Origin: Verrucomicrobiia bacterium
GTDB lineage: Bacteria; Verrucomicrobiota; Verrucomicrobiia; Limisphaerales; UBA11358
Reading direction: 5' to 3'
Assembly: GCA_035776755.1 (NCBI GenBank)
Contig: DASTWS010000030.1
Coordinates: forward strand, 172,150 to 236,149
DNA: 64,000 nucleotides
The translations under genes and the position numbers were made by a program. Below the pieces are notes generated by a model. That model saw nothing but the letters and a program-made list of their open reading frames with translations, was not told the DNA's origin and did not search any database. Within the stretch, counting starts at the first letter, position 1; the number at the start of each line of letters is the position of its first letter. This document shows, one piece after another, positions 1-64,000 of this stretch.

Positions 1-219
1 ATGGTTCTGTTCATGATTTCAGGCTGGCTAACGTTTGCGCGCCATGACCTGGCGGAGATGTATCAATTAATGAATTTCCCGCCGGAGCAGATTGAGTTGA
101 TTCAAAAGACGGGCATGCCGGATTTGATACGCTGGTTTATGCCGTTGTCGGCAGCGCCATTTGTGATTTATCTGCTGTTCATCAAACGGTATTTCAGAAA
201 AACGGCGGCGCAGATGTAG
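1..219 (+). CDS. C-terminal fragment of a membrane protein (5' end outside window)
   Basis: Frame is open from the window edge to TAG at 217-219. Hydrophobic stretches are present (ISGWLTF, PLSAAPFVIYLLFI). No family recognised. Confidence 0.4.
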   Translation: MVLFMISGWLTFARHDLAEMYQLMNFPPEQIELIQKTGMPDLIRWFMPLSAAPFVIYLLFIKRYFRKTAAQM

Positions 220-273
220 TGGATTGATCAAGACCGTCTTTTATGTTGTATGGTATAACGTCGCCCCAAACTC

Positions 274-813
274 ATGAAAAAACTCATCATCTCATTCGCT
301 TCGGCCGTATCCTGCATTGTTTTAATGACCGGCTGCGCGGGGCCGGGTGGCGAGCTTTATCCGGAAGCAAAGGCAACCGGCGCGCTGAATCCGCCGCCGG
401 GCAAGAGCATGGTGTTGATTTACTGGGTATCCAGTTTTGCGGAAGGCGGTCTATCTGAAAACGAAAACCGCACCTACGTTTATGCGGATGATTTGATGCT
501 CGACCAGCAGTTGCGTCCGGGCGGTTTTTATTCGCTGGTGACGGAGCCGGGTCAATTAAAAATCAGTTCCGGTTCACGCCTGCGTGAAAACCAGACGCGG
601 GATTATATTGTGCATGGTTTTCTCGAGGGCGGATTGGGCATCGCCGCGGTGAACACGGCGCAGAAACGGGAACGCCTGGGCTTCGAGGTGTCGCCTGACG
701 AAACCTACTATCTGGAAATCCACACGGGCTTGTTTCAGGAATCCATGAAACCGGTTGCACAAGCGGTGGGCGAAAAACGGATCCAGGATTGTCATTGGCT
801 CAATCCAAGGTAG
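274..813 (+). CDS. Putative lipoprotein, unknown function
   Basis: N-terminal signal peptide with lipobox (SCIVLMTG-C-AGPG). 179 aa. Confidence 0.6.
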   Translation: MKKLIISFASAVSCIVLMTGCAGPGGELYPEAKATGALNPPPGKSMVLIYWVSSFAEGGLSENENRTYVYADDLMLDQQLRPGGFYSLVTEPGQLKISSGSRLRENQTRDYIVHGFLEGGLGIAAVNTAQKRERLGFEVSPDETYYLEIHTGLFQESMKPVAQAVGEKRIQDCHWLNPR

Positions 814-1762
814 TCATCCCTTCCACCGCCGCACGGACAGCGGCGACAAGGGCGTTGACGCGCGCGGGCAATGGAAAATCCGATGGCGCTTCGAGGGTGT
901 AGCTTTGTCGCGTTTTATGCGTGATCATGTAAAACGCTTCCGGCCAGTCAGGACGGTCTTTGGGCAAAATGTTCGGCCGCACGATTCCATCTTTGGCAGG
1001 CCGGCCTTCAATCAGTTCGGAACGATCAATGGGACACACTTTTTCCACGGCGGCGACCATCTTTTCCGCAAAACTCTTTTTGCCGTCGGGATTTTGTTCG
1101 TAGAGATAGAAGCCATGCGATTCCCAGTCTTCGTGCAGCATCAGACAAAGATCGAATTGCGGCTGGCGCTCCAGCCACGAAATATGCGCGAGGATTTCAT
1201 CCGCAACGGGATTAAGATAGCCGCGATTTAGGTCAATGCCTTTGGGATTGGCACGGGAATTCAATTTGAAACCAACCGGATTCAGGCACGGACACATCCA
1301 GAGTTCCATGTGTTCCGGCCAGCGATTTTCCTGCAATAATCTCAAAGCGGCAAGCGGGCTGGCCGGTTCATCGCCGTGGATGCCGGCGCTGAGGTAAATT
1401 TTGCGTTTTGAACGTTGAGCTTTAAGTCCGGCTTTGCGGTGCAGGCCAAAGAGTTTGCAATCGCCGGTTTCGTGGAAAGTTTCCAGCGTCCAATGATTTT
1501 TTCGCGCGGCATTTTCGATGTCGCGAAGGACCGATTGAATCTCAATCGTTTCGCCGAGGTAACTGCCGAGATTTTTCCCGAGCTTTTGCACATGAAGAAT
1601 TTCTCGCAAAGCCCGCAAAGCGCAAAGAAGTTTTTGGCATCCGGATGGAGAAAAGGTTCTTGACGGTTCGGTTGCCAGTGTTACAAAGACGCCGTCGAGA
1701 AGGAATCCATTTATGAAAATCAATTCAGTCTTCGTGACAGTTCTGTCACTTTTAGTCTCCAA
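800..1762 (-). CDS. M14-family zinc carboxypeptidase-like protein (succinylglutamate desuccinylase/aspartoacylase type); start uncertain
   Basis: Zinc-ligand motif IYLSAGIHGDEPAS and a downstream MLHEDWE. The maximal ORF overlaps the divergent gene starting at 1713, so the true start is probably internal (for example the GTG whose first base is at 1591). Confidence 0.7.
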   Translation of the reverse strand: METKSDRTVTKTELIFINGFLLDGVFVTLATEPSRTFSPSGCQKLLCALRALREILHVQKLGKNLGSYLGETIEIQSVLRDIENAARKNHWTLETFHETGDCKLFGLHRKAGLKAQRSKRKIYLSAGIHGDEPASPLAALRLLQENRWPEHMELWMCPCLNPVGFKLNSRANPKGIDLNRGYLNPVADEILAHISWLERQPQFDLCLMLHEDWESHGFYLYEQNPDGKKSFAEKMVAAVEKVCPIDRSELIEGRPAKDGIVRPNILPKDRPDWPEAFYMITHKTRQSYTLEAPSDFPLPARVNALVAAVRAAVEGMTTLD

Positions 1763-2741
1763 CTATATTTTTGCGCAAGGCAGCCTGACACCGCCGGGCG
1801 CGCCTGCGCCGACGATGAAGTCACTCGACCAAATTGAGCCGCGCATACCCGTTTCCGCAAGCACGACGCCGGGCAATGGGAACAATCTTTACATCATCAG
1901 CCAGCCCGGTTCGTATTATCTGACGACAAACATTGTCACGGTCACCAATTACGGCGCCACGGGGATAGAAATTCTCCCGAACAATGTGACGCTGGATTTG
2001 AACGGATTTTCTGTTATCTGCACATCCACCAATATCGGAACGTATGGGATATATATCCCTAACACCCAAACGAACATCACCGTGCGGAACGGCACGATCA
2101 ACGGCTGGTATTACGGGGTGTTTTCAATTAATGGCGATTCAGCCAACCTGGTTTTTGAAAGGTTGAACGCGGTGAATTGTGTCAAAGTGAATAACAGCAA
2201 CGGTTATGGGATGACTCTCAATGGCCCTGCGGTGCTCCGCGATTGCACCTTTGAAGGCAATGGCACTGGCGCCGCTTGTAACAATAATGTTTCGACTGGC
2301 AGCAGCGTGATAACCGGATGCACGGCCAGCCATAATTATTTTTCCGGAATCGTTTGTTCGGGCAGCGGAATCATCTCCGACTGCACGGCAAACAATAATT
2401 CCTCGGTCGGGATTGACGTTGCTTTTAATCAATTTGGCTCCAGTTCCACTGACGGCTGTCTTGTCTCCGGTTGCACGGTCAACAACAACTATTTTGGAAT
2501 ATACATCCAGGGGGCCAGAAACCGGATCGAAAACAATCACGCGGTGAACAACTCTTACGGGATTTATGTGTATGACGGCGGCGGTCCCTACACGAACAAC
2601 ATCATCGTCAAAAACAGCGTGGAGGGATCGGGCGTTGCCAACTACACCATCACCGGCGCGCAAATCGTCGGGCCGTTCATCACCAACACGATGTCGGGAA
2701 TTATCACCAATTTGAATCCGTGGGCAAATTTTTCATTTTAA
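1713..2741 (+). CDS. Secreted right-handed parallel beta-helix (PbH1) repeat protein, paralog 1
   Basis: Signal peptide MKINSVFVTVLSLLVSNYIFAQG. Conserved leader SLTPPGAPAPTMKSLDQIEPR. Repeated C-T-A-x-x-N...G-I units. C-terminus NPWANFSF. Confidence 0.8.
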   Translation: MKINSVFVTVLSLLVSNYIFAQGSLTPPGAPAPTMKSLDQIEPRIPVSASTTPGNGNNLYIISQPGSYYLTTNIVTVTNYGATGIEILPNNVTLDLNGFSVICTSTNIGTYGIYIPNTQTNITVRNGTINGWYYGVFSINGDSANLVFERLNAVNCVKVNNSNGYGMTLNGPAVLRDCTFEGNGTGAACNNNVSTGSSVITGCTASHNYFSGIVCSGSGIISDCTANNNSSVGIDVAFNQFGSSSTDGCLVSGCTVNNNYFGIYIQGARNRIENNHAVNNSYGIYVYDGGGPYTNNIIVKNSVEGSGVANYTITGAQIVGPFITNTMSGIITNLNPWANFSF

Positions 2742-2884
2742 TCTCTGGATTTTTAGCCCGCCTATTTCCGGGCAATTCGCGCGATTGCGAATAAAATCAT
2801 GGAAAACGCGCTTGACGGTTGATTTTTGCAGGATTAAAAAAGTTGAAGCGGTGGATGAGGCTGGCTCAAAACAAGTTGTGACCT

Positions 2885-4012
2885 ATGAACAAAAATTCTC
2901 TCCTCATTGCAGTCGTTTCGTTGTTTGCGTTTTCCGATATTCCCATCCTTGCCCAGGGCGCACTCACGCCGCCGGGCGCACCCGCGCCGACGATGAAATC
3001 GCTTTCGCAGATCGAACCGCGCACGCCGATTTCGTCCCTGCCCTTCATCATCACCAATTCGGGCTCGTTTTATTTGACGACGAATCTTTATCTTGGCACC
3101 GGCGAAAACGGAATCTCCATCAGTGCGAACGATGTGACGATAGATTTGAATGGATTCACATTGACGGGTTCGCCGGCGGCCGGCAGCGGCAGCGGTATTT
3201 ATGTGGATTATATTCACACGAATATCGTGGTGCGCAACGGCAACCTGGAAGACTGGGGTTTTCGCGGGCTGGAGGCGGAATACACTTACAACAGCCAGTT
3301 CGTTCAACTGCGTGCATCTGGAAACCAGGACGACGGCCTGGACACCGGCATTGATAGCACGGTGATCCAATGCACGGCAGCGAACAATGTTTGGGTGGGA
3401 ATCAATGCGTCGGCAGCATCGTCCGTCCGGAATTGCACGGCCACAGATAATGGCAACAACGGAATCAGCGTCAATGCCGGTTCGGTCGTCTTCGGTTGTG
3501 CCAGCACAGGAAATGGCGGCGGCATTTCCACCGGCACGGGTTGCACCGTCAGCGCGTGTTCCGCAAAACAGAATGGTGGCGACGGTTTTTCGATATCGCA
3601 AAGCACCATCGTAGATTGCACCGCCCAGGGAAATTCTTATCGCGGAATCGTGGCAAGCGATGGAAGCACGGTCAGTCGTTGCACGGCGCGGGTCAATACT
3701 ACGGACGGTATATTGGTAGGAACGGGTTGTCAGGTGAAGGACAACACCTGCCAGCTCAACGGCCACAACGGAACCGGCGCGGGAATCCACGTTTATGGAA
3801 ATGAAAGTCGCATCGAAGGAAATCATCTGGTCAGCAACGATTACGGCATCCTGGTCGACGCCACGAACAACGTCGTGATCAAAAACAGCGCGCAATTGAA
3901 TACCACCAATTACCTGTTCACGGTTCCCCAGGTTATGGGCCCGATCATTAAGACTGCTGACACTTTTGGATTTATCACCAATGAGAACCCGTGGATCAAT
4001 CTTTCCTTTTGA
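2885..4012 (+). CDS. Secreted parallel beta-helix repeat protein, paralog 2
   Basis: Signal peptide, leader ALTPPGAPAPTMKSLSQIEPRTPISSLP, PbH1-like repeats (CTAANN, CTATDN, CSAKQN, CTAQGN). C-terminus NPWINLSF. Confidence 0.8.
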   Translation: MNKNSLLIAVVSLFAFSDIPILAQGALTPPGAPAPTMKSLSQIEPRTPISSLPFIITNSGSFYLTTNLYLGTGENGISISANDVTIDLNGFTLTGSPAAGSGSGIYVDYIHTNIVVRNGNLEDWGFRGLEAEYTYNSQFVQLRASGNQDDGLDTGIDSTVIQCTAANNVWVGINASAASSVRNCTATDNGNNGISVNAGSVVFGCASTGNGGGISTGTGCTVSACSAKQNGGDGFSISQSTIVDCTAQGNSYRGIVASDGSTVSRCTARVNTTDGILVGTGCQVKDNTCQLNGHNGTGAGIHVYGNESRIEGNHLVSNDYGILVDATNNVVIKNSAQLNTTNYLFTVPQVMGPIIKTADTFGFITNENPWINLSF

Positions 4013-4014
4013 TT

Positions 4015-5247
4015 ATGAGAATTTTTATTGCCCCGCTTTTTTCGTCTATTGTCGTTGTTTCGGCATTTGCCCAGGGCAGCCTGACACCGCCGGGCGCGCC
4101 TGCACCGGTGATGAAAACGCTTTCGCAGATCGAGCCGCGCACGCCGATTTCGTCCCTGCCTTACACGATCACGAATCCGGGCTCATATTACGTGACGACA
4201 AACCTCACCGGAATTTCCGGACAAAACGGAGTCACACTCAACGCATCGGATATAACATTGGATTTGAGCGGATTTGAACTGGCCGGCGTTCCGGGCTCGC
4301 TGGCCGGAATCCAGGCTCCGAATGAAGTGACCAATATTTTTATCCACAACGGGACGGTGCGGAATTGGGGCGGCAACGGTTTGGAATTAAATCTGACGCA
4401 TGAATCCAGAGTGGAACATGTTCATGCGCAGCGGAATGGTGGTTTGGGAATCGGGCTGGGCGGCGGCGATCTGGTGGAAAATTGTTCGGCAATTTCCAAT
4501 ACCTTTACCGGCATATCTGCCTTTGGCGTCATCCGCAATTGCGCGGCGATTGGAAATGGATCTGATGGAATCAGCGGGGAAACGTTGCAGTCCTGCATGG
4601 CGGAAGGCAACGGAGGAAATGGCGTTCACAGTTCAATCAGCATCGTGGATTGTTCGGCGGCTTATAATCACCGGGACGGAATTTTGATTGAAAGCGGCGG
4701 TCTCATCAGCCGAAGCGCCGCCCAATTCAACAGTGGCAACGGAATCGAGGCCAGGTTCAGCGACCTGATCCGGGATTGTTCGGCATATAATAACGGGGCC
4801 ACGGGCATCGTTGCGGCCGTTTCGTGCCGGATTGTCAGTTGCGTGATCGAGGGCAACACGATCGGAATTTCCGCGGGCCAGGCCAGCACGGTGAAAGATT
4901 GCACGGTCCGCAACAGCTCCGGGGATGGCATTGTGGTGCCGAATGATTGTGTGGTTCAGGACAATGACTGCGTGGACAACGGCAGCATGGGCGGCGCCGG
5001 CGTCCATGTCACGATTGCTGGCAACCGGATCGAAGGAAACACCACCATCCTGAACTCAAAGGGAATCTGGATAGAAGGCGCCGCGAATATGGTTGTCCGC
5101 AATATTTCACGCTACAACCCGGGCAGCGGTTCTATCGGCAGTTCCAATTTCGTCATCAATGCCGGCAATACTGTCGGGGAAATCCTGAACTTCAGCAGCG
5201 GCGGCACGATCACGAATGCCAATCCGTGGGCAAACTTTTCGTATTAA
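4015..5247 (+). CDS. Secreted parallel beta-helix repeat protein, paralog 3
   Basis: ATG at 4015 lies 3 nt after the paralog-2 stop and gives signal peptide MRIFIAPLFSSIVVVSAFAQG. Same leader (SLTPPGAPAPVMKTLSQIEPRTPISSLP) and C-terminus NPWANFSY. Confidence 0.8.
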   Translation: MRIFIAPLFSSIVVVSAFAQGSLTPPGAPAPVMKTLSQIEPRTPISSLPYTITNPGSYYVTTNLTGISGQNGVTLNASDITLDLSGFELAGVPGSLAGIQAPNEVTNIFIHNGTVRNWGGNGLELNLTHESRVEHVHAQRNGGLGIGLGGGDLVENCSAISNTFTGISAFGVIRNCAAIGNGSDGISGETLQSCMAEGNGGNGVHSSISIVDCSAAYNHRDGILIESGGLISRSAAQFNSGNGIEARFSDLIRDCSAYNNGATGIVAAVSCRIVSCVIEGNTIGISAGQASTVKDCTVRNSSGDGIVVPNDCVVQDNDCVDNGSMGGAGVHVTIAGNRIEGNTTILNSKGIWIEGAANMVVRNISRYNPGSGSIGSSNFVINAGNTVGEILNFSSGGTITNANPWANFSY

Positions 5248-5259
5248 ATTTTTGCAATT

Positions 5260-6129
5260 ATGAAAACCAAAATCTTAAGGCTGACAGCGGGTGTGATCTT
5301 GCTCTCTGCCCATCTCGCCTTTTCCACCACAACGATTGATGCCACCAGCAAATACGTTTACGGCGCGAATATCGGCTGGATGGATTGGCGCGGCGATATC
5401 GGCAATGGCGCCGTTATCGGCGAATACGTCTGCTCCGGTTATATTTATTCAGCCAACGTCGGCTGGATCAATCTCGGCAACGGCTCTCCCGCCAACGGCA
5501 TCCACTATCAAAACGCTGCGGCCGGCGATTTTGGCGTGAATCAGGACGGTCTTGGAAATTTAACCGGCTATGCCTACAGCGCCAATATCGGCTGGATCAA
5601 TTTTGAACAGACCTACGGCAAACCCCGGGTGGATTTGTTCACCGGCAAATTGAGCGGATCCGTTTATTCGGCCAACTGCGGCTGGATTTCCTTGAGCAAC
5701 GCCGCAGCTTATGTCCAAACGGTTGCGATTCAACCGGGCGCCGACACGGACAGCGACGGCATTGCCGATGCATGGGAATTGCTTCATTTTGGCAATTTGA
5801 CAACGGCCAACGCCTCGAGCGATTTTGACGGCGATGGTGTTTCCGATGCCGGCGAATATCTGGCCGGCACCGACCCTCAAAATGCCGGTGATTACTTGCA
5901 TATCACATCCATAACCCATGGCGTTTCCACGCCGACTTATACCACGTTGCAGTGGACCGCCGTTCCGACACGCTATTATATCATTCAGGAAAGACCGTCA
6001 TTGAGCGCGGGAACCTGGACGGATTATCTCAACCTTCCTTTCGCCGGATGGAGCAACGTGGGCTTCGACGATTACAATCCGACCAATGAATTTTTCCGGG
6101 TCATCGCCTATCGCCCGCTGATGCCGTAA
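5260..6129 (+). CDS. Secreted repeat protein with four (Y)SANxGWI repeats, TSP3-like Ca-binding motifs and a C-terminal beta-sandwich-like tail
   Basis: Signal peptide present. Repeats are YGANIGWMDW, YSANVGWINL, YSANIGWINF and YSANCGWISL. These are followed by DTDSDGIADAWE and DFDGDGVSDAGEYLAGTDPQN. Confidence 0.75.
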   Translation: MKTKILRLTAGVILLSAHLAFSTTTIDATSKYVYGANIGWMDWRGDIGNGAVIGEYVCSGYIYSANVGWINLGNGSPANGIHYQNAAAGDFGVNQDGLGNLTGYAYSANIGWINFEQTYGKPRVDLFTGKLSGSVYSANCGWISLSNAAAYVQTVAIQPGADTDSDGIADAWELLHFGNLTTANASSDFDGDGVSDAGEYLAGTDPQNAGDYLHITSITHGVSTPTYTTLQWTAVPTRYYIIQERPSLSAGTWTDYLNLPFAGWSNVGFDDYNPTNEFFRVIAYRPLMP

Positions 6130-7653
6130 TCAGTGCTGAATTAAATGCCGCGCCTGGCGTTTGGGCAATTGCGTGGAATGACGCAGTGTGGCGGATTCTT
6201 CGTCGCTCAAAAATTCGCGCAGGAACGTTGGTTTGTCATTTCGCCCGCCGCGTTGGTAATCGCGCCACAATGTTTCGGCGACAATTTTTGCATCCAAATT
6301 CAATTCCTTCGTCAAAAATTCGAAAAGCCATTCCATCAATTTTGCGAGCGGAATGCTGTCGGTGCGATTCGCGCGCGCAAAAAGCCAATCGCTCAATTGC
6401 ATGAAAGAATGAAATGGTGAATTTTTTTGCCAAATCAGCGGCGTTGTCTCGACAAAATTCCCGCTGTTGCCAATCAAATCCCAATACTTCGCGAAACGTC
6501 GCAGCTTTTGCATCGTCGCGAAATCAATCAATTTGTTTTGCAGGATTTCGTATTTCGGCTGCGGATTATAAATCATCTGCCATGCAACATCATGGCGCGA
6601 GATCGGCGTGCCGCGAAGGCGTTTCAGGATGCCAACCTGGATCTCCTGTGGGCGCAGCGCCACGAGTTTGTCAAAACCGTCCGCGAAACTTTCCACCGTT
6701 TCACCGGGCAATCCGACAATCAGATCCGCGTGAATGTGAACACCGGTCTCGCGTCGCAGAAAATTCAAATTGTCCGCGAGCCGCTCATAATTCTGCCGGC
6801 GACTGATGTTTTGGCCGACTTGCGGATTGAACGTCTGGATGCCAACCTCAAATTGCAGCGAACCGGTCGGAAATTTGGCGATGATTTCGCGCAACGCATC
6901 CGGCAACCGATCTGGAATCATTTCGAAATGATAAAAATTGCCATCACGATGGCGCGCGAGAAAAAATTCCAGAATCGCGCGGCTGGTCGCGATATTCAGA
7001 TTGAACGTCCGGTCAACGAATTTGAATTGCCGCACGCCGCGGTCGAGCAGCTTCTGCATCTCGCCGAGAAATAAATCAATCGGCACGGCGCGAACGGGAA
7101 TATCCAGCGACGATAAACAAAATTCGCACGTGAACGGACAGCCGCGCGAGGCTTCCACGTAAATGATGCGATGCGCGATGTCGCGTGCGTCATAAAATTC
7201 GTAAGGCAATTTAAGCTGCGAAAATTCCGGCAACGGCGCGGGGATAATTTTCTCAGGAAATTCGCCACGCAGAATTTGTTCACACACTTCTGCAAATTTC
7301 AAATCCGCTTCGCCGGTGATGACGTGGTCGGCAAGCCGGACAATTTCCTGCGATTCTGTTTCGTGACTAACTTCCGGCCCACCGAGAACGATTTTGATTT
7401 TGGGACGGACACGTTTGATCGCGGCGGCCACTTCCGTGGCTTCGGAAACATTCCAGATGTAAATGCCCAGCCCGATGATTTTCGGATTTTGCGCGAGCAA
7501 AACTTCCACGATGTCGAGCGGCTTTTGATTGATGTCGAATTCAACAATGCGCGCGCGAGATTGCAATTCACCGAGATTGGCGAACAAATAGCGCAAACCA
7601 AACGCGGCGTGGATGAATTTCGCGTTGAGCGTGGAGAGCACGATGTCCGGCAT
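6130..7653 (-). CDS. B12-binding-domain radical SAM protein (DUF4080-type C-terminus)
   Basis: N-terminal B12-binding-like domain. CxxxCxxC cluster motif (SRGCPFTCEFC). Long C-terminal extension typical of the DUF4080 class. Confidence 0.8.
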   Translation of the reverse strand: MPDIVLSTLNAKFIHAAFGLRYLFANLGELQSRARIVEFDINQKPLDIVEVLLAQNPKIIGLGIYIWNVSEATEVAAAIKRVRPKIKIVLGGPEVSHETESQEIVRLADHVITGEADLKFAEVCEQILRGEFPEKIIPAPLPEFSQLKLPYEFYDARDIAHRIIYVEASRGCPFTCEFCLSSLDIPVRAVPIDLFLGEMQKLLDRGVRQFKFVDRTFNLNIATSRAILEFFLARHRDGNFYHFEMIPDRLPDALREIIAKFPTGSLQFEVGIQTFNPQVGQNISRRQNYERLADNLNFLRRETGVHIHADLIVGLPGETVESFADGFDKLVALRPQEIQVGILKRLRGTPISRHDVAWQMIYNPQPKYEILQNKLIDFATMQKLRRFAKYWDLIGNSGNFVETTPLIWQKNSPFHSFMQLSDWLFARANRTDSIPLAKLMEWLFEFLTKELNLDAKIVAETLWRDYQRGGRNDKPTFLREFLSDEESATLRHSTQLPKRQARHLIQH

Positions 7654-7699
7654 CGCCCCAAATTAGACGCGCGCGAAAATTTCCGCAAAAGCAATTTAC

Positions 7700-8230
7700 C
7701 TAGTAAACGACCATCGAACTGACGTTGCAGCCTTTCAATTTTTCGCGGCCATTGAGGAATTTCAATTCAATAAGAAAGCTGACCTGAAGAATTTCCGCGC
7801 CCAGTTTTTTCACAAGCGCCACCGCCGCGGCCGCCGTTCCGCCGGTGGCCAGCAAATCATCAATGAGCAGCACCTTCGCGCCGCGTTTGAGCGCATCCAC
7901 GTGCATGGCCACGGTCGCATTGCCGTATTCAAGCGCGTAATCCTGCTCGATGGTTTGATAGGGCAATTTTCCTTTTTTACGGACGGGCACAAATCCGGCG
8001 TTCAATTTCTTCGCCGCGGCGGCGGCAAAGATGAATCCGCGCGCGTCAATGCCCACGACGGCATCCACGCTGCCCGGCTTGAAACCGTCGCACAACAAAT
8101 CAATCGTGCCGCTGAAGAGCCGCGCATCGGCGAGCACGGGCGTGATGTCTTTGAACTGGATGCCGGCTTTGGGAAAATCCGGAACGTTGCGGATGGCGTG
8201 TTCAATTTCGGCGGAGGTGACGTTTGACAT
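7700..8230 (-). CDS. apt: Adenine phosphoribosyltransferase
   Basis: PRPP-binding motif VLLIDDLLATGGTA. 176 aa, and overall Apt-like sequence. Confidence 0.9.
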   Translation of the reverse strand: MSNVTSAEIEHAIRNVPDFPKAGIQFKDITPVLADARLFSGTIDLLCDGFKPGSVDAVVGIDARGFIFAAAAAKKLNAGFVPVRKKGKLPYQTIEQDYALEYGNATVAMHVDALKRGAKVLLIDDLLATGGTAAAAVALVKKLGAEILQVSFLIELKFLNGREKLKGCNVSSMVVY

Positions 8231-8284
8231 GAGCGCAAAATTAAAAACGCCAACGACAAAAGGAAAGCGGAATTTATCTGTAGT

Positions 8285-8336
8285 GGCGCTTTATGAGCGC
8301 CGGCAGCCAGACCAATCACGACGGTCATAGACCGCC
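8285..8336. repeat. Two short palindromic hairpins (REP-like, or rpoD 3'-end structures)
   Basis: GGCGCT-ttatg-AGCGCC at 8285-8301. GACGGTC-ata-GACCGCC at 8320-8336 (one mismatch). Located between the rpoD stop and the apt start. Confidence 0.35.
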
Positions 8337-8343
8337 GCGATGA

Positions 8344-9345
8344 TTACTCTTCCTTGCTTTTCTGCGCTTCGAGTTTCTCGATCATCTTGCGCAATTTTTT
8401 CAGCGCCAGGTTTTGGATCTGGCGCACGCGTTCGCGGGTGACGCCGAATTTCTCGCCGACTTCTTCCAAAGTCTTTTCCGAACCGCCGTCCAGACCGAAG
8501 CGATAACGCAGAATCGTCGCCTCGCGGTCATCCAAATGTTTGACCATTTCCTGCAACATGCCGGTCACGGTGCGTTCTTCGAGATTTTCGTAAGGCGTCG
8601 CGGCGTTTTCATCCTCGACCACATCGGAAAAATTATTCGAATCATCGTCGCCGATCGGCGCATCGAGCGATGCCGGTCGAATCGCCGCCAAACGCATTTG
8701 CCGGACGCGCGTCGCGGTCATGCCCAGTTCATCCGCCAATTCCTCATCCGTCGGTTCGCGGCCAAGCTCCTCCTGCAATTTCATCGCCACGCGCCGCATC
8801 TTGGAAATTTTGTCCACGAGATGCACGGGCAGCCGGATGGTTTTGGATTGGTTGGCGAGCGCGCGTTTGATGGCTTGCTTGATCCACCACGATCCGTATG
8901 TGGAAAGCTTGCCGCCTTTTTTCGGGTCAAAGCGCTCGACAGCTTTCATCAAACCGATGTTGCCTTCGGAAATCAAATCGAGCAGCGGCAGGCCGATGCC
9001 TTCATAATCACGAGCAATCTTTACGACGAGCCGCAGATTGGCTTTGATCATTTGTTCACGCGCCTTTTTGTCGCCCTTCTTGATTTTCGCGGCGAGATCA
9101 ATCTCCTCCTGCGGCGTGAGCAATTTCACCTGGCCGATTTCGCGCAGGTAAAGTTTGATGGCGGTGTCGCCATTGTAACGCTCGCTCTCGTGCCGGAGAA
9201 AGGTCGTGGTGTCGCCTTCGGATTTGGGAGGGACACGGTTCGGTTGAAATTCGGCGGCGGCCGCCGGCTTCTTGTTTTCCACGGGCGCGGGCGTGGGAAT
9301 TTCAAACCGTGGCTTTGACGCTCCTTTTTTCGTTTTTAACGGCAT
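8344..9345 (-). CDS. rpoD: RNA polymerase sigma-70 family factor, RpoD-like
   Basis: Region 2 ([24 protein letters not shown]), region 3, and region 4 ([28 protein letters not shown]). Confidence 0.85.
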
Positions 9346-9397
9346 AAAAGTGACGGGACGACAAACTTAAACGCAAATTGCCACGCCGCAAGAAAAA

Positions 9398-10099
9398 TTA
9401 ACGGCGGCTGTCGCGGGCCAGCATGATGTAATACAACAACATCAAAATCGAGCTGACCAACGCGGCGACATAGGTCAGCGCCGCGGCATCCAAAACTTTG
9501 GCCACACCACTGCGTTCGTGCTCATGCACCAGCCCAAGCCGGAACAATTGCTCCTTCGCGCGGCGACTGGCGTCGTATTCCACCGGCAACGTGACCAACT
9601 GAAAAAACGTGATGACTGAAAACGCGGCGATGATGATCCACAACGCCATCGTGAAAAGGTGAAAGAAAAATCCGAGCAACAGGATTCCCGTGTAGGCCGT
9701 GCTCGCAAATTGCGTCACCGGCACCAGCGCCATGCGGAAGTTGAACAAGCCATAAGCCGCCTGATGCTGCAACGCGTGTCCCGCTTCATGCGCGGCGACG
9801 CAGACCGCCGCCACGGTTCGCCCGTGATAATTGTCGGAGGACAAAAACAGCGCGCGTTTGGTCGGATCATAATGGTCGCTCAAACGTCCGGGCACTTCTT
9901 CCACCGGCACGTCATTGAGACCGGCGCGATCCAGAATTTCGCGGGCAGCGTCGGCGCCGGTCATATTGGAATCCACCGGCACCTGACTGTATTTGCCGTA
10001 AGCATGATGCAATTTGATTTGCGCCCAGATGCCAATCAGCAAACCGGGAATCAAAAACAAAAAATACAATCCAATCGAATGGAACGAATCAAAAATCAT
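9398..10099 (-). CDS. YugP-type membrane zinc metallopeptidase
   Basis: HEAGHALQH zinc motif, N- and C-terminal TM segments, 233 aa. Confidence 0.8.
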   Translation of the reverse strand: MIFDSFHSIGLYFLFLIPGLLIGIWAQIKLHHAYGKYSQVPVDSNMTGADAAREILDRAGLNDVPVEEVPGRLSDHYDPTKRALFLSSDNYHGRTVAAVCVAAHEAGHALQHQAAYGLFNFRMALVPVTQFASTAYTGILLLGFFFHLFTMALWIIIAAFSVITFFQLVTLPVEYDASRRAKEQLFRLGLVHEHERSGVAKVLDAAALTYVAALVSSILMLLYYIMLARDSRR

Positions 10100-10308
10100 A
10101 AACTTACTATAATGGACAGCGCGCGGCTGTTTTCATTCAACTGACCAGCGCTTCGCGTGCCATCCGCGATTTCCAATGGTTTACAACTCTTTCCAAAATT
10201 CTCAAAGAAATTTTTGCGCCAGCTCGTCGCAACTGCGCCAATAGCCTTGGCGCACTTCGGTCTGAATTCAATTTCACTTTCCATGAGAAATTTGCGACAT
10301 TTCCCGCG

Positions 10309-11718
10309 ATGCCAATTCCGGTCATCAGTCTTGCGCAAATGCGCGAATGGGAACGCGCCACGTGGAGCAGCGGCCAAACCGAAGCCGAAGTCATCCGTCG
10401 CGTCGGCAAACGCATTGCCCGCCGCATCCGTAAACTCACCCGCGGCAGCGATGCGATTCTCTTCCTCGCCGGAAAAGGAAATAACGGCAACGACGCCCGC
10501 GCCGCCGCCGAATTTCTCGATGACCGGAAAATTGAATTTCTCAACGTTATTTCGCCCGCGACCGATTTACGCCGGCTTGAAGAATTGCTCCGCCAAAAAT
10601 TTGCGCTCATCGTGGACGGCATTTTCGGCATCGGCCTGAACCGGCCGCTGGATGCGCACTGGCAGAAATTTGTTTCCACCATCAACGATTCCCAAATTCC
10701 CGTGCTCGCGATTGATACGCCGTCCGGGTTGAACTGCGAAACCGGTGAACATTTTGGCGCGGCGATTCAAGCCGCAATCACGCTGACCGTCGGCGCGCCG
10801 AAGACCGGATTGCTCGTGCAGGCCGCGTGGCCATTCGTTGGACGGCTTGAAGTGCTGGACGACGTCGGCCTTGTCCCCTGCCCGTTCAAATCCGAACTCA
10901 ATTGGATTTCGCCGGACGATTTCGAAAACTTTCCGCCGCGCCGCGCCGTCGCCGCGCACAAAGGCTCGTTCGGCCACCTCGCCGTCGTCGCCGGCAGTTT
11001 TGGATTTCATGGCGCGAGCGTTTTGGCCACGCGCGGGGCACAACGCGCGCAGCCGGGCTTGATCACTTTGCTCACGCACGAAAACGTTTACGGCGTCGTC
11101 GCGCCGCAATTACACGCGCCGATGGTGAACGTGTGGAAACCAGATCTGGAATTTCCAAAAACGACGAGCGCCATTTTGATCGGACCCGGTTTACATGCGC
11201 CTGGCGTGGCCGATGAAATGAAACCGTTTGCGCAAAAATTGTGGCGCGAATCGGATTTGCCAATTGTCGTGGACGCCAGCGCTTTGGATTGGCTTCCGCC
11301 GGGAGATTTGCCGGCGAATAAAATCCGCGTCATCACGCCGCATCCGGGCGAAGCCGCGCGATTGCTGAATTGTTCGACACCGGAGATTCAGGCCAATCGC
11401 CCAAATGCCGTGCGCGAGATTTCAAAACGTTTTGGCAATTGTTGGGTGATTTTGAAAGGACATCAGACGTTGATCGGCCGAAATGCCGGAGAAATGTTTG
11501 TGAATTCCTCCGGCAATCCGCATTTGGCGCAAGGCGGCAGCGGCGATGTTTTGTCCGGATTGATTGCCGGATTGATTGCGCAACCTCCATTGCAAACGGA
11601 CATCGGCAAAACACTTTGTTACGCCGTTTGGCAACATGGCGCGGCCGCGGATGAATTGCAATCGTCGCGAAAGAATTGGATCATCGAAGATTTGATTGAG
11701 CGGTTGGCAGATTGTTGA
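10309..11718 (+). CDS. nnr: Bifunctional NAD(P)H-hydrate repair enzyme (epimerase/ADP-dependent dehydratase)
   Basis: YjeF-N motif GKGNNGNDA. C-terminal carbohydrate-kinase motif GGSGDVLSGLIAG. Confidence 0.85.
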   Translation: MPIPVISLAQMREWERATWSSGQTEAEVIRRVGKRIARRIRKLTRGSDAILFLAGKGNNGNDARAAAEFLDDRKIEFLNVISPATDLRRLEELLRQKFALIVDGIFGIGLNRPLDAHWQKFVSTINDSQIPVLAIDTPSGLNCETGEHFGAAIQAAITLTVGAPKTGLLVQAAWPFVGRLEVLDDVGLVPCPFKSELNWISPDDFENFPPRRAVAAHKGSFGHLAVVAGSFGFHGASVLATRGAQRAQPGLITLLTHENVYGVVAPQLHAPMVNVWKPDLEFPKTTSAILIGPGLHAPGVADEMKPFAQKLWRESDLPIVVDASALDWLPPGDLPANKIRVITPHPGEAARLLNCSTPEIQANRPNAVREISKRFGNCWVILKGHQTLIGRNAGEMFVNSSGNPHLAQGGSGDVLSGLIAGLIAQPPLQTDIGKTLCYAVWQHGAAADELQSSRKNWIIEDLIERLADC

Positions 11719-11738
11719 AGATAATTTGAGAAAATCGA

Positions 11739-12890
11739 ATGCAAGTTGCCGCGCGACAAGACGAATTATCCGAGCAATTTTGGAAAGCATTCCAAGCGCA
11801 TCGCGAACATCCTGAAATCTCTTCGCGCGCGTATCGAGCAAGACGCCGGTTAACTCTAGGAAAGTCGGTTGCCAAAAAAATTCGGATTTATCTCGATACA
11901 CGTTATTGGATTCACGTCAGAGACGCTCGTCAAGGAAAACCAGAGAAACCTGAACACGAACAGATTTACAAACTTTTGCACCAACTTGTTTTAGATGGAA
12001 AAGTTTTATGTCCTGCAAGTTTTCCAGCATTTGACGAACTTCTGAAACACAAAGATAAGCAAGTGCGTCTCGCTTCTGCTGAAACTTTGGATGAATTGAG
12101 CAACCAGGTTTGCTTAATAAATCACATCGAACTTACCCGCGCCGAAATCATGGGATTATTTCGACGATTCACGCCTAACTATCCACTGCCCGCCCCAATG
12201 CTGGAATGTGTTTGGACCAAAGCTGGTTTTTTTTCTGGAGAAATGGTTCCAACAAACAAAACTATTCCGCCAGATTTTGAGCGGGCATTTCAAAAAGCGT
12301 TTGAAGATCAATGGGCACGACTCGAGTTTTCATATATTGTCGAAGGGTATTTTAAATCCAATCGTGAAGAAAATTCTGAAGATTTTGTCCGACAATTAAA
12401 TGACAGCATTTCAAAATTCAGCGCAACCGCAAAAAGTCAGCGTCAACTTTACAAAGCACAATTTCTATCCTTGTTTCAAGAACACAATGATTTAATAGCG
12501 GATGTTATGCGACAACTCTGCAAAGATATATTTGGAAAAACTTTTGAACAATGCACTGATTTCCTTGAGCCGTTATTTGAGCAAGTGTTACAGCGCGCAT
12601 TCTCGCTTAAAGAGACTGCGTTTGATTTGCCAGGAATCCATATTTGGTCGAGCTTGCTTTCCGCTATTGCTTGGGACAAAAGACATCCCTTTACAGCACA
12701 TGATATACACGACGTTATGCACGCACATTCAGCATTACCATATTACAATTATGTTTTCGTCGAGCGCCGATTTAGTCATTTGATGACTACTCCTCCGAAC
12801 AAGTTGGCAGAAACGTATGGAGCAAAAGTTTGTTGGAAGGAAGCTGATGTGATTAAAGAACTGGAATTATTAAATCGAAAATTAAATTAG
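11739..12890 (+). CDS. Hypothetical protein in an AT-richer segment; weak PIN-like termini
   Basis: 383-aa ORF whose body is visibly AT-richer than its neighbours. IRIYLDTRYW near the N-terminus and HDIHDVMHAHSALPYYNYVFVERRF near the C-terminus loosely resemble PIN first and last strands. No firm family. Confidence 0.5.
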   Translation: MQVAARQDELSEQFWKAFQAHREHPEISSRAYRARRRLTLGKSVAKKIRIYLDTRYWIHVRDARQGKPEKPEHEQIYKLLHQLVLDGKVLCPASFPAFDELLKHKDKQVRLASAETLDELSNQVCLINHIELTRAEIMGLFRRFTPNYPLPAPMLECVWTKAGFFSGEMVPTNKTIPPDFERAFQKAFEDQWARLEFSYIVEGYFKSNREENSEDFVRQLNDSISKFSATAKSQRQLYKAQFLSLFQEHNDLIADVMRQLCKDIFGKTFEQCTDFLEPLFEQVLQRAFSLKETAFDLPGIHIWSSLLSAIAWDKRHPFTAHDIHDVMHAHSALPYYNYVFVERRFSHLMTTPPNKLAETYGAKVCWKEADVIKELELLNRKLN

Positions 12891-12893
12891 CAT

Positions 12894-13316
12894 ATGAATG
12901 TAGCTATGATCGAAACCATCCTCCGCTCCACCCTTTCGCAATTCAATTCCGAGACCGGAACGATTCATCGGCTGGATGCAGAAACACAATTATTGCATCT
13001 CGTGGCGCAAATCGGTTTGCCGCCGCAAATGTTGGACGTCATCAAAACCATTCCGGTCGGCAAAGGCATCGCGGGACAGGTCGTCGCGCAAAACCGGCCG
13101 GTGACGATTTGTAATCTGCAAACGGACAACAGCGACGTGGCCAAACCCGGCGCGCGCCAAACCGGCGTGGGCGGCGCGTTGTGCGTGCCGGTTCGCGACG
13201 GCGACAGAATCATCGGCACGCTCGGCGTCGGCACGGTGCGGCAATATGAATTCATTGCGGCGGAAACGGCGAAGCTGGAAGAGATCGGCCGCGAAATTGC
13301 GAAATGTTTAATTTAA
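12894..13316 (+). CDS. Stand-alone GAF domain protein
   Basis: 140 aa with a GAF-like pattern (IHRLD...LHLVAQIGLP...GKGIAGQV...ALCVPVRDGDRIIGTLGVG). Confidence 0.7.
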   Translation: MNVAMIETILRSTLSQFNSETGTIHRLDAETQLLHLVAQIGLPPQMLDVIKTIPVGKGIAGQVVAQNRPVTICNLQTDNSDVAKPGARQTGVGGALCVPVRDGDRIIGTLGVGTVRQYEFIAAETAKLEEIGREIAKCLI

Positions 13317-13391
13317 CCAGAGAGCTGAGTTCCACGCCTGATTTTTGATTTGGGTCTCGCGGAGTTCGACCCTCCGAAATATATTTAGCCC

Positions 13392-14393
13392 ATGGCCATC
13401 GTCATCAAAGATTCCGAATCCAAGCCGAAGGTCACTCTGCCGCCCATCGAGCCGACGAAGAAACTTTCCGTCGCGGACGTTTCGGCCACGGCGCAAAAAG
13501 TCATCGCCAGCGTGGAAAAAGTCATCGTCGGCAAACATGACCAGGTGGCGATGGCGATCGCTATTTTTCTGGCGGAAGGACATTTGCTGTTGGAAGACGT
13601 TCCCGGCGTGGCCAAGACGATGCTGGCCCGGGCGATTGCCTTGAGCGCCGGCTGCACGTTCCGCCGGATCCAATGCACGCCAGACTTGCAGCCGCAGGAC
13701 GTCCTCGGCGAGCCGCGCCTTGACCCGGTGACCGGACGTTCGGAATTTCATTTTGGCCCGTTGTTTTCACAATTCGTTCTCGTGGACGAAATCAACCGTG
13801 CCGCGCCGCGCACGCAATCGGCGTTGCTCGAAGCGATGGGCGAAAGCATGGTCACGGCGGGAAATGTGAGCTATAAATTGCAGCGGCCGTTCATGGTCAT
13901 CGCCACGCAAAACCCCATTGAACAGGAAGGAACGTTTCTGCTGCCGGAAGCGCAAAAAGACCGTTTTCTGATGCGCATGAATTTGGGTTATCCCTCGCTC
14001 GCGGACGAAAAGGAAATGGTCGAACGATTTCAATTGCGCCATCCGATTGAAACGCTTCAGCCGGTCACAACGCCGGACGCCATCACGAAATGCCAGGAAG
14101 CCGTGCGTGAAGTGAAAGTGCCCGCGGCCGCAAGCGATTGCATTTTGAAAATCGTCCGCGCCACGCGGGAGCATCCCGCCCTGCTTCTGGGCGCCAGCCC
14201 GCGCGGTTCGCTCGGATTGTTTCGCGCATCGCAAGCGGTCGCGGCAATTGAGGGAAAAGATTCCGTCTCCGTAGAACTCATCAAATCGCTGGCGCAAAAA
14301 GTTCTGGCGCACCGGCTCATTGTCCGCAAAGAAGAAAAGTTCCGAAATATCAATATCGCGGATGTCGTCGCGGAAGTGGCAGCGAAGGCTTGA
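13392..14393 (+). CDS. MoxR-family AAA+ ATPase
   Basis: HLLLEDVPGVAKT Walker A region, VLVDEINRA Walker B, 333 aa. No adjacent DUF58/VWA partner. Confidence 0.85.
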   Translation: MAIVIKDSESKPKVTLPPIEPTKKLSVADVSATAQKVIASVEKVIVGKHDQVAMAIAIFLAEGHLLLEDVPGVAKTMLARAIALSAGCTFRRIQCTPDLQPQDVLGEPRLDPVTGRSEFHFGPLFSQFVLVDEINRAAPRTQSALLEAMGESMVTAGNVSYKLQRPFMVIATQNPIEQEGTFLLPEAQKDRFLMRMNLGYPSLADEKEMVERFQLRHPIETLQPVTTPDAITKCQEAVREVKVPAAASDCILKIVRATREHPALLLGASPRGSLGLFRASQAVAAIEGKDSVSVELIKSLAQKVLAHRLIVRKEEKFRNINIADVVAEVAAKA

Positions 14394-14399
14394 GAAATT

Positions 14400-15188
14400 T
14401 CAAAAGCACGCCTTCACCACGCCGCCGTCCACGCGCAACGCCGCGCCGTTGGTCGCCGATGCCAGCGGGCTGCAAACGTAAACGACGAGGTTTGCGACTT
14501 CTTCGGTGGTTGCAAAACGTTTGATGAGCGAGCTTGGCCGGACGCTGGTGAAAAATTCTTTTTCAAATTCGCTGAATGGTTTGCCGCCGCTCAATTGTTT
14601 CACAAATTCATCCACGCCGGCGGAATGCGTCGGACCGGGAAGAACGGCATTGCAAGTCACGCCAGTTCCGGCGCAGGTCTCGGCGATGCCGCGTGAGACG
14701 GCCAGTTGCGCAGTTTTGGTCACGCCATAATGGATCATTTCCGCGGGGATTTGAATTCCACTTTCGCTGCTGATGAAAACGATGCGTCCCCAATTGCGCT
14801 GTTTCATGCCCGGCAAATAGACGCGGCTCAAACGCACGCCGCTCAAGACATTGACATCAAAAAACCGCCGCCAATCCGTGTCGGGAATTTGCTCAAACGG
14901 TTTCGGTTCAAAAATGCCGAGATTGTTCACGAGGATTTCGACCGCAGGAAATTGGGCGACGAGCCTTTCGGCCGTGGCGGCATCGGAGAGATCGCCGGCA
15001 AAACCTCCAATCTTTGCATTTGGAACGGCTTGCCGGATTTTTGCGGCAGCCCCGTTGACCGATTGATCCGTGCGGCCGTTGACGAGGACGTGTGCGCCTT
15101 CCCGCGCCAGGCCGGCAGCGATGGCGAGTCCGATGCCTTTGGTGGAACCTGAAACGAACGCCAGTTTTCCTGAAAGTTGTAAATCCAT
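14400..15188 (-). CDS. Short-chain dehydrogenase/reductase (SDR)
   Basis: GSTKGIGLAIA cofactor motif and YGVTK catalytic region. 262 aa. Confidence 0.85.
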   Translation of the reverse strand: MDLQLSGKLAFVSGSTKGIGLAIAAGLAREGAHVLVNGRTDQSVNGAAAKIRQAVPNAKIGGFAGDLSDAATAERLVAQFPAVEILVNNLGIFEPKPFEQIPDTDWRRFFDVNVLSGVRLSRVYLPGMKQRNWGRIVFISSESGIQIPAEMIHYGVTKTAQLAVSRGIAETCAGTGVTCNAVLPGPTHSAGVDEFVKQLSGGKPFSEFEKEFFTSVRPSSLIKRFATTEEVANLVVYVCSPLASATNGAALRVDGGVVKACF

Positions 15189-15282
15189 GGCGCAGAATTT
15201 CGCATTGGCGATTACGTTGTCAATCGTTTCATCGGATCAGTCGCCGTCATTTTACCGGTAAATCCATTCGTCATTTGGCCGG

Positions 15283-15783
15283 ATGCGGTTAAATTGCCGG
15301 GTGAAATGGAGGGACAAATTGTTACATTGGGCATTTGAGGTCGGGATTTGGTTGAAAGGACTCGATGGCATTTTGGAATTGATCGGCGGAACGCTGCTTC
15401 TCGCCTTCAGCCCCGAAGCGCTAAACCATTTCATCGTCGTGCTCACGCAACATGAATTGAACGAGGATCCCGGCAACTGGATCAGTCACGCCTTGCGTCA
15501 TGCCGGCAATCATTTATCCAGCGACGGTAAATTCATCGGCGGCATTTATCTGCTTGGCCACGGCGCGGTCAAAGTCTTTCTCGTCGGGGGCATTTTGCGC
15601 GGCAAATTGTGGGCCTATCCAACCGCGATGATTGTCCTGGGCATTTTTATTTTGCTGCAAAGCAGCCGGATGGGGCTTCACTTTTCATATTTCATGCTGT
15701 TTTTCACCGGCATTGACATCGTCATCGTGCTGTTGATCTGGCGGGAATTCCGGCGCGCAAAACGGAACGCCGCGTCCTCTTGA
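15283..15783 (+). CDS. DUF2127-like small membrane protein
   Basis: WAFEVGIWLKGLDGILELIGG start and four predicted hydrophobic helices. Confidence 0.6.
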   Translation: MRLNCRVKWRDKLLHWAFEVGIWLKGLDGILELIGGTLLLAFSPEALNHFIVVLTQHELNEDPGNWISHALRHAGNHLSSDGKFIGGIYLLGHGAVKVFLVGGILRGKLWAYPTAMIVLGIFILLQSSRMGLHFSYFMLFFTGIDIVIVLLIWREFRRAKRNAASS

Positions 15784-15841
15784 CAAGGCCATCAGGGATT
15801 ATTACGGTTACCGAAATCGGTTGTCGTAGTAATTTCGACTG

Positions 15842-16171
15842 ATGAAAAATATTCAACGCGAGATATTGCTCGGCTTTTGGAAAGCACACATCCTGCATCA
15901 CGCCGCTGAAGCAAACCTTCATGGGCATTGGATGTTGTCGGAGTTGCGCGGGCACGGCTACGACATCAGTCCCGGCACGCTTTATCCATTGCTTCAACGA
16001 ATGGAAAAGCTCGGCTGGTTGAAGTGCAAGACCGGTGCAAAAGCGGGCGGCCGCACGCGGAAAAATTACCGGTTGACGCCATCCGGAAAAAAAGTGCTCG
16101 AGCTGGTTCGCGGGCAGATCGTCGAACTTTACGAGGAAATCGTGAAGGAAAGGAAACATCGCAAAAAATGA
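15842..16171 (+). CDS. PadR-family transcriptional regulator
   Basis: GYDISPGTLYPLLQRMEKLGWL winged-helix signature. 109 aa. Confidence 0.8.
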   Translation: MKNIQREILLGFWKAHILHHAAEANLHGHWMLSELRGHGYDISPGTLYPLLQRMEKLGWLKCKTGAKAGGRTRKNYRLTPSGKKVLELVRGQIVELYEEIVKERKHRKK

Positions 16172-16656
16172 AAACGTCACTCATCGCTTTGACCGTCACC
16201 CGGGCTCCGCGCGCAACGATATGGGTGCGTTTGCTGGTGGGCGCGGTTTTTTTCGAGGAAGGAATCCAAAAATTTTTATTTCCCGATTTGATGGGCGCTG
16301 GACGTTTCAACCGCATCGGCATCCCTCACCCCGAAATCATGGGACCATTCGTCGGCTCGGTGGAAATCGTTTGCGGCGCGCTGATCCTGATCGGATTGTT
16401 GACACGCCTGGCAGCAATTCCTCTTCTGATCAACATTTCCGTAGCGATTATTTCGACCAAAATTCCCATTCTTTTAGGGCATGACTTTTTGTGTTTTCAT
16501 GTTGCCAAACTGGCGCGCTATGGATTTTGGAGCATGGCGAGCGAAGCGCGAACCGATTTTTCCATGTTGCTCGGGTTGATCTTTCTGACCTGTGTCGGCG
16601 CCGGAAAATGGTCATTCGATGCCTGCTGGAACCGGAAATCCGAAGAAAAAATATGA
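16168..16656 (+). CDS. DoxX-family membrane protein
   Basis: The ATG at 16168 overlaps the PadR stop (ATGA). Sequence WVRLLVGAVFFEEGIQKF...VEIVCGALILIGLLTRLAAIPLL. Confidence 0.75.
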   Translation: MKTSLIALTVTRAPRATIWVRLLVGAVFFEEGIQKFLFPDLMGAGRFNRIGIPHPEIMGPFVGSVEIVCGALILIGLLTRLAAIPLLINISVAIISTKIPILLGHDFLCFHVAKLARYGFWSMASEARTDFSMLLGLIFLTCVGAGKWSFDACWNRKSEEKI

Positions 16657-17435
16657 ATAAACGCATCCATCTGTTAATTGGTTTATTTTTCGGCGCCGCG
16701 TCGGTGAGCTTTGCCGGGCCGCCGTATGTGACCGACGACCCGGTGCCACCGGATTATCAACATTGGGAATTTTATATCGCGTCGCAAGATTTTGAAACCG
16801 CCGACGGCTGGTCGGGAACCGCGCCGCACATTGAAATCAATTACGGCGTCTTCACCAATGTCCAATTACACCTCATTGCGCCTCTCGCCTACGATGCGCC
16901 CGATCACGGCGCGACGCATTATGGTTACGGCGACACTGAATTAGGCGTGAAATATCGTTTCCTTCAGGAATCAAAATACCTTCCGCAAATCGGAATTTTT
17001 CCACTGCTCGAAGTTCCCACGGGCGACGAAAGCAAAGGTCTCGGCAGCGGACAATGGGATGCCTTCCTTCCAGTATGGTTGCAAAAAAGTTTCGGCGCGT
17101 GGACGATTGATGCCGGCGGCGGATACGGCATCAATCCCGGCCCGGGAAATAAAGATTGGGGACTCGTCGCCGCACTGTTGCAATATCAAGTGCGAAATAA
17201 TATTTCCGTCGGCGGCGAGATTTATCATCGCACGCAAACCGAAGCCGACGGGCCGACGGAAACAGCATTCAACATCGGCGCGGTTGTTGATTTCAGCGAC
17301 CATCAGCATTTCCTGTTTTCCGCCGGACGATCGATTGACGGGCCGACAGATTTTCAGGTTTATGCAGCCTGGCAATTCACGTTTGGACCCGAACTGTTCC
17401 ATTCACTCGCCGATTTGAATTTGCGTGGACATTAA
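16653..17435 (+). CDS. Outer-membrane beta-barrel protein (MetA-pathway/transporter-like family)
   Basis: The ATG at 16653 overlaps the DoxX stop (ATGA). Signal peptide MNKRIHLLIGLFFGAASVSFA, then PPYVTDDP. Alternating beta-strand pattern. Confidence 0.6.
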   Translation: MNKRIHLLIGLFFGAASVSFAGPPYVTDDPVPPDYQHWEFYIASQDFETADGWSGTAPHIEINYGVFTNVQLHLIAPLAYDAPDHGATHYGYGDTELGVKYRFLQESKYLPQIGIFPLLEVPTGDESKGLGSGQWDAFLPVWLQKSFGAWTIDAGGGYGINPGPGNKDWGLVAALLQYQVRNNISVGGEIYHRTQTEADGPTETAFNIGAVVDFSDHQHFLFSAGRSIDGPTDFQVYAAWQFTFGPELFHSLADLNLRGH

Positions 17436-18597
17436 AAATCAACTTGCCAAAACCGCGTTGCGCTTCGTGCTCGTCATCGGCGTGGTGCAATTGTTCGCCG
17501 ACATGACTTATGAAGGATCGCGGGGAATCATCGGCGGATTCATGGGCTCGCTCGGCGCAAGCGCGACCGCCGTGGGAATCGTTGCCGGATTGGGCGAATT
17601 GATGGGTTACGCGTTCCGTTCGGTGACCGGTTATTTCGCCGATAAAACGCACAAGTATTGGGTTTTCATATTTGCCGGTTACACCGTGAACATGCTTGCC
17701 GTGCCCGCGCTCGCGCTGGCCGGAAATTGGCCATTCGCCGCCGCGCTCATCATTGCTGAACGCACCGGGCGCGCCATCCGCAAACCATCCGCCGATGCGA
17801 TGTTGTCCCATGCCGGAAGCCGCATCGGACATGGCTGGGCGTTCGGCCTGAATGAATTTTTGGATCAAACCGGCGCGACGATTGGCCCGCTCGTCATGGC
17901 GGCAATTCTTTATTTTAAACATGATTACCATGTCGCGTTTGCCGTTTTGCTGGTTCCCGCCCTGCTCTGCCTGGCAACGGTCACGATCGCGCGAATCTTT
18001 TATCCGCGTCCGCATGAATTGGAAGAGCGCGCACCGGTCGTCCTTGAAACAAAAGGATTTTCAAAAGCGTATTGGTTTTACGCCGTCGCCGGAATGTTGA
18101 CCGCTGCCGGTTTTGCGGATTTTGCACTCGTGGGATTTCATTTTCAAAAATGCGGAATCGTTCCCGAGAGCGAAATCCCGGTTTTTTATGCCGGCGCAAT
18201 GGTCACCGCCGCCGTCGCCGCGCTTGTGTTTGGAAAATTGCTGGATAAATACGGATTACCCATCGTGCTGTTTGCATTTTTCCTTGGCGCGTTCTTTGCG
18301 CCGTGCGTTTTTCTGGGCGGATTTGCGCTGGCGATCGTGGGAATGATTTTGTGGGGCATCGGCATGGGCGCGCAGGATTCGTTGCTGAAAGCCATTTTGT
18401 CCAAAGTGATTCCGCGCGAAAAGCGCAGCACCGGGTTCGGCGTTTTCGATACGGCTTACGGGATCGCATGGTTTGCCGGCAGCGCGGCGATGGGATTGCT
18501 TTACGACAAAGCGATTTATGCCGTGGTCATTTTTTCCGTGATCCTGCAATTGGCCGCGTTGCCTTTCTTTATTTCCGGGCAAAAAGCAGCGAAATGA
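17425..18597 (+). CDS. MFS transporter
   Basis: About 12 hydrophobic helices. FADMTYEGSRG motif in the first loop. GTG start overlaps the preceding gene by 11 nt. Confidence 0.75.
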   Translation: MDIKNQLAKTALRFVLVIGVVQLFADMTYEGSRGIIGGFMGSLGASATAVGIVAGLGELMGYAFRSVTGYFADKTHKYWVFIFAGYTVNMLAVPALALAGNWPFAAALIIAERTGRAIRKPSADAMLSHAGSRIGHGWAFGLNEFLDQTGATIGPLVMAAILYFKHDYHVAFAVLLVPALLCLATVTIARIFYPRPHELEERAPVVLETKGFSKAYWFYAVAGMLTAAGFADFALVGFHFQKCGIVPESEIPVFYAGAMVTAAVAALVFGKLLDKYGLPIVLFAFFLGAFFAPCVFLGGFALAIVGMILWGIGMGAQDSLLKAILSKVIPREKRSTGFGVFDTAYGIAWFAGSAAMGLLYDKAIYAVVIFSVILQLAALPFFISGQKAAK

Positions 18598-18773
18598 TTT
18601 CAATCCTCTGGCCTGGATTTCGGTAAAATTCGACTTTTCTTGTAACACTCCCTGGGGACAAAGCAACAAAGCGGCAATCAAATTGCTTAAACGTTGTCAC
18701 TTATAGTCTGTTGTAGGAGATGTAAAAAGCAGCTTATTTTCTATGCCGGAAGTATTTACAGCGAGTTTCCAAG

Positions 18774-19445
18774 ATGGACGTTAAAAAAACATTCGGGTCT
18801 TTAGTCCGCGCCAGGCGAAATCAGCTTGGCATTTCGCAAGAGGAATTGGCGGAACGCGCTGATTTGCATCGGACTTATGTTTCGGACGTGGAACGCGGCT
18901 CCCGAAATATCTCTTTGGAAAACATCGAGCGGCTCGCGTTGGCGCTGGACATTTCAATCCCTTCCCTCTTCCTAAACAACAACGGCAGCGACAACGGCAA
19001 CAACTTTTCCGGACTGGTTGATGTCTTGCTCGTGGAAGATGAAGCTGATCACGCGGAATTGGCGATGCGCGCGTTCAAGCGATCGCGTTTTGCCAATCGG
19101 ATCCGGCTGGTGCAGGATGGCGAAGAAGCGCTCGATTACCTTTTTCGGCTTGGAAAATATGCGAAACGGAAATTCAGCGAAACGCCGCATATCATCCTTC
19201 TGGATTTGAATCTCCCGAAAATCAACGGCTTTGAAGTATTGCGCCGCATCAAATCCGACAAACGGACGCGCGGGATTCCGGTCATTGTGCTGACGATTTC
19301 GCATGAAGCTGAAGATCTTGAAAAGAGCAAGCAACTGGGCGCTGACAATTACATTGTCAAGCCGGTGGATATTTTGGGGCTGATTCAAGCGACGCCTGGA
19401 TTGAATCTCGACTGGGCGCTGCTGAAATCAAAAACGGGCAATTGA
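18774..19445 (+). CDS. Response regulator with N-terminal XRE-type HTH and C-terminal receiver domain
   Basis: HTH_XRE (LGISQEELAERADLHRTYVSDVERGSRNISLENIERLA). Asn/Gly linker. REC with acidic pocket VEDEAD, phospho-Asp in ILLDLNLP, T in VLTIS, K in IVKP. Confidence 0.8.
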   Translation: MDVKKTFGSLVRARRNQLGISQEELAERADLHRTYVSDVERGSRNISLENIERLALALDISIPSLFLNNNGSDNGNNFSGLVDVLLVEDEADHAELAMRAFKRSRFANRIRLVQDGEEALDYLFRLGKYAKRKFSETPHIILLDLNLPKINGFEVLRRIKSDKRTRGIPVIVLTISHEAEDLEKSKQLGADNYIVKPVDILGLIQATPGLNLDWALLKSKTGN

Positions 19446-19670
19446 CATTGCGGGAAAATGTTTTCCCGCAGTGCAGGCCGGTTGGTCGGTTATGCGGGTG
19501 GAAGAAAAATTAAAATTCGCTGAAAGAGTCCGCGACCTCAAAGCCGCGCTCGACGGGCGCGCGACTGTGGCCACCACCGATCCGCAAGGAAAAAGCACCT
19601 GTGTCTGCAACAAATCCCGCGCGCTTTCAAATATTGGCTGCAATTCAATCAAACGCCAAAACCTTGACCT

Positions 19671-21593
19671 ATGCTCATACCTTTAAACCTTTTGATCGTC
19701 GAAGATTCGGCGGATGACGCGGCGTTGATGCTGCATGAATTGAAACACGCGGGGTTCGCGCCGATTTCCCGCCGGGTGCAGACGGAACCGGATTTTCTGG
19801 ATGCGATGGCAAATCTGCCGGACATCATTCTATCTGATTATTCGATGCCGCAATTCAGCGGATTACGTGCGGCGCAATTGCTGAAAGAAAGCGGCCTGGA
19901 AATTCCGTTCATTTTGATTTCAGGAACCGTCGGCGAAGATGTTGCGGTGGAAGCGATGAAACGTGGCGCGACCGATTATTTGCTCAAAGACCGGATCGGC
20001 CGGCTCGGTCCCGCGGTCAAAAACGCGATCGATCAAAAACGTTTTCGGGAAGAACGGCGTCAGGCACAGGATGAATTGTTGTGGAAAACGGCTTTTCTCG
20101 AAGCGCTGGTGAACACGTCGCTCGATGGCGTCCTGGTGGTGGACAGCCGAGGACAAAAGATCTTTCAAAACCAGCTCTTTAATGAATTATGGAAAATCCC
20201 TCCGGAAATCATGGCCGATAAAGACGATGCCAAGCAGCTTGAATTCGTCCGCAATCGCACGAAAAACTCCCGGGAATTCATCGAAAAAGTCCGTTATCTT
20301 TACGCCCATCCGGATGAAATCAGCCGCGACGAAATTGAATTGGTGGATGGAACGATCATCGACCGCTACTCGGCGCCCGTGCGCGACAAAGACGGCGTTC
20401 ACTTCGGGCGCATCTGGAGATTTCGGGACATCACCGAACAAACGAAACTCGAAGAGCAATTGCGCCATGCTCAAAAAATGGAAGCCATCGGACAATTGGC
20501 CGGCGGCGTGGCGCATGATTTCAACAACATCCTCGCGGTGATACAAATGCAAATCAGCCTCCTGCAATTCGAAGGCAGTCTGTCGCCGCAGCAAACAGAT
20601 TTTGCGCAAAAGATCGAAAATACCGTGGAACGCGCTGCCGGTCTGACACGACAATTACTGTTGTTCAGCCGTAAACAGGCGATGCAACTGCGCGAATTAA
20701 ACCTGGTCGAAGCCGTCGCCGCCACCGCAAACCTGTTGCGGCGCGTTTTGAGCGCGAACGTGAAAATTGATTTGAAGACACCGGATGAACCATTGTTCAT
20801 TTACGCCGACCCGGGAATGATCGATCAAATCCTGATGAACCTCGCGGTCAATGCCCGCGATGCCATGCCAAAGGGAGGGCAATTGCTGATTGAGATCGCC
20901 GGCGCAGATCTCGACACAGAAGCTGCGGCACGGATGCCAAATGCCCGCGCCGGTTCATTTGCCTGTTTAACCGTAAGCGATAACGGCTGCGGCATCTCGG
21001 AATCCAATCTCAAGCGCATTTTTGAACCGTTCTTTACCACCAAAAGTCCGGGCAAAGGAACCGGCCTGGGACTGGCGACCGTTTTCGGAATCGTTCAACA
21101 GCATCAAGGCTGGATAAACGTCGCCAGCGAGGTCAACGGCGGGACAGCTTTCTCGCTTTATCTGCCGCGCCTGCCGGAAATGACGCAAAAAGCCATCGCG
21201 CAGAAAAAAATGACCGGGTCGCTCTACGGTTCGGAAACCATCCTCCTGGTCGAAGATGAAGACATCCTGCGCGCCGCATTGCAGAAAACGCTCACCCGGC
21301 TTGGTTATCAAGTCCTCGAAGCGACCACCGGCGATGAAGCGCTGAATCTGTGGAATCAGCAACGGAATCAAATCCATCTTTTACTGACCGACCTCGTGAT
21401 GCCCGGCAGCATGAACGGATGGAATCTCGGGCAACAATTTTTATCTGAAAATCCAAACCTGAAAATTGTTTATATCAGCGGCAACAGCAACCTGCTTAAA
21501 GACGGCGGGTTGGAGGAAGGCGTCAATTTTTTGTCAAAACCATTTGAACTGATGGCGCTCGCCCGATTGATCCGCCGGCAACTGGATAAATAA
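19671..21593 (+). CDS. Hybrid sensor histidine kinase (REC-PAS-HisKA-HATPase-REC)
   Basis: N-terminal REC (LIVEDSADD...SDYSMP), PAS region, H-box [11 protein letters not shown]-boxes [12 protein letters not shown]-terminal REC (LLVEDEDI...TDLVMPG). Confidence 0.85.
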
Positions 21594-21594
21594 A

Positions 21595-22218
21595 TTATTT
21601 TTTTGCCGTGACCGGGACGTCCGCCGGTCTGCGGTTGAGGAAAAAATTCCAAATCCGGTAGCCAAGTAAAATCGCGAGCGCCGCAGCAAAAACCAATGGC
21701 TGACGAACGTCCGCTTTCACCTGCATGTAATAATGGATCACCCCGGCCGTGGCCGCCACGTAAGCCAGCCGATGTAACGCGCGCCAGCGTTTTCCGCCCA
21801 GACGTTTGATCATTCTGTTCGTCGAAGTGATGGCCAGCGGAATCATTGAGACGAGCGCGATGCTGCCGATGATAAGATACTTGCGCTTCACCATTTCTGA
21901 AAGCGTGCTGGAAACACTGAACGCGCGGTCGAGACTGAAGAAACAGAGAAAATGAAACGACCCGTAAAAAAACGCGAACAGCCCCAGCATCCGGCGGAAT
22001 TGCAGCAACCAGTTCCAGCCGGTGATTTTGCGCAACGGCGTGACGGCCAGCGTCAAAATCAAAAAAATCAGCGTCATCATGCCCGTGGTCAGGATGATGA
22101 AATTCTGCGGATTGGCGCCAAGTTTGTTCTGCGATTTGTCCCAAATCAGTAAAGCCAGCGGTATCAAACCGTTGACGAGGATCAGCAGCTTGCCAAACCG
22201 GATGTCACTTTCTTTCAT
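21595..22218 (-). CDS. msrQ: Protein-methionine-sulfoxide reductase heme-binding subunit
   Basis: YedZ-like ferric-reductase-type six-helix membrane protein. It lies immediately downstream of msrP with a 1-nt overlap. Confidence 0.75.
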   Translation of the reverse strand: MKESDIRFGKLLILVNGLIPLALLIWDKSQNKLGANPQNFIILTTGMMTLIFLILTLAVTPLRKITGWNWLLQFRRMLGLFAFFYGSFHFLCFFSLDRAFSVSSTLSEMVKRKYLIIGSIALVSMIPLAITSTNRMIKRLGGKRWRALHRLAYVAATAGVIHYYMQVKADVRQPLVFAAALAILLGYRIWNFFLNRRPADVPVTAKK

Positions 22219-23228
22219 CAGAAATTTTTTCGCAAATCCATTCCGGCATAAAGATGACCGACCTGTTCTTCGTAGCCGTTGAACATCAGCGTCGGGCGCC
22301 GGCCGAATTCGCCGATGCGCTGCTCTGTCGCCTGGCTCCAGCGCGGATGATCCACGTGCGGATTTACGTTCGCATAGAAACCATATTCGTTCGGCGCGTA
22401 ATCACTCCAGGTCGTTCGCGGCTGGGCGGGAATCAATTTGATCCGCACGATGGATTTGATTCCTTTGAATCCGTATTTCCAGGGCACGACCAATCGAATC
22501 GGCGCGCCGTCCTGCGGCGGCAAAGCGTGGCCGTAAATGCCGCTCGCCAAAATCGTCAGCGGATGCATCGCTTCATCCATGCGCAGGCCTTCGACATACG
22601 GCCAATCCAGCACGGCGCTTTTTTGGCCGGGCATCCGCATCGGGTCGAGCAATGTTTCAAACGCGACATATTTCGCTGAAGACAACGGCTGAACGGCATC
22701 GAGCAATTTCGACAGCGAAAATCCAACCCATGGAATCACCATGGACCAACCTTCAACGCATCGCATCCGGTAAACGCGCTCCTCCGGCGGTGCAATTTTC
22801 AAGATGTCATCAAGGTCAAAAACTTTGGTTTTTTGCACCAGACCTTCGACTGAAACTTTCCAGCCGTCGGTCTTGAAATTCGCCGCGGCTTCAGCCACCT
22901 CTTCTTTGTCCGTGGAAAATTCGTAGAAATTATTGTAATGCGTGATCTTCTCGTAAGACGTTTGCTCTTCATTTACGAAAAATCCGGAATCATTATTCGT
23001 CGCCGCGATGGAATTGGTTTGAATCCCGGAGATCGCCGCCGTTTCGATTTTTTTCTTCGTGCTGGTGCCGATCGGATTCAATTCCCGATAGGCAACACCA
23101 GTGGCCACGGCGCTGGCCGCGAGAATGCCGGCGCGGATGAAATTACGCCGGTTGAAATACACCTGCGGCGATGTGATTTCGTCGGGCGGATTTCTTTTTG
23201 GATCGCTCACAAAATGGCCTTCGGTCAA
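22218..23228 (-). CDS. msrP: Protein-methionine-sulfoxide reductase catalytic (molybdopterin) subunit
   Basis: Tat-like signal [16 protein letters not shown]. YedY/sulfite-oxidase-family sequence ([15 protein letters not shown]). Confidence 0.85.
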
Positions 23229-23347
23229 TGTCTCAACAGTATAGAGCGTTCAATGCCCCGTTGTATTCCAAAAAATTGAAAATAAATTGGCAGCGTCAAC
23301 CGGCGGCGCTGCTTGGTTTTCTGCGCCGTTCCGCTTAAATTGGTTCC

Positions 23348-24436
23348 GTGATCGACATAAAATCTCTGACGCGCGACGAACTGGAGATCCAATTTAGCGA
23401 TTGGAAAGGACCGGTTTATCGCGTGGCGCAATTGCTGGATTGGATTTATGTCCGCCGCGCAACGGATTGGGACGCGATGAGCAATCTGCCAAAAGCTTTG
23501 CGCGAAAAATTGCGGACGAATTTTTCACTGGAAAAATTGGAATTGGTCCGCAAGCAGGGTTCGCGCGATACGACACAAAAATTTCTTTGGAAGTTGAGCG
23601 ATGGCTCGCTTATCGAAAGCGTTTTGATCCCGGCAAATCCCGCGCTTTACGGCGACGACAGCGACCGCCGGACGCTCTGCATTTCCACGCAAGTCGGCTG
23701 CGCCTACGGTTGCCGTTTTTGCGCCAGCGGGCTGGAAGGCTGGAAGCGGAATCTGTTGCCGAACGAAATCGTGGAGCAAATTCTTGCCGTCGAACGTTTG
23801 AATTCCGCGGATTCAAAGAATACCAGTTCGGCGCGGGCCGTGGACAATATCGTGGTCATGGGCATGGGCGAACCGCTGGCGAATTACGATCATTTGCTCA
23901 AGGCTTTGAAAATCCTGAATGCGCCATGGGGCGGCGGCATCGGCGCGCGCAAGATCACCATTTCCACCAGCGGCCTTGTTCCGCAAATCCGCAAGCTGGC
24001 AGATGAGCCGTTGCAATTTCGCCTAGCGATTTCGCTGCACGGCGCAACGGATGAAGTCCGCAATAAAATCATGCCGGTGAACAAAAAATATCCGCTAAGG
24101 GAATTGGCCGCCGCGTGCGATTATTATCAAAACAAAAAAGGCCGGATGATCACATTTGAATATATTTTAATTTCCGGCGTGAATGATTCGGTTGAACAAA
24201 CCAAACCTCTGGCCGCGCTCGCCAAAAAGCTTTTTGCAAAAGTGAATTTGATTCCTTACAACAAGGTTGAAGGCTTGCCGTGGGAACGTCCGGTGGAAAA
24301 AATCTGCGAAGAATTTCTCGCCGCCTTGAAAAAGCAAAATGTCATCGCCACGTTGCGCCGCGAAAAAGGCCACGATATTGACGCGGCGTGCGGACAATTG
24401 AGGTTGAAGACGGAAAAAGAAATGGCTGGCGTTTAA
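23348..24436 (+). CDS. rlmN: 23S rRNA/tRNA adenine-C2 methyltransferase, radical SAM
   Basis: CISTQVGCAYGCRFCASG radical-SAM motif. C-terminal GHDIDAACGQL. GTG start. Confidence 0.9.
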   Translation: MIDIKSLTRDELEIQFSDWKGPVYRVAQLLDWIYVRRATDWDAMSNLPKALREKLRTNFSLEKLELVRKQGSRDTTQKFLWKLSDGSLIESVLIPANPALYGDDSDRRTLCISTQVGCAYGCRFCASGLEGWKRNLLPNEIVEQILAVERLNSADSKNTSSARAVDNIVVMGMGEPLANYDHLLKALKILNAPWGGGIGARKITISTSGLVPQIRKLADEPLQFRLAISLHGATDEVRNKIMPVNKKYPLRELAAACDYYQNKKGRMITFEYILISGVNDSVEQTKPLAALAKKLFAKVNLIPYNKVEGLPWERPVEKICEEFLAALKKQNVIATLRREKGHDIDAACGQLRLKTEKEMAGV

Positions 24437-26091
24437 TTATTCCCGGCCGCGGACAGATTGGTGTTGGAAATCCGGACGTATATTTCCAATGGCGCTTCGG
24501 CAAATTGCGGCAAATGCTCGAGGTTTTTCTCAATCAGAACGGCCTTATTGTTTGGGCTGACTCCGACGACCGCGATCTTTCGATAATTGTTTTTCGAATA
24601 GTTCTCGAACCAATCGAAAATTGTGAGTTTGGAATAACGGTTAGGCAACCAGGATAATTCATTCCGGACAGCCACGAGATATTCCGGATGATTTGTTTCT
24701 ATTTCGTCCGACATTTCACGTTGCATGATCGAAGCCGCTGGATGAGGCTCCATCAATGAATAAGTGTAAATATAACCCATGGCAGAACGGCGGCGGGCGT
24801 AAAAATAAATTTCCGGCTCCGATCCAAAAACCGCTATCCGGGTATCGGGGGTGGTATGATCATAAAGAAACTTGCCGGCTACCGGTGCTTCCATAAATGG
24901 ATTTCCCTGATATAGGTTCTGGCAAACTTCGGCCGACGACAGGCGGAAGAAAAACGACGCCTGATAAATTGTTGCCCACCCGCAAGCCAACAGGAAGACA
25001 ATGAAAGGAACGCTTTTGCCGATACGCAGCATTTTATGCTCGCACAAAGCTGCCGTTGTCACCGTCACGCCGTAGCCGATCAAAATGGCAAATGCCGGAA
25101 GCAACAAAATAAAGTAATGCCTCCGGAAATAAAAACCGATGGCCATTCCCAAAACAGAAAAAAGCCAAAACACCAAGGCAAACACAACATTCCGGTTGAA
25201 ACATCTGCTTAACGCTGCCACAGAAACTCCTGTGACAGCAATAAACCAAAAGGCACATGAAACAGGCCACGAATCCCGGAGATGTTCTAAAAAATAAGGA
25301 AATCCGGTGTGCAGATTAACACCCGTTGCATACCACGAGGCATAAATAAATGTCCAAAATATAAACCTCGAAAAATCTCCGGCGACAGCACATGAAAGAC
25401 AGACGAAGGCAAAGGGTAAAATGGCTCCAACCGTAAAAATTAAAAGCGTTTTCACAAATGCACCGGAAAAGACCGTCTTTTCTACAACAGCTTTTCCGGT
25501 CAAATAGAAAACCGCAAACGCACAAAAGCAGATTCCCTGCTGTTTCATCAAGAAGGCCAAACCGTAAAGCACGCCGCTGAAAAACCAAAACCTCGCCTCC
25601 TTCCGTTCCAATGCTTCCAAAAGCAAAAGCGTCGCCGGCACCGCAAACAAAATGACAAAATGATTTGCGTGGGCCGCCAGGCCTTGAACCAATACACTCA
25701 AACTCATCAATCCGTAACCGGCGCACGAGACCAATCCCGCCGTGGTTCCAAACAATTTTTTGCCGAGCAAAAACACGAACACAATTGTCAGCAAATTCAC
25801 CGCCAGCAACATCCGGTGGACACCTTCAATGGTTTGGCCAAAAACCGCCATGCCAATCGCATAAGCATAATAAGTTCCCGGCAATTTCATGTTATATGCC
25901 AGCTCGTAAGGAGGGATGCCATGAAGAATCAATTGGCCGGCGTAAGCGTATTCTCCTTCATCCCGCTCCAACGGCGTCGTGGCAAGGCGCAGTCGCACGA
26001 AACTGACAAAAAGCAGAACGGCGAGAACGATCAACCATGAACTGCGGAATGACAAAAACCCCGTCCGATGTTGATCCGACTGATTATTCAT
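24433..26091 (-). CDS. GT-C fold glycosyltransferase (ArnT/PMT-like, GT39/83-type) polytopic membrane protein
   Basis: DEGEYAY motif in the first loop. More than 10 hydrophobic helices and a soluble C-terminal domain. Confidence 0.7.
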   Translation of the reverse strand: MNNQSDQHRTGFLSFRSSWLIVLAVLLFVSFVRLRLATTPLERDEGEYAYAGQLILHGIPPYELAYNMKLPGTYYAYAIGMAVFGQTIEGVHRMLLAVNLLTIVFVFLLGKKLFGTTAGLVSCAGYGLMSLSVLVQGLAAHANHFVILFAVPATLLLLEALERKEARFWFFSGVLYGLAFLMKQQGICFCAFAVFYLTGKAVVEKTVFSGAFVKTLLIFTVGAILPFAFVCLSCAVAGDFSRFIFWTFIYASWYATGVNLHTGFPYFLEHLRDSWPVSCAFWFIAVTGVSVAALSRCFNRNVVFALVFWLFSVLGMAIGFYFRRHYFILLLPAFAILIGYGVTVTTAALCEHKMLRIGKSVPFIVFLLACGWATIYQASFFFRLSSAEVCQNLYQGNPFMEAPVAGKFLYDHTTPDTRIAVFGSEPEIYFYARRRSAMGYIYTYSLMEPHPAASIMQREMSDEIETNHPEYLVAVRNELSWLPNRYSKLTIFDWFENYSKNNYRKIAVVGVSPNNKAVLIEKNLEHLPQFAEAPLEIYVRISNTNLSAAGNN

Positions 26092-26221
26092 TTTGAACGA
26101 AATATCATGGAATCTTTCAGCACTTCAACATTTAACCGGTTAACATTTTGAATGGTTCATGCATCGCTACTCAGCGATTGCTCTTCTCCATTGCAACCGG
26201 CAATTTTTGTCCGCCGGCATC

Positions 26222-29116
26222 TTATTGGTCCAGGTTGACGCGTAAAATTTTGGCCAGTTGAGCGGCCTGGAATGGTTTGGCAATAAAGTTGACGCCTTCT
26301 TTCAATGGAAAACCTTTCCCAGCGACTTCAGCGCTGTAACCGCTTGTATAAATGACTTTCAATCCGGAATTTTCTTTTAACAAACGCTCGCCTAAATCCC
26401 TGCCCGTCACTCCGCCGGGCATCATCATATCCGTCAACAGCAATTGAATTTCATTCCGATATTGTTTCCAGATTTCGACCGCTTCAACGCCGTTGACGGC
26501 TTCAAGCACGCGATAACCCAGTTGCGTCAATGCCTTGCGCATGGACACGCGAAAATAGGCGTCGTCTTCGGCGATCAAAATTGTTTCGTTGCCGCCGCGC
26601 ACATCTTCCGGCGCGGATACTGGATGTTCCTGACCCAACGTTTTCTCCACGCGCGGCAGATAAACGCGAAATGTCGTGCCGTGTCCGATTTCGCTGTAAA
26701 CATCCACCCAACCCTGGTGTTGCTGGACAATGCCAAAAACCGTGGCCAATCCGAGTCCAGTGCCTTTTCCAATGTCCTTGGTGGTAAAAAATGGTTCAAA
26801 AATGTGCGGCAGATTTTCCGGGGCTATGCCGGCACCCGTGTCGCTCACGCTCAAACAGACAAATGAACCGGGACGGATCTTGGCCGATTGTGCGGCGCTT
26901 TGGCTGTCGAATCGCACGCCGGAAGTTTCGATGACCAGTTTGCCGCCATTGGGCATCGCGTCGCGCGAATTGACGGCCAAGTTCATGAGCACTTGATCCA
27001 TCATTCCCGCATCGGCCTGGACGAATAAGTTCTCCATGGCAAATTTGAATTGCATCTGGATATTTTCGCCGAGCGTTCGCCGCAATATCTTGGTCATGTT
27101 ATTGATGGATTCATTCAAATCCAATTCCTGTAATTGCATCGTTTGTTTGCGGCTGAACATCAACAACTGCCGCGTGAGCGCGGCGGCGCGCTGGGCAGCC
27201 GAGGCGATTTCATCGGCAAATTCCGTTTGCGTTTCCGAAAGCTTGCAGGTGGCTTTCAGCAAATCGGCCTGCATTTGAATAACAGCCAGGATGTTGTTGA
27301 AATCGTGCGCGACGCCGCTGGCCAGTTGGCCGATGGCTTCCATTTTTTGCGCCTGCCGGAATTGTTCTTCGAGTTGTCGGCGCTCGACGTCCTGCTGGTT
27401 CACTTCAAGCGCAAAGGAAATGTCCGCGGCAAGCTCATCCAACAAACGTAATTCACCGGCGTCAAAAAAATTCTTCTCGCCGGCATAGATGTTCAGCACT
27501 CCCGCGCGCTGGCCGCGCACGTTCAATGGCAACGACACCAGCGACAAATAGCCCCGCTCCAAAGCCAATTGCCGCCACGGCGCGGCTTCCGGATCATGCT
27601 CCACATCGTTGCAAACCGCATGGCTGCCGGTTTCAATCGCGTGCTTGGTGAACATGCAGCCAAGACCGGGATCGTGGAATACTTTTTGCAGAACATTCAA
27701 GGTGTCCGGCGTGGCGCCGGCATGGGCAAGCAGTTCGACCGGCGCAGACGGATTCTTCAACAGCCCCAGCCAGGCGAGCCGAAATTTTCCCTTTTCCACG
27801 GCAATCCGGCACGCGCCTTCAAACAGCAACTGCAAATTTTTCTCCCGCACGATCAACTCATTGATCCCGCTCAGCACTGCATAGACGCGATTCAACTGGC
27901 GGATATTCCGCTCCATCGTCTTTCGCTCGGAAACATCACGGACAACCGCAAGGATGTAATCACGCTCCAGGTGGATGTAACTGGCATTGATTTCCACCGG
28001 AAAGATCGAACCATCTTTTCGACGATGCTCCGTCTCAAAAACTAAAAAGCCAAATTGTTTGAGCGCTTCCAGATGAGCCGCCCACGTCTTCTCTCCGCCG
28101 GTCGCAAACTTCGGGTCAATCTGCGAAACGGTCAGGGTCAAAAATTCCTCGCGTCCATAACCGTGGATTTTTCCGGCCTTGGCGTTGATATCCAAAAAAC
28201 GCCCGGTCTGCGGGTCGATGACTTCAATCGCGTCATTGGCGTGGTCGATCAATGCGCGGAAGAGTGTAATTGCCAGGGCTGTCTTTTTCCGCTCGGTGAT
28301 GTCGCGCGCCACGCCTTGAATGGCAACCAATTCTTTTTCGCGGTTAAAAACTTTCCGCGTCGTCAGTTCCGCCCAGATCTTATGTCCGTCCTTGTGACGG
28401 ATCTCGATTTCAAATGCTTTTTCATCCGCGCCATCCGCCGTGTTGCAACACAGGCGCTCACTGACCAGCGGACGATATTCCAGCGCCGTCAATTGCATCA
28501 TGTTCATCCGCAACAGTTCGGAAAGAGGATACCCGGTCAATTGTTCCGCCGCGTCGTTGCCGAAAATATAATTGCCCTCAAGGTCCATCTGAAAGATCGC
28601 TTCCTTCGTGTTGTTGAGGATGTATTGGATGCTCGCCTTGCTCTTCTTGAGCTGACGGATTTGTTCGTTGAGAAATTTTGAAATCAAACCGCAGAGCGTT
28701 CCCACCATGACCAAAAAGAAAAGGCGAAAAACCCAGTTGAAGATCGTTTGCGGCGTGCCGGTTGAAATTTCCAACGGCATGAACGGTCCCAGCAAAAAAC
28801 CGCCGATCAACCCCGCAATCATTCCGCCATAAACTCGAAAAACGGCCGCTGCCACAATAACCGGCAGAAACATCAAATACGGCCATACATAAACCGTTCC
28901 GCCGGTTGCATAAACGAGCGCATCCACAGCCGCAATGGATGCAAGAATTAAAACGGCCAGAGCCACCGCACGCGAACCTCCCGGCTCACGCCATCGATCA
29001 ACCCAATTTTTCCCATCCTCGATGATTTGCGGTTTGCTTTGAAAATGATTGTTCCCCTCTGAAACCATGGCGTAAATATAAACGCCTTCCGCCGGCACTC
29101 CAGATAAATCATGCAA
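26222..29116 (-). CDS. Membrane-anchored hybrid sensor histidine kinase (TM-PAS-PAS-GAF-HisKA-HATPase-REC)
   Basis: N-terminal TM helices, two PAS-like regions, a GAF-like region, H-box [22 protein letters not shown]-terminal REC (LIAEDDAY...TDMMMPG). Confidence 0.85.
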   Translation of the reverse strand: MHDLSGVPAEGVYIYAMVSEGNNHFQSKPQIIEDGKNWVDRWREPGGSRAVALAVLILASIAAVDALVYATGGTVYVWPYLMFLPVIVAAAVFRVYGGMIAGLIGGFLLGPFMPLEISTGTPQTIFNWVFRLFFLVMVGTLCGLISKFLNEQIRQLKKSKASIQYILNNTKEAIFQMDLEGNYIFGNDAAEQLTGYPLSELLRMNMMQLTALEYRPLVSERLCCNTADGADEKAFEIEIRHKDGHKIWAELTTRKVFNREKELVAIQGVARDITERKKTALAITLFRALIDHANDAIEVIDPQTGRFLDINAKAGKIHGYGREEFLTLTVSQIDPKFATGGEKTWAAHLEALKQFGFLVFETEHRRKDGSIFPVEINASYIHLERDYILAVVRDVSERKTMERNIRQLNRVYAVLSGINELIVREKNLQLLFEGACRIAVEKGKFRLAWLGLLKNPSAPVELLAHAGATPDTLNVLQKVFHDPGLGCMFTKHAIETGSHAVCNDVEHDPEAAPWRQLALERGYLSLVSLPLNVRGQRAGVLNIYAGEKNFFDAGELRLLDELAADISFALEVNQQDVERRQLEEQFRQAQKMEAIGQLASGVAHDFNNILAVIQMQADLLKATCKLSETQTEFADEIASAAQRAAALTRQLLMFSRKQTMQLQELDLNESINNMTKILRRTLGENIQMQFKFAMENLFVQADAGMMDQVLMNLAVNSRDAMPNGGKLVIETSGVRFDSQSAAQSAKIRPGSFVCLSVSDTGAGIAPENLPHIFEPFFTTKDIGKGTGLGLATVFGIVQQHQGWVDVYSEIGHGTTFRVYLPRVEKTLGQEHPVSAPEDVRGGNETILIAEDDAYFRVSMRKALTQLGYRVLEAVNGVEAVEIWKQYRNEIQLLLTDMMMPGGVTGRDLGERLLKENSGLKVIYTSGYSAEVAGKGFPLKEGVNFIAKPFQAAQLAKILRVNLDQ

Positions 29117-29159
29117 TTTTAATCGCGCGAAATCACCGGATTATGATTAAAATAATCGC

Positions 29160-29780
29160 GTGATTGCTCTTCTGGATTATGGCTCCGGCAATTTGCGCAG
29201 CGTTCATAAAGCGCTGCTCAAAGCCGGCGCCGATGTGCGCATCGCCAGATGCCCGGATGAAATCGGCGATGCCCGCGCGATGGTCTTGCCCGGCGTCGGC
29301 GCGTTCGACGATTGCATCAACGCCATGCAGAAACAGCATCTGCTCGGAGCCGCGCGCGATTTTATCCGCAGCGGAAAATTGTTCCTCGGCATTTGCGTCG
29401 GCTACCAGGCATTGTTCGAGCGCAGCGAAGAATTTAACTCCTGCGCCGCCGGTCTTGGCGTTTTCAAAGGCAGCGTCGTCCGCTTCTCAAAAAAAAACGG
29501 ATTGAAAATCCCGCAAATCGGCTGGAACCAGATTGAAATCGCCAAAAGCGATTGCCCGCTCTATCGCGGAATCGAAAACGGCAGCTACGTTTATTTCGTG
29601 CACAGTTTTTACCCGAAACCGGCGGACGACTCGATTGCCGCGACGCGAACCGAATACGGCGACTCCTTTGTTTCTTCGATCTGGCGCGACAATGTTTTTG
29701 CCACGCAATTTCATCCGGAAAAAAGCCAGCGCATCGGATTGCAATTGCTGAACAACTTCGTGGAATTGGCTAAAGCCTAA
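29160..29780 (+). CDS. hisH: Imidazole glycerol phosphate synthase, glutamine amidotransferase subunit
   Basis: IALLDYGSGNLRSV start, catalytic GICVGYQ, FHPEKS triad region. GTG start. Confidence 0.9.
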   Translation: MIALLDYGSGNLRSVHKALLKAGADVRIARCPDEIGDARAMVLPGVGAFDDCINAMQKQHLLGAARDFIRSGKLFLGICVGYQALFERSEEFNSCAAGLGVFKGSVVRFSKKNGLKIPQIGWNQIEIAKSDCPLYRGIENGSYVYFVHSFYPKPADDSIAATRTEYGDSFVSSIWRDNVFATQFHPEKSQRIGLQLLNNFVELAKA

Positions 29781-29786
29781 ATTCAT

Positions 29787-29818
29787 ATCATCGCATCCAG
29801 ATGCGTTGATTTTTAATT
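29787..29818 (+). terminator. Intrinsic terminator after hisH
   Basis: ATCATCGCAT-ccag-ATGCGTTGAT (9 of 10 bp) followed by TTTTAATTT. Confidence 0.55.
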
Positions 29819-29855
29819 TGCATCCCGGAGCAATTCCCGTTATTTTGCCGGCAAA

Positions 29856-32800
29856 TTGAACTCAACCATGCCGGACAAAATCGGACATCTTCAAAAATTA
29901 CTGGGCGAACGCATCGTCACCATCGACGGCGCGATGGGCACAATGATTCAGCAACGCAAGCTCACGGAAAAAGATTATCGCGGCACGAAATTCGACGGTT
30001 GGGGCGGGAAAGATTTGAAGGGCTTGAATGATTTGCTCAACGTCACGCAACCGGAAATCATCGAGGATATTCATCGCCAATATCTCGAAGCCGGCGCAGA
30101 CATCATCGAAACCAACACCTTCAATTCACAAAGCATTTCGCTGGCGGATTATGGAATGGAATCGCTTGCGTATGAATTGAGCAAAGCCGGCGCGGAATGC
30201 GCGCGGCGTGCCGTCGAGAATTTTCAAAAGCAAACCGGGAAAATCGGTTTTGTTGCCGGTTCCATCGGGCCGACGACGAAAACGTCTTCCATTTCCACCG
30301 ACGTTCACAATCCCGGCGCGCGTGGAACAAATTACGATGAATTGGTCGTCGCGTATTCCGAACAAATCAACGGCCTGCTCGACGGCGGCGCGGATCTGCT
30401 TTTGGTCGAAACGATTTTCGACACGCTCAACGCCCGCGCGGCGTTCTTTGCGATTGAGAAAATTTTTGATGAACGCGGCATTTCTCCCCTGCCCTTTCGG
30501 AGGGCGGAGTTCGACGACGCCCAAAATATAAATTCAACTTCAGGGTTTCGCGGAACTCAACCCTCCGAAAAGAAAATTGTTCCGGTTTCCGCCAGCGTCA
30601 CGTTTATCCAGGCCGGCAGCAATCGCGGCGTGACCGGCCAAACGGTCGAAGCCTTTTGGAATTCCATTTCCAATGTTCCACTGCTGTCCGTCGGGATGAA
30701 TTGCGCGCTCGGACCGAAGGAATTGCGCCCGCTCATCGAGGAACTTTCCAACATCGCGCCGGTTTACGTCAGCGCATATCCGAACGCCGGGTTGCCGAAT
30801 CCGCTATTGCCGACGGGTTTTCCCGAAACTCCGGAATCGCTGGCGCCTCAATTACGCGAATGGGCGCAGGCCGGCTGGCTCAATATCGTCGGCGGATGTT
30901 GCGGAACAACTCCGCCGCACATCAAAGCGATTGCCGAAGCGGTGAAAGGTTTGCCGCCGCGCAAAGTTCCGACGGTTGAACCGTATTTGCGTTTGAGCGG
31001 ATTGGATGCGCTCACAGTCCGGCCCGATTCCAATTTCCTCAACATCGGCGAACGCACCAACGTCGCCGGTTCGCCGAAATTCGCGCAACTCATCAAGGCG
31101 AACGATTATGAAGCCGCGCTTACCATCGCCCGACAGCAGGTCGAAAACGGAGCGCAGGTCATTGACGTTTGCATGGACGAAGGGATGATTGACGGCGTCG
31201 CCGCGATGGTGAAATTTCTAAATCTTGTCGCGAGCGAGCCGGACATTTGCAAAGTGCCTGTGATGGTGGATTCCTCGAAATGGGATGTCATTGAAGCCGG
31301 GTTGAAATGTCTCCAGGGCAAAGGCATTGTTAATTCCATTTCACTTAAAGAAGGCGAAGAGAAATTTTTGCAACAAGCAAAACTCGTCCGCCGCTACGGC
31401 GCGGCGGTCGTCGTGATGGCTTTTGATGAACGCGGTCAGGCGGATAATTTTGAGCGGCGAATCGAAGTTTGCAAACGCGCTTACGATTTACTCGTTCAAA
31501 GAGTCGGCTTTCCGCCGCAGGACATCATTTTCGATCCAAACGTCTTGACCGTCGGCACGGGGATGGAAGAGCACGCGAATTATGCCGTGGATTTCATTCG
31601 CGCGACGAAGTGGATCAAAGAGAATCTGCCGCACGCAAAAGTCAGCGGCGGCATCAGCAATGTTTCGTTTTCATTTCGCGGCAACAATGTCGTTCGCGAA
31701 GCGATGCACTCGGCGTTTTTGTATCACGCCATCAAAGCTGGGCTCGATATGGGCATCGTCAACGCGGGACAGCTCGCGGTTTATGACGAAGTTCCGAAGG
31801 ACTTGCTTGCGTTGGTCGAAGACGTTCTGCTGAATCGCAAACCCGAGGCGACCGAGCGCCTGATTAAATTTGCCGAATCGGTGAAACAAAAAGGCAAAGC
31901 GGAAGTCGTTGAAGATGAATGGCGCAAAGGCACGATTGAAGAACGGCTCTCTCATGCGCTGGTTAAAGGCATCGTTGATTTCATCGAACAGGATGCGGAG
32001 GAAGCGCGGCAAAAATACGGGAGGCCATTGCTCGTCATCGAAGGGCCGCTCATGGCCGGTATGAACGTCGTCGGCGATCTGTTCGGCGCGGGCAAAATGT
32101 TTTTGCCGCAGGTCGTCAAATCGGCGCGCGTGATGAAAAAAGCGGTCGCCTATTTGCAACCGTTTATGGAAAAAGAAAAGCAGGCCGCGGTTGCTGCCGG
32201 CGGAACCGCCAAGCCGCAGGGAAAAATTTTGCTCGCGACGGTGAAAGGCGACGTTCACGACATCGGCAAGAACATCGTCGGCGTCGTGCTTGCGTGTAAC
32301 AATTATGAAGTCATTGACCTCGGCGTGATGGTTCCGTGCGATAAAATTCTCACGACGGCACGCGAAACAAAAGCCGACATCATCGGCTTGAGCGGATTGA
32401 TCACGCCGTCGTTGGATGAAATGGTCCATGTCGCGCGCGAAATGGAACGCGAAGGATTGAAATTGCCGCTACTCATTGGCGGCGCGACGACGAGCAAAGC
32501 GCACACGGCGGTAAAAATTGCGCCGGGCTACGGCGAACCGGTCGTCCATGTCATTGACGCCAGCCGCGCCGTGCCGATTGTCAGCAATTTGATCAGCGCG
32601 GAACATAAACCGAAATTCGCGGGAGAAATTCGAGATGAATATGAGCGCATCCGTTCGCAACATGCCGGACCGAAAGCAAAATTGATTTCAATCGAAGATG
32701 CCCGCGCTAACGCGCCGAAATTGAAATTCGATGATTTGCCAAAACCGGAATTCGTCGGCAAACGGACAATTGAGCCGTCACTGGAAGAATTGGCGAACTT

Positions 32801-33692
32801 CATTGATTGGACGCCGTTTTTTCACACGTGGGAATTGCGCGGCGTTTATCCGAAAATTTTGCATCATGAAAAGCATGGCGAAGAAGCCAAAAAACTTTTT
32901 GCGGACGCGCAAACGCTTTTGGAAAAAATTGTTGCCGGCAAATTGCTTCAGCCAAAAGGCATTTACGGATTTTATCCAGCGAATCGCGTTGGCGATGACG
33001 TGGAGCTTTACGCCGATGAATCGCGAAAGAATGTTTTGACGACGTTTCATTTCCTGCGCCAACAGATCGCCAAAGATGATGGCACGCCGAATTGGTCATT
33101 GGCAGATTTCGTCGCATCCAAAAACTCGGCGGATCACCTCGGCGCCTTTGCCGTCACGAGCGGACACGGTTTGCGCGAGCTGATTGAGAAATTCAAAGCG
33201 GACCACGACGATTACAACGCCATCATGGCCGAAGCGCTGGCGGACCGGTTGGCGGAAGGGTTCGCGGAATTTCTGCATAAACGCGTTCGCGATGAATGGG
33301 GTTATGGCAAAGCTGAAAATTTATCGCCGGAAGATTTGATTCGCGAAAAATATCGCGGCATCCGCCCGGCGGCCGGCTATCCGGCGTGCCCGGATCACAC
33401 GGAAAAGCGGATTCTCTGGCAATTGCTGGACGTCGAGAAAAAGGCCGGCATTCAATTGACGGAAAGTTGCGCGATGTGGCCGGGCAGTTCGGTGAGCGGA
33501 CTTTATTTCGCGCATCCGGATTCAAAATATTTCGCGGTTGGCAAATTGGATCGCGACCAGATTTTGGATTATCACGTTCGCAAAGGAATGACGGTAGCGG
33601 AAGTCGAACGTTGGCTCGGGCCGTATTTGAATTATGATCCGGCCAAAACGGCCGGCACAAAAATTGGTTGCGCTTGCGGCCGGGAGCATTGA
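29856..33692 (+). CDS. metH: Cobalamin-dependent methionine synthase
   Basis: Collinear similarity to E. coli MetH as I recall it, across the Hcy, pterin, cap/B12 ([11 protein letters not shown]) and AdoMet-activation domains. Likely start is the ATG at 29868. Contains an extra insert of about 30 aa (see findings). Confidence 0.95.
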
Positions 33693-33746
33693 CGTGAAGG
33701 CCGCTTGAGTTTTGAGCGGCATTGTGGATAATCTCCGCCGTTATTC

Positions 33747-34469
33747 ATGGCCGACATCAAATCCAACGCCGATATTGCCCCGTGTTTGTCCGTTGTCATG
33801 CCGGTTTTTAACGAAGCCGCGACAGTCAACGAAATCATCCAGGCCGTTCTGGCGCAGCGTCCCGTCCAGCAATTGGTCATCGTGGACGATTGTTCCAGGG
33901 ACAACACCTGGGAAAAACTTCAGGCGGCGGCGCGCGGCGATGCGAGGATTTCCCTGGTCCGGCACGAAGTAAACCAGGGCAAAGGCGCTGCGTTGCGAAC
34001 CGGATTTGCGAGTGCCACATCGCCTATCGTCATCATCCAAGATGCGGATCTGGAATATGATCCGGGAGAGTATTATCGTCTGCTGGCGCCGATTTTAGCG
34101 GACAAGGCGGATGTGGTTTTCGGCTCGCGTTTCGTGGGTTCAGATGCCCATCGCGTGTTGTATTTCTGGCATTCGCTGGGAAATAAATTTTTGACGACCG
34201 TTTCCAACATGGCGACGAACCTGAATCTGACCGACATGGAAACTTGTTACAAAGCTTTCCGCCGCGAAATCATCCAGAAAATAAAGATTGATGAATGTCG
34301 CTTTGGATTTGAACCGGAAATCACCGCAAAAGTTGCGCGATTGAAAGTGCGCATCTATGAGGTTGCTATTTCCTATTATGGCCGGACTTACGCGGAAGGA
34401 AAAAAAATCGGCTGGCGCGACGGCTTTCGCGCGCTGTGGTGCATTTTGAAATATAATTTTCTAAGCTAA
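33747..34469 (+). CDS. GT2 glycosyltransferase (polyprenyl-phosphate sugar synthase-like)
   Basis: [29 protein letters not shown] (DxD) motifs. 240 aa. Confidence 0.85.
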
Positions 34470-35008
34470 TGTCCACGCCAGCCCCACATCAAGGCATCTC
34501 TAAATTAAAGGAGCAGTGGCCCGCTTTTTTTCTAACTTTTGTGGCCGGAATTTTTGCCGTAGGCCTTGTTTGGCCTCAAATTTTTCCCGGCACGGCTCAA
34601 GCAAATGAATTGAATTTGCCCAATCTGGATAAGCGCGCGGAAATGCTGGCGCCGATTTCCGACCCGGTCCAACGCGAACAATATTGCATCGGTCTTTCCG
34701 CCTACGGCCGCGCTCTGGACCGCGCAATTCCTCCTGATGCAAAAATCTTCATGTCCGGCGTGGTCGGAAAAAACGGTGAAAGCCATCTCGCCTATTATTA
34801 TTTTCTACGCAATTATCTTTTTCCGCGGGATCTGGAAATCTCCCTTGGCAAACCCGCGGCCTTGACTTCCGACAGCTGGTTTGAAGGCGCGGATTGCAAT
34901 TCACCGGAAATGTTAAAAACCAATGGATTCGATTTATGGCTGAAGTTCGGTCCTGACGGAAACATTCAAATCCAGCCGTTGACGGAAAAAGGGATGCCAA
35001 AACAATGA
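34469..35008 (+). CDS. Hypothetical membrane-anchored protein
   Basis: Start overlaps the GT2 stop (TAATG). One N-terminal TM helix (PAFFLTFVAGIFAVGLVW). No recognised domain. Confidence 0.55.
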   Translation: MSTPAPHQGISKLKEQWPAFFLTFVAGIFAVGLVWPQIFPGTAQANELNLPNLDKRAEMLAPISDPVQREQYCIGLSAYGRALDRAIPPDAKIFMSGVVGKNGESHLAYYYFLRNYLFPRDLEISLGKPAALTSDSWFEGADCNSPEMLKTNGFDLWLKFGPDGNIQIQPLTEKGMPKQ

Positions 35009-36549
35009 AAGAGTTTCTCGCCTTCCTTTTGCCCGTCGCCGTTGCTTTTGCCGGAACACGGATCGTCCGGCTGATCCTCGGAAAAAAGTTCGAGGAAAAT
35101 TTCGGCATCGGCCTTCGATTTACGCTCGGGCTCGCGGTGGGAATGGTCGTTTTCTCCCAAAGCGTTCTACTGGCCGCCATCGCCGGAATTGATTTAAGCG
35201 GCGCGCTGGCCTGGGCGGCGATGATTTGGGGAATCGTGGAAGTCATTTTGCTTGCGCCCAAAGCCGTGGCGGGCGCCAAACAAATTCAATTTCACTCCGC
35301 GCATTTATGGCTGTTACTGCTGCTGCCGGTTATTTATGCCGCATGGGTTTTTGGAAAACTTTCCACCCTGGAAGGCACACTGGAGTTTGACGCCAATGCG
35401 TTCTGGGTTTTCAAAGCAAAAATTCTTTATCTGGAGCACGGCAAAAACCTTTTCACCACCATCCATCAATCCAACCTTGGCTACACGCACATGGATTATC
35501 CAATGCTTGTGCCGGGAATTTATACTCTCGGCTACGGATTGGCCGGCGGCGTGGATGAGTTCATCAATAAAGTTTGGCCGTTTTGGATGATGGTCGCGTT
35601 GAGCATCGCTGTTATTTCACTTTCCCGTATCTGGAAACGACCGCGTCCCCTGCCCCTTTTAATCGTCAATCTACTCTGCTTTCTTCCGGCTACTCTCCAA
35701 TTTGTCCGCAACGAAGGCGGGACAATTCCCATGGTGTATGGCACGAGCCTGGCCGCAATGTTATTTGTCGTGGCGATCGCAAACGCTGATCAATTCGCAA
35801 TCGCAGCGGGAATTTTGTCCCTCATCATGTGCGCCACCACGAAATTTGAAGGCGTCATTTACGCGGCGCTGTGGGGCGGCATCACCATGATTTTATGCTG
35901 GCGGCGCGGCTGGCTCAAGAGTTCACTCATCTGGAAGCCCATTGCTGTCGCGGCAATTTGCCTCGTGCCCTACCTCTGCTTCCGGCTCGAAAAACCCATC
36001 CTGCATCCTGAATCCAACTGGGCGCACGAAGGCATCAGATCTCCGGCAACCGTCGCTCATCGTTTTCCACAAACTCTTTTGCTCGACGTTGGCTGCCGCT
36101 TTTTTGATAAAGAATTCTTTAAATGGCAGACTCCGGACAAAGAGCATTTACAATTTGTCGGCCACTGGAATGGATTCAAAAGCCTGGCAAACCCCGAACT
36201 TTCCGCCCTCCCGTGGCTCCTGCTGGTTTTCATCGGCTTTTCACTTTGGAAAAAATCACGCGAACGGTTTGCGCTCGTTGTCCTGCTCGCAGTCATTTTC
36301 GGGGAGCTTGCCTTTTTGTCTTTCGTGATTTCCTGTCTCGCCCGGATGCAGGCCGACGTCGCGCAGGTCATTGATTTTGGAACAAATGTAGTCGGACGAT
36401 ACTATTATCCGTTTTTCGTGGCATGCTTTCTGGGCACCGCCTTGATTTGGACGCACCAACAAATTTCCGTGTCGGTTTCAAAACCTGCACCAATAGAGAA
36501 AGCCCCCGTCCCACCTGGAAAACCAGCCGCCAGAAAAAAACAATCATAA
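35005..36549 (+). CDS. Polytopic integral membrane protein (possible GT-C-like glycosyltransferase or polymerase)
   Basis: ATGA overlap with the upstream gene. More than 10 hydrophobic helices. 514 aa. No catalytic motif recognised. Confidence 0.55.
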   Translation: MKEFLAFLLPVAVAFAGTRIVRLILGKKFEENFGIGLRFTLGLAVGMVVFSQSVLLAAIAGIDLSGALAWAAMIWGIVEVILLAPKAVAGAKQIQFHSAHLWLLLLLPVIYAAWVFGKLSTLEGTLEFDANAFWVFKAKILYLEHGKNLFTTIHQSNLGYTHMDYPMLVPGIYTLGYGLAGGVDEFINKVWPFWMMVALSIAVISLSRIWKRPRPLPLLIVNLLCFLPATLQFVRNEGGTIPMVYGTSLAAMLFVVAIANADQFAIAAGILSLIMCATTKFEGVIYAALWGGITMILCWRRGWLKSSLIWKPIAVAAICLVPYLCFRLEKPILHPESNWAHEGIRSPATVAHRFPQTLLLDVGCRFFDKEFFKWQTPDKEHLQFVGHWNGFKSLANPELSALPWLLLVFIGFSLWKKSRERFALVVLLAVIFGELAFLSFVISCLARMQADVAQVIDFGTNVVGRYYYPFFVACFLGTALIWTHQQISVSVSKPAPIEKAPVPPGKPAARKKQS

Positions 36550-36630
36550 ATTCCTCTGGACGGCGGAAAATCGTTTTTGTATAAACGCAGCGAAAGGAAT
36601 TTTGTGGCAGAACAGATTCCAGCTATCAAA

Positions 36631-36870
36631 ATGGTGCCGGTGCATGCCGATGCGTTTGATTCCATCGGCTACAACTCCTCGAACCGTTCGCTCGTCATCA
36701 ACTTCCGCCTGCCGCAGCCGCACGCCGTTTGTTTCCAAAATGTGCCGGGTTTCCGCCACGACGGTTTAATGGCTGCCCCGCGAAAGGACGCTTATTTCAA
36801 AACGTTCATCCAGAACCGATTCTTGGAAAAGCCAGTGGAATTGCCGCCGGCACATCCCACGCCGGTTTAA
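36631..36870 (+). CDS. KTSC-domain protein
   Basis: FDSIGYNSSNRSLVINF...VCFQNVPGFRHDGLMAAPRKDAYFKTFI resembles the KTSC pattern. ATG at 36631 preferred over TTG at 36577. Confidence 0.55.
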   Translation: MVPVHADAFDSIGYNSSNRSLVINFRLPQPHAVCFQNVPGFRHDGLMAAPRKDAYFKTFIQNRFLEKPVELPPAHPTPV

Positions 36871-36910
36871 TGCGACTTGTTTTCTGCGCTGCGCGGATTA
36901 AATTTGTTGC

Positions 36911-37375
36911 ATGAAGAACGACGTTGTGCCCGTGCAAATCCGTGGCATCCTTCCCGCCAACAGCGGCTGTGCGCTCTTCGTCGGAAACGACGAAAAAGTC
37001 TTTGTCATCAACGTCGAACCGCAAATGGGAGCCGTCATCGGAATGTTTCTGCGCCAGACGCCAAAGGAACGCCCGCTGACCCATGATCTGATCAATCGTA
37101 TTTTCACCGGCTTCGGCATCAGCGTCGAACGCGTCGTCATCACCGACCTGAAAAACTCGACCTATTTCGCGCGGCTGATTTTGCAGCAGCAAAATGAATT
37201 GCACACCGCGCGTAAGATTGTGGAAGTGGATGCCCGACCCAGCGATTGCATCGCCATCGCCGCCGCGCAGAAAAAGCCCATCTTCGTTTCCGCGCCTTTG
37301 TTCGAACAGGTCGAAGACATGAGCGAAGTGCTCAATCGCATCAACGAAACCGGCAGCGGCACGGAATCCGAATAA
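36911..37375 (+). CDS. Bifunctional nuclease (BFN/DUF151) family protein
   Basis: VPVQIRGI...ALFVGNDEKVFVINVEPQMGAVI...RPLTHDL...DARPSDCIAIA pattern. Confidence 0.7.
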   Translation: MKNDVVPVQIRGILPANSGCALFVGNDEKVFVINVEPQMGAVIGMFLRQTPKERPLTHDLINRIFTGFGISVERVVITDLKNSTYFARLILQQQNELHTARKIVEVDARPSDCIAIAAAQKKPIFVSAPLFEQVEDMSEVLNRINETGSGTESE

Positions 37376-37376
37376 A

Positions 37377-38510
37377 ATGGCCGCTGCAAATGCTCCAGCC
37401 CTCGCCCTCGTTTGTGGCGACGATGAATTTGCCGTAAAACAACGCGCTAAAAAAATTTATCAGGACTGGTGCGACGAACTCGGCGGCATGGACCATGAAA
37501 TTGTGGACGCCGGCGTTTCCAACAGCGGCGACGCATTGGCCGCCATTTCAAAACTGCGCGAAGCGCTTCAAACGCTTCCGTTTTTCGGTTCCGGCAAAGT
37601 CGTCTGGTTTCGCGATTGTAATTTCCTCGGCGATGAACGCACGGCTTCAGCGCAAGCCGTGACAGAATCATTGAACGATTTGGCGGCGGAATTAAAAAAT
37701 TTCAAATGGGAAAGCGTGCGCCTGATCATCAGTGCCGGAAAAGTGGACAAGCGAAAATCATTTTTCAAAACTTTGGACAAAATCGGACTGGTCGAAAATT
37801 TTTCCGCGTGGTCGGCTGAAGACAAAGATTGGATGGAACGCGCGGAAATGACCGCCCGCGCCGCATTTCGTGAACAGAAAAAAGAGATTTCCGAAAAGGC
37901 GTTGACAGAATTGATCAATCGGATTGGCCCAAATCCGCGCCAAATTGCCGCAGAAATCGAGAAATTGTGTCTATTTGCCGGAAACCGGGCGAAGGTCGAG
38001 CTTTCTGACATTGAAACCATTTGCAGCCGCAATAGAACGGCGCGCGCTTTTGCGCTCGGCGACGCTCTCGGCGACCGCAATCTGGCACAACTGATGCGGT
38101 GTCTGGATGAAGAATTGTGGGAAATGAAATTTGATTCCCGGAAATCCGAAATCGGCTTGCTTTACGGCCTCATCAGCAAAGTGCGCGTGATGCTTTTGCT
38201 GAAAGAGATGACGCGCGAAGGCTGGGTGAAACCGGACGCCGATTACAGCCGGTTCAAGTCGCAACTCGAACGCGTGCCGGAAAACGCATTTCCTGCGGAC
38301 AAGAAATTCAATCCGCTGGCGATGCATCCGTGGATGTTGCACCGGGCGTTGGTGCAATCGAAAAATTATTCGCGCGCCGAATTGGTGCGCGCCATGAATT
38401 TGCTTTTGGACTGCAACCGTAAATTGGTCTCAAGCGGGCTTGACGAAGCGATTGTGTTGCAGCAAATGTTAGTGCAAATTGTCACGCCGCAACAGGCAGT
38501 CACGGCTTAA
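37377..38510 (+). CDS. holA: DNA polymerase III delta subunit
   Basis: Length, N-terminal ALVCGDDEF, and helical C-terminal domains are typical of HolA. Assignment is by overall resemblance only. Confidence 0.6.
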   Translation: MAAANAPALALVCGDDEFAVKQRAKKIYQDWCDELGGMDHEIVDAGVSNSGDALAAISKLREALQTLPFFGSGKVVWFRDCNFLGDERTASAQAVTESLNDLAAELKNFKWESVRLIISAGKVDKRKSFFKTLDKIGLVENFSAWSAEDKDWMERAEMTARAAFREQKKEISEKALTELINRIGPNPRQIAAEIEKLCLFAGNRAKVELSDIETICSRNRTARAFALGDALGDRNLAQLMRCLDEELWEMKFDSRKSEIGLLYGLISKVRVMLLLKEMTREGWVKPDADYSRFKSQLERVPENAFPADKKFNPLAMHPWMLHRALVQSKNYSRAELVRAMNLLLDCNRKLVSSGLDEAIVLQQMLVQIVTPQQAVTA

Positions 38511-38526
38511 AAACACAAAAATTAAA

Positions 38527-39048
38527 ATGTCAGCGCCTTCGGCAAAATTGTCGGTATTGGTCGGCAACGATTTCGCGTGCCTCAAAATCGCTGGCCGCGC
38601 GAATTTCACATTCAGCCCGGATTTTAAAACTCTTTTAACGGAACTGTCGCAAAAAGGTTTCAGCCATTTCATCATTGATCTGTCCGAATGCGTTTTGATG
38701 GACAGCACGTTTCTGGGCGTGCTCGCCGGCTTCGGAATGAAAATGAATTCCAACGGCTCCGAACGGCGCGGCATCGAATTGCACGGCCCGAACACGCGCG
38801 TTTCGGAACTGCTGGAAAATCTCGGCGCGCTACATTTGTTCAAAGTGACCAACGGCGCGTTACAATTGCCAGATGGCTTGCAGCCTTGCGTCCCTTCTCC
38901 CGTAAACGCGAGCCACGAAGAAATCACCCGCACCAGCCTTGAAGCGCATCAAACCCTCATGGCGGTCAATCCCGACAACGTCGCGCGGTTCAAAGATGTC
39001 ACCCAATTTCTCGCCGAAGATTTGAAGAACTTGCAAAAACGTTGCTGA
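38527..39048 (+). CDS. STAS-domain protein (anti-sigma-factor-antagonist-like) with C-terminal extension
   Basis: ATG at 38527. FACLKIAGRANF...FIIDLSECVLMDSTFLGVL STAS pattern. Confidence 0.6.
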   Translation: MSAPSAKLSVLVGNDFACLKIAGRANFTFSPDFKTLLTELSQKGFSHFIIDLSECVLMDSTFLGVLAGFGMKMNSNGSERRGIELHGPNTRVSELLENLGALHLFKVTNGALQLPDGLQPCVPSPVNASHEEITRTSLEAHQTLMAVNPDNVARFKDVTQFLAEDLKNLQKRC

Positions 39049-39049
39049 A

Positions 39050-39090
39050 AATAAAACAGCCCGCCGGTTTGACAGCGGGCTTGTTGATTT
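39050..39090. terminator. Bidirectional hairpin terminator between the STAS gene and ftsH (stronger on minus strand)
   Basis: AGCCCGC-10 nt-GCGGGCT at 39058-39081. On the minus strand it is followed by GTTTTATTTTC. Confidence 0.65.
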
Positions 39091-39105
39091 CAAATACTTC
39101 CTTTT

Positions 39106-41166
39106 TTATGCCGGTGCCGGCGATGGCGCACCCAGTCCCGGCAATTTTGGCGGGGCCGGCTTGGGCGGCGTTTCCGGCAATGGCGTTCCCGCCGGCGCTC
39201 CGAGCATTGGCCCGACCTGGGCGGGCGGCGGCGGCGGCGCGAATTTTCCTGTGCGGATGATTTCGTCCACCTGCGCGCCGTCGAGCGTTTCGTATTCGAG
39301 CAGCGCGTTGGCGATGATCTCCAATTTGTCGCGATGGTCGTTGATCAATTGCTTTGCCGTATTATTCGCCTCGTCAATGATACGTTTGACTTCCGTATCA
39401 ATTTCCTGCGCCGTTTGCTCGCTGTAATCTTTGGCGCGCATCATATCGCGTCCGAGAAAAACGTATTCCTGGCTGTCGCCGTAAAGCACGTTGCCGAGTT
39501 TTTCACTCATGCCCCAATGCATGACCATCGCGCGTGCAAGTTGCGTCGCCTGCTGGATATCCATCGATGCGCCGCTGGAAATGTCTTCCGTGACAAATTC
39601 CTCGGCGATGCGCCCGGCCATGGCCATGATAATCGTATCAATCGCCTGTTTCTTGCGCATGTTGAGCATGTCTTCCTTGGGCAACGACATCGTCACGCCA
39701 AGCGCGCGTCCGCGCGGAATGATAGTCACTTTGTGTAAAGGATGCGTGTGTTTGAGCAAAACATTTACAAGCGCATGGCCGGCTTCGTGCCACGCGGTAG
39801 CGCGCTTTTCTTCATCCGACATCGCCATACTGCGGCGTTCGCGTCCCCAACGCACTTTATCGCGCGCTTCTTCCAATTCTTTCATGCCGACGGCTTTTTT
39901 GTTCAACCGCGCTGCCAGCAACGCCGCTTCATTCAAAAGATTCGCGAGTTCCGCGCCGGAATAGCCGGGCGTTCCGCGCGCGATGATGGACAAATCCACG
40001 CCTTGTTCGAGTTTCACGTTTTTCGCGTGAACTTTCAAAATCGCTTCCCGGCCGCGCACGTCCGGCAAATTCACCGTGACCTGTCGGTCGAACCGGCCCG
40101 GACGCAACAGCGCCGGATCCAAAACGTCCGCGCGATTGGTGGCGGCGATGATAATGATGCCTTCCTGCGTGTCGAAACCGTCCATTTCCACGAGTAATGC
40201 GTTCAACGTTTGCTCGCGTTCGTCGTTGCCGCCGCCAAGCCCGTGACCGCGCGAGCGACCGACCGCATCAATTTCATCAATGAAAATCAAACACGGCGTA
40301 TTGCGACGCGCCTGCTCAAACATGTCGCGCACGCGGCTGGCGCCCACGCCGACAAACATTTCCACAAAATCCGAACCGCTGATGCTGAAAAAGGCCGCAT
40401 CCGCCTCACCGGCGATGGCTTTGGCCAACAGAGTTTTGCCGGTGCCCGGAGGGCCGACCATCAAAACGCCTTTGGGAATCCGTCCGCCAAGGCGTTGGAA
40501 TTTCTTCGGGTCTTTCAAAAACTCAACGAGCTCGGAAACTTCTTCGATGGCCTCCTCGATTCCGGCGACATCTTTGAAAGTCGTTTTGTTCCTGTCTTTG
40601 GCGAGCATTCGTGCTTTGCTCTTGCCGAAGCTCAACGCGCCTTTGCCGGCGACTTTGATTGGCCGGATCAGTAAAAACCAAAAGAGCAGCGCCACGCCTG
40701 CAAAAAATGCGAGCTGCCAGCCGATTTCCCCGAGCATGGGATTCGGCATGTTTAGCGTCACTTTATCAGAGCGAAACAATTCATTTTGCATCGCATCGGT
40801 CAAGATCACATTTGGCGCGACAAACGCCACTTCCTCCGCTTTTCCGGCACTGTCTTTTACGACATTTCCATCTTTGTCGGTCTTCAGATAATTTCCACTG
40901 ACCGTGATCGCGCTTCCCGAAACCGCCGATTGCGGAATCGTGATGGTCGCTTTGGACACGAGATTGGAATCAAATTTCTGAAGAAATGCCGCTTCGCTCA
41001 ATTGCTCACCGGTCGGTGTGGACATGTGATTTTTGAGAACCATCAATGCCACGATACCGCCAATGATGGCAATCCATGCGATCCACGTGAACGTGGGGAT
41101 TTTGAATCCTCCGCCACCCGGCGGTTTCTTGTCATTTCTATTACTGTTTTGTTCGTCGTCAAACAT
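39106..41166 (-). CDS. ftsH: ATP-dependent zinc metalloprotease FtsH
   Basis: Walker [12 protein letters not shown] region, HEAGHAL zinc motif. Pro/Ala-rich C-terminal tail. Confidence 0.95.
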
Positions 41167-41242
41167 GATTTTCCTGTTTAGATTCGAAAACTAACACGGC
41201 ATTGCCGCTTTCGCAATTGTCGAATTCTATTACAATTTGTCT

Positions 41243-42412
41243 ATGCGCATCGGTTCGCTGGAACTGAAATCCAATTTATTCCTGTCGCCGCTGGCCGGTT
41301 ACACCAATCTGCCCTTTCGCCTCGTCGTGCGTGAAATTGGCGGTGTCGGCCTGTGCACCACCGATTTAGTCAATGCCCGCTCGCTCATCGAAAAAAAGGA
41401 AAAAGCGTTCAAGCTGATCGAAACACGGCCCGAAGATTCACCGCTGGCCGTCCAATTGTTCGGCAGCGTGCCCGATGAAATGCTCGCCGCGGCGCAAATG
41501 CTCGAATCGCTCGGCGTCCATTCTATTGACATCAACATGGGTTGTCCCGTTCGCAAAGTCTGCAACGTCGGCGGCGGCTCGGCCATGATGACGCAATTGG
41601 ATAAAACCGCCGCGCTCGTCCGCGGCATGGTCAATGCCGTAAAAATTCCCGTCACCGCCAAAATGCGGCTCGGCTGGGACGATGATAATTTAACCGCTCC
41701 CGATTTGGCCCGCTCCCTCGAAGACGCCGGCGTCGCCGCGATTTTTGTCCATGGCCGGACGCGGGAACAAGGATTTAGCGGCACGGTGAATCTTTTTGGA
41801 ATCCGCAAAGTCGTCGAAGCAGTGAAATCAATTCCCGTAATCGGTAATGGCGACATCATCACACCGCAGGCTGCGAAGAAAATGTTCGATGAAACCGGTT
41901 GCGCCGGCGTGAGCATCGGACGGGGCGCCTTTTATGATCCATGGATTTTCAAGCGCACGATGCAATTCTTAACTCGTAGCAGCGAACGTCAGTTCGCTCT
42001 GACTAAAAACAATGAACCGGCTCACGTCAGCTGCTACGAAAACAATCTTCCACCCGAACCGTCTTTTGCCGAACGCATTCGCGTGATGAACCGGCATTTG
42101 GATTTGATGATTGAAATTTTCGGCGAGGAACACGGCTGCCGGATGTTTCGCAAAGTGGCGCCTTGGTATTCCAAACGCTTCGGCCCGTGCCACGAATTCA
42201 ACAAAAAAGTTGTCCAAATCAAAACGCGCGCGGAATTTCAAATCGTTTTGGGAAATTACATCCGCTGGCGGCAACAATTTCTCGATGACAACGGCGAATT
42301 GCTTCCGCGATTCCGTCCCGCGCCGATGATTGCATCTTTTATGCGCGAAGAACCGGCGGTTGTGCAACGCGAACAAATTCCGGTGCCTAAAGGGCCGGTG
42401 GAAGTTTGGTAA
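41243..42412 (+). CDS. dus: tRNA-dihydrouridine synthase (DusB-like) with an internal insert
   Basis: LSPLAGYTNLPFR, DINMGCPVRKV, VHGRTREQ motifs. Extra segment between the TIM barrel and the helical domain. Confidence 0.85.
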   Translation: MRIGSLELKSNLFLSPLAGYTNLPFRLVVREIGGVGLCTTDLVNARSLIEKKEKAFKLIETRPEDSPLAVQLFGSVPDEMLAAAQMLESLGVHSIDINMGCPVRKVCNVGGGSAMMTQLDKTAALVRGMVNAVKIPVTAKMRLGWDDDNLTAPDLARSLEDAGVAAIFVHGRTREQGFSGTVNLFGIRKVVEAVKSIPVIGNGDIITPQAAKKMFDETGCAGVSIGRGAFYDPWIFKRTMQFLTRSSERQFALTKNNEPAHVSCYENNLPPEPSFAERIRVMNRHLDLMIEIFGEEHGCRMFRKVAPWYSKRFGPCHEFNKKVVQIKTRAEFQIVLGNYIRWRQQFLDDNGELLPRFRPAPMIASFMREEPAVVQREQIPVPKGPVEVW

Positions 42413-42424
42413 AATCATAAGTCA

Positions 42425-42928
42425 ATGAAGCTGCTTAAAAATCTATTTGGCATCCGTCCAAAGAATCAACCGGAACCGCCAAAATCAATTGAATCGTTAT
42501 TGATGATTGAAGATCGCGACCTTTATTTTGTTCTTAGCAAAGCGCCAAAAGACAAGCAGCGCCGTGTCGCTGCCGCAGTCGCACGCCATGCAACCGGCCG
42601 TGTTGATCTGCAAAATCCAATTTTGCGCGATGCTTTGTCACGCCTGGAGCGAAACGAAGACATCACTCCCGAAATGATTTCTGCCGTTTCACGATTGGTT
42701 GATGATTTGGATTTAAAAAATGACCGGTTGCAGATTGAAAACGACGACAAGCCAGTCAAACATCCTTCCGTTCCATTTGTTCAAGCCCGCGCCGCGAGCA
42801 GTGTCGCCGCCGCATTGTCAGGAAAAGTGGACGAAGCGGTTTACGAAGCGATTCATGCATCACAAGATTTGCCGAAAATTCGTCAAATCACATTGACCAT
42901 TCTAAAAGAAGGCATCCGGCCGGTTTAA
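42425..42928 (+). CDS. Hypothetical protein
   Basis: 167-aa ORF with normal composition. No recognised motif. Confidence 0.45.
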   Translation: MKLLKNLFGIRPKNQPEPPKSIESLLMIEDRDLYFVLSKAPKDKQRRVAAAVARHATGRVDLQNPILRDALSRLERNEDITPEMISAVSRLVDDLDLKNDRLQIENDDKPVKHPSVPFVQARAASSVAAALSGKVDEAVYEAIHASQDLPKIRQITLTILKEGIRPV

Positions 42929-42952
42929 TGCTTTCGCTATCGACAAACCAGA

Positions 42953-43987
42953 TCACAGCCCAACTTTGCCGCGAAGTTCAGCCAACTGCTTTTCCAATTC
43001 ACGCATGCGGCGGATCAGATCTGGTAATTGTTGTATCGCAATGACCTGACGCTTGAATTGTTTATCCGGTCCGGCCGGATAGCCAAGCACCGTTTCGCCG
43101 TCCGGAATGTCGCGCATGACACCCGATTTGGCGCCGACGACGGACTGGTTGCCAAGCTTGAGGTGTCCAGCAATCCCGGATTGCGATGCGATCACACAAT
43201 AATCTCCCAGCCGCGTGCTGCCGGCAAAACCAACTTGACCCATGATAAGGCAATGCCGTCCGATGACAACGTTGTGCGCAACGTGGACGAGATTATCAAT
43301 TTTAGTTCCCTGCCCGATGACCGTGGAACCCAGCGCACCACGGTCAATGGAAGTATTCGACCCGATTTCCACGTCGTCGTGGACGATGACATTGCCGGCC
43401 TGCAAAACTTTTCGATGACGGCCTTCGTCGAAAACATAACCGTAACCGTCCGAACCGATAACCGTTCCTGCGTGGATGCTCACGCGATTGCCGATTTGAC
43501 ATTTCGCGTAGATGACGACGTTCGGGAAAAGACAGGCGTCATCACCGATCCGGCAATCGCGACCGACTTGATTTCCGCCCATGAGCACCGAACGCGCGCC
43601 GATTTGCACGCGCGGGCCGACAACGCAATTGGGGCCGATATGCGCGGTGGAATCAATTTTGGCCGTTGAATCAATGACCGCGCTGGGGTGAATGCCCTGC
43701 GGTTGTTCATCCGGCGGAAAAAATATCGGAAGAATTCGCGCCATGGCGATACGCGCATTTTTTACGTGAATGAGAACTTTCCGGGATGGCGCAAATTTTT
43801 CGGAAACGAGAATGGCTGCGGCCTGGCTTTGCTCGGCGGCGGCAAAATGAGTGTCCTTTTCGGCAAAGGTAAGATCGCCGGCACGCGCACAATCTGCGGG
43901 CGCAAAACCAGTGAGTTGAATTGAGGCGTCGCCAAGAACTTCGCCGCCGAGTTGTTTGGCAATTTGATCCGCAGTGATGCTTGACAT
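42953..43987 (-). CDS. lpxD: UDP-3-O-acylglucosamine N-acyltransferase
   Basis: N-terminal LpxD domain plus hexapeptide left-handed beta-helix repeats (IGxxxxI). 344 aa. Confidence 0.9.
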
Positions 43988-44066
43988 GAGCGAAGGTTAG
44001 CGGCGCACCGGGTGGTTACAAGCTTCAAAAGCCAGCCGAAAGTAAAAGATAAAGCGGATCAATCGC

Positions 44067-45071
44067 TTAACCAACGTCTTGAAGCAATTTCTTTGCTGAT
44101 TCACGAACCATTTCTTTCAATTGCTTTGGCTTGAGAATGGTTACGTCCCCTGCCCAACTCAAAATCCAGCGCTTGATTTCTTCGAGGCTGGATAACTTTA
44201 ATTTCAATTCCACGCCGCTGTTTCTCAAATCGCGCAATTGCTGCGATTCATGCCATTTTTTTTCGCGGACATAATCCGCCACGCGCGGGCTGAAACGTAA
44301 AACAACTTCAAATTTTCCTTCGCCGGAATGAACGCCAAAGCTGCCGCGCAATCGTTTCTCCAACGAAAATTTTTCCGGTCGCGGAAAAATTTTTCCCGTC
44401 TGCTTGAGCGATTGGATCCGCGGCGGCACAAAGGTGCGGATGTCTTTGCGCGCATGGTCGTGCGCAAACAAAAACCATTCACCGTTGATGTTCGCCAGAT
44501 GATATGGGTCAACGATTCGCGGCTCGGCTTTCTTTGCGCCGGCTTTGCGGTATTGCAATTCCAATTGCTTGCGTCCCGAAACCGCTTTGGCCAATGCGTC
44601 CAAAATTTCCAAATTCAAAACCGGTTCCGCGCGCGTGCGGAAGGAAATCGCGTGGCCGATTTCATCCAGATTCAGTGAAATGGTGTCCGGCAGCGATTGC
44701 TCCATTTTTTTGAGCGCGGACAGCAGCGGTTTTTCGAACATCGTTCCGCGATATTGTTGCAGCGCTTTTTCCGCGACGACGAGCGCGAACAGTTCGCCCT
44801 CGGTGATTTGCATCGTCGGAAACGCGCTGACTTCGCCGTCGTAAAAATAACCATGACGAACGGGATCAAACTTCAGCGGCAGATTCATGCGGTCGCGCAT
44901 GAATTCCATGTCGCGCTGGATGGTTTTGGGACTGACTTCGATTTCCGCGGCGAGTGAATTGGCGTTGGGAAATTTGCCGGATTGAATCGCCTGATGAATC
45001 CGCAGCATCCGCTCCAACGGCGGACGCGCGTGGCGTGAAACATTATTCGTTGAATCGTTGAATCGTTGCAT
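44067..45071 (-). CDS. HTH-WYL domain transcriptional regulator (YafY/PafBC-like)
   Basis: N-terminal HTH (RMLRIHQAIQSGKFPNANSLAAEIEVSPKTIQRDMEFM). Central WYL-like region (DPYHLANINGEWFLFA). Confidence 0.75.
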   Translation of the reverse strand: MQRFNDSTNNVSRHARPPLERMLRIHQAIQSGKFPNANSLAAEIEVSPKTIQRDMEFMRDRMNLPLKFDPVRHGYFYDGEVSAFPTMQITEGELFALVVAEKALQQYRGTMFEKPLLSALKKMEQSLPDTISLNLDEIGHAISFRTRAEPVLNLEILDALAKAVSGRKQLELQYRKAGAKKAEPRIVDPYHLANINGEWFLFAHDHARKDIRTFVPPRIQSLKQTGKIFPRPEKFSLEKRLRGSFGVHSGEGKFEVVLRFSPRVADYVREKKWHESQQLRDLRNSGVELKLKLSSLEEIKRWILSWAGDVTILKPKQLKEMVRESAKKLLQDVG

Positions 45072-45104
45072 GGAGCCGATTGAACAATTCAGTTGTTCAA
45101 CGAA

Positions 45105-46247
45105 TCACGAACCCTTTTCCAACTTCGCGAGCAATTCGTCGTTGGTCTTGTGCTTCTTGAGCGCGGCGGTGAGCGTTTCCATCGCTTCAATCGGATTGAG
45201 GTCCACCATCGTGCGGCGCAATTTGCGGACGGCTTCAATCTGTTTGGCGGGGAAAAGTTTTTCCTCTTTGCGCGTGCCGGATTTCGGGATATCAATCGCC
45301 GGAAATAAACGCCGGTCAGAAAGTTTGCGGTCCAAAACCAGCTCCATATTGCCGGTGCCCTTGAACTCCTGGAAAATCAACTCATCCATGCGCGAACCGG
45401 TATCAATCAACGCCGTCGCGAGAATCGTGAGCGAGCCGCCATTTTCAATTTTGCGCGCGGAGGCGAACATCTTGCGCGGAATTTCCAATGCGCGGGCGTC
45501 CACGCCGCCGGTCATCGTGCGGCCGCTGCCGCCGTGAACGGAATTGTAAGCGCGGGCAATGCGCGTGAGTGAATCCATCAGAACGAAAACGTCTTTGCCG
45601 GATTCGACCATGCGCCGGCAGCGCTCAATCGTGAAGCGCGACAAACGCACGTGCGTTTCCAGATCCATGTCGTTCGAGGACGCAACGACTTCGGCTTTGA
45701 CCGAGCGCTGAAAATCGGTGACTTCTTCGGGACGTTCGTCAATCAACAGCACGAGCGCGATGACGTCGGGATGATTCGTCGTCACGGCGTTGCAAATTTG
45801 TTTAAGAATGGTCGTCTTGCCCGTGCGCGGCGGCGCGACGATGAGGCCGCGCGTGCCTTTGCCGATGGGCGTGACCAAATCAATCACGCGGGTTTCAATC
45901 AAGTCCGGCGAGGTTTCCAATCTAAATTTTTCGATCGGGTCAATCGTCGTGAGGTTCTCAAAGCGCACGGCTTTGACGTAATCCTCGAACTTCATGTCGT
46001 TGACTTTTTCGACGGCCTTGAGCTGCGGGCTGGTGCCGCGATGCGGCGGCTGCGTGGGACCTTCGATGAAGCTGCCCTCGCGCAAAAAGCTGCGGCGGAT
46101 GGTGTCGGGCGTGACGAAGATGTCGGTCGGCTTGGGATGATAATGGCTTTGCGCCGTCCGCAAAAAGCCGAAGCCTTTTTCGGAAATCTCAAGGTAGCCC
46201 GAACCGTAATTCGGATTTTTTTCACCGTTGTTTTCTGAACTGCTCAT
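45105..46247 (-). CDS. rho: Transcription termination factor Rho
   Basis: GYLEISEKGFGFLR RNA-binding start, Walker A PPRTGKT, and DSLTRIARAY. Confidence 0.95.
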   Translation of the reverse strand: MSSSENNGEKNPNYGSGYLEISEKGFGFLRTAQSHYHPKPTDIFVTPDTIRRSFLREGSFIEGPTQPPHRGTSPQLKAVEKVNDMKFEDYVKAVRFENLTTIDPIEKFRLETSPDLIETRVIDLVTPIGKGTRGLIVAPPRTGKTTILKQICNAVTTNHPDVIALVLLIDERPEEVTDFQRSVKAEVVASSNDMDLETHVRLSRFTIERCRRMVESGKDVFVLMDSLTRIARAYNSVHGGSGRTMTGGVDARALEIPRKMFASARKIENGGSLTILATALIDTGSRMDELIFQEFKGTGNMELVLDRKLSDRRLFPAIDIPKSGTRKEEKLFPAKQIEAVRKLRRTMVDLNPIEAMETLTAALKKHKTNDELLAKLEKGS

Positions 46248-46464
46248 AATTTGTAAGCGCGAAGGTGAATACCCGGAACATTTTTGAATTTCGAACTTGG
46301 GAAAGGTTCCGCAAAAGCGGAACTCTTAAAACCTTCGACACGCATTAACTACGCTTAAATGAGACAAAGCGCAACAACTTTTCGCAATAATTTATCCGCA
46401 GATTTTACAGATGAACGCAGATTGTCGTCAAACCTGCGTCATCGCGGTGCAAATTAACTCAAGC

Positions 46465-47448
46465 TTAGCCGCCCACTTCGGCGCGCGCTTCGGCGGCCAG
46501 CGGCGTGCTCAAATAACGCTCGCCAGTGGACGGCGCAATCGTGACGATGAGTTTGCCCTTGTTTTCAGGACGTTTCGCCACTTCAATCGCCGCGACGACA
46601 TTTGCGCCGGACGAAATGCCACACAAAATGCCTTCTTCTTTTGCGAGACGACGCGCCATTGTAAACGCGTCATCATTGGAAACTCCAATCGCTTCGGTGA
46701 TGAGCGGATTGCCGGCGGAATCTTTCAAGTGCAAATTTTTTGGAATAAATCCGGCGCCGAGCCCCTGGATTTTATGCGGCCCGGGCTTTAATGACTGCCC
46801 GGCAAGCGTTTGCGAAATCACGGCCGAATCCTTCGGGTCAACGGCAATAGCAACAAACGACGGCTTGCGCGGTTTGATGACTTCGACACAACCTGTAATC
46901 GTGCCGCCGGTGCCGACGCCGGCAACGACGATGTCCACGTTGCCGTCGGTATCGGCCCAAATTTCTTCGGCGGTCGTCCTTTTGTGGATTTCAACGTTGG
47001 CCTGATTTTCAAATTGTTGCGGCATCCAGGAGCCGGGCGTTTCTTTTAACAACGCTTCGGCTTTGGCAATCGCGCCTTTCATTCCTTCGGCGCCGGGCGT
47101 CAAAACCAATTTCGCGCCGAGCATCGCCAATAATGTGCGGCGTTCGAGCGACATCGTTTCGGGCATCGTCAAAACAACTTTATATCCTTTTGCGGCGGCG
47201 ACAAATGCCAGCGCAATTCCCGTGTTGCCGCTGGTCGGCTCGATGATGACGGAATCTTTTTTCAGAATGCCGCGGCGTTCGGCGTCTTCGATCATCGCCA
47301 TGCCGATGCGGTCTTTGACGCTGGAGAGCGGGTTGAAAAATTCACATTTCAGAAGAATGGTGGCGTGCAGGCCGGCGGTGACTTTGTTGAGTTTGACGAG
47401 CGGCGTGCGTCCGACGGTTTCGACGATGTTGTTATAGATGCGTCCCAT
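46465..47448 (-). CDS. cysK: Cysteine synthase A (O-acetylserine sulfhydrylase)
   Basis: PLP-lysine motif [11 protein letters not shown], and [11 protein letters not shown] at 47448 ([18 protein letters not shown]). Confidence 0.9.
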
Positions 47449-47599
47449 AAATATCTCTTTGGTTGTTTTTCTGTGGAGCAAGTTGCGCCGAATGAAATGA
47501 AGGAGCAAGAATTTTTTTAATCTTCCTCATCCTCTCCCTCTTCGTCTTCCGTTGATTTTCTAATTTTGATTCAAGAGAAAGAGCAAGAGGAAGACGAAG

Positions 47600-48480
47600 A
47601 TTTCTAAAAACATTAAGTCCCCGCCCAACCTTTCGGTTGAGCAGGGACAAATGGGGAATGGGAGTTCGTCACTCTCTCTTTCCCGAACCGGCATTAGACG
47701 CGCGCCTCTCGGCGGCTGCCGGATTCCCGACGCCATTCTCCACGGCAAGCGGAGTTTCGGCCTCGTGGCAGGGCCGTCCAGCGCCTTTCGGTCGCTGAAT
47801 TTCGAGTGAGGCTTTTCGGCTCGCTTCAACCGATGGTTGCGCCACCGGTCTGCAAACCAGGTCAAGACACGCCTGCGATTTCTTCTTTCGCGTCTTGGCC
47901 GCTTGGCTTCGGGTCAGCCGCTGATTTTGTCAGCGCGTTCGCCCACAGCCACGGGTCTCGCCTCTTCACTCATAGATTGCTTTTTGCCGCAGTCCAGCGG
48001 TGCCGTTTTTAACATCGCCGGCCTTTGGAAGGTTTTTCACGCGACTTGCCCGGTCATCGTGGCCTTCCCGTTGCAGTTTCTCTTTTTGTCCGCCTTTCGG
48101 CGTTTTTCGTTTGGCGAACTCAACGTTTTAATTTTGAATCCAGCCGAGATACCTGCACCGTGCTGATCCGCAGTAGCAACCGTTTGCCTGTTTTCGGCAA
48201 CTGCGATTCATCCAGGCTCGAAACCTGCCTGAACTACTTGACTCAATTCGGAACGGTTTCTAATCGCTCCTCATCGCGCGGCTCCGTCTTTCGCATTACT
48301 GACACGTGCGAGCGTGCCAGAGGAACCGGTGAATCTTGCCTCCGCCACCTGCCTTTCGGCCGGTTTTAGAGGAGCCGGATGAATCAGCCTCATCCAACTT
48401 TTCCCCAGTTACCTGGGATTATCCCGGAAACGTTCAGCTTCAATCTTTCGACCGCCACTGCCCGTTTCGTTCATTCATTG
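47600..48480 (-). ncRNA. Candidate large structured RNA, class unknown (boundaries approximate)
   Basis: No credible ORF on either strand. On the minus strand there are multiple GNRA-capped hairpins (47617-47648, 47703-47714, 47779-47797, 48091-48102, 48347-48364). Other helices lie at 47828-47840, 47919-47935, 48027-32/48064-69 and 48377-48395. Helix 47863-70/47890-97 needs a G.U pair that is legal only on the minus strand. Confidence 0.4.
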
Positions 48481-48544
48481 AACTGGAATCATCATAACAA
48501 TTTTTCCCGTTCCGACAATGAATTGATATGCACACGTTGTTCAC

Positions 48545-48575
48545 CAAAAAACCGCCGCAAACAAATTGCGGATAA
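48545..48575 (-). terminator. Orphan intrinsic-terminator-like hairpin (minus strand)
   Basis: Minus strand reads CCGCAA-tttgt-TTGCGG (48555-48571), then cgg, then TTTTTT (48546-48551). No gene lies upstream on that strand. Confidence 0.4.
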
Positions 48576-48721
48576 CGCAAAAACCATTGTCAAATCAATG
48601 CAAATCGCGTTTTTTGTTACAAACTATTCACAATAAATTTCAGCGAAAAACGGCGGTGGTGAACAAGTCTATGTGTAAAGTTTTGGAAAAATTTCGAAAT
48701 AAATTTTTTAGCGAAACAAAT

Positions 48722-48930
48722 TTGAAAAATCCCGAAGGGATTTAATCAATCAGCCCGGCGTTGGCCGATTGAAAAATCGGACTACGCCGGGCAATTGACA
48801 AAATGTTATTCAACCCTGACAGGGTTGAATCGTTTGCCGACGGATTCCCAGCGTAGCCGCTCCTCGCCTGTCCGGCTCGGACCGTCAACGCCGGGCTGGA
48901 TGATTTGAATCCCGTTGGGATTCACAAATT
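48722..48930. repeat. Symmetric palindromic element of about 200 nt (MITE-like or structured RNA)
   Basis: Imperfect terminal inverted repeats of about 40 nt, each containing an AATCCC-N3-GGGATT hairpin (48727-48743; 48908-48922). 13-bp perfect long-range complement CAGCCCGGCGTTG (48751-48763) / CAACGCCGGGCTG (48886-48898). Internal hairpins at 48754-48791 and 48807-48829. Confidence 0.5.
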
Positions 48931-49015
48931 GCGCTCGACAGGAAAATTTTTGAGAGCAGAATTTGTTCGGGTTTGATGAAAATATTTTTCTCTATCTGCG
49001 TTCTACTGCATTGCG

Positions 49016-49468
49016 TTGCTGCTTTGCCTTCCATCAGGACGTTTTAATGTTCATTGCGAACTGTTGAGCGGTGAAAGCGGAACGGCCAATGAAAAACTTT
49101 TAAGAGCCATCGGTGATATTTTTAAAGTGAATATCAAGATAGAAGATAAACACTTGTGGAATGGTTACCGGGTAACAGCTCCAAATCCATTACCAGAATG
49201 TTTCAAAATTTCAAAAGCTTCCGGCGGTGATGTGCAAATGCATGGAATTGGCGATTATGAAGGTTATCATTTGGATGATATACTATCTCATGCACTCTAT
49301 GATAAGCCTTTCGAGTTATCTTCCATAAATAATACGCAGCGATATGACTTGAAGTTGCAAGTTTGGCCTGAAGCCTATGGAGAAATGACGGCACTGCAAC
49401 AATTAGGTTTTGATATTGTTCGAGCCAAGATTCCAGAAAAGACTTTGGTGATTAATCCTCGCAAATAA
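49016..49468 (+). CDS. Hypothetical protein (AT-rich); start ambiguous, possibly frameshifted
   Basis: ORF has no in-frame ATG near its 5' end. An ATG at 48976 lies one base out of frame across an A4 run. Both frames encode a hydrophobic signal-like N-terminus. Confidence 0.45.
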   Translation: MLLCLPSGRFNVHCELLSGESGTANEKLLRAIGDIFKVNIKIEDKHLWNGYRVTAPNPLPECFKISKASGGDVQMHGIGDYEGYHLDDILSHALYDKPFELSSINNTQRYDLKLQVWPEAYGEMTALQQLGFDIVRAKIPEKTLVINPRK

Positions 49469-49470
49469 TT

Positions 49471-50055
49471 TTGAAACGCCACCTTCCATTCGCGCTCACC
49501 ACCTTGCGCCTGTTGCTCGGCCCAATCGCCCTGCTCTGCGCGTTCGCAAACGTTCCGCGCTGGATTTATTTTCCCATTCTTGTCACCGCAACGCTCTCGG
49601 ACATTTTCGACGGCATTCTCGCGCGTAAATTCGGCGTCGCCACGCCGGCGCTGCGCCGTTACGACAGCATAACGGACGTGATTTATTATCTGTTCATCCT
49701 CGCTGCGGCATGGGTTCTATGCAAACCCGTCATCACGAAAAACCTTTTGCTCATCGCGTTGATTCTTGTTTCCGAATTTGCCGTCGTTCTCGTTTGTTTT
49801 CTTAAATTCAAAAAATATCCGGCCACGCATTCGTATCTGGCAAAATTTTATGGCATTTGCCTCCTCGCCGCGCTCACGGCATTGCTCGTCTTCAACGCCG
49901 GCAATTGGGCGATCATCTCCCTGACGGCCATTGCGCTCGCGGCCAACCTGGAAATCATCGCCATCCATTTGCTGATGAATTTGCCGCCGGTGGACGTGAA
50001 GTCGGTTTTTGCTTTGCCAAAATCAAAGCAATCGCGGGACATAAATCCGTTCTAA
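49471..50055 (+). CDS. CDP-alcohol phosphatidyltransferase family protein
   Basis: DIFDGILARKFG...DSITDV matches DG(x)2AR...G(x)3D(x)3D. Multi-TM. TTG start 3 nt after the upstream stop. Confidence 0.75.
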   Translation: MKRHLPFALTTLRLLLGPIALLCAFANVPRWIYFPILVTATLSDIFDGILARKFGVATPALRRYDSITDVIYYLFILAAAWVLCKPVITKNLLLIALILVSEFAVVLVCFLKFKKYPATHSYLAKFYGICLLAALTALLVFNAGNWAIISLTAIALAANLEIIAIHLLMNLPPVDVKSVFALPKSKQSRDINPF

Positions 50056-50085
50056 TTGATCGTTAAGCCGGCCATGTCGGCTGCT

Positions 50086-50119
50086 ACAAAAAATAAAGCC
50101 GCCCGATTTGGGCGGCTTT
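50086..50119 (-). terminator. Intrinsic terminator after the small basic-protein gene
   Basis: AAAGCCGCCC-gattt-GGGCGGCTTT at 50095-50119. On the minus strand it is followed by ATTTTTTG. Confidence 0.75.
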
Positions 50120-50137
50120 GACTTGAGAAAAATTCCG

Positions 50138-50251
50138 TTAGGCGGCAGCGGGAGCGGCCGTTTTGCGCTTGGCTTTCACGGCCACTTTCTTTCGCTTGAG
50201 GTAACTCGCGCGACGTTTTCTTTTCAAGACTTTGTTGTATTGTTTGCCCAT
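50138..50251 (-). CDS. Small highly basic protein (37 aa)
   Basis: MGKQYNKVLKRKRRASYLKRKKVAVKAKRKTAAPAAA. ATG at 50251. Strong terminator immediately downstream. Confidence 0.5.
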   Translation of the reverse strand: MGKQYNKVLKRKRRASYLKRKKVAVKAKRKTAAPAAA

Positions 50252-50294
50252 AATTTTTATTTTGTTCGTGTATTCGATTTTTGTGGCAGGCACT

Positions 50295-50834
50295 ATGCAG
50301 ATTTCAATGAGATATTTCAATTACTATTTCGCGCTGGCCGCGGCACTCACGCTGCTTTGCGGTTGCCAGACCGATAAAAGCAAATCCAGCGTCGGCATCC
50401 TCCGCATCCACATGGAAACGCCGGCGGACAATTTCGGCATCACGCAAACTGTCTCCGTGATGCGCGATGACCCGGTGAAAGTCAGCATCGCCAAGGAACC
50501 GGTTTTTTCCGAAGCAAACCTTCTCGCCGCGCGCCTGATGGAAACGCCCGGTGGATATGCCATCGAATTGAAATTCGATGAACAAAGCGCGCTGATGCTC
50601 GAACAATACTCCGCGTCCAATGTCGGCCGCCATTTCGTCATCTTCGCGCAATGGAGCGATAAAGCTGCCGATGGACGATGGATTGCCGCGCCGTTGATCT
50701 CGCATCACATTGCCGACGGCGTCCTGGCATTCACGCCGGATATGTCACGCGAAGAAGCCGAACAACTCGCCACCAACTTGAATAAAGTCGCCAAAGACAA
50801 TCACGCCGAAGGTTTCAAAAGTTTGTTCAAATGA
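50295..50834 (+). CDS. Lipoprotein, unknown function
   Basis: MQISMRYFNYYFALAAALTLLCGC lipobox. Weak resemblance to SecD-like periplasmic motifs (NVGRHFVIF). Confidence 0.6.
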   Translation: MQISMRYFNYYFALAAALTLLCGCQTDKSKSSVGILRIHMETPADNFGITQTVSVMRDDPVKVSIAKEPVFSEANLLAARLMETPGGYAIELKFDEQSALMLEQYSASNVGRHFVIFAQWSDKAADGRWIAAPLISHHIADGVLAFTPDMSREEAEQLATNLNKVAKDNHAEGFKSLFK

Positions 50835-51841
50835 TTTTCGTCCGCGCCTTCTGTTTCGCCGCGCTGCTTTTGGCCGCCAATGGTTTCGCGCAATCGCCGT
50901 TCGCCTTTCCCACTGCCAACCATTCCCTTTATGAAATCGGCGGCGACTTGAAATTTTTTGCGCCCACCGCGCCGGACAAACCCTGGACCAGCGGCAGCTT
51001 CGGCTGCGTGCGCAACGACGGCACGCGCATCCACGAAGGGCTCGACATCCTCCATTTGCAGACCGACAAACGCGGCGAGCCGACCGATCCCGTCATGGCC
51101 ACCGCTGACGGCACGGCCGTTTACATCAACCTGCGTCCGTCGCTCTCGAATTATGGAAATTACATCGTCATCCGGCACAACATTGATGGGATTGAAATTT
51201 ATTCGCTCTACGCGCATTTGAGCGCCGTTCGCGCCGGATTGAAGATCGGCGATGCCGTAAAAGGCGGCGAAATCATTGCGACGATGGGACGAACCTCGAA
51301 TGCCGAAAGAATTTTGAAGGAACGCGCGCATGTGCATTTTGAATTGGATCTGCTGGTCAACGACAATTTTGCGGCATGGTTCAAAAAAACCTCTCCCGGC
51401 GAACGCAATGATCACGGCGAATGGAGCGGCCTGAATCTCAACGGCCTGGACCCGCGCGAAATTTTAATTGCTGAACGCAATCCGGTAAAAAAATTCAATC
51501 TGCTCAATTTTATACGCGGACAGACCGAATTGTGCCGCGTGATTGTGCGCGCCAAAAATTTTCCGTTCTTGAAACGTTACGCGCAATTGATCGTGCCCAA
51601 TCCCGTGGCCGAAAAAGAAGGCATTGCTGGATATGAAATCGCCTTGAATTTCAATGGCGTTCCGTTTGTGCTGATGCCACGGGGGGAATCCGAAATCAAA
51701 AGCAAAGCGAAATTTCAATTACTCTCGGTCAACGAAGCCGAGGAAAAAGCGAATCCGTGCCGGCATTTGCTGCTCAAACGCGGCGGCCGCTGGCAATTGT
51801 CGAACACAGGAATCCGGTATTTGGAATTGCTGACGTATTGA
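50831..51841 (+). CDS. M23-family (LytM-type) metallopeptidase
   Basis: HEGLDI (HxxxD) and HVHFEL (HxH) motifs. Signal peptide. ATGA overlap with the upstream gene. Confidence 0.8.
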   Translation: MIFVRAFCFAALLLAANGFAQSPFAFPTANHSLYEIGGDLKFFAPTAPDKPWTSGSFGCVRNDGTRIHEGLDILHLQTDKRGEPTDPVMATADGTAVYINLRPSLSNYGNYIVIRHNIDGIEIYSLYAHLSAVRAGLKIGDAVKGGEIIATMGRTSNAERILKERAHVHFELDLLVNDNFAAWFKKTSPGERNDHGEWSGLNLNGLDPREILIAERNPVKKFNLLNFIRGQTELCRVIVRAKNFPFLKRYAQLIVPNPVAEKEGIAGYEIALNFNGVPFVLMPRGESEIKSKAKFQLLSVNEAEEKANPCRHLLLKRGGRWQLSNTGIRYLELLTY

Positions 51842-51852
51842 ATTTAATTCAA

Positions 51853-52302
51853 TTAACGAACGCGCAGCCAACGATTGCCTTTGATATCAATTAAATCAGC
51901 GTTTTCGATTTTGAACGGAGAAAATCTTCCATCGACTGTGTAATCGTTAACAGTTACCAAATTGTTTGAATCCAACAACCATCGAACCGTTTTTCTGGCT
52001 AACTCTGAATTGTTTTCCCAATAAATTTCCGAAAAGATTCCATTCCCATCCGACCTTAAATCTATTTTAAAAGTATTACCGCCGTGAGAATGAAATTCAT
52101 AAATGCCTGAAATGGTTTGCATCGCCGTTTCAGCATCTTTTTGTCGTTGAACCTCAAAACTCTCAATTGAATTAGTTTGAATATTTTCGGTTTTAGCTGG
52201 CACTGGCTTTTGGTGAAAATATTTCATCGTAAATCCAGCAGCGAAGCCGAACAAAATTCCCACGCACATGGCAATTACCCAATAACTGGTTTTTGATTTC
52301 AT
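51853..52302 (-). CDS. Hypothetical membrane-anchored protein (AT-rich)
   Basis: Single N-terminal TM (YWVIAMCVGILFGFAAGFTM). No recognised domain. Confidence 0.5.
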   Translation of the reverse strand: MKSKTSYWVIAMCVGILFGFAAGFTMKYFHQKPVPAKTENIQTNSIESFEVQRQKDAETAMQTISGIYEFHSHGGNTFKIDLRSDGNGIFSEIYWENNSELARKTVRWLLDSNNLVTVNDYTVDGRFSPFKIENADLIDIKGNRWLRVR

Positions 52303-52427
52303 TTTTTAATTCATCCATTCTGGGTTTCTAAAATTTCCTGTCGAGCAGAAATCATTTTCAAAAATTCCGAAATTTTTCAAACTCCGTTGGACAATTGAAT
52401 AAATTGTAGCATTATATTTTCACAGGT

Positions 52428-54944
52428 ATGAGTGACGAATCCATGAGCAATTTCACACCGCGTGCGCAACAAGTTTTGGCGCTCGCTCGAAAGGAAGCCG
52501 ACCGCTTCAATCACAGTTTGCTGGGCACTGAGCATCTGCTGCTCGGACTCATCAAATTGGGCCAAGGTGTCGCCGTCAACGTCCTTCAAAAAATGGGTCT
52601 CGACCTGGAAACCGTCCGCATGGAAGTCGAAAAACAGGTCGGCACCGGTCCGGACCAAAAGGTTGCCGGCAATATTCCTTACACGCCGCGCGTGAAAAAA
52701 GTCCTCGCGCTCGCCGCCAAAGAAGCCAAGGCGCTCAATCACACTTACGTCGGCACGGAACACATTTTGCTCGGCCTGCTCCGCGAAGGCGACGGCGTGG
52801 CCGCAAAAGTTTTGCGCAATCTGGACGTGGACATCGAACAAACGCGCCAGGAAATTTTGAAGGAATTGGATCCGAATTTTGCCGCCGAAGAATCTTCAAT
52901 TCCACAGGAAGGCGGACCGGAAAAGCAACCGGCGGGAAATGCCGGGGAGAAAAAAGGCGAAGTCAAAACGCCCGCGCTCAAGGCGTTCGGCCGTGATTTG
53001 ACTGAAATCGCCCGCAAAGGCGAAATGGATCCGGTCATCGGACGCAAAAACGAAATCGAACGCGTCATCCAAATCCTTTGCCGCCGCACAAAGAACAATC
53101 CCGTTCTCCTCGGCGAAGCCGGCGTTGGCAAAACCGCCATCGTCGAAGGTCTCGCGCAGGAAATCGCGAAAGGAAATGTCCCGGAAATTCTCCTGACCAA
53201 ACGCGTCGTGACGCTCGACCTCGCGTTGATGGTCGCCGGCACGAAATATCGTGGTCAGTTTGAGGAACGCATCAAAGCCGTGATGGACGAAATCCGCCGC
53301 GCGAAAAACATCATTTTGTTCATTGATGAATTGCACACGATCGTCGGCGCTGGTTCCGCCGAAGGCACGATGGATGCCAGCAACATCATCAAGCCCGCTC
53401 TTTCGCGCGGGGAAATGCAATGCGTCGGCGCGACTACGCTGAACGAATACCGCAAATACATCGAGAAAGATGCCGCGCTCGAACGCCGCTTCCAGGCGGT
53501 GAAAGTCGAAGCGCCTTCGATTGAAGACGCCATCGAAATTCTCAAAGGCCTTCGCCACAAATACGAGCAGCATCACAAAGCGGAATTCACCGATGACGCC
53601 GTTGCCGCCGCGGTGAAATTATCCGATCGCTATATCACCGACCGGTTTTTGCCGGACAAGGCGATTGATGTTTTAGATGAAGCCGGTTCGCGCGCCCGGA
53701 TCGGCACGATGACGCGTCCGCCTGAGACCAAGACGATGGAAGCGGAAATCGAAGACATCAAAACGCAAAAAGAGAAGGCGATCAAGAATCAGGATTTCGA
53801 AGGCGCCGCCGCCATGCGCGATAAAGAAAAGCAGGCGAAAGAGAAATTGGAAAATCTGCTGAAAGAATGGCGCACACATCGCGAAGAAAAACGCGTCGTT
53901 GTCGGCGAAGAAGATATTCTGCATGTCGTGGCGAAATGGACCGGCATTCCGCTCAAACGCATGGGGCAGGATGAAATGGCCCGTTTGCTTACGGTTGAGC
54001 AGGAAATGGAAAAAGTCGTTATCGGCCAGAAAGAAGCCGTATCCGCGCTTTGCAAAGCGTTGAAACGGTCGCGCGCGGATTTGAAAGACCCGCGCCGTCC
54101 GATTGGGACATTTCTTTTGCTCGGCCCGACCGGCGTCGGCAAAACGCTTTTGGCCAAAACGCTCGCGGAACAAATGTTCGGCGACAGCAAATCGCTCATC
54201 CATTTGGACATGAGCGAATACATGGAAAAATTCAATGTCTCGCGCCTCATCGGTTCGCCGCCCGGCTATGTCGGTTACGAAGAAGGCGGACAATTGACCG
54301 AAAAAGTCCGGCGCAATCCGTATTCCGTCGTGCTCTTCGACGAAATCGAAAAAGCGCATCCGGATGTTTGGAATATTTTGCTGCAGATTTTGGAAGAAGG
54401 AAAATTGACGGACAACGTCGGCCGCGTCGTCAATTTCCGCAACACGATCATTTTGATGACGTCAAATGTCGGCAGCGACACCATCAAGAAGCAAAGCACG
54501 ATGGGCTTCTCACCGATTTCCGACGAGAGCAGCTATGAGAAAATGCGCGAAAAAATTCTGGACGAATCGAAACGCGTGTTCCGTCCTGAATTCCTGAATC
54601 GTCTCGATGATTTGATCGTGTTCCGGTCGTTCACCAAGCCGGACCTCATCCAGATTTTGGATCTGGAAATTGAAAAAGTTTTAGCGCGGTTGCGCGGCAA
54701 AAACATCAAGCTCGAGCTGGACGACAAGGCAAAGGAATTTCTCGTCGAGAAAGGTTACAATCCCGATTTCGGCGCGCGCCCGATGCGCCGTGCGGTGGAA
54801 CGTTTTCTCGAAGACCCGCTGGCGGAAGAAATTCTCAAAGGCAGCGTCCACGAAGGCGATCCGGTGCAAGTCACCCGCGAAGGCGAAAAATTGGTGTTCA
54901 ACCAAAAAGCGCAAGCGACGGGGGCCGGCGTGGCGACGAGTTAA
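52428..54944 (+). CDS. clpC: ATP-dependent Clp protease ATP-binding subunit ClpC/ClpA-type
   Basis: Two Clp_N repeats, two AAA+ modules ([17 protein letters not shown]), UVR-like middle region ([13 protein letters not shown]). Confidence 0.9.
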
Positions 54945-54948
54945 ATTT

Positions 54949-55170
54949 ATGAGCAGTCGCGAAATGGTCATTGACCTTGTCAACAAGCTGCCGAAAAACA
55001 CTTCGCTGGAAGAAATCGCTCGCGAAGTGGAATTGCTTGCCGGCATCGAAAAGGCACGGCAGCAAGCGCGACGCGGCGAAGGTGTTCCAGCCGAAGATGC
55101 GCGAAATTGTTTCTTTCATTGCAGAGGACAATTCCGGACGAGCAAAATCCTTTGGCAACGAACTCATTGA
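54949..55170 (+). CDS. Putative antitoxin of a ParE-type TA pair (C-terminus atypical)
   Basis: MSSREMVIDLVNKLPKNTSLEEIAREVELLAGIEKARQQARRGEGVPAEDAR resembles small helical antitoxins ending in G-x-x-V-x-x-E-E-A. The last 20 or so codons overlap the toxin N-terminus in another frame. Confidence 0.5.
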   Translation: MSSREMVIDLVNKLPKNTSLEEIAREVELLAGIEKARQQARRGEGVPAEDARNCFFHCRGQFRTSKILWQRTH

Positions 55171-55321
55171 TTGTGCGTTGACATTAGCCGAATTGTCGGA
55201 ACGCGGTCGCATTGTTCCCGAAATCTCTGACGAAAAAATTCGTGAAATTATCCATCGCTCTTACCGGATTATTTACGAAATTTTCCCGACGCAAAATGCT
55301 GTTTACGTTTTACGTTTTTGA
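55082..55321 (+). pseudogene. ParE/RelE-family toxin, C-terminally truncated by an in-frame TGA
   Basis: VFQPKMREIVSFIAEDNSGRAKSF...ERGRIVPE...REIIHRSYRIIYEI...VYVLRF, then TGA, then HGARGKPVIEECE-stop in the same frame (55322-55363). The conserved (I/V)LRxxHGAR tail is cut off. Confidence 0.6.
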
Positions 55322-55392
55322 CATGGCGCAAGAGGCAAGCCGGTTATTGAAGAATGCGAGTAGTTAAATCCCGCCCACTGCCATAACCACGT

Positions 55393-56337
55393 TCACGAAT
55401 TCCCGATCAAAACACCGGCAATAAAAACCAGCGCGCCGCCAAGAACGACTTGCAGCAATGCCGACACGAGCGGCGTGTCCATGAACCGATGACGAATCCA
55501 TGAAATCGCCGCCAATTCAATAAGCACCACGCCGACCGCCACGCCAACGGCCAATTTCAAATGCGGAATCAAAAATGGCAGCGTGTGTCCGAGTCCGCCG
55601 AGCGCCGTCATCGCGCCGCAGACAAATCCCCTCGCCCACGGATGACCGCGGCCCGTCAGCGAGCCATCGTCCGAAAGCGCTTCGGCAAATCCCATGCTGA
55701 TGCCCGCGCCCACGCTGGCGGCGAGGCCGACGAGAAATGTTTGAAAGGTGCTGTGCGTGGCAAATGCGGCGGCAAAGATCGGCGCCAGCGTCGAAACCGA
55801 GCCGTCCATCAAACCGGCCAACCCCGGTTGAATCACCTGCAAAACGAATAGCCGTTTCGCGCGGGACTTTTCATCTTCGCTCAATTTGGTATGCGCAATC
55901 TCTTCGGCGGTTTGCGCGTGATGCCGTTCTTCTTCCGCGAGATCGCCAAGCAATTGCCGGATGCCGGTGTCCGTTGTCCGTCTTGCGGCGGCTTCGTAAA
56001 ACCGCCGCGTTTCGACTTCCATGCTTTCAGCCGTTTTCTGGACGGCTTTCAATCCAAGCGGACGCACCAGCCAGACCGGTTTGCGCTCGACGAATCCACG
56101 CACGTCTTGCCGGCGGATGTGCGGGACGTGATTCCCGAATTTGCTTTTGTAAAGTTCGAGCAGCCGATGGCGATGACCGTCCTCTTCTTGGCGCATGTTG
56201 CGAAATTTTTCCGCCTGCTCGGGATAGTTGGCCTGCAAACCCTCCGCAAAATCTTCGTAAATTTTTGCATCTTCCTCTTCGAGCGAAACGGCCAGCGCCA
56301 GCACTTCGCGTTCGGTCAGGCTGTCGAATGTTTTCAT
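55393..56337 (-). CDS. mbfA: Membrane-bound ferritin-like protein (erythrin domain fused to VIT1/CCC1 iron transporter)
   Basis: N-terminal ferritin-like four-helix region ([11 protein letters not shown]...EEDGHRHRL...EEERHH) plus a C-terminal VIT1-type TM domain. Confidence 0.7.
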
Positions 56338-57812
56338 AAATACGGCGAAAATAATCGCGCAATTGCGTCGCGCAATTTTCCTAAAAATGAGCGCGCATCC
56401 GCGTCAGCCAATTTAATCTCGCGTCCGGCGGCGATTTTCTTTTGTAAAAGGTTTTCCATTTCTGCGGCAAAGCTGCGTCCGTAACATTCCACGTTCAATT
56501 CAAAATTCAATCGCAGGCTGCGCGCGTCCCAGTTGGCCGAACCGAGCAAAACCCAATGGCCGTCCACGATCATCAACTTGGAATGGTCGAACGGCGGAGG
56601 CGTCAGCCAGATGCGACAACCGCGTTCCAAAACCTGCCACCACATCGAGCGCGACGCCCAATGCACGAAAGGCAAATTGTTTTTTTCCGGCAGGATGATG
56701 TCCACGCGAACGCCGCGAAGCGCCGCCAAATTCAATGCCGTGATGAGCGCGGTATCAGGAACAAAATAGGGAGTGAGAATTTCCACCGACGTTTGTGCTT
56801 CGGCGAGCGCGGCCAACAACGTCCAGCGCGCTTTTTCAAAATCTTCATCCGGACCGTCGGTGATGACGCGGGCGATGATGCGGCCGCTTTCGGATAATTC
56901 TGGAAACCACAATTCGCCGTCCAAAATTTCTCCGGTCGCAAACGCCCAGTCATTGGCGAACGCTTCCTGCAATTGCGCGACGACCGGACCTTCAACGCGA
57001 AATTGCAAATCCTGGATCGCGTTTCGCGGGATTCTCTTTTTGATTTCAACCGACGAATCCTCGCGCTGCACGCCGACTATATTTCCTTTACGGATATTCA
57101 TACCGCCGGTAAAAGCAATCTTGCCGTCAATGACAAGCGATTTGCGATGGTTGCGCAAATTGATCGTTGCCACCCGCCACGGCGTCAGCAGAGACGTGGG
57201 CAAAAATTTGGCGAATCGGATTCCTTTCCGCAGTAAACGCCAGGTGATGGGCGGAAAAGAATAACGCGAGCCGGCGGCATCAATCAGCACACGCACCTTC
57301 ACACCGCGCTTTTTTGCACGCGATAACGCCGCGGCAAATTTCCGTCCGCTGGAGTCGTTGTCGAAAATGTAGGTGCAAAACGAAATGGAGTTTTTTGCCG
57401 ATTCAATCGCGGCCAGCATCGCCGGAAAGGCTTCGTCGCCATTGACGAGCGGCTGGATTGTGTTGCCGGCCGTGAGCGGTTTGGTCACGACACGGCTGAC
57501 GACTCGGGCGAGCATTTTCAGATGCTCCGCGTCGGCGTGCTCCGGTTCGCCAAGATTTTCCGGAACCGGTTGTGAGATGACTTTGTCGAATTGCAGCGAT
57601 ACGGCGCGGCGGCGAAGGCGATTGACGCCCAGCGCGAGATACAACAGCGGTCCGAGCACGGGCACCAGCCAAATGATCCCCAGCCAAAGCGTGGCCGCGC
57701 GGGAATCGCGCTTGTTCAGGAGCGCATGGATGGACGCGAGCAGCGCGGCGAAAAAATCGAAGCCGGCGGCGAAGTGCGGCCAGAATTGCGAGAGCCGGTC
57801 AAGCCAGTCCAT
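56334..57812 (-). CDS. cls: Cardiolipin synthase (PLD family)
   Basis: Two HKD motifs (NHRKSLVIDG; DHSKLMIVDG) and N-terminal TM helices. Confidence 0.85.
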   Translation of the reverse strand: MDWLDRLSQFWPHFAAGFDFFAALLASIHALLNKRDSRAATLWLGIIWLVPVLGPLLYLALGVNRLRRRAVSLQFDKVISQPVPENLGEPEHADAEHLKMLARVVSRVVTKPLTAGNTIQPLVNGDEAFPAMLAAIESAKNSISFCTYIFDNDSSGRKFAAALSRAKKRGVKVRVLIDAAGSRYSFPPITWRLLRKGIRFAKFLPTSLLTPWRVATINLRNHRKSLVIDGKIAFTGGMNIRKGNIVGVQREDSSVEIKKRIPRNAIQDLQFRVEGPVVAQLQEAFANDWAFATGEILDGELWFPELSESGRIIARVITDGPDEDFEKARWTLLAALAEAQTSVEILTPYFVPDTALITALNLAALRGVRVDIILPEKNNLPFVHWASRSMWWQVLERGCRIWLTPPPFDHSKLMIVDGHWVLLGSANWDARSLRLNFELNVECYGRSFAAEMENLLQKKIAAGREIKLADADARSFLGKLRDAIARLFSPYL

Positions 57813-57875
57813 TCACCGGCGATGGTAAACCCCGGCAGCGCGATGGCAACGGAAATTGAAACCGCGGACTCCGAA

Positions 57876-58667
57876 TTATTCCCTCGCCTGCTTCAAAAAC
57901 GCCGTAGAAAATCCATTTTCAATTTCCTGGATTTCCTTCGCATCGGCGACGCCGTCAACGAATTGCCGCACGACCGGGTCCTGCGATTCAAAAAATTCTT
58001 CCGGTTTGCCGCTCGCGTAAATCTTTTTATTATGCAACATCAGCACGCGATTTCCGACGCGCCGCGCCGTGCGCATGTCGTGCGTCACAATGACGGTGGT
58101 CACTTTCAATTCATCGCGCACTCGCATCATCAAGCGGTCAATACTGTCCGAAACAATCGGGTCAAGGCCGGTCGTCGGCTCGTCATAAAGAAGGATTTGC
58201 GGTTCGTAAATGATGGCGCGCGCGATGCCAACGCGCTTTCTCATGCCACCGGAAAGTTCTGCCGGATTTTTGTTTTGTGTGCCCGGCAAATCCACGACTT
58301 CGAGCGCATGGGCAACACGATTCGTAATATCGCTTTCGGAACAATTGCCTTCGCGCCGCAACGGAAACGCGACGTTCTCCGCGACGGTCATGGAATCGAA
58401 CAATGCCGCGCCTTGAAAAACCATTCCGAATTTGTGACGGACACGGAGTAATTGGCGCTCGTTCATCGGCACGATGTTTTCGCCCTCAATGAGCACTTCG
58501 CCGGAATCGGGCTTGATGAGCCCGATGAGGTGCTTGAGCAAAACGCTTTTGCCGCCGCCGCTGCGCCCGATGATGGCCACGGATTCGCCGTTTTCGATGC
58601 GGAAACTCACGCCGTCAAGAACAGGCTGCGCGGCAAAACTTTTTTTCAGGTCGCGGGCTTCGATCAT
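57876..58667 (-). CDS. mlaF: ABC transporter ATP-binding protein, MlaF-like
   Basis: Walker A GRSGGGKS, signature LSGGMRKR, Walker B LLYDEPT. Overlaps the mlaE stop. Confidence 0.8.
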   Translation of the reverse strand: MIEARDLKKSFAAQPVLDGVSFRIENGESVAIIGRSGGGKSVLLKHLIGLIKPDSGEVLIEGENIVPMNERQLLRVRHKFGMVFQGAALFDSMTVAENVAFPLRREGNCSESDITNRVAHALEVVDLPGTQNKNPAELSGGMRKRVGIARAIIYEPQILLYDEPTTGLDPIVSDSIDRLMMRVRDELKVTTVIVTHDMRTARRVGNRVLMLHNKKIYASGKPEEFFESQDPVVRQFVDGVADAKEIQEIENGFSTAFLKQARE

Positions 58668-59437
58668 AATTGTCCCACCAATTTGCCCATCAACATCGTC
58701 AGGAAAAAGTTGGCGATCAATATCGTGATGGATGCATAAACGACGGCTTCAGTCGTCGCACGGCCCACGCCTTCGGCGCCGAGACCGCACGTTAAACCTT
58801 TATGACAGCCGATGAGCGTGATCACGCCGCCGTAAATGAACGCCTTCACCTGCCCCATGAACAAATCCACATCGTGTGAATAATGCAGCGTGTTCGCCCA
58901 GAGATAAACCGGTTCAATTCCAAGCACGTAAACATCCACGAGATAGCTGGCAAGAATCCCGACGGCGACCGCTTCCGCGGTGAGCAGCGGCAGCGCGATA
59001 AATCCAGCCAGGATGCGCGGCACGACGAGAAAATCCACCGGATGTGTGGCGAGCGTGCGGAGCGCGTCAATTTGTTCCGTCACGCGCATCGTTCCGATTT
59101 CGGCGGCAATCGCCGCGCCGACGCGCCCGGCCACCATCAGCGCCGTCAGCACTGGTCCCATTTCGCTGCACAGCGCGACGCTGACGACGGCGAGCGAGCC
59201 GGTGTCCATTTTTATTTTGTGAAATTGGAAATAGGTTTGCGCGCCGAGAACCATTCCAGTGAAAGCGCCGGTGACGAGCACGACGAGCTGCGATTTGACG
59301 CCGATGAAATAGATTTGATAGAGCAGATTGCGCCAGACGACTTTTCCGGTGAACAGCGATACTAAAACATCACGCGCCAGGAAGGCCACCTGGCCAAGTT
59401 CGACCAGCGCAGCACGTTTTCGTTCCAGCAAATTCAC
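58664..59437 (-). CDS. mlaE: ABC transporter permease, MlaE-like
   Basis: GPVLTALMVAGRVGAAIAAEIGTMRVTEQIDAL signature of the MlaE family. Confidence 0.85.
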   Translation of the reverse strand: MNLLERKRAALVELGQVAFLARDVLVSLFTGKVVWRNLLYQIYFIGVKSQLVVLVTGAFTGMVLGAQTYFQFHKIKMDTGSLAVVSVALCSEMGPVLTALMVAGRVGAAIAAEIGTMRVTEQIDALRTLATHPVDFLVVPRILAGFIALPLLTAEAVAVGILASYLVDVYVLGIEPVYLWANTLHYSHDVDLFMGQVKAFIYGGVITLIGCHKGLTCGLGAEGVGRATTEAVVYASITILIANFFLTMLMGKLVGQL

Positions 59438-59537
59438 AGGGAGAAAACTAACAAACTCAAATCGCGCGCGCCAGTTCTGGATTAAAGCAAAAACGGCGGC
59501 TGAAACATTCCAGCCGCCGTTTTGGAGATGACGATGA

Positions 59538-60587
59538 TTATGGAATCAGTTTCAGTGACGGATCAACGGTCAGGCTGCTGAAGCTGTTCCCCAACAAATG
59601 CAGGGCGCCTTTGCCGTAGGAATCGGAAAAGACCGCCAAACCAAAAGAGCCGTTCAGCACTTCGATGATCGGCCCGGCGTTTACGGTCAAATAGGGCGCG
59701 CTGCTTTTGCTGATCTGCACGAGATTATTATTACCTTCGGGAACGACGATGAGTTCATTTTGGGTATTGTAATTGTAAAGCTGGATCAGATTCGGCCCGG
59801 TTCCGGCAACAAAGACGTCTTCCCCGATTGGAATATGCGGCGTGACATTCGGCTTTAAAATAGCGGTATATCCAAAATCGAAAGTTTGAATGTTATTCGC
59901 GCGAATGGTATTGGCACCATCGCCGGCCTGAACAATCAGATTGCCGGCATAAAGTCCTGCCACATGAATGGTGTTATTTCCGTCGCCGGCCACAACGGTA
60001 ACCGGACTTCCGAAGATAAAACCGGAATTGTCATCGATAATGTTCAAATTGTTGTTGCCATCGCCGACGACCACCGTAAAGCCGTTAAAACTTTCAGTAT
60101 GTTCCAAATTCACTGTGTTGGGACCATCGCCGAAGACCAACACCACATTCATCGTGGCGAAGATGCCATTGACATTGAGATAATTCAGATTGTTTTGCGA
60201 ACTGGTATAGGTCAACGCATTGACGGACAAATTGTCCAATGAAGTCTTTTTGATGCCTTTATCCGAGGAACCATAAACCACCGTCAATGTTCCGGACAAA
60301 TCACCATCATGAATGTGCAACGTATCATTGCCCGAACCCAGCAGCGTCACGATATTCGTCACGCCAGTAAATAATCGCCATGACTTGCCATTGATCGAAG
60401 TGCCGTCCAGGCCGCGCACAATCCAATTTGCGCCGTTCTGGTGAATATCCACGGTCTGGCTTCCGGAAGTGGCCTGAACCATCAGCGTTCCGCTGGACAC
60501 ATTTGCGATCACAGAAGCAGCGCGCACAGAAATACCGGCGATCAAAACCGCCGCCGGAACCATAAACAATTGACGTATTTTTTTCAT
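59538..60587 (-). CDS. Secreted repeat protein with seven G(D/S/T)GxN-containing units (beta-roll or beta-helix-like), AT-richer
   Basis: Signal peptide from ATG at 60587 (MKKIRQLFMVPAAVLIAGISVRAAS). Repeats are LLGSGNDTLHI, VFGDGPNTVNL, VVGDGNNNLNI, VAGDGNNTIHV, QAGDGANTIRA, VAGTGPNLIQL and VPEGNNNLVQI. Confidence 0.65.
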   Translation of the reverse strand: MKKIRQLFMVPAAVLIAGISVRAASVIANVSSGTLMVQATSGSQTVDIHQNGANWIVRGLDGTSINGKSWRLFTGVTNIVTLLGSGNDTLHIHDGDLSGTLTVVYGSSDKGIKKTSLDNLSVNALTYTSSQNNLNYLNVNGIFATMNVVLVFGDGPNTVNLEHTESFNGFTVVVGDGNNNLNIIDDNSGFIFGSPVTVVAGDGNNTIHVAGLYAGNLIVQAGDGANTIRANNIQTFDFGYTAILKPNVTPHIPIGEDVFVAGTGPNLIQLYNYNTQNELIVVPEGNNNLVQISKSSAPYLTVNAGPIIEVLNGSFGLAVFSDSYGKGALHLLGNSFSSLTVDPSLKLIP

Positions 60588-60704
60588 AAGCGATTTATTT
60601 TGAAGCCACAATGACAAACCGTTTTTATCTGAAAACCGGTGCTCTGGTCAATTAAAAATCAGTGACGTTTACATTAAAATTTGCAACTTTATCCGCACAA
60701 CAAA

Positions 60705-62492
60705 ATGAAAAATCCTTTCCCGCTCATCGGTTCCCTTCCCAAAATCGGCATTCGCCCGGCCATTGACGGCCGCCGCAAAGGCGTCCGCGAATCACTCGAA
60801 AAGCAAGTCATGGCCATGGCGAAAAACGCCGCAAAATTTATTTCCGCAAATCTGCGCTATCCAAACGGCAAACCCGTGCAATGCGTCATCGCCGACACTT
60901 GCATCGGCGGCGTGGCCGAAGCCGCCGCGTGCGCGGAAAAATTCGCGCGCGAAGGCGTCGGCGTTTCGCTCACCGTCACGCCGTGCTGGTGTTACGGCAG
61001 TGAAACGATGGACATGGATCCGCTGATTCCAAAAGCGGTCTGGGGATTCAACGGCACTGAACGTCCCGGCGCGGTTTATCTCGCCGCCGTGCTCGCCGGT
61101 CACAACATGAAAGGCTTGCCGGCATTCGGCATTTACGGTCGCGACGTCCAGGACGGCGGCGATTCGGAAATTCCCGGTGATGTTCAGGAAAAAATCCTCC
61201 GTTTCGCCCGCGCCGGACTCGCCGTGGCGATTATGCGCGGCAAAAGTTATCTGTCACTGGGCGGCGTTTCCATGGGAATCGCCGGTTCGATTGTCGAACA
61301 ATCGTTTTTTGAAAGTTATCTCGGCATGAGGGTTGAATGCGTGGACATGACGGAAATTGTCCGGCGTATCGAAGAAAAAATTTACGACGAACGCGAATTC
61401 AAAAAAGCGCTCGCGTGGACAAAACAGAATTGCAAAGAAGGCAAGGATTACAATCCGGCGAAATTGCAACGCGACGCTGCGCGGAAAGATTGGGAATGGG
61501 AAACCGTCGTGAAAATGACGATGATCGCGCGCGACTTAATGGTCGGCAATCCACGTCTCGCGGAATTGGGCTTCGGCGAGGAAGCGCTCGGGCACAATGC
61601 GATTTCCGGCGGCTTTCAAGGCCAGCGCGCATGGACCGATCATTTTCCGAACGGCGATTTCATGGAAGCGATTTTATGTTCGTCATTCGACTGGAACGGC
61701 CTGCGCGCACCGATGGCGTTCGCGACGGAAAATGACGCGCTGAATGGCGCGTGCATGTTGTTCGGCCAATTGCTCACGAACACGGCGCAGATTTTTGCGG
61801 ATGTCCGCACTTATTGGAGTCCTGAATCCGTCAAACGCGTCACGAGCCACAAGCTTTCCGGCGATTGCGAAAACGGTTTGCTGCATCTCATCAATTCCGG
61901 TGCGGCGACGTTGGACGGAACCGGCCGGCAGGAAATTGACGGCAAGCCGGCGATGAAACCGTTCTGGGAAATCTCAAAAGATGAAATGCAAAAATGTTTG
62001 GAGGCAACGACATGGCCGGCGGCGATTTACGAATATTTCCGCGGCGGCGGATTTTCATCGTGCTATTTATCGCGCGGCGGAATGCCGATGACGATGTGCC
62101 GAATCAGCCTGGTGAAAGGCCTTGGCCCTGCCCTGCAAATTGCGGAAGGCTGGTCAGTAGATTTGCCGGAAAAAGTTCATACGACTTTGAATGAGCGCAC
62201 GAATCCAACATGGCCGACAACATGGTTCGTCCCCAAAGTCACAGGCAAAGGCGCGTTCCGCGACGTTTACACGGTGATGAACAATTGGAGCGCGAACCAC
62301 GGAAGCATCAGCTACGGCCACATCGGCGCGGATTTGATTTCGCTCGCTTCGATGTTGCGAATTCCAGTGGCAATGCACAATGTGGACGAAGAGAAAATCT
62401 TTCGGCCAAGCTCGTGGAACCTGTTCGGTGCACTGGAATTGCAATCGGCGGATTATCGGGCGTGCCAGAATTTCGGGCCGGTTTACGCCTAA
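60705..62492 (+). CDS. fucI: L-fucose isomerase
   Basis: Near full-length collinear similarity to E. coli FucI as I recall it ([14 protein letters not shown], [32 protein letters not shown]). Confidence 0.95.
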
Positions 62493-62504
62493 TTTTCCAA
62501 GCAT

Positions 62505-62548
62505 AAAAATAAAATGCGCGGAATTGCTTCCGCGCATTTTTCTTTCAC
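62505..62548. terminator. Bidirectional intrinsic terminator between fucI and glgP
   Basis: AAAATGCGCGGAA-ttgc-TTCCGCGCATTTT at 62511-62540, flanked by an A-run and a T-run. Confidence 0.8.
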
Positions 62549-62561
62549 TCCAACGGGAGAA

Positions 62562-64000
62562 TTACTTTGCGCAATAATATCGTCGCGCGTATTCCTTGAC
62601 CATGCGATCGGTGGTGAATCGAGGAACGAGCGTCGCCATCGCGTGGCGGATATATTGGATCCATTTGCGCGGAATGCCGTTCTCGTCGCGATCAAAAAAC
62701 AACGGCACAACCTGCTCGGTCAGCGTTTTGTAAAGGTTCGCGCTGTCCACGCGGTCTTGTTCTTCGACGTTCGCCGGGTGCGAATCTTCACCGATGGCGA
62801 ATCCATTTTTGGCGTCGTAACCTTCGCGCCACCAGCCGTCCAAAATGCTGAAATTCAAACAGCCATGACAGCCGGCTTTCATGCCGCTGGTGCCGCTGGC
62901 TTCGAGCGGGCGGCGGGGATTGTTCAGCCATACGTCACAGCCGCTGACCATCTGGCGCGCGACGTGGACGTCATAATTTTCAAGGAAGACAAGACTTCCG
63001 GCGAGTTCGCTGTGTTTGCTCAAATGAATGATTTGCTGGATGAATCGCTTGCCTTCATCGTCGCGGGGATGCGCTTTGCCGGCGAAAACAAATTGGATCG
63101 GACGATTTTTATCTTTGGTCAACTTCACGATGTTTTCAAACTGCTGAAAAATCAGCGGCGCACGTTTGTAGGTCGCAAAACGTCGCGCGAAGCCGATCGT
63201 CAGCGCATCGGGATTCAGCAAATGCTCGAAGCGGATGAAATCGCCCGTCGAAACGCGTGTCGTGGTGTAAAGCAGACGGCGGCGGATAAATTCAATCAAT
63301 TGCCGGCGCAATTTGTAACGCAACGCCCAAAGTTCTTCGTCGGAGACAAACGCCGGATCGGCGATATGCTGCCAGAAATCCGTGTGATTGATGGCCGACG
63401 CCCAATCGCTGCCGTATTGCTTGCGCCAGAGTTCACACGTATCGTCATTACATTCGCCCAGTTTATCGCGCCAAAATTTTCGCACCGGTCCTTTCATCCA
63501 GCCAAGTAAATGAATGCCATTGGTGATGTGGCCGATGGGAACTTTGTCCACCGGCGTGCCGGGATAAAGCGATTGCCACATGTGACGGCTGATGTCGCCG
63601 TGCAATTCGCTGACTCCGTTCGCCGAGCGCGACAATTTCAAGGCCAGCACGGTCATGCAAAATGGTTCATTCAAATTATTTTCGTCCACGCGACCGAGCT
63701 TGAGCAAATCGGGAAACGGAACCGGCAATTGCTGGCGATAAAGTTGAAACGCGTAGTCCATCAATCCGAGCGTAAAACGGTCGTGACCGGCTTCGACCGG
63801 CGTGTGCGTGGTGAAAATACATTCCGCCTTCGTCGCGGCAGCCGCCTCGGCGTAATTTTTTCCCGCGCCCATTTTTTCGCGGATGAGTTCCAAAGTCAAA
63901 AATGCCGCGTGCCCTTCGTTCATGTGGAACACTGATGGCGCGACACCGAGTTTGCGAAGCAATCGCACGCCGCCGATGCCCAACAAAATTTCCTGCATCA
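62562..64000 (-). CDS. glgP: Alpha-glucan (glycogen/maltodextrin) phosphorylase, GT35; N-terminus beyond window end
   Basis: HMNEGHAAF, TTHTPVEAGHD, and a PLP region ASGTSGMK. Frame is open to the window edge. Confidence 0.85.
   Translation of the reverse strand, partial: MQEILLGIGGVRLLRKLGVAPSVFHMNEGHAAFLTLELIREKMGAGKNYAEAAAATKAECIFTTHTPVEAGHDRFTLGLMDYAFQLYRQQLPVPFPDLLKLGRVDENNLNEPFCMTVLALKLSRSANGVSELHGDISRHMWQSLYPGTPVDKVPIGHITNGIHLLGWMKGPVRKFWRDKLGECNDDTCELWRKQYGSDWASAINHTDFWQHIADPAFVSDEELWALRYKLRRQLIEFIRRRLLYTTTRVSTGDFIRFEHLLNPDALTIGFARRFATYKRAPLIFQQFENIVKLTKDKNRPIQFVFAGKAHPRDDEGKRFIQQIIHLSKHSELAGSLVFLENYDVHVARQMVSGCDVWLNNPRRPLEASGTSGMKAGCHGCLNFSILDGWWREGYDAKNGFAIGEDSHPANVEEQDRVDSANLYKTLTEQVVPLFFDRDENGIPRKWIQYIRHAMATLVPRFTTDRMVKEYARRYYCAK

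Follow-up and report, generated by a model that had tools for sequence, protein, structure and literature searches.

The extra segment in the homocysteine-binding barrel of the MetH protein encoded in the window (the whole stretch of 64,000 nucleotides that was analysed) is, with a probability which we put at roughly 0.8, one of the small mobile repeats of the REP/REPIN type, non-autonomous and tolerated in frame in a loop of the protein. On this reading an odd insert of 30 residues in an essential enzyme is selfish DNA and not a functional adaptation. The repeat is here called family A, and the coordinates of its two copies in the window are collected in Table 1.

Table 1. Location of metH, of the insert with its parts, and of the second family-A copy in the window.
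Feature	Position	Strand	Basis and remarks
metH, cobalamin-dependent methionine synthase	29868..33692	+	ORF list and translation; Pfam; intact; host of the insert
90-nt interval of the earlier note	30487..30576	+	30 codons without counterpart in MetH outside Verrucomicrobiota (protein alignment)
Family-A REP doublet (REPIN-like element), two inverted units and spacer	30494..30571		covariance model R1; inverted repeat; translation in the metH frame, 26 aa
Left unit, tag TCGGA and stem-loop GGGCG-GA-GT-TCG-AC-GA-CGCCC	30497..30522	+	unit pattern, 0 mismatches
AT-rich 20-nt spacer between the units	30523..30542		length and sequence variable across family copies
Right unit, inverted, GGGTTTCGCGGAACTCAACCC and TCCGA	30543..30568	-	unit pattern match; comparison with the L146 and L151 copies
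Second family-A copy, decayed	13314..13380		matched by R1 over the whole model, 33 bits, E 5e-5; intergenic

Counted from the ATG at 29868 the metH product has 1274 amino acids (the ORF itself starts at the TTG at 29856). Five Pfam domains, S-methyl_trans, Pterin_bind, B12-binding_2, B12-binding and Met_synt_B12, are found in the single ORF, which thus holds the complete five-domain architecture of MetH with its Hcy, pterin, cap, B12 and activation domains. The nearest homologues are MetH proteins of Limisphaerales/Verrucomicrobiota with an identity of up to 85%, and the product can be aligned to the solved MetH structures from human, Thermus and Thermotoga. These alignments break exactly at the insert, where about 31 residues of the window MetH are unmatched, and in the protein alignment the segment is absent from non-verrucomicrobial MetH homologues. 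The extra peptide of 30 amino acids next to ERGIS which the earlier note had described is present in the translation. The element proper has 78 nt and not about 90. Close relatives have a short loop here (PLPYGAKVEAGKKI), and against this the insert adds only about 17 codons net, so about 24 nt were lost along with the insertion or replaced by it. An AlphaFold model agrees with the surface-loop location suggested earlier: the segment is modelled with low confidence (residues ~205-237, pLDDT about 51) after a helix (186-203) and before a strand (240-245), and the element thus occupies a helix-to-strand surface loop of the homocysteine-binding barrel.

In the DNA of the element all 7 of 7 canonical pairs of the left unit are intact and its stem contains a tandem G.A. 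The right unit is slightly decayed, with one pair broken and three transitions when compared to the copy of the sub-family in L146. The 18-mer inverted repeats reported before (30495-30512 and 30553-30570) do match at 16 of 18 positions; the inverted repeat is real and extends further than that, with arms of 28 nt each (30495-30522 and 30543-30570, 79% complementary), around the AT-rich spacer of 20 nt. The predicted RNA fold of the insert has an energy of -39.2 kcal/mol (z = -3.7). A covariance model, R1, was built from 119 copies from other genomes with the metH copy left out, and the metH copy scores 67 bits (E 1.2e-12) over model positions 1-78. At gathering thresholds the one Rfam family matched in the window is MISL RNA, at another place; the insert itself gave no match.

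The insert could be imagined to be a chance inverted repeat in a fast-evolving, lineage-specific loop with no mobile element involved. The loop is hypervariable within Verrucomicrobia in the protein alignment, and the earlier note had estimated about one such repeat per 64 kb, both of which would suit a chance origin. This explanation has already been refuted and retains practically no probability: the E-value with R1 is ~1e-12, there are at least 119 copies elsewhere and a second one in the window, and the family is linked to a transposase. When 3 mismatches or fewer are allowed, the 18-mer occurs 3 times in the window compared to 0.06 expected. The second copy is situated between the co-directional ORFs 12894-13316 and 13392-14393 (ORF map). 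It retains a well-preserved right unit at 13352-13377, which fits the unit pattern with 1 mismatch, and the similarity formerly seen at 13359-13379 is real, being part of this decayed full-length copy. We also considered the stretch 13352-13379 (CGGAG TTCGACC CTCCG) as a remnant of a tRNA T-arm or an attachment site; ARAGORN detects neither a tRNA nor a tmRNA in the window, and this sequence belongs to family A as one of its units.

Scanning genomes for the strict two-arm pattern gave at least 119 matching stretches, nearly all of them in Verrucomicrobiota/Limisphaerales MAGs, where by our own estimate ~1 is expected by chance. Among the matches listed there are at least 4-6 loci per MAG in related genomes, and the source genome has 2 copies in 64 kb; it should be noted that with this strict pattern the copy numbers, as well as the intragenic share given below, are rough and biased to well-preserved copies. 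The dispersed element family which the earlier note had hinted at thus exists, and it is carried by uncultured peat and soil Limisphaerales. A subset of the copies is enclosed in a conserved composite repeat of roughly 150 bp. When a transposase was sought at the copies with conserved 35-nt flanks, only this ~150-bp repeat was found, and the search of the flanks for an insertion target motif gave only a T at -1 and -2, which probably is part of the unit.

The alignment of 119 doublets (A1) has unconserved spacers of about 10-35 nt, and the TCGGA tag is invariant in it, partly since the search pattern demanded TCGGA. Within the units 95% of the pairs are formed, compared to 84.4% in shuffles (119 copies), and the pair types alternate between AU, GC, CG and UA. 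The intra-unit covariation score is 0.322 versus 0.119 in shuffles, a value reached by 0 of 500 shuffles, and sub-family structure could partly inflate the covariation at this level. Between the two arms, that is for the long hairpin, there is no covariation beyond the shuffles (86.9% versus 86.2% paired), and the long hairpin as a selected structure is ruled out on this ground. This shows that the functional unit is a stem-loop of ~21 nt, present twice in inverted orientation, and not the long hairpin.

A large part of the copies lies inside genes. In 64 of the 122 sampled copies the open frame continues on either side for 150 nt or more, and in 45 of them for 300 nt or more, which gives a rough intragenic share of about 37-52%; the predominantly extragenic location expected of REPs is not seen. 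The in-frame copies use all three reading frames. Each of the 20 host ORFs that were tested proved to be a conserved gene with Pfam domains, and the host genes include those for Mfd, PrmC, PrmA, AroB, IleRS, ArgRS, LigA, GlnE, ThiD and Dus. The in-frame insertion with preservation of the host frame which had been noticed in metH is therefore found in 20/20 other tested hosts as well. One might think of the insert as being removed before or during protein synthesis, in an intron-like or intein-like manner or by translational bypass, and a strong hairpin in a coding region does recall bypass elements. We consider this very improbable. All metH orthologues and 45 other host genes retain the frame and are free of stops, which would be needless if the segment were skipped; furthermore, Rfam has no match at the insert, neither an intron nor any other RNA family, and an intein would need a longer segment. 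The insert in MetH is instead probably translated, judging from the conservation of the frame.

The enzyme connected with family A was found in two related genomes. L151 2488-2983 matches NCBIfam NF047646 (REP-associated tyrosine transposase, RAYT) with 85.8 bits at a cutoff of 80; Pfam gave no match on this ORF, and NCBIfam alone recognised it, just above the cutoff. It has doublets on both sides which belong to the same sub-family as the window copy. A RAYT in L147, 63% identical, lies between a doublet and four units. The tblastn search found no RAYT gene in the 64-kb window. On the basis of these two loci in related genomes a RAYT is the likely mobiliser of family A, and due to the flanking association with RAYT we class the family as a REP/REPIN-type element.

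The main competitor in terms of mobile DNA is a classical MITE, i.e., a remnant of an insertion sequence that arose by deletion, bears terminal inverted repeats and is served in trans by a DDE transposase. Bacterial MITEs in or near genes are well known (Correia/NEMIS, ERIC, Nezha and others, reviewed in PMC10969869), and like family A they are small, non-autonomous, hairpin-forming and at times in frame within ORFs. Two inverted arms of ~28 nt around a non-conserved core look like a MITE, and so does the larger ~150-bp conserved repeat around a subset of the copies. MITEs, however, have terminal inverted repeats and target-site duplications and originate from DDE insertion sequences, whereas family A has self-pairing units, no target-site duplication and RAYT as the associated enzyme. 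Among the 122 copies there were 3 duplications of 3 nt and none of 4 or 5 nt, against 1.9, 0.5 and 0.1 expected, so duplications of at least 3 nt do not rise beyond the chance level. Each arm is a covarying stem-loop, which terminal inverted repeats do not need to be; single units and unit arrays also occur (L147 1566-1711); and the sole transposase found beside the units, in two genomes, is RAYT. A MITE is therefore improbable, and the covariation, the RAYT flanks and the absent target-site duplication lead us to classify family A as a REPIN-like REP doublet.

The model which we propose for a REP/REPIN-type origin has the following steps. The unit of ~26 nt consists of a 5' TCGGA tag followed by a 21-nt stem-loop, GGGNN-GA-GY-NNN-RC-GA-NNCCC, and the doublet, which the earlier reader saw as a long inverted repeat, of two inverted units with a variable spacer of 10-35 nt. 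A RAYT (HUH/Y1) encoded elsewhere in the genome may recognise the hairpin of the unit in single-stranded DNA and move or copy doublets without target-site duplications; this transposition mechanism is proposed by analogy with REP/RAYT of E. coli and Pseudomonas and with IS200/IS605. One doublet would have landed in the homocysteine barrel of MetH, in the helix-strand loop that faces away from the catalytic end, and would have survived because the frame was kept, no in-frame stop was brought in and the loop tolerates extra residues. The metH copy would now be translated as a surface segment of ~26 residues, probably disordered, and be decaying slowly. We infer that the insert is a neutral passenger; there is no sign of a function in MetH.

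Family A shares many properties with the REP/REPIN-RAYT systems: a short stem-loop unit, many dispersed copies across related genomes, inverted doublets with variable spacers and often two different unit variants, a RAYT gene flanked by units, and no target-site duplication. Intragenic dimers of 20-30 amino acids in housekeeping genes, e.g., DNA ligase and tRNA synthetases, are common to both. According to PMC3733652, Opitutus terrae (Verrucomicrobia) and R. conorii have the largest numbers of intragenic REP dimers encoding 20-30 aa, and the GTAG-tagged REP super-family includes intragenic GTAG dimers in Opitutus terrae (Di Nocera et al., 2013; PMC3733652). RAYT-associated REPs typically carry GTAG, whereas the tag of family A is TCGGA(GGG); family A further differs by the conserved tandem G.A in the stem and by an intragenic share that is very high compared to other REP families.

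The likeness to the Rickettsia palindromic elements (RPEs), pointed out in the earlier note, holds as behaviour, in frame in conserved genes; membership of an RPE family does not follow from it. RPE-1 to RPE-8 were described in Rickettsia (Ogata et al., 2000, as cited in PMC3733652). Both are palindromic repeats which sit in frame in conserved genes, give extra surface segments and have coding as well as intergenic copies. The RPEs, however, belong to Rickettsia, another phylum, and the distinction from family A is made here on described features. RPE-1 is longer, about 100-150 bp, compared to 78 nt for the family-A copy. RPE-4 and RPE-6 have a CGTC tag and no associated transposase (PMC3733652), whereas family A has a TCGGA tag, a flanked RAYT and no conserved CGTC; CGTC is found in the stem of the A variant only (CTCGTCCC), the other variants having CGCC, CCGC or CGGC. 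Family A is thus a REPIN-like REP doublet which behaves like the Rickettsia RPEs, and we believe it to be an undescribed RAYT-associated REP family, widespread in uncultured Limisphaerales. Since intragenic repeats were already described in 2000 for Rickettsia and in 2013 for Opitutus terrae and others, the conceptual gain is modest. The finding matters for annotation, structure and alignment work on verrucomicrobial proteins, and the high share of in-frame intragenic copies might offer a natural system for the tolerance of proteins to random loop insertions.

The same loop has a varied content in the relatives. The orthologous metH copies have the same palindrome at the DNA level in varying states of decay, from nearly perfect in L004 to a degraded right arm in L001. 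With the palindrome present in these orthologues and further copies elsewhere, neither of the outcomes which the earlier note had named as refuting was observed. MetH proteins which are 95-97% identical outside the loop (N-terminal domains) have the loop filled by different repeat families, and one interval of ~20 nt has four contents: the TCGGA family A, the GTAG REP families B and C, and A together with a tandem repeat. Even the window and its closest relative have different family-A sub-families at the same metH junction. In some close relatives (L006, the PYGAKVEAGKK group) the loop is short and lacks a hairpin, and in others it has simple tandem repeats instead. We rejected a single ancient family-A insertion inherited vertically as the sole history, for in the NJ tree and the pairwise identities A, B, C and D interleave among near-identical proteins.

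That several unrelated hairpin families are found at exactly this loop in close relatives could also mean that any stable hairpin at this site is selected in metH at the RNA or DNA level, acting as a translational pause, in mRNA stability or processing, or by pairing of GGAGG with CCUCC to modulate ribosomes; the tag does carry a Shine-Dalgarno-like GGAGG which pairs with CCUCC in the predicted fold. Such a role seems unlikely in view of the relatives with hairpin-free loops or simple tandem repeats, the decay of the window copy (79% complementarity) and of the L001 right arm, the lack of inter-arm covariation across the family, and the occurrence of the same elements in many unrelated genes and in all three frames. 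The mobile REP doublet remains the preferred explanation.

A more tentative idea, which we hold to be possible though rather doubtful, is that the helix-strand loop of MetH and a second site, the Hcy-pterin linker, are true insertion hot spots and not just permissive. If so, REP doublets would integrate preferentially into resident REP hairpins or exchange with them, by REP-into-REP homing by RAYTs or by hairpin-directed integration at the replication fork, and essential genes would be self-renewing nests of selfish DNA. The recurrence of REP families at one metH loop in near-identical proteins would allow a concrete test of targeted REP/RAYT insertion. Gene fission caused by the element was considered for the split metH of L001, L002, L202 and L205 and rejected; the breaks are single-base frameshifts, some of them in homopolymer runs, which most likely are sequencing errors, and the contig naming suggests long-read assemblies.

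The extra peptide which the earlier note had seen in the homocysteine barrel of the window's methionine synthase is present; translation of metH places 30 additional residues directly C-terminal of ...FDERGIS. Solved MetH structures from human (4CCZ, 9SSP) and Thermus (8SSC, 9CBP) align on either side of this segment and none aligns across it, and in the protein alignment no non-verrucomicrobial homologue has residues matching it. An AlphaFold2 model of residues 1-411 (mean pLDDT 82) puts the segment, with a pLDDT of about 51, between the helix 186-203 and the barrel strand 240-245. Helix-to-strand loops of a (beta/alpha)8 barrel are found on the side facing away from the catalytic strand ends, and since the insert occupies such a loop it would be located at the surface, as the earlier note had supposed, and away from the active site.

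The inverted repeat reported within the insert was also recovered. The two 18-mers are identical at 16 of 18 positions, and the true extent of the repeat is longer, with 28-nt arms of 79% complementarity on either side of an AT-rich spacer of 20 nt; the region folds with -39.2 kcal/mol (z = -3.7). The same hairpin occupies this metH position in relatives; it is nearly perfect in L004 (-59.6 kcal/mol), good in L002 and decayed in its right arm in L001.

The suspicion that the element is dispersed was borne out. The two-arm pattern TCGGAGGGNNGAG-N30-60-CTCNNCCCTCCGA was searched for in bacteria and archaea, each species being represented by one genome, and at least 119 stretches from other genomes matched, against an estimated chance expectation of about 1. 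Among the matches listed nearly all come from Verrucomicrobiota/Limisphaerales MAGs of peat, bog and soil, and several lie within one genome. A covariance model of this family (family A), built from 119 aligned copies from the scan with one metH copy (L167) left out, gives the window metH copy 67 bits (E about 1e-12). It also finds a second window copy, whose well-preserved right unit is the repeat similarity noted earlier at 13359-13379. This copy runs over the stop codon of ORF 12894-13316 and stops 12 nt short of the ATG of ORF 13392-14393; the end that contains CCUCC is the one just 5' of that start codon. A subset of the family-A doublets lies inside a larger repeat of ~150 bp with conserved flanks of ~35 nt, caaaacaatttctcg ... 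tacttttgagacagt (L103, L116, L166, L175, L178 at ~1430-1585, L101, L139, L152, L196 and others); no transposase was found adjoining this composite repeat.

Two candidate structures were compared by counting pairs in the 119-copy alignment against shuffled partners. The long hairpin between the arms shows no excess (87% paired versus 86% in shuffles), whereas pairing inside each arm reaches 95% versus 84%, with a covariation of 0.322 versus 0.119, a value reached by none of 500 shuffles; one position alternates between AU, GC, CG and UA, another between CG and GC, and another between UA and CG. Because only the within-arm pairs covary beyond the shuffles, the family-A unit is a stem-loop of ~21 nt, GGGNN-GA-GY-NNN-RC-GA-NNCCC, whose stem carries a tandem G.A. 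On its 5' side stands a TCGGA tag which is invariant in the alignment, partly because the search pattern requires it. The inverted repeat is then made of two such units placed head to head, and the two are often different variants. In the window metH copy the left unit is intact; in the right one a single pair is broken, and it differs by three transitions from a copy of the same sub-family in L146. A Shine-Dalgarno-like GGAGG lies within the invariant tag, and CCUCC, the anti-SD core, within the partner arm (window 30498-30504 and 30561-30567); in intragenic copies the predicted hairpin would mask this internal SD-like site.

Units also occur singly or in arrays. At L147 four units, three direct and one inverted, with the tag relaxed to TCGGAAGG and in one unit to TTGGAAGG, adjoin a gene for a REP-associated tyrosine transposase (RAYT), which suggests that a unit can be substrate or product on its own as well as within a doublet. 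On the other side of this gene there is a doublet. Its product is 63% identical to a RAYT of 164 aa encoded at L151, which has HLH and Y...NP motifs, scores 85.8 bits (cutoff 80) with the NCBIfam model NF047646 (REP-associated tyrosine transposase), and gave no match in a Pfam search. The L151 gene lies between two family-A doublets, with an extra unit, and these doublets belong to the CGGAG/GACGCCC sub-family, as does the window copy. Such flanking by units on both sides is how RAYT genes and their REPs are usually arranged. No RAYT gene was found within the 64-kb window.

No target-site duplication of at least 3 nt marks the 122 copies examined, and the flanks hold no insertion motif beyond T at -1 and -2. 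This argues against a DDE-type MITE and fits HUH/Y1 single-strand transposition, by which the RAYT would mobilise family A in analogy with IS200/IS605 and with the RAYTs of E. coli and Pseudomonas (PMC3733652).

Of the 122 copies sampled, 64 have an open frame of at least 150 nt on both sides, and 45 of at least 300 nt, an RPE-like behaviour in line with the proposal of the earlier note. Copies occupy all three frames, entering with SEGRVTRVP, FGGTSYTSP or FRRDELHES and leaving with GTRVTRPSE, DSQSSSLRK or GLAELAPPN. Each of the 20 host ORFs tested is a conserved gene; hosts include Mfd, PrmC, PrmA, AroB, IleRS, ArgRS, LigA, GlnE, ThiD and Dus, as well as PurM-like proteins, aminotransferases, a U32 peptidase and an MmeI-type enzyme. 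Orthologues of different species share insertions in LigA, IleRS, PrmC, U32, PurM and Mfd.

REPs fall into GTAG- and CGTC-tagged super-families in the classification of Di Nocera et al. (2013; PMC3733652). These authors found the largest numbers of intragenic REPs in Opitutus terrae, one of the Verrucomicrobia, and in R. conorii, where these are the Rickettsia palindromic elements RPE-4 and RPE-6; intragenic dimers code for 20-30 aa in hosts such as DNA ligase, helicases and tRNA synthetases, and recB of two Xanthomonas species carries different REPs at about one site. Family A therefore works like these intragenic REPs and like RPEs. It resembles REP/RAYT systems in unit structure, doublets, flanked RAYT genes and lack of target-site duplication, but typical REPs are GTAG-tagged, which family A is not, and are far less often intragenic. 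The likeness to RPEs shown here is one of working in frame within genes rather than of family membership. The RPE-like palindromic element proposed in the earlier note is supported and refined: the metH insert is best read as a RAYT-associated, REPIN-like REP doublet, a presumably translated passenger loop in MetH.

Features discussed in the text, in the window unless a locus is named
Feature	Position	Strand	Details
metH, 1274-aa methionine synthase	29856/29868-33692	+	all five MetH domains; ORF, translation and domain search
Arms of metH inverted repeat	30495-30522, 30543-30570
Second family-A copy, decayed	13314-13380		33 bits, E 5e-5 (covariance model); between two co-directional ORFs
MISL RNA, Rfam RF03079	47661-48424	-	559.6 bits, gathering 274.6; model positions 1-751 of 751
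RAYT ORF	L151 2488-2983
Family-A doublets beside RAYT	L151 2413-2487, 3027-3097
Four-unit array	L147 1566-1711
RAYT gene	L147 1730-2212	-
U32 peptidase ORF, several families in frame	L097 5682-8000	-	A 7406-7472; B GTAG doublet 7088-7154; C 6374-6421
Mfd ORF, two families in frame	L115 2239-5952	-	A 4997-5067; B 4445-4524
metH loop, family A			TCGGA-tagged doublet
metH loop, family B			GTAG-GACAGGCG-TCG-CGCCTGTC doublet
metH loop, family C			GTAG-tagged doublet, two different units
metH loop, L008 only			GC-rich multi-hairpin element
metH loop, other loci	L003 1747-1875, L005, L025; L010 2574-2705, L011		hexamer or heptamer tandem repeats
Linker, second family-B copy	L009 3960-4064

The helix-to-strand loop of metH is an insertion hot spot, and its turnover is the part most deserving of follow-up. 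The basal verrucomicrobial form of the loop is short, PLPYGAKVEAGKK. N-terminal MetH domains which are 95-97% identical outside the loop carry family C (P0005), A (P0025), B (P0020, P0027) or A plus a tandem repeat (P0003); families B and C are also found at unrelated loci. Since the family-A copies of the window and L004 differ at covarying stem positions, their sequences indicate different sub-families at the same junction. The hot spot may reflect mere permissiveness or targeted insertion into resident hairpins. In place of hairpins some relatives carry AGAAGN hexamers (peptide SEVGSQKAEGRSR) or four CCGCAAT heptamers; the latter make 28 nt, not a multiple of 3, and the metH frame is nonetheless kept. 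CCGCAAT arrays also occur outside the loop (L010 736-756, L128, L199).

A second hot spot is the linker that joins the Hcy domain to the pterin domain, holding a family-B doublet or repeat-derived peptides such as ALSPGERENRRQ and GARETAPGAGALP; besides L009, other repeats are found there in L007, L008, L205 and L202, and a family-B doublet in the linker of L205 includes an in-frame stop. It should be noted that in L001 (~12140-12200), L002 (11593-13250), L202 (~2230-2320) and L205 (~2160-2720) single-base frameshifts, several of them within homopolymers, break the metH call into two to four ORFs. The contig names point to long-read data, and the apparent gene fission is probably sequencing error. 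Of the Rfam families, the MISL RNA alone was found in the window.

Follow-up and report, generated by a model that had tools for sequence, protein, structure and literature searches.

Large bacterial non-coding RNAs have repeatedly proved to be ribozymes, guide RNAs or, lately, RNA-only assemblies. MISL RNA is, to our knowledge, one of the few among them for which no function has been proposed. The family (Rfam RF03079) consists of structured non-coding RNAs of about 750 nt from Verrucomicrobia, filed in Rfam under the type 'Gene; sRNA', and it reportedly goes back to a survey by comparative genomics (Weinberg et al. 2017). A full-text literature search returned no functional or structural study on MISL. 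The name was met only in the Ribonanza chemical-mapping paper, in one figure legend and one extended-data legend, and the main text of the Weinberg et al. 2017 survey (PMC5737381) makes no mention of it. A literature text match to 'RF03079' was dismissed, the actual string being 'ORF03079'. Three other large RNAs, namely ROOL, GOLLD and OLE, form homo-oligomeric RNA complexes, as shown by cryo-EM (PMC12286853).

Based on the covariance-model, comparative and contextual evidence presented here, a locus within the 64,000-nucleotide stretch of verrucomicrobial DNA that we analysed (hereafter the window) is very probably a MISL RNA gene of the Limisphaerales/Pedosphaera-type Verrucomicrobiota, specifying a single-copy, independently transcribed and compactly folded non-coding RNA. 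The structured RNA at this locus is real and its class, listed in Rfam, is already known; the finding is an instance of a catalogued family and should not be counted as a new class. The boundaries, promoter, leader, terminator, distribution and genomic context described below are small additions to the knowledge of an orphan family.

Family identity and conserved structure

The whole window was scanned against Rfam 15 at gathering thresholds (Infernal, cmscan), and the region 47300-49100 was rescanned with permissive settings. RF03079 is the sole match at gathering thresholds in the 64-kb window, where it occurs only once. Its score of 559.6 bits is about twice the gathering score of 274.6 (E = 3.5e-169), and the alignment spans model positions 1-751 of 751, without truncation and with an average posterior of 0.95. 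Within 47661-48424 no second family reached E <= 1 when all 4227 Rfam models were run with permissive filters; at that level there was no match to RNase P, tmRNA, SRP, 6S, group I or group II introns, OLE, ROOL, GOLLD, HEARO or retron RNAs, and ARAGORN predicted neither a tRNA nor a tmRNA anywhere in the window. An earlier, sequence-only reading of this DNA had proposed a large structured RNA of unrecognised class and had seen by eye no motifs of RNase P, tmRNA, SRP or group II introns. The RNA itself is borne out, and the claim to novelty falls with the confident, full-length Rfam match, an outcome that the reading had itself named as decisive. Score, full model coverage, consensus helices, compensatory changes, Verrucomicrobiota lineage and size all place the locus within the family.

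Mapped onto the window via the cmscan alignment, the Rfam consensus structure retains 166 of its 177 pairs, 157 of them canonical. Eight of the ten helices picked out from the sequence are found in the Rfam consensus (Table 1). A ninth (47617-47648) is the terminator, which lies outside the model, and the tenth, CAACC-auc-GGUUG (47828-47840), finds no support in the consensus, its bases forming part of a longer helix, GGUGG-CGCAA-CCAUC. A long-range helix (47971-47961 with 47811-47804, minus strand) closes a domain of three hairpins. The G.U pair noticed in the helix formed by CAAGACGC and GUGUCUUG, which would be a C.A mismatch on the plus strand, is G.U in 95 of 97 aligned sequences. Invariant unpaired stretches are numerous (for instance GGAUAAUCCC, GGUUGCUACUG, AAGAGGCGAGACCCGU, AGCCUCACUC, GGCGUCGGG and GGGAAAGAG). 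The assignment to the minus strand is upheld by the predicted folding energy of 47606-48484, with an MFE of -370.4 kcal/mol on the minus strand (z = -8.4) against -319.2 kcal/mol on the plus strand (z = -4.75).

The sequence-only reading had called the locus rich in GNRA tetraloops, and this is correct: five GNRA hairpins with at least four contiguous pairs lie on the minus strand and two on the plus strand, and the whole unit, leader and terminator counted, holds six or seven such loops. In 2000 dinucleotide shuffles the mean was 0.97 +/- 1.0 hairpins, and a fraction of 0.0045 reached five, so that the statement that such an array is very unlikely by chance stands as far as shuffled sequence is concerned. 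However, such a count is not unique in the window, in which a coding region (about 2200-3700, minus strand) reaches six in 888 nt. The GNRA count by itself is weak evidence for the structure of MISL, and covariation was therefore used as the main evidence. The peak at about 2200-3700 consists of weak, A/U-rich or G.U-rich stems inside the plus-strand ORFs 1713-2741 and 2885-4012, had no Rfam match in the whole-window scan and is most likely due to chance.

Homologues were collected by scanning one genome per species with a pattern made of the invariant strands of the long-range helix (AGAGGCNAGACCCG, then 110-140 nt, then GCCTCACTC). This gave at least 119 loci, one per assembly among the matches listed. 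With the MISL sequence of the window as query, nhmmer found a single match in 118 of these loci, each either full-length (about 750-765 nt) or cut only by the end of the locus. Nearly all carriers among the matches listed are labelled as Verrucomicrobiota, Verrucomicrobiae, Limisphaerales, Pedosphaera, subdivision 3 or Opitutales, and one cultured Limisphaera isolate (L077) is among the matches listed. The CysK and Rho proteins of the window are up to 93-95% identical to MISL-adjacent CysK and Rho in Verrucomicrobiota-labelled metagenome-assembled genomes. Six assemblies labelled 'uncultured Bifidobacteriaceae' or 'Bifidobacterium' (L009, L032, L034, L035, L072 and L080) also carry MISL; the cysK of L009, L072 and L080 is 84-94% identical to that of the window, and rho comes next in L009 and L072. 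These six taxon labels look wrong.

An alignment of 97 units (the window and 96 loci, each with 62 nt per side) served for counting pairs in the Rfam structure, which the hairpins of the leader and the terminator bring to 200 pairs. Standard pairs are formed in 91.2% of the cells, as against 35-44% when the 3' partners are slid by 1-3 columns, and changes on both sides are seen in 136 of the 200 pairs, as against 81-93 in the slid controls. Cells with both-side changes number 1396, compared with 390 in shuffles, and none of 500 shuffles was as high as the observed pairing values. For the MISL core the comparison is fair because the structure comes from the Rfam model and not from the 97-unit alignment. 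The consensus secondary structure is thus kept by compensatory changes across about 100 species, and the search for homologues and covariation suggested by the sequence-only reading turned out in favour of a structured RNA. In 34 shared genomes, the RNA unit has a median nucleotide identity of 79.4% to that of the window, and the cysK coding sequence one of 77.5%. The constraint on MISL RNA is similar to that under which the gene of a housekeeping enzyme evolves.

Limits of the unit and its expression signals

The conserved unit is longer than the Rfam model and measures about 880 nt, with a promoter, a leader of about 60 nt, the 764-nt core and a terminator (Table 1). We infer a discrete, stable minus-strand transcript running from about 48484 to about 47606; both ends are read from consensus motifs, the start from the spacing to the promoter. 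These limits agree very closely with those first proposed (47600-48480). The view that the core of this region is something other than a promoter is also correct.

The predicted MISL promoter is made up of a -35 element, TTGTCG (48518-48513), a 16-nt spacer and an extended -10 element, TGtTATGAT (hexamer 48496-48491). About 100 homologues share the same order of elements, that is the upstream box, a TTGTCG-like -35, a spacer of 16-17 nt, TGnTATGAT, CAGUUCAUUGAAAGAAC and a hairpin of variable sequence. The box GTGCATATCAATTC could be an UP-like element or the site of a regulator. An imperfect inverted partner of this box is present 60 nt farther upstream (48591-48602), and the two could represent two half-sites for a regulator.

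Two hairpins occupy the leader. The first, GUUC-AAUGAAU-GAAC (48483-48469, minus strand), is nearly invariant, and CAGTTCATTGAAAGAAC is likewise near-invariant among the homologues. The second (48468-48427, minus strand) is built in three tiers under a GAAA cap; 85.6% of its cells are paired across the 97 units, and compensatory changes occur in all ten of its ten outer pairs, which shows selection at the level of the RNA. Transcription thus probably begins near 48484, some 60 nt ahead of the first position of the Rfam model.

At the other end, the C-rich tail is conserved in nearly all 3' flanks between the end of the Rfam model and the terminator. The latter combines a G+C-rich stem of 14 bp, capped by GAAA (47648-47617), with CUUAAUGUUUUU on its 3' side. 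Almost every homologue continues downstream in the same manner, with ACUCCCAUCCCCCAUUUG, a G+C-rich hairpin of about 14 bp that usually bears a GNRA loop, and a U-rich tail. Compensatory changes affect 10 of the 12 outer pairs, and 96.6% of the cells are paired (97 units). As the U-tract of the window is interrupted, some read-through from MISL into cysK may occur. Together with at least 119 species that carry the gene in single copy, the bounds given by promoter, leader and terminator should be an aid to experimental work on MISL.

The MISL pattern also matched four IMG/VR contigs (L120, L121, L122 and L123). L120 encodes proteins that match a levivirus maturation protein weakly and an RNA replicase beta chain strongly, and L122 encodes a picorna/dicistro-like capsid, a helicase and an RdRP; L121 and L123 share sequence and represent a third virus seen twice, one of the two having a weak RdRP match. 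The MISL pieces sit at the ends of these contigs with differing junctions, which identifies the contigs as chimeric assemblies from RNA-derived libraries. A phage-borne MISL was accordingly rejected, the four matches being chimeric RNA-virus contigs. As indirect evidence that carries no strand information, these contigs imply that MISL RNA was abundant in their source samples. The MISL piece of L120 (1-830) extends into the 5' leader, and in L121 and L122 the MISL sequence breaks off at the C-rich tail, short of the terminator stem. This stop could reflect 3' trimming, or merely stops of reverse transcription.

Table 1. Positions of the MISL core, its predicted flanking elements and its principal helices in the window
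Feature	Position	Strand	Remarks
Conserved box GTGCATATCAATTC	48520..48533	(-)	adjoins the -35 element upstream; consensus ctGTGcATAtcAATTcgTtG (60 anchored upstream regions)
Sigma-70-type MISL promoter (predicted)	48491..48518	(-)	scan, 9/12 matches; TG before -10
5' leader beyond the Rfam model	48425..48484	(-)	conserved and covarying hairpins
MISL RNA core (RF03079)	47661..48424	(-)	764 nt; about 19 hairpins; cmscan and covariation
C-rich single-stranded 3' tail	47649..47660	(-)	consensus CAUCCCCCAUUUG; window CAUUCCCCAUUU
Intrinsic terminator (predicted)	47606..47648	(-)	terminator scan; covariation
Hairpin GGAUGA...UCAUCC	48377-48395	(-)	in Rfam consensus
GAAA hairpin	48347-48364	(-)	in Rfam consensus
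Hairpin CGCC-GAAA-GGCG	48091-48102	(-)	in Rfam consensus
Helix GGAAGG/CCUUCC	48027-32/48064-69	(-)	in Rfam consensus
Hairpin CGCUGA-CAAAA-UCAGCG	47919-47935	(-)	in Rfam consensus
Helix CAAGACGC/GUGUCUUG	47863-70/47890-97	(-)	in Rfam consensus; contains a G.U pair
GAAA hairpin	47779-47797	(-)	in Rfam consensus
Hairpin CGCC-GAGA-GGCG	47703-47714	(-)	in Rfam consensus

Genomic neighbourhood and alternative explanations

On the minus strand of the window, MISL is followed by cysK (PALP domain), rho, the gene of a regulator with a WYL domain, and lpxD. The divergent neighbours upstream of MISL are a 150-aa ORF (no Pfam match) and genes for a CDP-alcohol phosphatidyltransferase, a SecDF-P1-head protein, an M23 peptidase and ClpB. 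In most relatives a SecDF-like gene is found about 250-500 nt upstream of MISL; in the window the 150-aa ORF and the CDP-alcohol phosphatidyltransferase gene separate the two. About as many of the loci keep the SecDF-like and M23 genes upstream as keep cysK. The segment 44067-46247 (minus strand) encodes a short Rho of 380 aa, with RNA-binding and ATPase domains, and then the WYL/WCX-domain regulator; this rho-WYL pair is conserved 3' of cysK in many related loci.

This arrangement invites the explanation that MISL is a giant cis-acting leader, akin to a riboswitch or an attenuator, which senses a signal and controls cysK-rho via the hairpin 47617-47648. In the window, MISL does lie 5' of cysK on the same strand (the start codon is about 210 nt from the end of the Rfam model and about 170 nt from the terminator stem), the terminator stands between the two, and the order MISL-cysK-rho recurs in many species: among the matches listed, a same-strand cysK comes after MISL in 49 loci and rho in 34. 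Moreover, a simple sigma-70 scan detects no promoter in the MISL-cysK spacer. However, among the matches listed, 92 loci have a downstream flank of 1300 nt or more, and cysK comes first in that flank in only 40 of them if genes are assigned by cluster, or in 29 if ORFs are called greedily. In several loci, 1-4.7 kb of other genes separate MISL from cysK, and in at least 13 a long convergent ORF comes next. The position upstream of cysK given by the sequence-only reading is thus true of the window without being a defining trait of MISL.

Two further observations count against a cysK leader. The spacer contains a conserved promoter of cysK itself, which the simple scan missed (about 47470-47518, minus strand: an A-tract, CTTGCyC, about 17 nt and an ACAATCT-like hexamer) and which is seen in most loci where cysK comes after MISL; cysK would therefore be independent of the MISL promoter. 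The MISL terminator, for its part, is kept even where no same-strand gene follows. In addition, we know of no precedent for a 750-nt aptamer. Control of cysK-rho by a MISL leader is consequently very unlikely, and MISL appears, from its sequence context, to be an independent gene. Its linkage to cysK looks like inherited gene order, as far as the compared loci indicate; the order and orientation MISL-cysK-rho, kept in about a third to half of the species, could nevertheless amount to more than inherited synteny.

The MISL terminator and the cysK promoter are separated by a long imperfect palindrome (47520-47601, minus strand) with a pyrimidine-rich 5' arm (AUCUUCGUCUUCCUCUUGCUC...) and a purine-rich 3' arm (...GAAGACGAAGAGGGAGAGGAUGAGGAAGAU). 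In many homologous loci, a long hairpin composed of CGTCCT/AGGACG or CGAACAT/CAACAT units is found at this position. The palindrome might act as an insulator or as a second terminator, or represent a small insertion element, and it explains the weak miRNA-like matches in Rfam on 47510-47614; the other weak matches within 47300-49100 are chance ones in the flanks. The rest of the ORF-free stretch (48550-48970) is A+T-rich and contains unrelated palindromes at 48753-48792, 48808-48830 and 48924-48966. Two terminator-like sites, at 48830-48808 and 48571-48555 (minus strand), are not preceded by any gene on that strand.

Still less credible than a leader is the idea that the region codes for a protein, has become a pseudogene or is left over from a mobile element or intron. 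Several ORFs of 40-114 codons do overlap MISL, but of the 96 homologues only 3, 13 and 4 preserve the overlapping ORFs of the window in frame, and the substitutions track base-pairing rather than codon positions. Within 47661-48424, no group I or group II intron, retron or HEARO match was found in Rfam at E <= 1, and MISL is single-copy at syntenic chromosomal positions, so that we consider this explanation highly improbable. The least probable of all, to the point of being negligible, is a cluster of REP-like palindromes sharing the CCTTTCGG core, that is a genome-structural or mobile repeat: the five C(C/T)TTTCGG cores counted within 900 nt by the sequence-only reading, which had raised this alternative, are reproduced, but the stems that flank them differ and are unrelated in sequence, the core being simply a GAAA tetraloop with its closing pairs; only three further cores occur on the plus strand of the other 63 kb of the window, and the 880-nt unit is collinear, present in one copy per genome in at least 119 genomes and covarying in its pairs, also in the 96 other species aligned.

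MISL among large bacterial RNAs

A stand-alone gene in single copy, of constant length, with about 19 hairpins, GNRA loops and a long-range helix, suggests a folded RNA that would act in trans, presumably of the housekeeping type. The invariant unpaired stretches and the six or seven GNRA tetraloops point in turn to a defined three-dimensional body, which might serve as a scaffold for proteins, act as a ribozyme or assemble with itself into a particle. We would go further only speculatively, and with more doubt than confidence: MISL could be a lineage-wide housekeeping RNA of Limisphaerales-type Verrucomicrobiota that is catalytic or, like ROOL, GOLLD and OLE, homo-oligomeric, with the unit of about 880 nt, leader included, as the functional form. 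If this were true, the leader or the removal of the terminator hairpin would matter for the maturation of MISL.

Compared with the Rfam model, the conserved unit described here adds a leader of about 60 nt, a C-rich tail and an intrinsic terminator. In the window, MISL shares with the riboswitches and leader RNAs of sulfur metabolism its same-strand position 5' of cysK and the terminator hairpin downstream of it. Unlike these sulfur-gene leaders, it is about ten times larger and has no consistent linkage to cysK, whose promoter is separate. No alternative anti-terminator pairing is evident at the MISL terminator, which is constitutive in shape. As far as its sequence can show, MISL would not work in the manner of a sulfur-gene riboswitch or leader. 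ROOL, GOLLD and OLE are, like MISL, RNAs of several hundred nucleotides with an elaborate structure and numerous conserved positions outside helices, and they too were found by comparative genomics at a time when their biochemical function was unknown. These RNAs nevertheless belong to a different lineage, and the Rfam search revealed no match in sequence or structure between them and MISL; in further contrast to them, MISL is a chromosomal gene, present in single copy within a syntenic housekeeping neighbourhood.

Follow-up and report, generated by a model that had tools for sequence, protein, structure and literature searches.

A 197-nt palindromic doublet in a Verrucomicrobiia genome is very probably a non-autonomous miniature derived from a hairpin-ended IS200-like element

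The window analyzed here is a 64,000-nt stretch of DNA from a Verrucomicrobiia bacterium of the order Limisphaerales. Its only Rfam match at gathering level is a MISL RNA (RF03079) on the minus strand, and a palindromic element lies approximately 300 nt from the 5′ end of this RNA and 53 nt upstream of the ATG of an orphan gene, whose only informative homologue (P0002) is found on a 1.2-kb contig without synteny. A metagenome scan with the MISL 5′ end recovered 69 loci, and the homology of these relatives to the window runs to approximately 48550 and then stops. Many of the relatives show the order Rho-CysK-MISL-(~370–480 nt)-SecDF_P1-like-M23 peptidase, whereas the window has 1.68 kb in the same place, including an AT-rich spacer, the element, the orphan ORF, and a CDP-alcohol phosphatidyltransferase gene. 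The arms of the element are absent from all 42 MISL loci examined, and MISL is absent from all 18 element loci examined; the element was thus ruled out as a part or accessory of MISL. Together with the 1.68-kb interval, the 42 MISL loci without arms place the element in a lineage-specific insertion zone. Promoter-like sites, which are weak consensus matches, are present between the element and each of its neighbours (Table 1), and their positions suggest that the element may be untranscribed.

The element is a gene-less doublet of two arms of ~100 nt, each consisting of a tip hairpin (H1), a conserved linker, and a composite hairpin (P2), with a central hairpin (H3) common to both arms; it spans 195 nt between its H1 ends. 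The two arms score 95.2 and 81.4 bits with the covariance model R1, which is described below. No second copy is present in the window, in which both blastn-short and a filter-free covariance-model search found only these two arms. An earlier, sequence-only reading of this DNA had given the extent of the element as 48722–48930. The palindrome at this place is real, but the complementarity that continues to 48719/48930 is a property of the window copy alone. Across the family, conservation per position drops from 1.4–2.0 bits to no more than 0.2 bits immediately outside AATCCC, and because its limits fall exactly at the tip hairpins and one covarying base pair outside them, the element is delimited here as 48727–48923.

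Table 1. Positions of the element, its parts, and neighbouring features in the window
Feature	Position	Strand	Basis or remark
MISL RNA (RF03079)	47661–48424	-	559.6 bits
Promoter-like site between element and MISL RNA	48518→48491	-	weak consensus match
Flank repeat ACAAATT	48716–48722 and 48924–48930	+	outside family consensus
Whole element, 197-nt gene-less palindromic doublet, two inverted arms	48727–48923	.	both arms match covariance model R1
H1, left tip hairpin A-AATCCC-GAA-GGGATT-T	48727–48743	+	7-bp stem, 3-nt loop; DNA fold -4.4 kcal/mol
Left linker AATCAATCA, unpaired, conserved	48744–48752	+	nearly invariant columns in 53-arm alignment A1
P2, left composite hairpin: GCCCGGCGT / T.T mismatch / CCGATT-GAAA-AATCGG / ACGCCGGGC	48753–48792	+	repeat finder
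A-rich spacer between P2 and H3	48793–48806	+	base composition
H3, central palindromic hairpin ATTCAACCCTG-A-CAGGGTTGAAT, common to both arms	48807–48830	.	repeat finder; DNA fold z = -5.0
P2′, right-arm composite hairpin CCCGGCGTTG-ACGGTCCGAGCCGGACAGGCGAGGAGCGG-CTACGCTGGG	48847–48895	-	118-nt arm folds with P2′, z = -5.9
Right linker, minus strand AAATCATCCAG	48896–48906	-	blastn-short and alignment
H1′, right tip hairpin G-AATCCC-GTT-GGGATT-C	48907–48923	-	DNA fold -4.7 kcal/mol
Promoter-like site between element and orphan gene	48935–48962	+	weak consensus match

All the sequence features given in the sequence-only reading, including the individual hairpins, were recovered at their quoted positions. 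The AATCCC-N3-GGGATT hairpin proposed for each end occurs at 48728–48742 and 48908–48922, the sole matches in the 64 kb, and was found in none of 100 shuffles; the repeat finder likewise returned the two-tier hairpin, which is P2, and the perfect 10-bp interior hairpin, which is the H3 stem (10–11 bp, 48808–48830). The right-arm counterpart of the two-tier hairpin (P2′) had been missed. Folded as RNA, a 221-nt stretch reaches -104.7 kcal/mol on the plus strand (z = -9.0 vs. shuffles) and -112 kcal/mol on the minus strand (z = -10.3 vs. shuffles); folded as DNA, the left arm has z = -10.2 and the right arm z = -5.9. The left P2 alone has a DNA fold of -20.2 kcal/mol (z = -7.0), its pairs 35–97 and 37–95 covary, and the sequence of its opposite strand is ...GGCGTAG-[hairpin]-CAACGCC..., with GTAG adjoining the inner hairpin. 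P2′ pairs best on the minus strand, with one G.T pair, and the plus strand alone gives z = 0.0, which equals the shuffles; its inner insert is longer, as is also observed in loci L032, L021, L033, and L034. The 14 nt upstream of H3 contain 41% A, as compared with 27% A in the arms overall.

The wider distribution of the element was obtained with a scan pattern derived from both arms, GGGATT-N(1-2)-AATCA-NN-CAGCCCGGCG, which has 22 specified bases and ~0.1 expected chance matches. The scan covered one genome per GTDB species and yielded 48 loci in ~39 species-representative assemblies, nearly all of them MAGs of Verrucomicrobiae/Limisphaerales. The covariance model R1, built from 53 arms (alignment A1), confirms 87 arms across the 48 loci; L027 and L028, which matched the scan pattern but not the model, were dropped as partial or chance matches. 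With the strict pattern, 2–4 loci per genome are found in CAWCRR01, DASXED01, CAVPTH01, and DASZXH01, and the copy number in relatives, which the sequence-only reading had left to database searches, thus reaches at least four per genome. From these relatives, the source genome of the window would itself be expected to hold several copies and to encode a cognate enzyme. The presence of a single copy in the window might be taken to indicate a chance palindrome without homologues; this reading can be dismissed on the basis of the 48 homologous loci, fold z scores of -9 to -10, and the 100 shuffles, none of which gives even the two tip hairpins.

In the aligned scan matches, the conserved unit is ~100 nt long and consists of H1, the linker AATCAYTCA, P2, an A-rich spacer, and H3. 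Briefly, H1 is AATCCC-N3-GGGATT plus one variable closing base pair; the linker consensus in alignment A1 is followed by a G that opens P2; P2 has GCCCGGCGT/ACGCCGGGC as its outer stem, then a conserved T.T mismatch and, innermost, a hairpin variable in both sequence and length; and H3 is CAACCCT-GAAA-GGGTTG. In most loci two units are arranged head to head and form a palindromic doublet of 210–235 nt with the H1 hairpins as exact bounds; here H3 and H3′, its mirror image, form separate hairpins. The window copy and L030 (176 nt) represent a short form that has one hairpin in place of these two. L030, which is 81.5% identical to the window element and of the same short subtype, lies 22 nt after an lpxB-like ORF in a relative with genes 80–86% identical to those of the window. 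Copies in one genome are 82–87% identical to one another; copies at orthologous sites in different species are 97.8% (L021/L033), 92.6% (L039/L048), and 89.7% (L015/L035) identical.

Compensatory changes preserve the hairpins of the arms. The consensus structure has 23 pairs, and 96.0% of the cells in the 53-arm alignment are paired, as compared with 86.7% in shuffles. Two-sided changes are found in 12 of the 23 pairs, and the covariation score, a measure that cannot tell RNA hairpins from single-stranded-DNA hairpins, is 0.267, vs. 0.105 in the shuffled alignments; this value was reached by none of 500 shuffles, and slid controls gave at most 0.056. The closing pair of H1 covaries (GC 17, AU 13, CG 13, UA 4), and the P2 pair 37–95 is CG in 34 arms and GC in 16. 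In a comparison meant to show which strand folds, G.T exceeds A.C by 28 to 8 overall (p = 0.001), a count biased by the scan pattern, and by 11 to 4 (p = 0.12) in the arms unselected by it.

The same alignment separates what is conserved from what is particular to the window copy. Within P2, local pairing is retained in 363 of 378 cases (96%), whereas arm-to-arm pairing is retained in 291 of 378 (77%), which identifies the local hairpins as the conserved state; in the sequence-only reading they had been described as competing with a long-range stem, and both are indeed present in the window. The 13-bp long-range complement noted there, CAGCCCGGCGTTG, is exact at 48751–48763 (plus) and 48886–48898 (minus). 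However, the two arms of a doublet usually carry different P2 stems, each self-complementary (e.g., CCCGGCG/CGCCGGG vs. CCCAGGG/CCCTGGG), and the perfect 13-mer is therefore peculiar to the window copy and not a property of the family. Similarly, the ends had been called terminal inverted repeats, and the arms are inverted copies of each other, but the conserved feature is a set of three local hairpins per arm and not a duplex between the termini. That the arms differ and are nevertheless each self-complementary fits recognition of hairpins, not recognition of a terminal-inverted-repeat duplex.

Full-length members of the family carry a gene between the same two arms. The full-length element is ~680 bp long and consists of the left arm, the gene for a 151-aa Y1 HUH transposase, and the right arm, which is the reverse complement of the left arm and begins directly after the stop codon. 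In L038, for example, arms at 4266–4362 and 4848–4946 flank an ORF of 151 aa at 4393–4848, and the right arm has the order H3′, T-rich tract, P2′, linker′, and H1′. The sequence ATG TCC CAA TCC CTC GCA AAA ... follows the unit in L001, L038, and L032. Arm-flanked transposase genes were identified in seven independent loci (L038, L002, L004, L025, L032, L050/L052, and L056/L057). The proteins between the arms in L002, L004, L025, and L032 are 75–82% identical; the further proteins P0018 and P0049, obtained from a transposase protein search with at least 7861 clusters at E ≤ 1e-20, likewise lie between arms, in L050/L052 and L056/L057. The transposase matches Pfam PF01797 (Y1_Tnp, E = 3.5e-21) and the NCBIfam IS200/IS605 transposase model (59.5 bits, cutoff 55), and scores 18.2 bits with the NCBIfam RAYT equivalog REP_Tyr_transpos (NF047646), below the cutoff of 80. 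Six aligned proteins share the motifs DHVH, WQ, and YIA[TG]Q[EA]EHH and a conserved C-terminal tail. The best relatives in the PDB are the Sulfolobus, ISHp608, and ISDra2 TnpA structures (2F4F, 2A6M, and 2VHG), all weak matches (E = 0.03–0.6), and the E. coli TnpA-REP structure is absent from the PDB matches at E ≤ 1. No tnpB gene is present, and no Y1 transposase is encoded in the 64-kb window.

The relationship between the full-length element and the doublets is documented by L001, a direct, internally deleted intermediate between the two forms; of the gene, its 357 nt contain just the first ~12 and the last 33 codons. The occurrence of L038 and L001 in one genome implies that the transposase gene was duplicated at least once, and in the CAWCRR01 genome a full copy is accompanied by a partial copy next to it and a deleted copy at another site. 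The non-autonomous transposable element suspected in the sequence-only reading is supported in this respect, because the family is dispersed and multi-copy and has a transposase gene between the same arms in its full-length members. The palindromic shape had also suggested a retron, an integron attC site, or an IS110 bridge RNA, and these readings were abandoned when the Y1 transposase partner came to light.

The insertion sites were compared across the 31 gene-less doublets. All 31 are intergenic (9 convergent, 13 tandem, 5 divergent, and 4 at contig ends), occur in every orientation beside unrelated genes, and in many cases lie 4–90 nt after a stop codon. The flanks are unrelated between copies, and a search of them for a conserved tetranucleotide serving as target or guide was negative (≤0.2 bits per position). 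An exact empty site for the window insertion was not recovered; the contig of the nearest relative (L069) ends 58 nt short. These data bear on the possibility that the element, which the sequence-only reading had called MITE-like, is a MITE in the classical sense, i.e., a deletion derivative of a DDE-type insertion sequence moved by cut-and-paste through ~40-bp terminal inverted repeats and generating target-site duplications. The ends are inverted repeats, and the window copy is flanked by the 7-nt direct repeat ACAAATT, the only direct flank repeat of at least 6 nt among the 31 elements. However, the longest direct flank repeat averages 3.5 nt, as compared with 3.4 nt in mismatched-flank controls, so that target-site duplications are absent across the 31 elements. 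The two ACAAATT copies are offset unequally from the ends, by 5 nt and 1 nt, and overlap a local palindrome, and are probably a chance repeat or part of that palindrome and not a target-site duplication. Furthermore, all seven full-length loci encode a Y1 HUH transposase and none encodes a DDE enzyme, and the arms often differ in sequence while each is self-complementary. A classical MITE is consequently an extremely improbable explanation.

A structured RNA is the second alternative, whether as a 5′ leader or riboregulator of the orphan gene, as the sequence-only reading had suggested, or as an upstream domain or regulator of MISL that works through competing stems. The very stable predicted fold on both strands, the covarying helices, and sub-threshold matches of the arms to the Rfam sRNA candidate Acido-Lenti-1 are compatible with this reading, as is the position of the element near the MISL 5′ end and upstream of the orphan-gene ATG. 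The covariation, however, fits single-stranded-DNA hairpins equally well, and the promoter-like sites, although weak, lie between the element and both neighbours. An Rfam search of the window and 18 element loci at gathering score returned MISL and tRNAs only, and no family matches the element at that score. The same element is found in all orientations beside unrelated genes, is missing from 42 otherwise syntenic MISL loci, and has its arms on either side of a transposase gene in seven loci. A role as a locus-specific RNA is therefore regarded as very unlikely.

The evidence as a whole indicates that the window element very probably derives from a hairpin-ended IS200-like element widespread in Verrucomicrobiae/Limisphaerales and is a miniature, non-autonomous form of it. 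Because its full-length relatives carry an IS200-type single-strand-DNA transposase, the palindrome is a REPIN-like, dispersed verrucomicrobial genomic repeat and not an RNA switch of this locus. In the proposed mechanism, deletion of the gene from a full-length element would leave a doublet of two inverted arms of 176–235 nt, of which the window copy would be a short form with H3 and H3′ fused. By analogy to IS608/ISDra2 TnpA and E. coli TnpA-REP, each arm would fold into its own hairpins on transiently single-stranded DNA, and a dimeric Y1 transposase encoded elsewhere in the genome would recognize the hairpins together with the conserved linker. The enzyme would cut at the tips, at the feet of the hairpins, and move or copy the element without target duplication, and the gene-less doublets would be mobilized in trans; the catalytic steps are modelled entirely on the characterized enzymes.

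Recent transposition is not evident, as copies within a genome are only 82–87% identical. Together with the persistence of copies at orthologous sites and with the identical proteins P0018 and P0049, each of which maps to one locus across samples, this identity resembles the long-lived REPIN/RAYT pattern of Bertels and colleagues (PMC3116915, PMC5581495) more than that of a recently bursting insertion sequence. The same observations raise the possibility of a domesticated repeat with a host function, for example as a bidirectional terminator or a stabilizer of mRNA ends, as proposed for REP/ERIC, with transposon ancestry being only history. Copies at orthologous sites persist across species (89.7–97.8%), those within a genome are old, identical transposase proteins occupy a single locus per population, and many copies follow stop codons closely, convergent pairs being reported as the commonest setting (9/27). 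In addition, H3 is terminator-like on the minus strand, and at least 5 A in the 10 nt before H3, corresponding to at least 5 T after the hairpin on the other strand, occur in 24 of 53 arms. H3 with the T-rich tract may possibly serve as a transcription terminator, and the whole element as an mRNA-end structure. The T-tracts are weak, however, and the window copy lies between divergent features (MISL on the minus strand and the orphan gene on the plus strand), a setting in which a terminator would serve no evident purpose. A domesticated function is unlikely as an account of the element, and it would add to the derivation from an IS200-like element without replacing it.

Several known systems resemble this family in part. 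Similarity to the REPIN/RAYT system (REPtron) is found in the doublets of two inverted hairpin units and in the presence of the same units, inverted, on both sides of a Y1 HUH gene. The copies are extragenic, scattered, and without target-site duplications, and duplicate slowly, as far as is apparent, while persisting at orthologous sites, as in REPIN/RAYT (PMC3116915, PMC5581495, PMC6006769). By contrast, the units described here are ~100 nt long with three hairpins, whereas REP units are 20–40 nt long with one; the protein has the IS200-type motif Y---Q--HH and not the class-2 motif Y---NP; the transposase gene, single-copy and vertically inherited in the REPIN/RAYT system, was here duplicated at least once; and the host phylum is Verrucomicrobiota. 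A REP hairpin has GT[AG]G at its 5′ foot; the outward strand of P2 reads CCCGGC-GTAG-[inner hairpin]-CAAC-GCCGGG, in which GTAG adjoins the inner hairpin but lies inside the outer stem. With IS200/IS605 elements and their gene-less, palindrome-associated derivatives, the family shares a Y1 HUH transposase of ~150 aa (Pfam PF01797), hairpin ends, the absence of target-site duplications, and derivatives formed by internal deletion. It differs in lacking tnpB and in having ends that are reverse complements of each other, whereas the characterized members IS608 and ISDra2 have both end hairpins on one strand and insert 3′ of a fixed tetra- or pentanucleotide, for which no conserved counterpart was found in the flanks here. 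ERIC, Correia, and RUP elements are imperfect palindromes of 100–200 nt that are scattered in intergenic DNA and can fold in transcripts; they are linked to DDE-type transposition with target-site duplications or are without a known enzyme. The likeness of the present element to them is one of description, as intergenic palindromes of 100–200 nt. In summary of these comparisons, the element behaves as a REPIN or a miniature derived from IS200 would, and it stands outside the classical MITEs, the RAYT clade, and the characterized IS200/IS605 end geometry.

Subclass 1.2 of the TnpA-Y1 proteins was defined by Quentin et al. (2018) by the signature DH[IV]H, WQ, Y---Q--HH, a length of ~148 aa, and a conserved C-terminal tail, and was described as low-copy, without IS200-type terminal structures, as “REP: no”, and as found mostly in Cyanobacteria and Bacteroidetes (PMC6006769). 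On motif inspection, the family protein shows the full published signature. Its genes, however, are flanked by elaborate inverted arms that are also dispersed as doublets, and they occur in Verrucomicrobia. A “repeat-free” subclass of Y1 transposases is thereby linked to three-hairpin arms and REPIN-like doublets in a new phylum, an association that appears undescribed according to a literature search, and the family lends itself to studying how composite hairpins are read by HUH enzymes.

A resemblance to Acido-Lenti-1 (RF01687) emerged from a permissive Rfam scan, in which it appeared below threshold beside miRNA-like noise (16.2 bits in the window, 27.4 and 14.5 bits in L040; gathering score 37). 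Acido-Lenti-1 was proposed as a trans-acting sRNA (Weinberg et al., 2010, PMC2864571), and no link to a transposase has been reported. Read outward, the arm presents a CC.AGC...GCU.GG hairpin, a 12-nt linker CUxAxUxAU, and a 5-bp hairpin with a 3-nt loop followed by U, as in Acido-Lenti-1. The seed alignment of Acido-Lenti-1 also holds outward-facing inverted pairs spanning 185–198 nt, which is the geometry of the doublets, and several copies of the motif occur in Lentisphaera, which likewise belongs to the PVC superphylum. Two differences are the large inner hairpin of P2 and the location of H3 outside the motif. A tentative and rather doubtful extension is that the doublets and their single Y1 gene are long-lived partners in the manner of REPIN/RAYT, the partnership having derived from, or remained within, the IS200-like subclass 1.2, and that, in Lentisphaerae, Acidobacteria, and Planctomycetes, Acido-Lenti-1 represents the tip module of a DNA element of this type. 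The likeness offers a lead toward Acido-Lenti-1 as a DNA-level signal in place of an sRNA. If true, this reading would extend REPIN-type “replicators within genomes” well beyond Proteobacteria and would reclassify an Rfam family as a single-stranded-DNA transposition signal.

For annotation, the appropriate label for the block in the window is a repeat or mobile-element remnant, in place of a regulatory RNA acting on MISL or the orphan gene, and dozens of similar intergenic palindromes in Limisphaerales genomes call for the same label. Such elements probably also break metagenome assemblies, since many of the contigs that carry the transposase are shorter than 3 kb.

The stretch between the MISL RNA and the SecDF_P1-like gene is a lineage-specific insertion zone; the gap separating the two spans approximately 370-480 nt in relatives, whereas it reaches 1.68 kb in the window. 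The neighbor of the palindromic element is a full-length MISL RNA (RF03079, 559.6 bits), and nucleotide homology among about 45 metagenome relatives continues approximately 125 nt beyond the 5′ end of the Rfam match, to about 48550. A promoter-like sequence, TTGTCG-16-TATGAT (48518->48491), lies within this conserved block. There are two explanations: the RNA extends further than the model does, or its promoter is conserved to an unusual degree. The nearest relative of the window MISL locus, the metagenome locus L069 (Ga0206887_10206, 11220-12276; 83% identity), is located on a contig that ends at window-equivalent position 48669, 58 nt short of the element, which fits a break of the assembly at a repeat. 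In the spacer left of the element, the two copies of the direct repeat TTCACAATAAATTTCAGCGAAA / TTCGAAATAAATTTTTTAGCGAAA are spaced 66 nt apart and followed by a partial third copy (48712-48723); the repeat may serve as a protein-binding site.

Coordinates of features in the window and of inverted pairs in the Acido-Lenti-1 seed
Feature	Position	Strand	Basis or content
MISL RNA and upstream homology block	47661-48550	-	RF03079 match; nucleotide homology of relatives
Insertion zone	48551-50231		AT-rich spacer (GC 0.31-0.45), element, orphan ORF, CDP-OH_P_transf gene
Direct repeat, ~22 nt	48627-48648 and 48693-48716		AT-rich spacer, left of element
Orphan ORF region	48976-49468	+	Homology to P0002
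Acido-Lenti-1 inverted pairs	ABCK01000016.1 15912-16096 and 16151-16336; wf3_AHAI13594_y1 530-727

On the right side of the element, the only distant homologue found for the orphan ORF is P0002 (245 aa, 78% identity), the N-terminus of which carries 99 additional residues with no counterpart in the window. Homology begins at 49027, and the start annotated by NCBI is 49064 (HEU6449432.1); 5′ of the homologous segment lies an out-of-frame, signal-peptide-like ORF with an ATG at 48976 (MKIFFSICVLLHCVAALPSIRTF*). The N-terminal discrepancy could reflect a frameshift or replacement of the N-terminus, or it could be an error of the assembly.

Genome CAWCRR01 contains three versions of the element (L038 3727-4190; L001 4481-4837), i.e., a full copy with a truncated copy beside it that retains the right arm and, at a separate locus, an internally deleted copy of 357 nt, whose final 33 codons are 97% identical to those of the full copy. 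These three versions are evidence that the whole element, its gene included, has moved or been duplicated. Furthermore, locus L048 encodes a second Y1 transposase (1636-2082; 34% identical; YIENQQRHH motif) 1.8 kb from a doublet; it lacks adjacent R1-type arms and may belong to another subfamily that has ends of its own.

The Acido-Lenti-1 seed alignment (PMC2864571, supplementary file 183) includes outward-facing inverted pairs, 185-198 nt across, and in Lentisphaera araneosa its members also occur in tandem clusters (PMC2864571). This arrangement is repeat-like behavior, unlike that of a single sRNA gene.

Five contigs bearing the verrucomicrobial element (L016, L019, L026, L022, and L033) are binned as Bifidobacteriaceae or Saccharimonadales MAGs and are probably mis-binned; L033 is 97.8% identical to L021 of Verrucomicrobiia and shares its flanks.
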